Of a DNA stretch of 64,000 nt, positions 1 to 64,000 are shown piece after piece. Numbering within the stretch: position 1 is the stretch's first letter; the number at the start of each line of letters is the position of its first letter. Origin of the DNA: Saccostrea echinata (lineage: Eukaryota). A model generated the notes under the pieces. That model did not search any database, was not told where the DNA came from, and worked only from the letters and a program-made list of their open reading frames with translations. The stretch lies in contig NW_026889759.1 in the NCBI RefSeq assembly GCF_033153115.1, positions 13,144,001-13,208,000 on the forward strand, given 5' to 3'. The position numbers were made by a program, and so were the translations under genes.

Positions 1-8
1 TTCCCTAC

Positions 9-160
9 CTTTCAGCTTTGACATGGTACCACTTGTCTACAGTTTTGATAAAGTTGGCCTCATTCTGAATGGGAAGATCACTTGTGACACTACCAATGCC
101 TGCTCCAACATTCCATAAAAATCGGATCTTTGCACTGATCATCTCCACTGCAAGGAACTC
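9..160 (-). CDS. LAMA1/2: Exon 47, LG1 ([30 protein letters not shown])
   Basis: 152 nt; FLAVEM and LW-x-VG-x-G LG motifs; AG|GTAGG donor. Confidence 0.94.
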
Positions 161-3100
161 CTACACAGAGATAGATAGTTACACCCAATGGGAACAGTAC
201 ACATGTTATTCAAATATGAATATAGCATTCTACTAAAACAGCCAACAGTATTTAATGGTAGCCTTTAATCAGTCTATTTTACTTGAAATGCAAAGCCAAC
301 ATGAGAAAATCAATCCGATAATTCATTCACAAATGTCCAGAGTTTACTTCAATCATTGAAACTTGCCATATGACTAAATAAATGTAAATATAGATGAATC
401 TATGAATGACACATACTGTGGGAGACTTTTGCAGCAACACAAAGATCTGGTTGTTTGTCGCTTTGTTTGTCTTAAAGGAAAAGGTAATTTTATTGGTGAC
501 ACCAGCAGTGGACTTGGAGAAATAGGATCTCACACACTGCCCATTGGAAGAGAGTGACACCTTCACCTGTAGATAAATACAAATCATCTGAACAAGCCAA
601 AAACATAAATTTTTTTTTGCTAAAACCAGCAGAATGGACTTCTCTCAAACAAGACGGCATGCAGTCTGAACATTCATTACGGGAATTATTCAACAGATCT
701 TTTGTGCATCTTAACTGAACATACCTTCTCAGCTTGAGCACGAGCTTGTTTGATGTTATCTCTCAGCATCTTGAGTTTATCGTTGAGTCTGGACTCGGCA
801 GTCATGGTTCTGTTAGCAGCTGACTCAACCCCATCAACAATGGCACTTATTTGCTGTATGTTTGCCTTTGCTGTGTCAACTTCAAGAAACAACATGAATT
901 CATCAGCATCTTAACCTGTGTCTATATTGAAAATAATCTGAATAAAACCTTTTAAATGCTGGAACTCACTTGAATTCTCTATGTTTTCAAATATGCCATC
1001 AAACTGCACATCTTGAATTTGGTTTAGCTTTGGAATAAGATCTTTCTTTATGTTGCTGTCAATATTTCCTACAGTTTCCTCCAGAGATTCTAATTCCTCT
1101 GATGTCTTGTCAGTATCTTTAGAAATCTTCATAGCTCTGTCACTGAGGTCTGTCATGTAGTTAGAGGTAAAAATGAGTAACAATTCTAATTCTGGCATTG
1201 TTTGACTTACGCAAAAAGCAAGAATGAAAATAAAATTCAAAAAACAAGAACAACAACAACAAAAATACAGTGAAACCTGTCTTATCGACATGATTGGGAG
1301 CCAATTTTTGTCTCGGAATAGACAGGTGTTGGATTACACAGTGTAAAGAACATGGAAAATAGTAAAATGGGAATGAAAATGAATGTCAGAATTCCCAGTG
1401 AAACAGATTACACAGTTGTCAGATTAAACAGTTTTCACTGTATTGTTAATAAAAATATAAAATGAGATGCTGATTTTAAGATCTAACCTTTAGGTAGCTG
1501 TCTTAGAGCATCCTTGATATCAGATTGGCCTTGTCTGATTTTGCTTTGTTCTTCTTCCACGTGAAGCAAATCCTCATTCAAAACACTCAAATGCTTGTCC
1601 AAACCTAAAACGGGCAGTATAATCAACTTTTATCAAAATCATATCATCAATTCTTGCAGCTTTTTAGAGTAACTTCAAACTCTTGAAAACTCTAATGGAA
1701 TTGGTAATCCCCAAAAGAGAAAAATTTTTATTACCAACTTTAAGGTCAAGGCTAAGCTAAACTTTACAGCATTAAAAATATCCTCCAGATTTACTTATTG
1801 AGTGATGTTAGAGGATCTGAAGAGGCAGCCCTCAACAGAGATATATGTTTTTCCATTTCCTAATATGAAAGGTCAAAGCAAAGGTCTACAGTGTATAAAT
1901 CTAAAAGAGATTGCATGATGACCCAAATTCTATACCAATGTATAAACTAAGCTTATACTATGTTAAGACCAGCCATGAAGAACTAAATGCCACAGTTAAA
2001 CAAAATTTTTGACTCAGACACTGTCTAAAGATTGCAATCCAGCCAAAGAAAAAATATGGCTTAGACACCACAGTGAAAGAAGGTTTAGAGATTTTAGAGT
2101 TAAACAATATCTCCATTTGTCTTAGCTAGACATAATAAATACATGTTTGACATACCTGGGACTTTACTCAGTGTTTTATTGGCTTGTCTTTGCAGTTCTC
2201 TGCTCCTGTTAAGTGAGCGCGACACCTCATCTGTGATGTTCTTCACCCCTGCCTGTACAAAAAATGTTCTTTTGTTTCATAAAGTAGACAAAACTTTTCC
2301 AGTTTGAGAACAAAATTAAAACAAGCAAGATTTTATTCCATTTGTGAAAGACATGAATTTGTGGCTTGAAGATTAATTGAATTTGTGGGTTGTTTAAAGA
2401 TTGCTATGAGGGAAAAATTGCAGCAACTTCCATAAAAGATATGCTTTAATTAATAAACACACCCATAGAGTGGTATATTTCTTAAATCATGCAAAAATTA
2501 CTTCTACTGATTACAGCTTGCACTTTTGAAATGCATTGACTGTATGAATGAATTAGATCAAGGGTTTTCCTGTGTCAAATGTAAAATGCAAGCATAATAT
2601 CACTATTACACTGGAATGCTATTTTAGAGGTATATAGGTTTTTGCCACCTAAAACTAAATTATATAAGCCATAAAGTCCTTGACTTATTTCTTCACTTGT
2701 ACCACCTTTATAAAACTGAACCAAAACCTACAATTTTGATTGATTCCTCTGCGGCTTTGATGGCTCGTTTGGCTGCTTCCTCTGCCTCATTGACAGCCTT
2801 TACAATATTGCCGTAAACCTGAGCAGCCTTCAGAGGGTCAGCTGCATCTGCCTTCGTTTTCTCAAACTCCCTAAAGATAAATTAATTTACAGATTAAATT
2901 AAATAATATCAAAGTGCATGTGCACTTTGATTTAATAGTAAACAGCTTTATCTTTATTCTGTTAAATACTGTATGACTTGTACTCTAAACACTGCAATCA
3001 TTGATTTAATTAAGAAATATTCCTAGAAGAAAATTCTTACCTTTCCAGCTGTTCAGCATACTTTGACAGGTCTCTTGCATGACTTTCTGCTGCTCTGACT

Positions 3101-6100
3101 TTGGCCTCAGTCCCAGGAAGCTGACTTCTTGTGTTATTGACTTTTGATCTAAGTTCTGGCAAAATTTGGTCAAAGATGCTTGCTTTTCTTTCTACATCCT
3201 GAGGCATATAAAAAATCATTAAAAAATATGTCAAGTGGGTTGAATGTACTTTCAAACTAACTGCTCAATGGATTGAATGAAATACTGTAGATACACTTTT
3301 TTCCTGCGTGGGATTAATTAATTATTTATGCTATGTACGTGGAGCCATTTTTTTGTGGAAATCTGTCACCCACTGATTGAAAAGAAATTGTGATTCCGTG
3401 GAATTATGACCCCAATGAAAAAAAGTATGTTTACAGCATATAATTCCTGGGAGACAATTTTAGATACAATGGGAAAAAGAATTGTACTTTGATGTTTTCC
3501 TTGGCTTTGTCTAGTACCCCTGCTGATTCAATGTTGAGTTGATGGCCGTCTCCCAAAATTTTAACTGTATCATCATGGACTAGGTCTACATCAACCAACA
3601 CATCCTGAAATAAATACATATAGGACACATATTCATTTTCCTGAAATAAAATTGACTCACATACATGCATATTCTAAATTTTTTTTTTCAATTTCTTTTC
3701 CAATATACATTTTAGCTTCTTTTTTTTTCTTTTTTTTTTACCTCTGTTTTATTTTGAATTCTGAGAATGTTACTCAACATTCTAAACACTTCATCTGACT
3801 GCCTGTGAGATTCATTAGAATGTTTCTGAAGGTCTTGAAGTTTATCCATTATGGCCTGAATTTCCTCCATAACTCCCGATGTGTTCACAAGTTTGTTCCT
3901 CATTTCCAACACTTCCTCTGATAATTTCTCAGCCAGTCTGAAAAGTGTGTTGTGATAAAGACTAACATTACAAATACAATATGAACAGGTATTTTCCAAA
4001 TAATACACTGTACTTGACATGAGATACTCTTTTTTTTTCAAACTATCTCCACCATCGCTTTTTCTACATTATTACATCAACTGAATGCAAATACAGTTGA
4101 ACTTCGGTATCTCGAACACTGATATATCAAAAACCATGGATATGTTGAAGTTATTTGGAAGTCCCAACCCCTTATTCTTTAAGTATTTTACCCTGGATAT
4201 CTCGGATCCTCGGATATCTCGAAGTTTTTTTTCTCTGTCCCATTGGGTTCGAGATAATGAGGTTTGACTGTACTGTAATTCATCAAAAATGAAGCAGCCA
4301 GTATGTTTTTATTTAACATTTGTAACATTTACTGTATACATGCAAGCATTTCAAAATCCAAAGCCCCAAATACAAATAATAAAGCACTACAAAAAAAAAA
4401 TTTCACTTACTTATTCTCTCTGAGTGCCCTCTCCAGGTTCCCTGAAAAATTTCTGCCTTTGATGTCCTTTAAAATGGCCCTCACTTTCTCCAAGGCATCA
4501 GTGACATTTATTCCACTTTTGTTATGGACAAGACCCTGAACAACATCCACTAGCTTATCCACAAATTCTGAAAATATGTCACTTATTTTACACAAAAAAA
4601 GCAGTCCATTTAGTGGTAGACCAACATTCAAACCTTCACATAGTGAAAGAATAAAATAGACAATCAATAAAAGATACATGTAGATAACTTTAAAAATCTG
4701 ACAGCTTATAAATCATAACACTTAAAATAGTAAGGAATACATAACTGTCATTCATCAGTTAAGTTAAGAAATATCTTTGTTAGTTCTCACCTTTCATGTC
4801 CCTGACTGTGTCATTAAGATCTGCCTCCAGGTCTGTAGCATTCTTCTTCAGGGTAGCAGCTCTATCCTCCAGTGGGGCAGCTTTAAGCTTAGCTCTCCTG
4901 GACTAAAACATGTAACATCTAGCTTTAAAATATATGTCATATTCATGTGTTCAAATCCTCAAGATGATAAAAAGATAAACATGAATTTGTACTTGTATCA
5001 CTTCTGTTTTACTTTACAAGAGACATTATTCTACATTAACAGGATAATCTACAGAGAAAAGCAAAGTGACTCAAAACAGATGTATAAAATATTGCTGAAA
5101 ATTCCAGTTTAGCAGATGTGAATGATGGCAATATTCAAACACCAAATAGCGAGTTACAGATTATACTCTTAAGGAAAAAATCATTGTCACAACTTAGAGT
5201 TTGTAAAAAATAAATATTTAGTATATAGATGGATAAAAAAGAAATATAATCAAACTGTGTTATCTCGAACCTGATGGGGCCAAGAAAAACTTCAAGATAT
5301 CTGAGCATTCAAGATATTGAAGGTAAAATACATAAAGAATAAGTGGTTGGGACTTCCAGATCACTTCGACATATCCATTGTATTCGAGATACCAAAGTTC
5401 AACTGTATATATGTCTTCTAAAAATGATGAAATGAGAAGCTATCTGCAGCTATTAGCAGTACAATCACACACACACCAAGAACATTGTGCAGATGGGCTA
5501 CAGAGAGATTAATGCAAGCATTCTTTACATACAGTAATAGGACATACAGCATACAAGACTACAACATTACAGAACACATAATATACAAGGACTACACACA
5601 ACCCTTAACACTCACTCTGGTGAGTAAGTCCTGTGAATCCCTCACAAGGTCATTTGTCTGATTCCTCAAATGATCCAGCTCTGCATTCCTTATCGTCTCC
5701 AACTCATCCTGTTGGTATTTATTCATACACAAGACTTATCATCACTCCTCTCATGACATTTTAAACATGTATGATTCCTTAATATTCTTACTGCTGGCAA
5801 CTTTTTTTAAAAATTAAAGCAATCACTTCTTTTCCCACTCAGTTTATAATATGTGAAACTTTTCAGCATACAGAAAATGTTGCAAGGTTTCAACTTTTGA
5901 ATTGTACATACCTTGAGTAATTCTGTTTCATTCTTGATTTTCCAGAGCTGGGTCCATGGGACAGGGAGCTTTCCAGTTAAGTTCACTTGACTGGTCATGT
6001 TTTCTAGGTCATCTAGTTCCCTCATCAGGTCAGCCGTGCAGCCCTCATCACATGCTGTAAGATCACATAACATAGAGATGACATTTTTAATCCTTTTTTT

Positions 6101-9100
6101 TTCAAAAAGAAATGTTTTCACATTTCTGGGAGCATCTCATCAAGTTGTAAACAGAAAAAAAAAAATAAATACTGCATTAACTTTCTTAATGTAATTACTT
6201 TTATTTGAGGATTAAAACGTTAACAGGATATTCTATGGAATACGTTTAATTGATGCCTTTTGTTCATATGTCAATGTATCTCAAGACATTAAACACTCAC
6301 AAACACATTTCCCATCTTCTACAGCATATCTTGGCTGACATCCATCACATTTCTCCCCTGTTATTCCAGGAAGACACTGACATTGTCCACGAGCATTACA
6401 TAAGGAAGATACGGATCCCTCCGGATTACAGTCACATGGCCGACACTTACCCCCTGTCTGTCGTGGGTTTCCATAGTAACCTTCTGCACATCTGCAAAAA
6501 CATGTTCATCATTAAGCAAAGTAAAATTAAAGATACAATGTACATATATATATCAAGCAATAAATTTCAAAAGCTCTTTGGTTTGGCAGTTTATTAGATT
6601 TTTATAGGTATATTGTATAATTAATTTAGAAAATTAGTAGTGATTTTTTCCAATTTTTTTTCTTTGGGGGGGGGGGGGGGGGTTAAAAAAAAAAGCAAAA
6701 CAATGTGAAAAGTATATAAATCAAGTAAGAAATTTATATAATCTCCAAATTTTTTTTCCTACATGTTTTTCCCTACATGTAATAGAATAAATTGTAACAT
6801 ATTATACATTTACAGGAACTTTTTTAACATATGTCTAACTTTTAGAAGAGAAAAAAATCACATAATTAAAAAGGAAAAATGAAAATCTTCTTTACAAATT
6901 TCATTTAGGACACAACCATTTAAAAAGAGTATTACCCATTAATACTCCTTGCATAAGCACCATCAAGCAGCATTAAAATGCACAGCAATAAGTACATGTT
7001 TTAAAACAAATTCCTTCTCACTGAATGACCCAATATCTCCTTCAGATGACAATGTCTATGAATTTAAATTTATGACAAGTGGAAAGGTGAATGATTTCTC
7101 AAAATGACAGATTAAAATTCAATGGAGAAAAATGTGCATTGTGTGAGGGTTGGTAATTGGTGTGGGATAATTAAGGTCTTATGACAACACTGTCTCAGGC
7201 CTGTCACTCATTATTGGGTATAATAACATGTAAATAATGGCTTATTATCCACTTATACAAATGTTGATTTAAACCATCATTATATTTTATGCTTCTCTTA
7301 ATTTGATTTTACATACAATAGAGTGTATTTAAATTTTTAAAAGTATCAACATTTCTTAAGTCTTTTAAACAAATGAAAAAGTTTGCTCAAAGGAGTTGCA
7401 TGTAAATATGGATTATCTATAACAACATTTAAACCAGGTATTAAACCTTTTAAGCATTTTTTTTTCTGGTGTGGCAATGCTTGACCATTAAAGAAATGTA
7501 ACAAGTACTTCAAGCTTTTCATGTTTTTAATTTAAAATACATGTATTTGTGCACTAACATTCCCATTGTATTTAAATATACATGGATGCTGTGATAAATA
7601 CTTTCAATTATAACATACATTTGTATTGTTTTAACATTGAAGTTAAACCCTGGATTATAGAGAAAAATATTTCTTAGAAGAAAAAATGTCGGTTCAATAA
7701 AATTGCTAAATACTAGCTGCCACCCTTACCACACAACACCTGAAGACTATGTACAACCTAAACAATATCATGATTTCTACAATATGGAAGTATCTATAAT
7801 CTATTTTGCTATTAAGAAAAAAACTCAGAAAATACATACGATTCACATCTTGTACCAATATATCCTTCAGTGCAATTTGTGCAGTAAAGTTGGCCTCGGC
7901 GAATTTCACAGGTGCTGCTGAAACTGAACAGATTTTGGTACTGTCATTACATTTTTTCTACAAAACTAATACTTGAGGGGTTGTACATCTAAATTGACAT
8001 CAAGGTTAATGCACATAAAAACCTTTAAGTTTTAACACAGAAAAACATAATTACTTCTTGTTGATGCTAGGACAGACATTAAGGTTAATATACATGAAAA
8101 CCCTTAAGTTTTGTCACTGAGAAGCATTATTACTTGTTGTCAATGCTAGGACAGATGCAGGGTTGACAGTCAACAGGTGAACCTCTGGTCGCATCACCAT
8201 AGAAACCAGGCAAGCATCTCTCACACTGACTTCCTGTTGTGTTATGCTGACAATTCTAGAATTGGTTTGTGATAATTATTCATCATAATCAATGTAAACT
8301 GGTTGATTACTGGTAATCCTTAACAAGTGTTTTATTAAACATAATCTTAATGCACACCTTTCCAGATTTTGTTTTACATGTACATGTATTTATATTTCAT
8401 GAAATTCTATACATTAAACATCATCCACAAATCCTTAATTAATGAAAACATGTATCAAGATTATTTAGTCATAAATTTTAAGTATAAAATTGTTTCCATC
8501 CTTTACCATGATTAGCCCCCAGTATAAAATTGTTTGTACCTTACACACTCCTGTATTCCTGTCACAGATGTCCGAGTGCCTGTGGCAGTTACAAGGTACC
8601 ACCTCTCCGATTACACGGATTGGATAAGACAGATCTATGGTGGAATTGTGCTTCAGTCTATAGTAGCCCTCTGCTGGATCCTGTCATAACAAAGGAGTCC
8701 ATTTTTAAATTCTCTGAACACTTAAAGGGTTTTTATCACCTCTCAGAATTTTTTGATATGACAAAGTTTACACGCTATTAAAATCATATATTTAAAAATC
8801 TTTGCTAGAAAATTAATATTTTTAATGTTTCAGCGATTCAAAGTTTGATTTTCTCAATATGCATATTTTGATCGCCGATGTTACACGCCATTGCTCTGAT
8901 GTCATAGGTGTCAATCCTGGTCAAGCGAAGTACTTATTGTGTATACAAAAGGGCTCAATGGTTGTGTCTATTAAAACTGTTAGAAAATAATTAAGTGATA
9001 ATTGGATAATTGACAGCTAGTAAGGTATAATTTATTGCTTGAGGATTCACAAATGTGCACAAGAAAGGTTTTAGGAAGGTTTTTTCCCCCACATTTCTTG

Positions 9101-12100
9101 GACTTGGTCGAGAGATGAAAGGGGGGCCCTTTTCTGCAAATGCGATGGCTTTTATCTCCATTATAAACAATCGTTTATGCCCGAACGATCACAATTTTTT
9201 TTTCTGTCCTATAAAATATCTTAAGGAAAGATATCTTTAAAAAAATAATAAATGACAAACACGCATTTTTTAAAAGTCGCACAGAATCTAGTAGGAATGT
9301 TGTGAACTGTGTAATGGCGTATGGCACCACTGAAGAAATGTCATTTCTAGTACATGATATTCACTGCTAGAACAGATAGAAGATATACAGGATTTATTAA
9401 TATATGATTAATTAAAATAATAATGAAAGAGAATTTTAAATTCCCATATTTATATATGTTTACGAAGTTAAACTTTAGTAATTCTTTCTATTTAGTTGAA
9501 GTCCCGAGTTGTCAACGGCTTCGTCTTCGGTGACCTCTCTCCAATTGTCAGCTTATTTTCTGGATATTTCTCTCTGCTAGATGTTCATACATAAAAGATT
9601 GACCGCCCATAACCAAAGGAATATAGTTAATGTCAAAATTTCAACCGGCCATATTGTGTATTCTATTTATTTAGCGTAAAAATCTATTCAATATATTTTT
9701 TTCTTACGATAAGCTTTACGAGTTCTGTGACCACTGACACCCACGATGTTTCATGACCACGTGACCCCTATCTAATTAGTGGAGATTTTTACTTCGAGGA
9801 CCCTATATTACGGGCGTTTTATCGTCTAATTACGGCCGTTTTCAACATTATTTCATAATGAAACGATAATTATATGTTTCAAGAATATAATAATAGTGTT
9901 TCATTTTAAAGAAATTTAGATATGTGATAAAAACCCTTTAAATTCTGCTACACTAAAAATGATGAAAATGTGTTAAGGAGATACTGAAAATGACTTTTTA
10001 TTTGTGAGAACTTTATTTTTGCGTAATTAATTGAAACTATCTGCTCATGAAATTTTTATTCTTGCATATATTTTTTTCATAAAGATTATATACAGCAATA
10101 ACCACAATTCATGTTAATTTTGTCTCACTTAACTTGTAAATATCAAATAGCTATCTTGCAAAAATAAGGTGTCACGAAAATTTGTCAATTTACAGTTCAT
10201 GAAAAGATTAAGATTATACAGTAATTCTTCTTAAAACATAAAACTATGAAATTGAAATGAAAAATCAATTGGGATAACAATTTTTTGACTGAGAAAAGAA
10301 CATTTTTCGATCATTGTATCTTTATTTTTCACAGAAACTTCAATACCTGACAAGAAAGTCCCGAGTACTGTTGTGGACACTGACAAATCTCCACTCCTAA
10401 TGCTGGGTTTTCTGTACTACCATTCCCTGGCTGGGCACTGTCCAGTGATACAGAAGTCAACCTGAAAGAAAAACAAAATTCTGGAGCAAAACACAACATA
10501 GAACACAGTAAAAACCTTAACTTTTCAGCAAGTAGTATGAAACAATGAATTATCTAGTATGAGAGATAAAACGAAGCAAGTTTTGCCCTAGTAGAAGGTT
10601 AAAAGTAAACATTTTTGTCCTTTTTGAATATCATGTTTTCAATTTACATAGATCATTGGAGCTAACTGACACATTTAGACAGCACCTAAAGACCATGATC
10701 TCTGAAGTGTGGTACTACCTCTACTATAAAAGAACACATATATAGTATTTCCTTACACAGCAGATCTAGCTTGGTCATCCTGAGTGGCCTTTATATAAAT
10801 ATCTGTAACATTCTGCAGCACAATCATCATCAAACTTCTGGTGGCATTACCAAAACCAACCACTCTCCATAAAGTCTAGAAACAAATTTACAAAATGTGT
10901 GGAAACTACTCTGAATATCAACAAACTCATTACATTTCTCTTATGAAAGTCATCTCAGTTAATAAATTTCAACTTCTAGTATGTTATGGTAAATTATTCT
11001 GCCTATGATTGGTATAGGTAAGGCTTCAGTATCCACTTACTGGGTGGAACTTGACGGAGATGGACCTCTCTCCTCTAGGTGACCATGGTGTACCAGTGTT
11101 ATGAGTCATCTGGAACCTATTTCCCACCACTACAATGTCCGGACTTTCATCTACTCGAGTTGGAGGTCCACTGTCTGATCTGAACTGAGCACTAAACCTC
11201 ATCTTCCCATTGTAAGACAAGGTCTGCAATAAAATATACTTTTTCAAATCACAGTATTCAAATCTGTTATCATTTGGAATATACTCACTCTAAAACATGC
11301 ATTAACTTGTTCAAAGGTCTATGTATGTATTAAATTCACTCACCAAATCACCTAGATAACTAGCTGGCAGGCTCCAGTAAATTGGTTTGGTTGCTAGGGA
11401 TTCTGGTACAGCAGCCCAGGTGGAGTTTTGTGGGATAACAACATGGGATTTATATTTTAAAGTGACCTTGTTTGTGACCCGAGGATCAAATGACACACTG
11501 TTTTCTGGAATTTCCATCTAGAATAAAGAGTACAGTAACATTAAAGATGTAGAACCACACTTTGTAACTTTCTTTAATTTTTGTACTGTACAGCACTAAT
11601 ATCATACTCATCTGGATAACAAAACATGAATATCATACATGAGGCTCATTTTCCCTGATAGTTACTTGAATAATGTTTACTTACTCATATAAAGACTTAA
11701 GCCACCATAGTGGCTCGTGCCCTTCAAAACTTTAAGGTAACTCTTAAATTAAGATACATGTACTTGCAAAGTATTTCTACATATTAGAACATTTTGAAAA
11801 TCTTTTCATTTACTGATCTGAGGTACCATTATTTTAGAAAAATCAATCATCCAAATGATTTCACTGTTGGAAGCACTAATTTTAGAAAGTTTTTACTCTA
11901 TCACGATTAGGGGTGCAACGATCCACCAACCTCACAATACGATACGTATCACCGTATTCAGTTCATGATACGATACGTATCACGATACATGACAAGGTTA
12001 AAAAGTCTTTCAAGTTTATCATCATAATTTTTTTTTTAAACTTGACAGGGTTATATCAAATGTTCATATTTTTTGATAATAATTAAAATATCATTTTGTT

Positions 12101-15100
12101 AACTTGAACTGGATCGATAGGTAGATCTTTGAGTTGTGACAATATTCTAAACCAGTGATGAACATTTACAGGGAACTATGGGACCTTACCTAATAATCTT
12201 TCTTTTAAATTGGAATAAAAAAGGAAGACATTGATTCTTTTATTCCTTTTATTTACGAAGAAAACCAGTTGTCATATTTCTTGTGTTAACACGTTTTAGT
12301 CAACAAGACAGCGAATTTTCATCGAAATACAATGCGTGATGAGATATCGTGTATTACCAAAGAATATGTTTAGATCTCAAGAGTTTATAATATGTCTTAA
12401 CATCTTTAACTTTTAAGCATATTAAGTCCTTCTCTGTGTTAAATCTGACGTCTTTAAGATGCTGGAAATGAGTTTAACTGCCGTTAATGTGTTATCGTTG
12501 ACCTCGAGTTTTGTGCAAAAGCCATTTTGAAATTGTAAACAAGGAAACAAAACAGACGATTCTGATAATTCTGGACCGATTGAACCGAACTGTGGTATCA
12601 ATTAAGCGTATGGTGAGTTGAACCATGGAAAAATATACCGTGATATACCGACAAACAGTTTATCGTTGCACTCTTAATCAAGATTACACATATTATCCAC
12701 GTATGATAAGTCATATACATATATTTACAATTACACATTTAATGTCCGTCAGTCTTCATTATACCGAGTACCTTATTCCAGATATAGGGCACCTGCTCAC
12801 ACCTATTTGACCGCTCGAAACAGAAGCAATCAGTGCAGCCATAAGGATTCGCTTTGTGCAGACTAAAGGATCCTGGTCTACATCGACCACATGTACGAGT
12901 TTCTACATTTTCCTGATAAAATGATGGAAATATTTCAATATACACATGTTAAATCATTAAATTTTCTACATTTATTTAGTAAATTTTAAATTTCAAAGTA
13001 ATTTGATTTGAGACACTTTCTCAGCAATACTAAGTATATGCTGTCAATTTTTTTTTCCCATTGGATAGTGACATCTAGATGCTTTATGCAGTGAAACAAG
13101 TATAACCACATCAAGTCATTCTCCTAAACACATTTCTAATGTTTGAATACAAATTATTTGCTTACCAAAGCCTAGAATTGTCCAGTCTACATCAATTATG
13201 TACATAGATGACTATCAGACAAACAAACCATACAATGATGCAGTCATCTGCTATACCTCAAACAGACACATAGACACTGTCCACTGTTGTCAAACAGATA
13301 GACATACCTACGTTGTCATACTAACCGACATATCTTACATTTTCACTGTCCCCTGATGACAGATAGACATATCTTGCACTGAAACCACTCCCTACTGTCA
13401 TTGAAAATACACTAGAGGTAGACCATACGATGACTATGTGCACCTAGCTATCAAACTGAGAGACTCATACTCATACCTTATACTGACACAATTCTCTGGA
13501 AAGTTCTTCATGTAATAATCATGCAGAAACCTCTATGCTGACAGTGTTCCACATCATCATACTAAAATACAGACAGACAGACTTACCTTACACTGACAGT
13601 GTCCTCTATTGTCACACTGACAGTCTGACAGACACCTGTAGAGTTGTCACAACTGCTCAGTTCTGTACTGTCAGTACTACACAGACTGACAGACTTACCT
13701 TACACAGACACTGTCCACTGTTGTCACACTGACAGACACCTGTAGAGTTGTCACAACTGCTCAGTTCTGTACTGTCAGTACTACACACACAGACAGACTT
13801 ACCTTACACTGACACTGTCCTCTATTGTCACACTGACAGACACCTGTAGAGTTGTCACAACTGCTCAGTTCCGTACTGTCAGTACAACACACACAGACAG
13901 ACACACTTACCTTACACTGACACTGTCCTCTATTGTCACACTGACAGACACCTGTAGAGTTGTCACAACTGTTCGGCTCTGTACCATCAGCACTACACAG
14001 ACAGAGCTGACAGTTAGGATGGTTGTAGAATCCAGTTAGGCACTTGTCACACCTGTCACCTGTGAAGTCAGCCTTACAGGTACACTTTCCAGTATTTCTA
14101 TCACACTGTCTGGATTCTGAGGTCTGGAGATTACAGTTGCAGGGCTGTAAAGAGACCTTAAAGCTTACAAAGTATGTCAAGTCTTGTTATTTTTTTGGAG
14201 GTTGCATTATTACTGATTCCACTTTGTTACCAAAAAAAAAAAATATGAGACAAAGTAACCTTGCATCCTTTGATGCTGTCATAGCCCCAGGTATTGGGTT
14301 GACATTCACCACACTGTGGTCCAGTAGTAAGGGGTGGACAGACACACTGACCAGTAATGGGATCACATACATGCCCTGCTTTATTACAGGGCTGACATCC
14401 TGTCAATAATTTACAAGTAATTCAATCATAATTTTTGACTGCACACACACCTTTTTTTTAATTATAACTTTGGTTTTACAAGTGACAGTAACACATACAT
14501 GCACATATGAGTAAAAACCTTTCCCAGAGTAAATAAGCATGTTTTAGCATTCTGATAAAAACTATTTGGGAAAGAAATGAATTAACAAGATTTCATAAGC
14601 TTTATCAGAAATATTAAACACAAGTATATCCCAACGTTTATATAGGATTAATTGTTGTAACAATAAAATTTCTTTTTCCCAACTAGCTTTTTACACTTAT
14701 CAGTTTGGTTGGGTTTTGAAAATTGACCAGCAATTGCTGCATTCTCTCATGCTCATCTGTCCATTCAACTAAATAAGTGAGATTAAAATGTCTTACGTTT
14801 GCAGCCGTTGATGGAGAATCCGTAATACCCTGGTTTACATTTCCCACACTGTTTTCCCTCCACTCCGGTTCTACAGGTACACTGACCGGTTCTCTGGTCA
14901 CACTGTTGGTACACTGCCCCAAGTCTGTCACATTCACAAGGGGAGCAGCCATTACCTGTAGCCAGACCCCAGTAATTCTCCTATATAATATATGTCATAC
15001 AATTCAATGATCATGAAATTTCATCATATTTGAAATGTTTTTTTTTTTTTCAAATTTGTTCTGAAATCATTTTTTAACCAAGATCATATCTCCATCTAGA

Positions 15101-18100
15101 TTATTGGTAAATCTAATTGCCTATCTACTAAGTATAAGCAATTCTATTAAAGATATTCTACAAGTGCTGAATTATCTACTTGTTATGAAACAGCAGAAAT
15201 ATATAGGGAAACAAAAAAATATAAGCTAAATGCAATGAAAGACAAGATCATTTCTAGGAAAGCAGATGTAATAACTAAACACTTCATCAAGAACATGATA
15301 CCCATGATTACTGCAAAGACACCTTGTAGAGAGTTGAAGCAACAGATTGCTTTGAGAAGTATATACAGTATAGACAGAAATATGTTATTTGTAGGCCTAA
15401 AAAGGTTAACTATTATGTTTACTACTCAAATGTTAAATAAAAGCACTATATTATACACAGGAAGAACACCATACTGTATGGTGAGCCAAGACAACCTTTT
15501 TTTTCCTTTTTGAAAATAAATACAGCTCATGCTGATACAAAGTACATGTACCGTTAATATATACATGGAATCTAGCCAGTTCTAACCCCTTAGATTCTGA
15601 GCAAAACAAAGCAAGGATCAGAAGCCCTACAGAGGGAAAAGAGAACTACCAGAAATTTCAGCATCACCTTGCACATATTGCAGCGAGATCCTGTGACATT
15701 GGGGAGACAGTTACAGACCCCTGTGACATCATCACAAAGGGCTGTCTGATTTGTTCCTTCATTGTTACAGCGGCAGTCTGGGAATGCATAATCTAATTTA
15801 GAGACTTGCAACCAACTTTTTAAAATTTCAAGGCAAAAATTGTACCCTCATGAAAAATAAAATGTAGTTTACATAAATTGATAAATAACTTTTCAATAGC
15901 TGTCTTCCCATTTTTTTTTTAACTGGGCATCAAATAATTCCAATACATGTATTTCAATAATCTATGAACCAAACATAGCAAATTTGGCATATCTATATTT
16001 CAAAAAATCAAAGTAACTACCGATCCCATTTTCTGTTACCTCCAACCTACCCTTGCAGCCTCTGGCTGAAAATCCATAAAATCCAGGCTGACATTTGTCA
16101 CACCTCCTACCAGTAATGCCTATATTACAGAAGCATTGTCCACTAAAACTGTCACAGACTGATCCCCGTGATCCCTGGGGGTCACAATCACATGGCACAC
16201 AACCCTCCTCAACATTGCCATAACCAGGCTACAACAAAGTGCTCCCTCAATTTATCCCACATGAAGGTGCATTAAATTTAATTGCACGATTTGAGAACTA
16301 TATGCTTGTTAATATAAAATATCACGTCTTTTGCTGTTATTGCAAACATTCAATACAACTATCGGTGCAGAATTAGTTAACATTCATGATTTCTGCTATG
16401 AATAATTAGTGAAAAGTCAAATAAAACACAACTACGAACAGAAACAAATCACTCACACGATGTTAAATTTTGGTCAGTACTATAACACCTGCCAATTACC
16501 TGACACTGGTCACAGCGCCTCCCATAAAACCTGTCCTTACAAACACACCTCCCAGAATACTGCTCACAAGAACCATTTACTGAACCATTCAGATCACAAC
16601 TGCATGCTGTAATCAAACCAGGTTAACTTTATATGACAATGGTCATTTGCTATTCCCCACCAAAACAGATTTTCTGGTATAGTCTTCAATTATTTTAAAT
16701 TTATTTTTATACAAATTTTCATTGGTATGGCTCCTTTTCTATTCTGAATAGTTATAGAAAAATATTTGCATACACTGCACTCCCTTTAGAAGAAGAAATA
16801 TTCCGATTCAGCCAACAACAGCAAACAGTTTAAGAAAATTAATAATTTATCACTTTAAAGAGGAAAGAATTTCAATCCCCTTCTTTCCCCAATCGCTGAG
16901 CAAAAAGGGAGAGGAGTGAACCATAGCTCTAGTTATTGTTTAATAACTAGGCTGTAATTATAACTGTGCAGTAATTATCTAAATCAGCTGATGACCTACC
17001 TGTACAGTCCCCATTAATAGCTGTACCATAGAAGCCATCCTTACACCTGTGACAGGTTGGTCCTTCCGTGTTGTTCAGACACTTCAAACATTCCCCCGTC
17101 TTTCTGTCACAGCTTGTAGGATTGCTGGTGTCGATGTTTCCCCCACAGGTACATGGCCGACAGAGTCCACCTACTTCAGTGGGATCCCCATAGTACCCAG
17201 GAGCACATCTACATGTAGTTTGATAGCAGTTCATTATTTAATAAATCAGTTAGTCAACTAGTCAAATAAATCAATTCATTGAATCAATGTTAAGTATTCC
17301 ACATCAAAGTTTGTCAAAAGTTCAAATATCTATCTTAATCTAGATTTAATTATGTGCATGATGCAGACTTTTTTAATAAGATAAAAATGGAAAAGAAACC
17401 ATATTTGACCTCTGACCTTTCACATCTGTCTCCCGTGTAGCCGACAGCACACTTGTCACACCTGTAATTGTCATAGTTTCCCACCTGCGGGATCAGCTGA
17501 CAGGTAGGAGAGAACTGATTGGTTGGTTCTCTAAGTGGGCAGGCACATGGTTTACAATCCTCCTCTGTTCCTCGGCGGGGGTCTCCATAGTAACCAGGCA
17601 GACACTGATCACAGTTTTCTCCCATTGTAAAATGCAGACAGTTCTACATAAATAAATATACATACTTATAGGTTTTTTAATAAATAATATATTTTGGTAT
17701 TCAAAGGAAACATTATTAATTATTCTAAAAATTTCCAATATGCAGCAAGCTACCAACATACAATCATTCTGTGGGAATAAAACATACAATGTAGCATAGC
17801 AAGAGACTTATTATAAATAATTGCAAGCTTAAGCTGTGTATAAATATTTGGTTTCCAGTACTATGAATCATTTTTATTCATGAGAATTTTATTTTTGTGT
17901 AATTACTTGACACAGTCTGCTTGCCAAAAATTTTGTTCTCATGTATGTTTTCATTAGTATAGATTACATACAGCAATATCAAGAATTCATGAAAAATTTG
18001 CCTGCCAATAAAGCCCAAATACCAATCTCGTCAAAAAAATTTAGTGATCTACAGTATTTAATGGGCACTAGATTTGATCCAAAAACTAATCTAAAATGAC

Positions 18101-18924
18101 AAAGCCAAAATACATTTAGATACAGTCAACACAACCTAAAAATGAACAAGACAATATAAACACTCACAATACACTTTCCTGTGGTGATGTCACAGCGTTC
18201 TGCATGGTTGTTACAGTTACAAGGTAAACACATTCCTCCATAGAGCTTGTTACCCACTCTTCTGTACCCTGACTCACATTCCTTAAAAAAAAAAAAGAAC
18301 TAATTGTCTTTAAACTGCACATTTGAATTCAGTCTAATATGTGAGTGCACATAAATTTGAGTTTCCTGATAAACACGATCAAGTATTTTTTTCATTGTTA
18401 CATGAAGTTTTATTCTCAATTGAACTCAAAAAATTTCTCAATTTCAGGTTCAAAGGGAAATTACATGTATCTAAATAAATTTCTGAATGACCTGAGAGTT
18501 TGCCTTACTTCACAGGAGAGACCCTGGAATCCCCGGGGACAGGAACACTTCTCTACTGTCTTCAGGGTCTGGGTCTTATTGGACAAGGCACTCACTGCAT
18601 CCAGAGTCACCTCCCGTAAGCTACAACAAAACAAATGTATAGTGCTAAAAAACAAAAAAGAAACAACACATATTTGGCCCTACTGTTCTTCTCCAGATGT
18701 TCTCCCTTATAATACTTATTGTGGCTCCACACCTACCCCTGGGGGTCATGTCTTAAACTATTTAGAACATACAATACCTCAGAAGGCTTCCACATAAATT
18801 TCACCTTTTCTGGCTCAGTGGTTCTTCAGAAGATTTTTTAAAGATTTTTCCTGTATATTTCAATGTAAAACTTTGATTCCCTTTTGTGTCCCCACCCCCA
18901 CGGACTGACGGATGACGAACAACG

Positions 18925-18973
<49 letters not shown>

Positions 18974-21971
18974 CAGAGGCAAACAAGCATTCTGAGAGTA
19001 TTGCATTAGCAATACTAGTCCCCTACCGGCAAGTGTAATCTGGTTCCCGTTAAAAATTGAAAATGCCATAATTCCGTCAAAAATCAATGAAGCAGGACGA
19101 AATGCAAACTTGATCTATAACTAATCAAGGTAAAGTCACATACCAAAAATCAGCTCAATATTCGAAAGCGTTTAGAAGAAAATTGCGGAAAACCCTTAGA
19201 AATTGAAAAGGCCGTAATTCCGTCAAAAATCAATGAAGCGGAACGAAATGCAAACTTGATCTGTAACTCATCAAGATACACTTACATACCAAAAATCAGC
19301 TCAATATCTCCAAGCGTTTAGAAGAAAAGTGTGGAAAACCAAGTGGGACAGACTGACAGACAGACAGAGGGACAGACGGACAGACAGACAGACAGACAGA
19401 CGGACGGACAGACTCAGAGGAAACCTATAGTCCCCTCCGGTTTCACCGGTAGGGGACTAATAAATTAAACACATCATGAATATTTGTATGGGTATTTCGT
19501 GAAATTTGTAAGACTGTGCAATGCAAACATTTTTCATTTATATTAGTACATGTACTTATTACATTCTTGAGGCTATTGTGCTAACACTTGATACTTTAGT
19601 CATCTTTTATTTATCTGTTCTCTAAAACAATTTACAAAAGTGTATTTTAACAAGCATTCTGAGAGTATTGCATTAGCAATACTAGTCCCCTACCAGCAAG
19701 TGTAATCTGGATCCCGTTAAGAATTGAAAATGCCATAATTCCGTCAAAAATCAATGAAGCGGGACGAAATGCAAACTTGATCTATAACTAATCAAGGTAA
19801 AGTCACATACCAAAAATCAGCTCAATATCTACAAGCGTTTAGAAGAAAATTGCGGAAAACCCATAAAAATTGAAAAGGCCGTACTTCCGTCAAAAATCAA
19901 TGAAGCGGAACGAAATGCAAACTTGATCTGTAACTCATCAAGATACACTCACATACCAAAAATCAGCTCAATATCTGCAAGCGTTTAGGAAAAAAAGTGT
20001 GGAAAATCAAGTGGGACAGACTGACAGACAGACAGAGGGACAGACAGACAGACAGACAGACAGACGGACAGACAGACAGACAGACGGACGGACAGACTCA
20101 TAGGAAACCTATAGTCCCCTCCGGTTTTACTGGTAGGGGACTAATAATATCTTATCAGTAAACACTCAATATACAAGTGTCCCCAAAATGCACTTACTAT
20201 ACAGCATTTTGTGCTGAGTGGTATGTAGCTCGTATTAGAAGCCTTTCTATGTTGAATAGGAGGAGCATGAATTCTTTCTTTGTGATTGGCTGGAGAGTCT
20301 CGTAACGGTCACTTTTCACCAATTGAAACCAACTTGACTCATTCAGTGTCACAGTTCTCTCCTCTTGAATATTTTCTCGCAGGTAACTCTTGCCGTTCAC
20401 AATTGTCATGTTGCCACTCTATTGTTGGTCAAATGATGGTATCAATTTTAGACAAAATATTACAAAACAAATTTTTACAGCTTGTTATATTATTTATTAC
20501 GTATCCTTAACATGCACTCTTACAATTTAATTTTAAAACCTTTGAAGATTAGAACCTCACCTGTATAATGACATCTACTCCATACATGTGTCTTTGGTAA
20601 GGTGCAGTACGATCAGTTTCATACTTCACTGTGTATTTCAGATTTCCTCCATATGATGTCAACTGGAATAATTTGAAGAATTCAAGTATATAATTTTAAG
20701 GTATAATTTTACCTTTATTCTCGGCATACTGCAGAATATCAGAGATACTTCATCACTGAATTAACTGAGTCTACATTTATTGGATTGTTTTGTAATTTAA
20801 CTGCCTTACCCGATTGCCTAGGTATTTAAGCGGTGCCTGCCAGTAATACACCACCAGATCCTCGGCTGGATTTAGAGAGTTCTGACTGGCAGGGTAGGCC
20901 CTGTAAACTAACCATCCCTCCTCATCTTTTTGTATAAAATATGTGAAGCCACTGATGTCTACTGAGGTTACAGCCCAGCCACTCATTCCATCAGACATAT
21001 CACTCACCTACAATTAATCAATCAATCAATACTGAACATGCATGCCTTTTCATATTTTATTGAGGTCAATAGCATGTTTTTAATAGTTTTTTTTTTTTAG
21101 GTTTGTTTGTTTGGGGTTTTTTTTTTTTTGGTCATAAAGCAGTACTTTAAACAAACTGCTATACAAGAACATACTGAAAAAATCTTGCTTTGCAGAAAGT
21201 ATAAGCAGAAAGAGGTATTTTCTTTTTTGGTATTACATGTAATATATTTACATTGTGAACCTATCAGGTATATGTCACCTGATATACAATCATTTTAAAG
21301 TCACTTAGTCAAATTGTTCTGGTTTTTCCTAAAAAATAATTCTCCATGAAAAAATTTCCACTTGAGTAAAAAATTACATCCTAGAATTTGGTTTCTTTTA
21401 AAAGATATTAATTTCTAATTTTAAAATGTAATTTTTTCCAGTAAAAAATAGAGAATGCAAAGCTTTAGCAGTGACCTTGTAAACAAATTGTATGACGGAA
21501 ATTAAACAAACCTGTGGTCATCCAAAACCTTTAACTGACTTTGGGTAAAAAGAAGAGACCCAAACAGGAAAAAAGACTGGAAAGCAACATATTTCTATAT
21601 AATGTACATGAAAGAGAGCAAACGACGATGTGACTGCAGAAACTGCTTGGGCAGAACTCGAATCTAGAACATAATGCAAATGTTGCCAAAGGGTTTGTTT
21701 AGCTCTTGAAAGTGGTATAAAATATTCATAGCTTCTTGTCAGCAACATGGTTTTTGACCAAGATTTTCCTTATAAATATTTTTGTAACCCCTCCCCCCCA
21801 GTCCCATAATATATTTTTTTTTGCATATTCTATGTATAGTTGTACATTTATTGTGTCAGAAAACTATGCATCTCAATCGGACCAAGTGACTTTAAGTACA
21901 AAATATAGTACCAAAAGCCATTTCAGTAAGTAACATGTCATAGCAGACTTAACAAGAAGTTTAATTCTGCA

Positions 21972-22003
<32 letters not shown>

Positions 22004-25000
22004 GAATTAAAACCTTTTACTCGTGTCACCACAAAAACAATGTGAATACATGCTGTACTGTGTAAAGACAGAGTGTCATGTGACAGAAATGCTGCAGTGA
22101 TATAACCTTAAAGCTTGGAAATAATCCATTGCTGTTGTTACACATTTAATTAAAAGCCTAAAAGTAATAGTCAAGACTTGGAAGAAGAGAAAAAGCATAT
22201 AATTACAATAAAGGATTAAATTATCACATGTAATTCTTACCCCTTCTCCAATCTAATGAAAAATACCATACATTTCTGTAAGCTTCAATGTCTTTCAAAT
22301 GCTTAAAGTATGTCAACTCTATGAACTCCTTTAATATACTAGCATTTTATATTCATAAGGTTATAATGTGCTAAATAATTCTCAAAAATAAATTTTTACA
22401 GGAGGACTCCAAATTTATGTACCGGTAGTTTAATGGGGAAAATTATAAGAAATTGATTCTATAACACTTGATTAAATGCAAATAATGACAAAGGATTGAT
22501 AATCCTTAGAGTATGCATGACACATTATATAACCCCAAAATAATTTTAGTAATATGATATAGGTATGAATTTTCCAAAAATGGGCCATCTAATTTTAGGT
22601 CATGACACAACTCTCTGCATCATCTAACAAAGTTTCAAGATCCTAGGCCTGGAGAGCTAAATACAACCTGGATGTGATTTGAGCATGCATGCATAGCCAT
22701 ATAATTTAAAATGAAGTCGGTGACTTTTGTTGGGTTGCAACCCCCTCCTATTTCAAGACGAATCATCTGATGATCATAAGTCTTAAAAACAAATATGACC
22801 TACACAAAATAAAGCCAACAGACAGACTGATAAATTGATACATGGATGGACAAACAGAGGATGGGTAAAAAATACCATACCATAATAAGATGAATCAATA
22901 AACTACATATAATTAACTTTTACAAATTTAAGGAAATGTGATTCAATTAATATTCAAAATGTGAGACAAAAGAGTGAAAAATATTGTATGTTGAAATGTA
23001 AATGTTGATTGGTGTTTTGACACAGTTCACAAAATTTGTGCTATAAACACAATTGAATATCCTTACCTTGATCAAGCCCAGATTAGATGCCTGGCAGACA
23101 GATGACACCCCAAAACAAAAACATGACATACAGCCTACAGGGTTGTCCTTGTGGAGGTTAAAAAATCCCCTCTTACACCGGTCACACTTGAAGCCTTCAA
23201 CATTCTCCTGAAAACCAAGTTTTTTAACAACTTGAATAAAGATTTCATATTTATACTTTGGTGTAATTATTAAATCACATCTTTCATATGAATTTTGTGG
23301 GAAAAACCTCATAAAGACTTTGACACAAGATTTTTCAAAGATGTTATTTCTACCTAATCTTCCCTCATTCATTTTTTTTAAAATTTATTTGTAAATAAAA
23401 AGGACCATGTCAATAAAGTTTTAACAGCTTATCACCTTGCACACACAATTTCCACTGCACTGCTGTGAATTCAGTGTTCCAGCACTGTTACATGGACATG
23501 GCTTACAGTATGGGTAACCATAGTAGCCGTACGCACACTCCTGACATGTTGGTCCCCCATAGCCTTCATTACACAAACAGTCTCCAGGTCTCTAAAAGAA
23601 AACCAAAACAATGGGGTAGTTACGTAACTTAATTTTGCAAATCTTTTCCTCTTAATTCTGCACAACTAAAAATATGTATTTTGTATATCACTAAAGACAA
23701 ACCTAGGTAATCAAAGATTACAGAGCTCACCTTAATGAATGCCATCTATAAGTAAGATAATTCTCACATCAAATATTTTCTAGTTAATGTACATCCTGAG
23801 ATCAATATTCATGCAAGTTTGGTTTAAGTAGGATTTATAGTTACTTGGGAATAGACCTGGGCTGGGATTCATAAAACTTCTTAGTATAATCTTAAGTTTA
23901 AAAAATCACTCAAGTTTTATATTTTATACTTAAGTCCCCTAAGTATTACTTAAATTTGGTAGAAATACTTAAGTGTAATTCATAAACATATTTAGTGCTT
24001 AAGTATTGACTTAAAGTTAAGTGTCCTCAGGAGGTGTCTTAAGTAGATAAGAAATACTTAAGTTTTCTTTATCAAAATAAAAATAATGCTTTACAGAAGA
24101 CATTTTACTCTTTCAGTAAGAAACCATGCTATTACACCCAACTAGAAACTTGTTTTGACTTTGAGATGTTTATCAACTGGTAAGATGCAGTATAGTGCAA
24201 TGTTGATGACAAAGTTGTATCAGTTGTGAAGTAATACACATGGAACTAAATACCTCCATCACAAAAGAGTGCACATTTTGTTCGAGAAATTGTATGCGTT
24301 GCTAGGGTGACCTAACTTAAGTGCTCTAATTTTCTCAGAATTAAACTTAGCTAAGAATTGCACTTAGAATTTATATGAATATGACTTAAGAATTTTTTCT
24401 TAGCTAAGAATTTATTTTATACTTAAGTGTGAAACTTAGCACAAATCTTAAGTATGTTTATGAATCCCAGCCCTGTTCCAAAAGCTTTAACCTGTTCACT
24501 CATCTGGAAAATGTAGGTCAGATCCAGTACGTCGGATAATATACATCCCTAGATGCATCATCAATGCAAGTTTAGTTCACGTAGGGATAATATTCACTCA
24601 TCTGGAAATTGTAGGTCAGATCCAGCATCTGAAGCAAGTCTGGTAGTGTCCATCCCTATATGCATCAACCATGAAAGTTTATTCCAGGTAGGGCTTATAG
24701 TTACTTGGGAATGGACAGACTCTTAAAACTTTAACCTGGATACTAATGCCAGCGCTGGGGGTATAGCATAAGCTTATTTTGACTTTGTCGAGGTGAGGTA
24801 AATTTACATGAGGCCAAAAAAAATAATAGTCTTGTTTCCTGCTACCAGCCTGAAAAAAATAGGGTAGGTAGGTAGGAAAATTATTTTATTTTATATTTTT
24901 ATTTTATTTTTTTCTGACAGCATTTTTTGGATATGAACTAATATAAGATCAAACTAAACATGTCACAGGTCAATATTGTCTTTTAAAAATTAAATTTCAT

Positions 25001-40000: not shown

Positions 40001-43000
40001 TTCATGGTAGGACATAAAAAATCTGGCTCAGAGGGGGTACCCCTCCCAGACCCTCAGTGCATCCCCCTTTCAAAACATCTGTTGATGGCCCTAAATATGC
40101 AATACAAATGTACATTCATTAACAGGTTGGGACCAAGCTCCCAAATGGGATATAATAGCCTGTTCAGGATAAAGTATTCCAACTGGTATATAAAACACTG
40201 CAAAAAATTAATATTTTTCATATAACTAAAAATGTTATAAATTTACATCAAAATGCTTCAAAATCAATAACTTTTGATGTATTCCCACTCTTTAGAAGAT
40301 TGATCCCTTGGAAGTTCCTTAACTTCTTGGGGATCATAATCTCAGTGAGATTCATAGAGACTAAAAATATTGGTCTGGCGCCTCTTCATTCATGGAGACA
40401 TCAGACCAAAATTTTTAGTCTCTATGAATCTCGCTGAGATTAAGGGATCAAACTTCCAAACATATGGGTTATAGAAAAAACTTGCTTGCCAAAAGTTGCA
40501 TTCAATTTTATTTCATATTTATGCAGATTTACTCTTTTTATGGCCAAAATGAATTATTATATCCAAACTGTTAAATATCATATGATAACAGAGTTTTTGA
40601 AAACCATCCAGCCCCAAGACCATAAACTGAGAACAGACTTAAGTCAACATTTCAAACCAATATAACTTTTGAAATAATTTTGATATTGAAACAAAATTTT
40701 CATCATATATTTTAATTTAAATGTTATGTGAAATTGCAAATTTTTAAGCAAATACATTAAGGAAAACTCAAGATATCAAAAATCAAAATTTTGACTTAAG
40801 TCTATTCTCAGTTTATGGTCTTGGGGCCTGTCCTACCAGCAAAACTGACAGAAAATTGAAATGTTCGATGCAATTCGTTATACAGGGTTCGAAATTCACT
40901 ATATACAACTCGCAAAATGCGAGTTAAAATTCCCAAATTGCGAGTTAAAAATTAGGTAACTCGCAAAAACTTGCAAGTCGATTTTTTTTGCATTGAAACT
41001 GTAGCAAAATTATATAATATGACAGAACACAATGCTTTTGATTTAAATCAGCAATTCAAATAAAAGCCACACTGTAGTTGTATTTTGTGTATTGTACAAT
41101 AGTTACTTTTTCCTTAAGTTACATGTTTATATAATTTATATTTAATTTATATAAATTCAACTTTATATGAAAATTGCAAGTAGTCTTGTAAAATTGCGAG
41201 TTCACTTTCTTGGTACTCGCAATTATTTGCGAGTTGTAATTTTAGGGAGTTTCTAACCCTGTTATATCACCGGTCCACATGACCGATCATTTTCTGTTTA
41301 CAATTCATTGTTTTTTTGTTTTTTTTGTACCCGTAAAGTTTTGTATTTTCATGGTAATCTTAAAAACCCTTTAGCAAGTTACTTTCCAGCAATATATCCA
41401 AAAAAAAAAAAAACTGGGGCAGATAATTCTAAGGCCATCCATTCCTTAAAAAATTGTTTGTTTGGAATTGCCGCTTGGGAGGTTTCAGACCCAGGAGGGA
41501 GGGAGGGAATTTTTTTTTTTTTTCAAAATTAAAGTTAAATTAAAAATTGATGATAAAAATCTCAATAAGGAATGAACACATTATTTTCTGCCTTTTTGTA
41601 AAGGGCATCTCCCATCAACCAGGAATCCAGTTTTGCTTAGATCCTACACTTATTAAGTGATTGGGTGGCACATATGGTAACTCATGAATTGATTGAATAA
41701 AAAAATCTACTTATTTTTGGTCAATAAAATTTTTCCAGTAATTACTCCAGTACAACTCCTTTTGTATTCTTCAATCTCCTTTTTGAGAAGATACACTCTG
41801 ATTTGCTACATTTCAACTAGCAATATATGGGACATATTCTAACTGTGGTGAGGGCTTGCTTGTCTCGAGACATATTAGATTATTTTAATTAATTGTACCC
41901 TAGCTGATCTATTGCATTAATTGTCTCACAACTGGAGTTGTTACGATCAGCAGAATCATTCACACTAAATCTGGGTACTTCCAAGGTGCAGTTAGGTTGG
42001 CATTGATGTTCTGCAGCAATTTGATGTGTACTTTCAGGTGAAATGAAATGACCAGTCCCCACCAATGTCATATTCTTTTGAATTACATCATGAATTATAC
42101 TAGAATTTATTCGGAGTTCGGACTGATAGAATTTGCTTCGGACTGGTAGAACATATTAAGTCATCAGTCCGAATGACTGATAGAAAATATTTGGTTTTTT
42201 TCGGAAACTCTGATAAGACGAGTTTTTAATAATCCCATTTGGGCGATTCGTCCCAATTAATTAACCTCGATCATGCTGATTAATACATCTTCAATCTTTT
42301 CGTATACTTCAATGTTATACTACAAGTATACCTAAATTTTCCTATTCATTTGTCATTAACTGATTATCCTCACCTGGTTTGAAATAATAATAAAAAAAAA
42401 AGGTGATGGAGCAGTCATCGATCCATCCCAAATTCTTCAGACCAGTTCACTACAAATCTCGCTGAGATTACACTTACCACCATTCGTAAAATGGATGGCT
42501 GTATTATTAGTATGTTTATTTTGAACACCATAACAATTTGCCACTGAAACGAAGCTATAAATTCTTAAAATCTGAAAAAATATCACTTCTGAGTCTGAAA
42601 TAGTATATTTGCTTTTCCCTCCAATAAGTCAATGGTTAAATCGTTCTTCATATAATTCGATTTTCATCTACAGTACAGCCTATTAGCGAGTTAACCCACA
42701 CTCGACGGGTACTTACTGACTCAGTCTCTGTTCTTATTCTGTTCTTATTTCCACGTGTAGACGTACTCATTTTGAAATATTCTGGAAGATATAACGTTAG
42801 AAACTACATTGCGTCTACTTTAGGGTTAGCTGCAGATCTGTAGAGTTCTCGCTGGTCTGAAAAAATTGGGATGGATCGATGACTGCTCCATCACCTTTTT
42901 TTTTTTATTATTATTTCAAACCAGGTGAGGATAATCAGTTAATGATAAGTTAACAAGAATCGTCCATCCCATTTTTTTTTCAGTCCAGCGAGCTACAGAT

Positions 43001-44893
43001 CTGCAGCTACTTTAGGGTGGGGTGGGGGATGAAGTAGTACAAATCAAGTTGGACATGACAATGGTTATAGTTTCAACAAGCTCATAAACGCAACATAGAT
43101 AAATTCAAAATAGTTCGCAAATTAAGATCAACGGAATCGATGTTTTAATGAATCGAGATATTACTGCGGCTGAAATGTGGGGGGGGGGGGGGGGGGGGGG
43201 GGGGTTGATGACGGGGAAGAGGAACTGTCTTGGTCAGCTTTACACTTAATCCTTGTCTCCGTAATTTTTTTTTTTTTTGTTAATATGTACAGGCTTATTT
43301 AAGAAAAAATATCAGACATTCTGTAGTTGACCATTTAAACAGTATAAAGTTTAGCTTAGAAAGCTTTATTCCAATTTCTGAATAATAGATATATAGTTGC
43401 ACATTGCTCCAAAAATAAAACTACTAGGTGACTTAGCAAGATATGAGGTTATCCGAAAATCTAAGGCTAATGTGATAAAAACGATTCATATATTAAGAAA
43501 AAAACATATGCAACAAGATAGTTGTGAAACTAGATAAGATCTCATTAACGCTATTGGTGTTTAAGCCACTTTAATCCGAGGCCTGTATGTTTCTCATCAA
43601 CAATGAAGAGGGGGAACTCTACGTCAAAATATTCACCTTAATCGACACACACTGGAGCTCATCTGGGCTCTCGTGAATGTCCTCACATTAAAAGGGAACA
43701 AATAGTTTAATTACAGAAATCAAACAAGAATTTCTACATGGAAGGGGGACTTCACACAAACTTCTTTTATCTGCAATTTCTACCGTAACAGCGTTTATGC
43801 CTTAAACCAATAAAACGACAATTCCTCGACCTATAATGTCCACAGATCTCATTCAAGGTGTTGACTGGTGCTGTTATCTGAATAAGTAAAATACGCTGCC
43901 TTATCGTAACATATTCTGAATAGCTTTGACATCAAATAAAAAAGCTCAAAGTACGAAAACGTTACCCAAACGCTTTCTGTAGAAATGCGAACAATTTTTC
44001 AGGTATAATACCTTGTACATCTCTTACTTGTTATGTCATATGTATTATAGGCACTTGCACCCACTAACTAAAACACTGGGAAGACAGCTAAAATTTTGAA
44101 ACCGGTAGGTTAATTAAATGGGCGAACATTTTTTAGCACTTTGAGGAAAGTGCATGCGAAAGCTGTAAGATGGTACATTAAACCCTAAACATGTCCGGGA
44201 AAGAACCGTTAAATGATTTTACCCCCTGACGTAGTTTTTGTTTGATTCTATCAAAATCTAAAGCAACAGTTGGAGGCGACGATTAACTCATTAGCTCCCA
44301 ATCTTTACAGCCTCATATCATCGAATTATCAGATGATCAGACTATAAAATGAGGAAGTGATGTTAGTTTCGTGTTAAAACACATTGCATATTAATGTAAA
44401 TTAAATGTTTAAATATTTTTTTTACTGAACATGTCAACTGTCGCAAGAATAAAATTTATGTGCAACAGAGGAATATAACAACAGTCATTCTATTATTAAA
44501 ATAGGTAAACCTTTCTGACACTGCAAAAATTTTAATTTAAGTTATACTCTGGGCAAATGATTCCCTTATAAAGTTAATCTGTTAATTCTCCAAAGATTAT
44601 TGGAATTAGCTTCGAAAGTGCCCCAGTATGTCGATTACAGGTGCAAGAAATACGAAGTAACTAAAATACTGCTGACATTTTAACATTTTCCGTTCCTATA
44701 AATATATGTTCCATTAGATAAGATGAAATCCCGTTTTAATCAAGGTAAATATAAAAATCGAATTTAGTTCAAACCGCAACCTTAGATAAGATTGTATCAC
44801 ACACTCTTTCCGACAGGTAGACTTACCTTGGCATTTGATTACAGGTAAAATTAACATCCAAAAGACAAACACAAACCAGGTGACTTCATTCAT
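9..44893 (-). CDS. LAMA1/2: Laminin subunit alpha-1/2-like gene (LAMA1/LAMA2/wing blister class), 47 coding exons in window, 3' part (most LG domains) lies beyond base 1
   Basis: Hand-spliced exons, all GT-AG with matching phases, give 6938 nt. LN starts [23 protein letters not shown] and has [15 protein letters not shown] and [17 protein letters not shown], as in alpha1/alpha2 chains. Four LE modules precede the first L4, and both globular short-arm inserts are L4 type, which is the alpha1/2 rather than alpha3/5 architecture. Confidence 0.95.
417..566 (-). CDS. LAMA1/2: Exon 46, LG1 start ([15 protein letters not shown]..)
   Basis: 150 nt; KVS..G.C.R.Y matches the alpha1/2 LG1 start. Confidence 0.93.
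725..879 (-). CDS. LAMA1/2: Exon 45, end of coiled coil (..[14 protein letters not shown])
   Basis: 155 nt, aag acceptor; I-x-QAR-x-x-A motif before LG1. Confidence 0.88.
970..1149 (-). CDS. LAMA1/2: Exon 44, coiled coil ([16 protein letters not shown])
   Basis: 180 nt, phase 1/1. Confidence 0.87.
1268..1440. mobile_element. Tc1/mariner-type MITE
   Basis: TIR CAGTGAAACCTGT..ACAGTTTTCACTG, TA flanks. Confidence 0.7.
1488..1604 (-). CDS. LAMA1/2: Exon 43, coiled coil ([18 protein letters not shown])
   Basis: 117 nt, phase 1/1. Confidence 0.87.
2156..2252 (-). CDS. LAMA1/2: Exon 42, coiled coil ([17 protein letters not shown]..)
   Basis: 97 nt, phase 0/1. Confidence 0.87.
2732..2870 (-). CDS. 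LAMA1/2: Exon 41, coiled coil (..[22 protein letters not shown]..)
   Basis: 139 nt; AA-x-x-Y-x-NI motif conserved in alpha chains. Confidence 0.93.
3041..3198 (-). CDS. LAMA1/2: Exon 40, coiled coil (..[12 protein letters not shown]..)
   Basis: 158 nt; V-x-x-AE-x-HA motif conserved in alpha chains. Confidence 0.92.
3488..3604 (-). CDS. LAMA1/2: Exon 39, coiled coil ([14 protein letters not shown])
   Basis: 117 nt, phase 0/0. Confidence 0.87.
3742..3937 (-). CDS. LAMA1/2: Exon 38, coiled coil (LAEKLSEEV..)
   Basis: 196 nt, phase 2/0. Confidence 0.9.
4094..4270 (+). mobile_element. Tc1/mariner(pogo)-type MITE
   Basis: CAGTTGAACTTCG..GAGGTTTGACTG ends with TA flanks; related copies at 5247-5405 and 32049-32185. 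Confidence 0.75.
4411..4567 (-). CDS. LAMA1/2: Exon 37, coiled coil ([16 protein letters not shown]..)
   Basis: 157 nt, phase 1/2. Confidence 0.9.
4791..4902 (-). CDS. LAMA1/2: Exon 36, coiled coil ([15 protein letters not shown]..)
   Basis: 112 nt, phase 0/1. Confidence 0.85.
5247..5405 (-). mobile_element. Same MITE family as 4094-4270, opposite orientation
   Basis: GGTAAAATACATAAAGAATAAGTGGTTGGGACTTCC is the near reverse complement of the core of the 4094 copy. Confidence 0.7.
5616..5708 (-). CDS. LAMA1/2: Exon 35, coiled coil ([14 protein letters not shown]..)
   Basis: 93 nt, cag/GTGAG. Confidence 0.85.
5912..6054 (-). CDS. LAMA1/2: Exon 34, start of coiled coil ([17 protein letters not shown]..)
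   Basis: 143 nt; CD-x-x-C Cys pair typical of the start of domain II. Confidence 0.92.
6301..6491 (-). CDS. LAMA1/2: Exon 33, last LE modules (CAEGYYGNP...GKCV)
   Basis: 191 nt, phase 2/1. Confidence 0.93.
7840..7923 (-). CDS. LAMA1/2: Exon 32, LE ([14 protein letters not shown]...RCE)
   Basis: 84 nt, phase 2/2. Confidence 0.92.
7996..8153. repeat. 79-bp tandem duplication spanning the exon 31 donor
   Basis: Two diverged units gacat(c/t)aaggttaat...tgctaggaca; second donor-like AA|GTAAT with exon end 8055. Confidence 0.8.
8134..8255 (-). CDS. LAMA1/2: Exon 31, LE ([14 protein letters not shown]...CICPSIDN)
   Basis: 122 nt, phase 0/2. Confidence 0.92.
8540..8680 (-). CDS. LAMA1/2: Exon 30, LE (DPAEGYYR...[19 protein letters not shown])
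   Basis: 141 nt, phase 0/0. Confidence 0.92.
8726..9937. mobile_element. Non-autonomous TTAA-specific DNA transposon (Kolobok-like)
   Basis: TTAA|AGGGTTTTTATCAC...GTGATAAAAACCCT|TTAA; purine-starting TIR with TTAA TSD; no ORF. Confidence 0.8.
10347..10461 (-). CDS. LAMA1/2: Exon 29, L4b end / LE ([16 protein letters not shown])
   Basis: 115 nt, phase 2/0. Confidence 0.93.
10757..10875 (-). CDS. LAMA1/2: Exon 28, L4b ([25 protein letters not shown])
   Basis: 119 nt, phase 0/2. Confidence 0.92.
11041..11223 (-). CDS. LAMA1/2: Exon 27, L4b ([10 protein letters not shown]...VKFHP)
   Basis: 183 nt, cag/GTAAG. Confidence 0.92.
11344..11517 (-). CDS. LAMA1/2: Exon 26, L4b (..[14 protein letters not shown])
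   Basis: 174 nt, YW-x-LP-x-x-YLG motif. Confidence 0.92.
11908..12676. mobile_element. hAT-type non-autonomous element
   Basis: TIR TAGGGGTGCAACGAT / ATCGTTGCACTCTTA; 8-bp TSD ATCACGAT/ATCAAGAT; subterminal GATAC repeats. Confidence 0.8.
12772..12912 (-). CDS. LAMA1/2: Exon 25, LE / split LE ([11 protein letters not shown]...[10 protein letters not shown])
   Basis: 141 nt, phase 0/0. Confidence 0.93.
13587..13990 (-). repeat. ~108-bp tandem repeat derived from the exon 24 3' end plus donor (3 extra copies; decayed copies down to ~13200)
   Basis: Spacings between donors are 108, 104 and 112 nt; ~61 nt of the first copy are identical to the exon end. Confidence 0.92.
13911..14144 (-). CDS. 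LAMA1/2: Exon 24, LE (PCNCNLQTS...GQCQCK); duplicated alternative donors downstream
   Basis: 234 nt using the first GTAAGT donor; further copies of the donor give exon ends at 13803, 13699 and 13587. Confidence 0.9.
14260..14399 (-). CDS. LAMA1/2: Exon 23, LE ([19 protein letters not shown]...GCK)
   Basis: 140 nt, phase 1/0. Confidence 0.93.
14797..14980 (-). CDS. LAMA1/2: Exon 22, LE ([17 protein letters not shown]...GCK)
   Basis: 184 nt, phase 0/1. Confidence 0.93.
15668..15777 (-). CDS. LAMA1/2: Exon 21, LE (DCRCNNEGT...RCNMCK)
   Basis: 110 nt, phase 1/0. Confidence 0.93.
16051..16228 (-). CDS. LAMA1/2: Exon 20, LE ([19 protein letters not shown]...GCK)
   Basis: 178 nt, phase 0/1. Confidence 0.93.
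16500..16606 (-). CDS. LAMA1/2: Exon 19, LE (ACSCDLNGS...RCDQCQ)
   Basis: 107 nt, phase 1/0. Confidence 0.93.
17000..17208 (-). CDS. LAMA1/2: Exon 18, LE (CAPGYYGDP...GDCT)
   Basis: 209 nt, phase 2/1. Confidence 0.94.
17417..17643 (-). CDS. LAMA1/2: Exon 17, LE ([14 protein letters not shown]...DRCER)
   Basis: 227 nt, phase 0/2. Confidence 0.94.
18168..18281 (-). CDS. LAMA1/2: Exon 16, LE (ECESGYRRV...TGKCI)
   Basis: 114 nt, aag acceptor after poly-T, GTGAG donor. Confidence 0.92.
18509..18620 (-). CDS. LAMA1/2: Exon 15, L4a end / LE ([16 protein letters not shown])
   Basis: 112 nt, phase 2/0. Confidence 0.93.
18719..18972 (-). mobile_element. Truncated Helentron-associated HINE with Cg170-like monomer
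   Basis: Reverse complement of TTTTAGCTCACCTGAGCTGAAAGCTCAAGTGAGCT head, plus satellite sequence matching 53741-54690. Confidence 0.8.
18982..19462 (-). mobile_element. HINE / pearl-CvA-like element, copy 1
   Basis: subTIR TAGTCCCCTACCGG, GACA microsatellite, two ~139-bp core repeats, terminal hairpin GTATTGCATTAGCAATAC. Confidence 0.85.
19649..20146 (-). mobile_element. HINE / pearl-CvA-like element, copy 2
   Basis: Highly similar to copy 1, with a longer GACA tract; same orientation. Confidence 0.85.
20198..20418 (-). CDS. LAMA1/2: Exon 14, L4a (..[18 protein letters not shown]..)
   Basis: 221 nt, phase 0/2. Confidence 0.92.
20561..20662 (-). CDS. LAMA1/2: Exon 13, L4a ([12 protein letters not shown]...DVIIQ)
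   Basis: 102 nt, SYGG-x-L-x-Y motif. Confidence 0.93.
20810..21007 (-). CDS. LAMA1/2: Exon 12, L4a (..[13 protein letters not shown])
   Basis: 198 nt, YW-x-AP-x-x-YLGN L4 motif. Confidence 0.92.
23067..23207 (-). CDS. LAMA1/2: Exon 11, LE4 / split LE5 ([11 protein letters not shown]...[10 protein letters not shown])
   Basis: 141 nt, cag/GTAAG. Confidence 0.94.
23436..23591 (-). CDS. LAMA1/2: Exon 10, LE3-4 ([16 protein letters not shown]...CVCK)
   Basis: 156 nt, phase 0/0. Confidence 0.93.
23700..24802 (-). mobile_element. Decayed HINE-like element interrupted by a Harbinger MITE
   Basis: gagctcacct subTIR near 23725, head remnant gtcgaggtgaggtaaa near 24800, repeated core tatagttacttgggaat at 23837 and 24696. 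Confidence 0.55.
23860..24472. mobile_element. PIF/Harbinger-type MITE
   Basis: TIR GGCTGGGATTCATAAA, 3-bp CTG TSD, many CTTAAG subterminal motifs. Confidence 0.8.
24812..25224. mobile_element. PIF/Harbinger-type MITE
   Basis: ~35-bp TIR GGCCAAAAAAAATAATAGTCTTGTTTCCTGCTACC, TGA TSD; ends 31 nt from the exon 9 donor. Confidence 0.85.
25256..25420 (-). CDS. LAMA1/2: Exon 9, LE2-3 ([18 protein letters not shown]...)
   Basis: 165 nt, follows an 83-nt intron. Confidence 0.93.
25504..25622 (-). CDS. LAMA1/2: Exon 8, LE2 ([12 protein letters not shown]...GGGVCIDCK)
   Basis: 119 nt, phase 1/0. Confidence 0.93.
26266..26377 (-). CDS. LAMA1/2: Exon 7, LE1 ([19 protein letters not shown]...)
   Basis: 112 nt, phase 0/1. 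Confidence 0.92.
26538..26627 (-). CDS. LAMA1/2: Exon 6, LN end / LE1 ([20 protein letters not shown])
   Basis: 90 nt, cag/GTAAG. Confidence 0.95.
26808..27380 (-). mobile_element. Decayed HINE-like element
   Basis: aacaag...ggtcacctgag at one end and ctcaggtgagcg at the other; degenerate satellite core. Confidence 0.5.
27673..27795 (-). CDS. LAMA1/2: Exon 5, LN ([23 protein letters not shown]...VTRR)
   Basis: 123 nt, cag/GTAAG. Confidence 0.95.
28801..28860 (-). CDS. LAMA1/2: Exon 4, LN ([20 protein letters not shown])
   Basis: 60 nt, tag/GTAAG, NGRPG motif. Confidence 0.93.
29325..29567 (-). CDS. LAMA1/2: Exon 3, LN domain ([20 protein letters not shown]...PLENGE)
   Basis: 243 nt, phase 0/0, conserved LN motifs. 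Confidence 0.95.
32049..32185 (-). mobile_element. Truncated copy of the 4094/5247 MITE family
   Basis: ttatctcgaactc...ggtaaaatacttaaaaaataagtggttggg core. Confidence 0.65.
37184..37372. mobile_element. Decayed TACTGTA-type MITE
   Basis: tactgtatacaggg..ttcgccc / gggcgaaaataacc inverted subterminal motifs. Confidence 0.5.
38121..38412. mobile_element. GC-rich MITE (CAGGCG/CAGTGGCGGAT-type ends)
   Basis: caggcatggatccag...aaatccgccactg; G/C-run hairpin gggggtgcgcgccgggtgcgccccc; ccctg on both flanks. Confidence 0.7.
38624..38913 (-). CDS. LAMA1/2: Exon 2, LN domain ([12 protein letters not shown]...WWQSPTL...LDLKQ)
   Basis: ttttcag acceptor, GTAAAT donor, 290 nt. Confidence 0.95.
38993..40021 (-). 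mobile_element. HINE-like element with ~5.5 tandem 146-bp core repeats
   Basis: Units at 39223, 39368, 39514, 39660 and 39806, followed by a degenerate GACA/GATG tract and ggacataaaaa end. Confidence 0.75.
40337..40442. mobile_element. Palindromic MITE (TAATCTCAGCGAGA ends)
   Basis: ~45-bp arms; 8-bp TSD GGGGATCA/AGGGATCA. Confidence 0.75.
40611..40827. mobile_element. MITE with ~37-bp TIR GCCCCAAGACCATAAACTGAGAA
   Basis: Near-perfect inverted ends. Confidence 0.75.
40883..41261. mobile_element. hAT-like MITE (CAGGGTT ends, subterminal GCGAGT/ACTCGC repeats)
   Basis: CAGGGTTCGAAATT..AGTTTCTAACCCTG; ttata on both flanks. Confidence 0.7.
42827..43009. mobile_element. MITE with 9-bp TSD (Mutator-like)
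   Basis: TIR TAGCTGCAGATCTGTAG, perfect TSD CTTTAGGGT on both sides. Confidence 0.8.
44827..44893 (-). CDS. LAMA1/2: Laminin alpha exon 1: signal peptide [22 protein letters not shown]
   Basis: ATG, hydrophobic core, G|GTAAGT donor; phase 1 matches exon 2 (G+AT=Asp). Confidence 0.85.
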
Positions 44894-45120
44894 TTTTCAA
44901 TATTATTCATAAAAATATACCCATTTGTATAAAAATCATTTTATCCGATTTCTGACTTCACTACACCTATGGAGAAAGCAGACGCTCTCTAAATTTCCCG
45001 GCCCGTCACGCATGGGAGCCCACACTCTGACCGTAAAAATACCACTATAGTCTGTTTCCGGCCTAACAGCGTACCTGTGGAAGTTTTGCAGAGAAAGCAG
45101 AATTTCCTCCACTGGCATAA
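44894..45120 (-). promoter_or_regulatory. Probable 5' UTR / proximal promoter of the laminin gene with uORFs
   Basis: Directly upstream of the ATG; local CpG/GC enrichment at 44995-45075; TSS not determinable. Confidence 0.45.
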
Positions 45121-45642
45121 CTAATGAATGAATGCCGTTACTGATAACAATCTACATGTATATAATGTACTTTTGTCGATTGGTCTGATAGATTTTAATC
45201 AAAATGCATAGAACATCCTGATTGGAGAGAACAAAACAATACTATTAATTGTTGGATCATCACCCCCCCCCCCCCCTTAAAGTTTCGTAGATCGTATAGA
45301 GGAGTTATAAGATATATATTCAAATTTACCTTATCCAAAATCAAAGAATGAAAAGCATAATAAAAACTTTTTAACATAATAAATGCTTTTTTAGGTGAAC
45401 TTTTATTACATGTATTTTGAAAATGATCATGATTCAAATTGTTAAAAGTGAATATGTTAAAACAATTCATGTGCTAATTGAATATGTATTACATGTATAT
45501 ATACAGTTCATATATTCCGACCCAGAAAGTAAACTCGGGTAAAGAATCAACGAAAGCACTATTCTATGTAATTTTAAGACAGAATGCCGTGGAATGGAGG
45601 AGTTATTCCTCTTATCTCAAACCCTAAATGCTTGGTTTGAGT

Positions 45643-45688
45643 GAGAGAGAGAGAGAGAGACTCAGAGAGGTAGAGAGAGAGAGAGAGT
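45643..45688. repeat. Interrupted (GA)n microsatellite upstream of the gene
   Basis: gagagagaga..ctcagagaggtagagagagagagagag. Confidence 0.85.
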
Positions 45689-46271
45689 TCCTTCTATATA
45701 CAACGGAAATGGTGACAGTATCGAAAAAGAATTCATCCTCATTGGAAGAGGTACCATTTATAGTGGTTTAATCGAAATGGTAAATAAATTCAGAAGTTTT
45801 TACAGTAGAGCTCCTTTATGTCAGCGAACGTTAACTCTAACCAAACTATCAAACCAATCATACAACAAAAAACTGGCAAACGTTATAGACGCAAAATCCA
45901 TTTGATATATATCAGTTAACTTTTATGATGCGTTTTCTTGACCTACTACTTAGCTTGACGGTAATACTATATATGTAGTGATTTTTCACATGGTATGAAT
46001 TAATTCTGAATTAATTCATTAACATTTGCTTAAGCACCAAATCTTACTATTGCCCCTCCAATAGAGATCTTATATTCATATTAAAGGTCCATCTTTGATA
46101 TCTCATATTTGCCAGTCAGAAATATTGTAGATGGAGCTAGATTTCATCTTCGCTAGCAGATCGTTTGTCAAAAGACGATCAGGAGCAATCTCCCTTGCAG
46201 GAGTGTCGTTCGTTCCTCTCTGAATGTAATAATGAGCCGGGAGCTTTGATCAAGCATACTGAGACAATTCG

Positions 46272-46459
46272 TACGAAAGCCCATTGAGCTCAGTTTCGTA
46301 GGTTGAAAAAAAAATCGCATTATAACGCAAAAGTTTCGCGTTTATTCGCGAAAGTTACGAGTAATAACGCGAAAGTTTCGCGTTTATTCGCGGAAGTTTC
46401 GATTATTTTATTTATATTATTTTTTTTACCTACGAAAATGAGTTAAATGGGCTTTTGTA
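46272..46459. mobile_element. MITE with internal ~21-bp minisatellite
   Basis: TIR TACGAAAGCCCATT/AATGGGCTTTTGTA; repeated cgcgaaagtttcgcgtttatt; flanks aattcg/agttcg. Confidence 0.7.
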
Positions 46460-46711
46460 AGTTCGTGAGTTAGCAAAATTATAGTTTTCTTTGATCAGAC
46501 TTATCTCCTTAAAACTCGTTAATTACGACATAAGAAAGTCGTAACCAAAAGTCAACAAGACGTTAAATATCGTAATAACGAGAAAAAATTGACTTAATTT
46601 AATTTTAACTATACCGTAGTTCTCGCATTTATATCTAACGAATTTTTGTCTAAGTAATATCTAATTCTTATTTCTTTTTTATTATTATTATTTAGTGATG
46701 ACGATCAGCTT

Positions 46712-46716
46712 TTTTA

Positions 46717-46752
<36 letters not shown>

Positions 46753-46955
46753 TATCGAAGGGTGTCCGGTGCCCGTTTGTCGTCTGTAAACTTCTCACAT
46801 TATCGACTTCTTCTCATGAACCAATGGACCAATTTCAACCGAACATGCCACAAAAGCATCCTCGGGAGGAAATTCATGTATCTTCAAATAAGGACTACAT
46901 CCTCTTTCAAGGGGAGATAATACAGAATTAATGAAAATTTTATGACATCTATTGA
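46712..46955 (+). mobile_element. 5' part of a HINE (Cg170-carrying family)
   Basis: AGCTCACCTGAGCCGAAAGCTCAAGTGAGCTTTT head aligned with the 53461 element. Confidence 0.75.
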
Positions 46956-47149
46956 AAGGGACATAGACACAGATTTGAAGTTAATATTTTCTCAAATTTT
47001 CTGTATAATATCATGACTTAAATGTTGCTATAGCATTTCACATGGAAATAGAATAAAAATCTTATTTTATCTGGATATTATTGAAACTACGAATTTCGGG
47101 ACTCGTTTGATTGGCACATCCTTGCACTTTTACAAAGTAGACTTTATCC

Positions 47150-57909: not shown

Positions 57910-60900
57910 CTAGCCAAACTAGTCATTCGATTTAAAAAAAAAACATTAACACGTAACTTTGCGAAAGTTCTTCGACTAAATTACCGAGTGTTAATTTTGA
58001 TTCATATAAGAGAAAACAAATATTTAAGAATATGGGAATAAAAGAAATGCTCTCTAGTCTAGATCTTTTTTGAAACCTTTTTTTAAGCATAAAATGGAAA
58101 AAAAGTGTGTGTATTCAATCAGTTCTTAAATTCAATTAAGAAAAAAAAAATTGACTAAGTTAATTTTGATTGGACAATTTGACAGGCATCACAATGTATG
58201 GCTCTGTATTGCAGCAGTGTGAAGTATGGTGCAATTCTACTTGCGCATATCCAAACTAGTAATTCGATTAAAAAAAAACAGCATCACGTAACTTTGCGAA
58301 AGTCCTTCGACTTAATTACTGATTGTTAATTTTGATTCATATCAAAGAAAACAAATATTTAAGAATGTGAGAATAAAAGAATTGCTCTCTAGTCTGTTTA
58401 TGAAACCGTTTTTTAAAGCATAAAAAAAAAGAGTGTGTGTATTCAATCAGTTTTATAAATTTAACACAATTTGGCAGGCTTCACAATGTATCGCACTGTA
58501 TTGCAGCAGTGTGAAGTATGGTGCAATTCTACTTGTATTTAAACAAGTACTTACAAGTCAATGTATTAGAAATATCCCCCACCATCCACCCTCCAAAGAC
58601 AGCTTTTATATACAATTTGTCCTTGTGATTGAATGTTTATTTGGAAATTTGCATAATGGAAGTTTTGTTTCAAAGTTCGATAACTCAAATTATGTCCCTT
58701 TGAACAACGTAGACAAAACGATCATTGATTTCTGCTTTATTTAATGTAAATGTTTAAGCAATGCTAACGAGTAACAGGCTTGTATACTATATATAAGAGG
58801 TTAGGGAGACATTCACAAATGACCATGTGTTAAAGTCTGAGTAAATAACGGTAATGTCGCGTGTAAAGGACTTAGTGTGAGCTTATCTCACTAAACAAGT
58901 ACTGCTAAGCAGTATTGAAAAGCGCCTTGATTGGTCTACAAAGTCATCGGCGCTTTGTTTGAGTCTCAAAATATTCACTCATCAGTCAAACAGGAAAGTT
59001 TATTTTTTTTCACTGTTTTGCCTAATAATAAAAATTGACCAAGTATGTTTTAATTAGACAGCACATCAAGCATCACAATGCAATGTATTGTGGGACATTT
59101 ATATTTTTATTTAACAGCAAAATTAATTAGCTTGCAATTAAAGAACTTCACTCGACACTCCAATTTTCCTCGGGATGTTTCGCATATATCCATATCAGTC
59201 TTTCAATTAAAAAGAAAAAACCCCAGCAAAAGTAACTGTTCTTTGATGAGAACTTAGCTCTAAGTACTGTTATCAGAATATATTCTGTTTATCCTTCCTG
59301 GTGCTTATCTGCATCACTCTCAAAATTTACACTCATCAGTCAAACATGAGATTTCTCTCTTTTTCAATCTTTCATATACCCAAACTAGGCGTTGCATAAA
59401 ATAATAAACAGCAATGAAAAAAATTGTCCAAAAATCCTTCAACATTATTACTGCATTGTTAATTTAGATTCATATGAAAGAGAAGAATCATATAAGAAAA
59501 TGTGAATGAAAATATTCCATCCAGTCTGTTTTTCAAAACTTTTTCAAAAATAAAAATATACTAGAAAATATGTTGATTTACACCTTTTTTTCAATACCAT
59601 AATGTAAAACAGAAATGGACTTCATGTTATTGGTTGACATTGTATTGTAGTGCAGTGCAATAAAATGCAGTTAAATTCTTATTATGGTAAACAGTATAAA
59701 TTCTCTTGCAAACAAAAAGATCCACTTATCAGTCAGAAAGAAGTGTTAATTTCTTTTGGATCTTTTGCGCATACCAAAACTAGTCATTCGATAAAAAAAA
59801 AAGGGCGTGTATCCAATCAGTTTTTCAATTCAATTAAGAAAAAAAAAATTGACTAAGTTGATTTTGTTTGGACAATTTGGCAGGCATCACAATGTATGGC
59901 ATTTTATTGCAGCAGTGTGCAGTATGGTGCAAATCTACTTGCGCATACCCAAACTAGTCATTCGATAAAAAAAACAGCAACACGTAACTTTGCGAAAGTC
60001 CTTCAACTTAATTACTGATTGTTAATTTTGATTCATATCAAAGAAAACAAATATTTAAGAATATGGGAATAAAAGAAATGCTCTCTAGTCTAGCTCTTTT
60101 TTTGAAACCTTTTTTTAAAAGCATAAAATGAAAAAAGTGTGTGTATCCAATCAGTTTTTCAATTCAATTAAGAAAAAAAAAAATTGACTAAGTTGATTTT
60201 GTTTGGACAATTTGGCAGGCATCACAATGTATGGCATTTTATTGCAGCAGTGTGCAGTATGGTGCAAATCTACTTGCGCATACCCAAACTAGTCATTTGA
60301 TAAAAAAAACAGCAACACGTAACTTTGCGAAAGTCCTTCAACTTAATTACTGATTGTTAATTTTGATTCATATCAAAGAAAACAAATATTTAAGAATATG
60401 GGAATCAAAGAAATGCTCTCTAGTCTAGCTCTTTTTTTGAAACCTTTTTTTAAAAGCATAAAATGAAAAAAGTGTGTGTATTCAATCAGTTTTTCAATTC
60501 AATTAAGAAAAAAAAAATTGACTAAGTTAATTTTGATTGGACAATTTGGCAGGCATCACAATGTATGGCATTTTATTGCAGCAGTGTGCAGTATGGTGCA
60601 AATCTACTTGCGCATACCCAAACTAGTCATTCGATTAAAAAAAACAGCAACACGTAACTTTGCGAAAGTCCTTCGACTTAATTACTGATTGTTAATTTTG
60701 ACTCATATCAAAGAAAACAAATATTTAAGAATGTGAGAATAAAAAAAAGAAATGCTCTCTAGTCTGTTTATGAAACCGTTTTTTAAAGCATAAAATGAAA
60801 AAAAAAAGTGTGTGTATTCAGTCAGTTTTATAAATTCAACACAATTTGGCAGGCTTCACAATGTATCGCACTGTATTGCAGCAGTGTGAAGTATGGTGCA

Positions 60901-63900
60901 ATTCTACTTGTATTTAAACAAGTACAATTATTTTACTTACAAGTCAATGTATTAGAAATATCCCCCACCATCCACCCTCCAAAGACAGCTTTTATATACA
61001 ATTTGTCCTTGTGATTGAATGTTTATTTGGAAATTTGCATAATGGAAGTTTTGTTTCAAAGTTCGATAACTCAAATTATGTCCCTTTGAACAACGTAGAC
61101 AAAACGATCATTGATTTCTGCTTTATTTAATGTAAATGTTTAAGCAATGCTAACGAGTAACAGGCTTGTATACTATATATAAGAGGTTAGGGAGACATTC
61201 ACAAATGACCATGTGTTAAATTCTGAGTAAATAACGGTAATGTCGCGTGTAAAGGACTTAGTGTGAGCTTATCTCACTAAACAAGTACTGCTAAGCAGTA
61301 TTGAAAAGCGTCTTGATTGGTCTACAAAGTCATCGGCGCTTTGTTTGAGTCTCAAAATATTCACTCATCAGTCAAACAGGAAAGTTTATTTTTTTTCACT
61401 GTTTTGCCTAATAATAAAAATTGACCAAGTATGTTTTAATTAGACAGCACATCAAGCATCACAATGCAATGTATTGTGGGACATTTATATTTTTATTTAA
61501 CAGCAAAATTAATTAGCTTGCAATTAAAGAACTTCACTCGACACTCCAATTTTCCTCGGGATGTTTCGCATATATCCATATCAGTCTTTCAATTAAAAAG
61601 AAAAAACCCCAGCAAAAGTAACTGTTCTTTGATGAGAACTTAGCTCTAAGTACTGTTATCAGAATATATTCTGTTTATCCTTCCTGGTGCTTATCTGCAT
61701 CACTCTCAAAATTTACACTCATCAGTCAAACATGAGATTTCTCTCTTTTTCAATCTTTCATATACCCAAACTAGGCGTTGCATAAAATAATAAACAGCAA
61801 TGAAAAAAATTGTCCAAAAATCCTTCAACATTATTACTGCATTGTTAATTTAGATTCATATGAAAGAGAAGAATCATATAAGAAAATGTGAATGAAAATA
61901 TTCCATCCAGTCTGTTTTTCAAAACTTTTTCAAAAATAAAAATATACTAGAAAATATGTTGATTTACACCTTTTTTTCAATACCATAATGTAAAACAGAA
62001 ATGGACTTCATGTTATTGGTTGACATTGTATTGTAGTGCAGTGCAATAAAATGCAGTTAAATTCTTATTATGGTAAACAGTATAAATTCTCTTGCAAACA
62101 AAAAGATCCACTTATCAGTCAGAAAGAAGTGTTAATTTCTTTTGGATCTTTTGCGCATACCAAAACTAGTCATTCGATAAAAAAAAAAAGGGCGTGTATC
62201 CAATCAGTTTTTCAATTCAATTAAGAAAAAAAAAATTGACTAAGTTGATTTTGTTTGGACAATTTGGCAGGCATCACAATGTATGGCATTTTATTGCAGC
62301 AGTGTGCAGTATGGTGCAAATCTACTTGCGCATACCCAAACTAGTCATTTGATAAAAAAAACAGCAACACGTAACTTTGCGAAAGTCCTTCAACTTAATT
62401 ACTGATTGTTAATTTTGACTCATATCAAAGAAAACAAATATTTAAGAATGTGAGAATAAAAAAAAGAAATGCTCTCTAGTCTAGCTCTTTTTTTGAAACC
62501 TTTTTTTAAAAGCATAAAATGAAAAAAGTGTGTGTATCCAATCAGTTTTTCAATTCAATTAAGAAAAAAAAAATTGACTAAGTTGATTTTGTTTGGACAA
62601 TTTGGCAGGCATCACAATGTATGGCATTTTATTGCAGCAGTGTGCAGTATGGTGCAAATCTACTTGCGCATACCCAAACTAGTCATTTGATAAAAAAAAC
62701 AGCAACACGTAACTTTGCGAAAGTCCTTCAACTTAATTACTGATTGTTAATTTTGACTCATATCAAAGAAAACAAATATTTAAGAATGTGAGAATAAAAA
62801 AAAGAAATGCTCTCTAGTCTGTTTATGAAACCGTTTTTTAAAGCATAAAATGAAAAAAAAAAGTGTGTGTATTCAGTCAGTTTTATAAATTCAGCACAAT
62901 TTGGCAGGCTTCACAATGTATCGCACTGTATTGCAGCAGTGTGAAGTATGGTGCAATTCTACTTGTATTTAAACATGTACAATTATTTTACTTACAAGTC
63001 AATGTATTAGAAATATTCCCCACCATCCACCCTCCAAAGACAGCTTTTATATACAATTTGTCCTTGTGATTGAATGTTTATTTGGAAATTTGCATAATGG
63101 AAGTTTTGTTTCAAAGTTCGATAACTCAAATTATGTCCCTTTGAACAACGTAGACAAAACGATCATTGATTTCTGCTTTATTTAATGTAAATGTTTAAGC
63201 AATGCTAACGAGTAACAGGCTTGTATACTATATATAAGAGGTTAGGGAGACATTCACAAATGACCATGTGTTAAAGTCTGAGTAAATAACGGTAATGTCG
63301 CGTGTAAAGGACTTAGTGTGAGCTTATCTCACTAAACAAGTACTGCTAAGCAGTATTGAAAAGCGTCTTGATTGGTCTACAAAGTCATCGGCGCTTTGTT
63401 TGAGTCTCAAAATATTCACTCATCAGTCAAACAGGAAAGTTTATTTTTTTTCACTGTTTTGCCTAATAATAAAAATTGACCAAGTATGTTTTAATTAGAC
63501 AGCACATCAAGCATCACAATGCAATGTATTGTGGGACATTTATATTTTTATTTAACAGCAAAATTAATTAGCTTGCAATTAAAGAACTTCACTCGACACT
63601 CCAATTTTCCTCGGGATGTTTCGCATATATCCATATCAGTCTTTCAATTAAAAAGAAAAAAACCCAGCAAAAGTAACTGTTCTTTGATGAGAACTTAGCT
63701 CTAAGTACTGTTATCAGAATATATTCTGTTTATCCTTCCTGGTGCTTATCTGCATCACTCTCAAAATTTACACTCATCAGTCAAACATGAGATTTCTCTC
63801 TTTTTCAATCTTTCATATACCCAAACTAGGCGTTGCATAAAATAATAAACAGCAATGAAAAAAATTGTCCAAAAATCCTTCAACATTATTACTGCATTGT

Positions 63901-64000
63901 TAATTTAGATTCATATGAAAGAGAAGAATCATATAAGAAAATGTGAATGAAAATATTCCATCCAGTCTGTTTTTCAAAACTTTTTCAAAAATAAAAATAT
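57908..64000. repeat. Higher-order tandem repeat: ~1375-bp block A plus a variable number of ~335-bp monomers B; runs off the window
   Basis: A starts at 58437, 60812, 62867; B starts at 58109, 59807, 60141, 60476, 62194, 62532; A blocks near-identical. Confidence 0.93.

What the first reader, a model, noticed from the sequence alone, without database searches (positions are those of the whole stretch)
13200..13990. Exon-24 3' end amplified as a tandem array: four intact AAG|GTAAGT donors, one giving an in-frame Cys-rich extension
Seen: the last ~90 coding nt plus the donor are repeated three more times (exon ends 13911, 13803, 13699, 13587; spacing 108/104/112). Donor 2 is in frame with no stop and adds 36 aa, [36 protein letters not shown], a partial extra LE module. 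Donors 3 and 4 read through a stop at 13761-13763. The junction follows microhomology between the intron start (GTAAGT(G/C)TGTCTGT..) and the exonic CTCTGTCTGTGTAGT. The copies share diagnostic changes in their 5' half, yet copy 1 is identical to the exon over the last ~61 nt. Older decayed copies (e.g. TATAAG|GTATGA near 13478, and 13265-13300, 13361-13400) point to repeated rounds. Inference: a minisatellite that breeds competing 5' splice sites, a live route to LE-repeat expansion or to an NMD/truncated secreted short-arm isoform.
Basis: partly seen in the sequence, partly recalled or inferred. Interest (0 to 1): 0.7.

Follow-up and report, generated by a model that had tools for sequence, protein, structure and literature searches.

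The report
Splice-donor "mirage" repeat in oyster laminin
The end of one exon of a bivalve laminin gene, with its splice signal, is copied three more times into the next intron, but the one assembled transcript available uses only the first signal, so this is likely a harmless repeat of a kind already known from lancelet and human genes.

Summary
The array is real. On the minus strand of a laminin alpha-1/2-like gene, about 90 nt of exon end plus AAG|GTAAGT recur three times (108/104/112 nt), with older decayed copies beyond. The interpretation mostly fails. The one RNA-like contig across this intron joins donor 1 to the acceptor at 12912; none shows donors 2-4 (weak: one contig). Donor 1 gives a 57-aa, 10-Cys module like 26 homologous modules (52-71 aa). 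Donor 2 would add only half a module (93 aa, 18 Cys) and is in frame only through a 4-nt TG-run slip. So it is not a route to LE-repeat expansion. The structure matches amphioxus 'mirage' minisatellites and human F7/CBS/LMNB2 donor VNTRs, where the first donor dominates. It is common here: a second case lies in this gene (donor 8134), and 25 donor-motif arrays stand against 4 for three control motifs in the same contigs (13.5-fold per site). This scan has noted the same class before, twice in this genome and 40 times in at least 12 genomes. Minor use of donor 2 is not excluded.

The parts
13911..14144 (-). True coding exon (234 nt, 78 aa): one LE module and the first half of the 10-Cys LE module before the second L4 domain; ends at donor 1
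   Evidence: both junctions in contig X1 record 4
13803..13910 (-). Repeat unit 1 (108 nt): intron start + exon-end copy + donor 2; in frame, stop-free, 36 codons; last 61 nt identical to the exon
   Evidence: skipped in contig X1
13699..13802 (-). Repeat unit 2 (104 nt, the base length) ending at donor 3
13761..13763 (-). TGA met on read-through to donors 3 and 4
13587..13698 (-). Repeat unit 3 (112 nt, 8-nt internal duplication) ending at donor 4
13477..13586 (-). Probable decayed unit ending in a weak donor-like site (AAG|GTATGA), one unit length after donor 4
   Evidence: 34 of 500 shuffles reach its score: weak
13331..13423 (-). Older decayed copy, donor lost (AAG|AT)
   Evidence: 0 of 500 shuffles; family D2
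13268..13318 (-). Older decayed copy of the exon end, no donor
   Evidence: 0 of 500 shuffles; family D2
12772..12912 (-). Next exon (second half of the LE module); its acceptor is joined to donor 1
7996..8155 (-). Second, older exon-end + donor duplication in the same gene (79-nt period, 2 copies, 82%); true donor at 8134
   Evidence: first donor used in contigs of X1 and X3

Best explanation
This is a tandem repeat of an exon end and its 5' splice site (a 'mirage' minisatellite) in a laminin alpha-1/2-like gene, likely made by ordinary local duplication and likely tolerated because splicing uses the first donor. Shown: the anatomy, use of donor 1 in one contig, and that only donor 1 rebuilds the conserved module. 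Inferred: a first duplication by slippage or unequal exchange between the TG-rich intron start and a matching exon stretch. That copy then diverged, and later unequal exchanges or conversion with the exon's last 61 nt made new units with an old 5' half and an exon-like 3' half, pushing older units downstream to decay. Inferred: exon definition or first-come choice favours donor 1; rare use of donors 3/4 would be removed by nonsense-mediated decay, and rare use of donor 2 would give a chain with a half-module that likely misfolds.
For: Joint 12911/13910, a GT..AG intron, in X1. Depth in bin 13760-13943 (1.27) is fully explained by that contig's 34 exon bases. Donor-1 module is 57 aa/10 Cys against 52-71 aa in 26 homologous 10-Cys modules; donor 2 gives 93 aa/18 Cys. 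Scallop and limpet laminin alpha-1/2 align straight across the junction. No coding constraint is visible on copy 1. Two unnamed relative proteins (81% identical) read on past the exon with no exon copy for 49 residues, but with a CVCVC run suggesting a TG-rich intron start (inference, no DNA). A second case in the same gene uses its first donor in 2 contigs. The class is common in this genome. Published precedents: PMC3087553, PMC3902484, PMC1557585.
Against: RNA evidence is one low-depth contig from one sample, of guessed RNA type; contigs drop rare forms, and it is unknown whether that animal carries the array. All four donors are equally strong (9 of 11 matches to the recalled U1-complementary consensus). 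In F7 minigenes, perfect downstream sites did draw 70-90% of splicing when the upstream site was weaker, and human 6-16 and CBS use two pseudo-sites besides the true one (PMC1557585). The turnover model was not tested with alleles.
Confidence: 0.8

Rival explanations
1. Leaky or regulated alternative donor: donor 2 is used at a measurable rate and gives a laminin chain with 36 extra Cys-rich residues, or donors 3/4 tune output through decay, with copy number setting the dose.
For: Donor 2 is in frame, stop-free and as strong as donor 1. Human 6-16 and CBS arrays use the nearest pseudo-sites (PMC1557585 introduction passage). Contigs cannot show rare forms.
Against: No contig covers 13760-13909. 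The insert is half a module and absent from 26 of 26 homologous modules. Frame is owed to one 4-nt indel; copies 2 and 3 break it. No purifying selection seen (P=0.23). In 6 other arrays behind homology-supported exons, read-through hit a stop within 1-35 codons, so in-frame copies are not the rule.
Confidence: 0.13
2. The copies' AAG ends act as acceptors (AG|GT), giving stepwise re-splicing or the seed of a new intron, as in duplication models of intron gain.
For: Each unit ends in AG|GT; the model is proposed for mirages in PMC3087553.
Against: Only 6-8 of 18 upstream bases are pyrimidines against 13 of 18 at the true acceptor, and the triplet is AAG. The final mRNA would be unchanged.
Confidence: 0.03
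3. Assembly artefact: the array was expanded by the assembler.
For: No raw DNA reads of this animal were available.
Against: Units differ from each other by substitutions and by 4- and 8-nt indels, grade into old decayed copies, span only about 430 nt, and occur once in the assembly.
Confidence: 0.04

Closest known systems
Amphioxus 'mirage' minisatellites (Adh3, globins BflGb6/BflGb9, troponin C, PGBD5); PMC3087553 passages of abstract and section 16 read, PMC3902484 one passage read; the original Adh paper PMC117041 was not held
   Same: Tandem copies spanning an exon-intron boundary, keeping splice signals; unit size in the reported range (10-160 bp); homogenised inner units and diverged outer ones; normal splicing reported.
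   Different: Here in a bivalve laminin gene; one unit happens to be in frame; length variation between alleles not tested.
Human F7 intron 7 37-bp VNTR (Borensztajn et al. 2006, PMC1557585; abstract, discussion and passages read)
   Same: The first unit holds the true donor and is followed by identical pseudo-donors; the most upstream site is the one used.
   Different: F7's donor is weak and its unit 37 bp; here all donors are near-consensus and the unit is about 104 nt. Shown in mammalian cells, not in molluscs.
Human LMNB2 100-bp, PDGF 81-bp, CBS 31-bp and interferon-inducible 6-16 donor minisatellites (as summarised in PMC1557585; CBS VNTR nomenclature in PMC2630376, passages)
   Same: Exon-end plus donor arrays; LMNB2 has nearly the same unit length and uses only the true donor.
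Laminin subunit alpha-2-like of Ylistrum balloti (P0084) and alpha-1 of Lottia gigantea (P0037)
   Same: Colinear with the window's gene over 35-36 chained segments, with the same 10-Cys LE module before the second L4 domain.
   Different: Neither has a 36-aa insert at this junction.

Membership tests
Mirage / splice-junction minisatellite | Head-to-tail repeat whose unit spans an exon-intron boundary | tested here: met
   boundary confirmed by a spliced contig
Mirage / splice-junction minisatellite | Copies keep splice signals | tested here: met
   three further AAG|GTAAGT sites
Mirage / splice-junction minisatellite | Normal splicing is not disturbed | tested here: inconclusive
   only donor 1 seen, but in 1 contig from 1 of 3 runs of one sample; carrier status unknown
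Mirage / splice-junction minisatellite | Concerted turnover: inner units homogenised, outer units diverged | tested here: met
   shared 5' variants, 61-nt identity of copy 1, decayed distal copies
Mirage / splice-junction minisatellite | Copy-number variation between alleles or cells | not testable with these tools
   no DNA run holding the locus was listed; metagenome scan gave only 2 distant loci
LE-repeat expansion by module duplication | A whole LE module, with all its disulfide partners, is duplicated in phase | tested here: not met
   only the first half is copied; 93 aa/18 Cys against 52-71 aa/10 Cys in 26 homologous modules
Functional alternative 5' splice site | Transcript junctions from the alternative donor | tested here: inconclusive
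   none seen, but contigs show presence, not absence
Functional alternative 5' splice site | Conservation or coding constraint on the extension | tested here: not met
   absent from homologs; 6 N: 3 S changes, P=0.23 against neutral (low power)
Intron gain or recursive splicing at duplicated AG|GT | Usable acceptor (pyrimidine tract + YAG) in the copies | tested here: not met
   6-8 of 18 pyrimidines and AAG, against 13 of 18 and CAG at the true acceptor
Laminin alpha-1/2 | LE modules and colinearity with named alpha-1/2 chains, with a 10-Cys LE module before the second L4 domain | tested here: met
   no tree was built

The most novel reading that the evidence does not exclude
Splice junctions are mutational hot spots for tandem amplification in this genome. 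Arrays carrying AG|GTAAGT are 13.5 times commoner per motif site than arrays carrying three control 8-mers, an excess that tolerance alone cannot create, and an acceptor motif is array-rich too. That would point to a splicing- or exon-boundary-linked duplication process feeding decoy splice sites into scores of genes, and this locus, with one in-frame decoy, would be a ready test of how an invertebrate spliceosome picks among identical strong donors.
Probability: 0.3. Interest if true: 0.5.

Novelty: new member of a known kind. Interest (0 to 1): 0.17.

Why it matters
As a single locus it matters little: it is one more splice-junction minisatellite, and the laminin made from the first donor is normal. 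Two modest points remain. Gene predictors can be misled by such decoy donors. And the genome-wide excess over control motifs, if it survives annotation-based controls, would put a number on a repeat class whose origin PMC3087553 calls unclear. I found no such count for a mollusc in 6 paper searches, which cover only the open library.

Tried and rejected
No RNA holder on record was listed; three runs of one sample were guessed RNA, and X2 and X3 do not cover this exon, which says nothing on expression. Metagenome scan: 2 loci at 50-54% identity, no use for copy number. First protein search gave 3 distant hits; PDB search gave only laminin beta chains. I predicted that acceptor-spanning arrays would be rare (first-come choice would make them harmful). 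This was not borne out: TTTTACAG triples gave 522 matches against 38 for the reversed motif, though some are one 21-nt satellite, singles were not counted and exons were not checked. Within this gene 0 of 36 acceptors were duplicated. One donor hit (16500, 19/26) was dropped as a paralogous LE stretch in the next exon. Pfam on 28 frames from 23 of the 24 other donor arrays gave 2 firm and 2 weak plausible hits, 2 chance-level hits, and nothing for 7 control frames. PDB searches of 6 frames gave 3 firm hits and 3 blanks. My automatic first-donor walk misplaced L003; I used the site. PMC117041 was not held. A search for a recalled UPF3A donor VNTR found no paper, so it is not used. No fold or complex was predicted. 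No supplements were read.

Full report
Observation. The minus strand holds four AAG|GTAAGT sites with exon-last bases at 13911, 13803, 13699 and 13587, spaced 108, 104 and 112 nt. TRF reports period 104, 3.6 copies, 91% matches. The stretch occurs once in the 923-Mb assembly. Read-through to donor 2 is in frame and adds the 36 residues quoted; read-through to donors 3 and 4 meets TGA at 13763-13761. Copy 1 equals the exon over the last 61 nt, and all three copies share variants in their 5' part. Decayed copies at about 13268-13318 and 13331-13423 beat all 500 shuffles each; the 13477 remnant does not (34 of 500) but sits one unit after donor 4.

The gene. The exon encodes laminin EGF (LE) modules. 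The window's exons are colinear with a scallop laminin alpha-2-like chain and a limpet alpha-1 chain. The repeated exon end is the first half of a 10-cysteine LE module that precedes the second L4 domain. That the host is an oyster rests on earlier scan notes and on my recall of a satellite in the window; I did not test it.

Which donor is used. One contig of run X1 (1135 nt, depth 6.9, about 98% alike in exons) joins donor 1 to the acceptor at 12912 across a GT..AG intron, and all 13 joints listed in 5500-16700 have canonical ends. Depth in the bin holding unit 1 is exactly what that contig's 34 exon bases give (1.27), so no other contig lies there. This is weak evidence of exclusivity: 1 contig, 1 sample, RNA type guessed, rare forms dropped, and it is unknown whether that animal carries the array. 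X2 and X3 do not cover the exon.

Would donor 2 make a useful protein? Among 98 LE-like modules pulled from the fetched proteins by motif, 26 have 10 cysteines and are 52-71 aa long. The other 72 (69 with 8 Cys, 2 with 5, and 1 two-module capture) are other LE types. Donor 1 gives 57 aa with 10 Cys; donor 2 gives 93 aa with 18 Cys. The insert repeats only the first half of the module, so it lacks the partner cysteines encoded by the next exon (established LE disulfide pattern, recalled). The base unit is 104 nt; unit 1 is 108 nt through a 4-nt indel in the TG run at the intron start, a one-in-three accident. Copy 1 differs from the exon by 6 nonsynonymous and 3 synonymous changes over 75.7 and 17.3 sites, compatible with neutrality (P=0.23, low power). 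Two unnamed relative proteins, 81% identical, read past the exon end for 49 residues with no exon copy. Donors 3 and 4 leave a stop 62 and 174 nt before the junction and upstream of many more introns, so decay is predicted rather than a secreted fragment.

How it likely arose (inferred). The intron start and an exon stretch about 90 nt upstream share TCTGTCTGT, a plausible seed for slippage or unequal exchange. A diverged old copy followed by exchanges within the exon's last 61 nt explains, without selection, the mosaic of old 5' halves and exon-like 3' halves, and the downstream gradient of decay.

How common. In this gene, 2 of 35 donors tested and 0 of 36 acceptors have a local duplicate of the junction (a third donor hit was dropped as a paralogous LE exon). 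The second case, at 8134, uses its first donor in contigs of X1 and X3. Genome-wide, the triple pattern of AGGTAAGT at 90-120 nt gaps has 292 matches; the first 100 listed (contigs C1 to part of C15) fall in 25 arrays by my hand count, this one included. Three control 8-mers give 11, 6 and 0 arrays genome-wide and 2, 2 and 0 in the same contigs. Single sites number 37,609 against 81,358, so the rate ratio is 13.5 (binomial P about 2e-9). Of the 24 other arrays, 5 have a firm homology hit in the frame ending at the first donor (TTL, UTP15_C, CAND1, NOC3, sperm Na/H exchanger) and 2 a weak one; the rest were blank, chance-level or untested, though many show an upstream acceptor and open frame. 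An acceptor motif is also array-rich (522 against 38 matches, partly one satellite), against my guess of a donor-only effect. Caveats: controls are not matched for genic location, GC or region; exact-match patterns favour homogeneous arrays, which a conserved exon may keep refreshed; the arrays cluster regionally.

What is known. Amphioxus 'mirages' are tandem duplications of exon-intron boundaries of either kind, with 10-160 bp units, splice signals, length instability and normal splicing; their mechanism is called unclear (PMC3087553, passages; PMC3902484, passage). In human F7 intron 7 only the most upstream of 5-9 identical donors is used; LMNB2 (100-bp unit) and PDGF behave alike, while CBS and 6-16 also use two nearby pseudo-sites, and perfect downstream sites outcompeted F7's weak true site (PMC1557585: abstract, discussion, passages). 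Tandem repeats at human exon-intron boundaries are also surveyed in PMC2812944 (passages). The mirage lead came from an earlier scan note and I checked it in the paper. The scan holds two such notes for this genome and 40 in at least 12 genomes; these are unchecked AI notes and not used as support.

Verdict. A real, ordinary member of a known repeat class. First donor used, copies near-neutral: 0.8. Measurable use of donor 2 or regulated decay: 0.13. Re-splicing at the copies: 0.03. Artefact: 0.04. The only part with some reach is the genome-wide excess of junction-bearing arrays, which needs annotation-based controls.

Noticed in passing
window 16228-16051 and 15777-15668 (minus strand): Contig X1 joins 16500 directly to 14980, skipping two exons (178+110 nt = 96 aa, 16 Cys, two whole LE modules) in frame with no stop. 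The scallop chain P0084 is shorter by this much here, while the limpet chain P0037 has the modules. This looks like a real whole-module change of LE number by exon skipping; the inclusion form was not seen in contigs.
   Followed up: partly
window 7996-8155 (minus strand): Second, older exon-end + donor duplication (79 nt, 2 copies) in the same gene; first donor used in two contigs.
   Followed up: yes
L003, L004, L038, L041, L044, L048 (G000 C1, C9, C14, C15): Donor arrays behind exons matching CAND1, NOC3, a tubulin-tyrosine-ligase family gene, UTP15, a sperm Na/H exchanger and (weakly) a sulfate permease; up to 28 copies.
   Followed up: partly
G000 C9:16729601-16730119 and others: Arrays whose unit looks like intron end + acceptor + exon start; exons not checked.
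   Followed up: no
G000 C1:45-52 Mb, C2:27-31 Mb, C6:15.9 Mb: Several donor arrays cluster towards the ends of long contigs, as minisatellites often do near chromosome ends (recalled).
   Followed up: no
window 11906-12676: Intronic dispersed repeat drawing many 85-95% alike contigs in all three runs; probably a transposon-derived element.
   Followed up: no
window 53728-54686, 39176-39946, 19050-20006, 59797-62893: Arrays of 166, 146 and 335-338 nt units; the 166-nt unit resembles an oyster satellite as I recall it, untested.
   Followed up: no
L050 (G000 C9:28223500-28224400): Control array lying in a long open frame rich in Met, Gly and Asn; possibly a low-complexity shell-type protein, no Pfam hit.
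   Followed up: no
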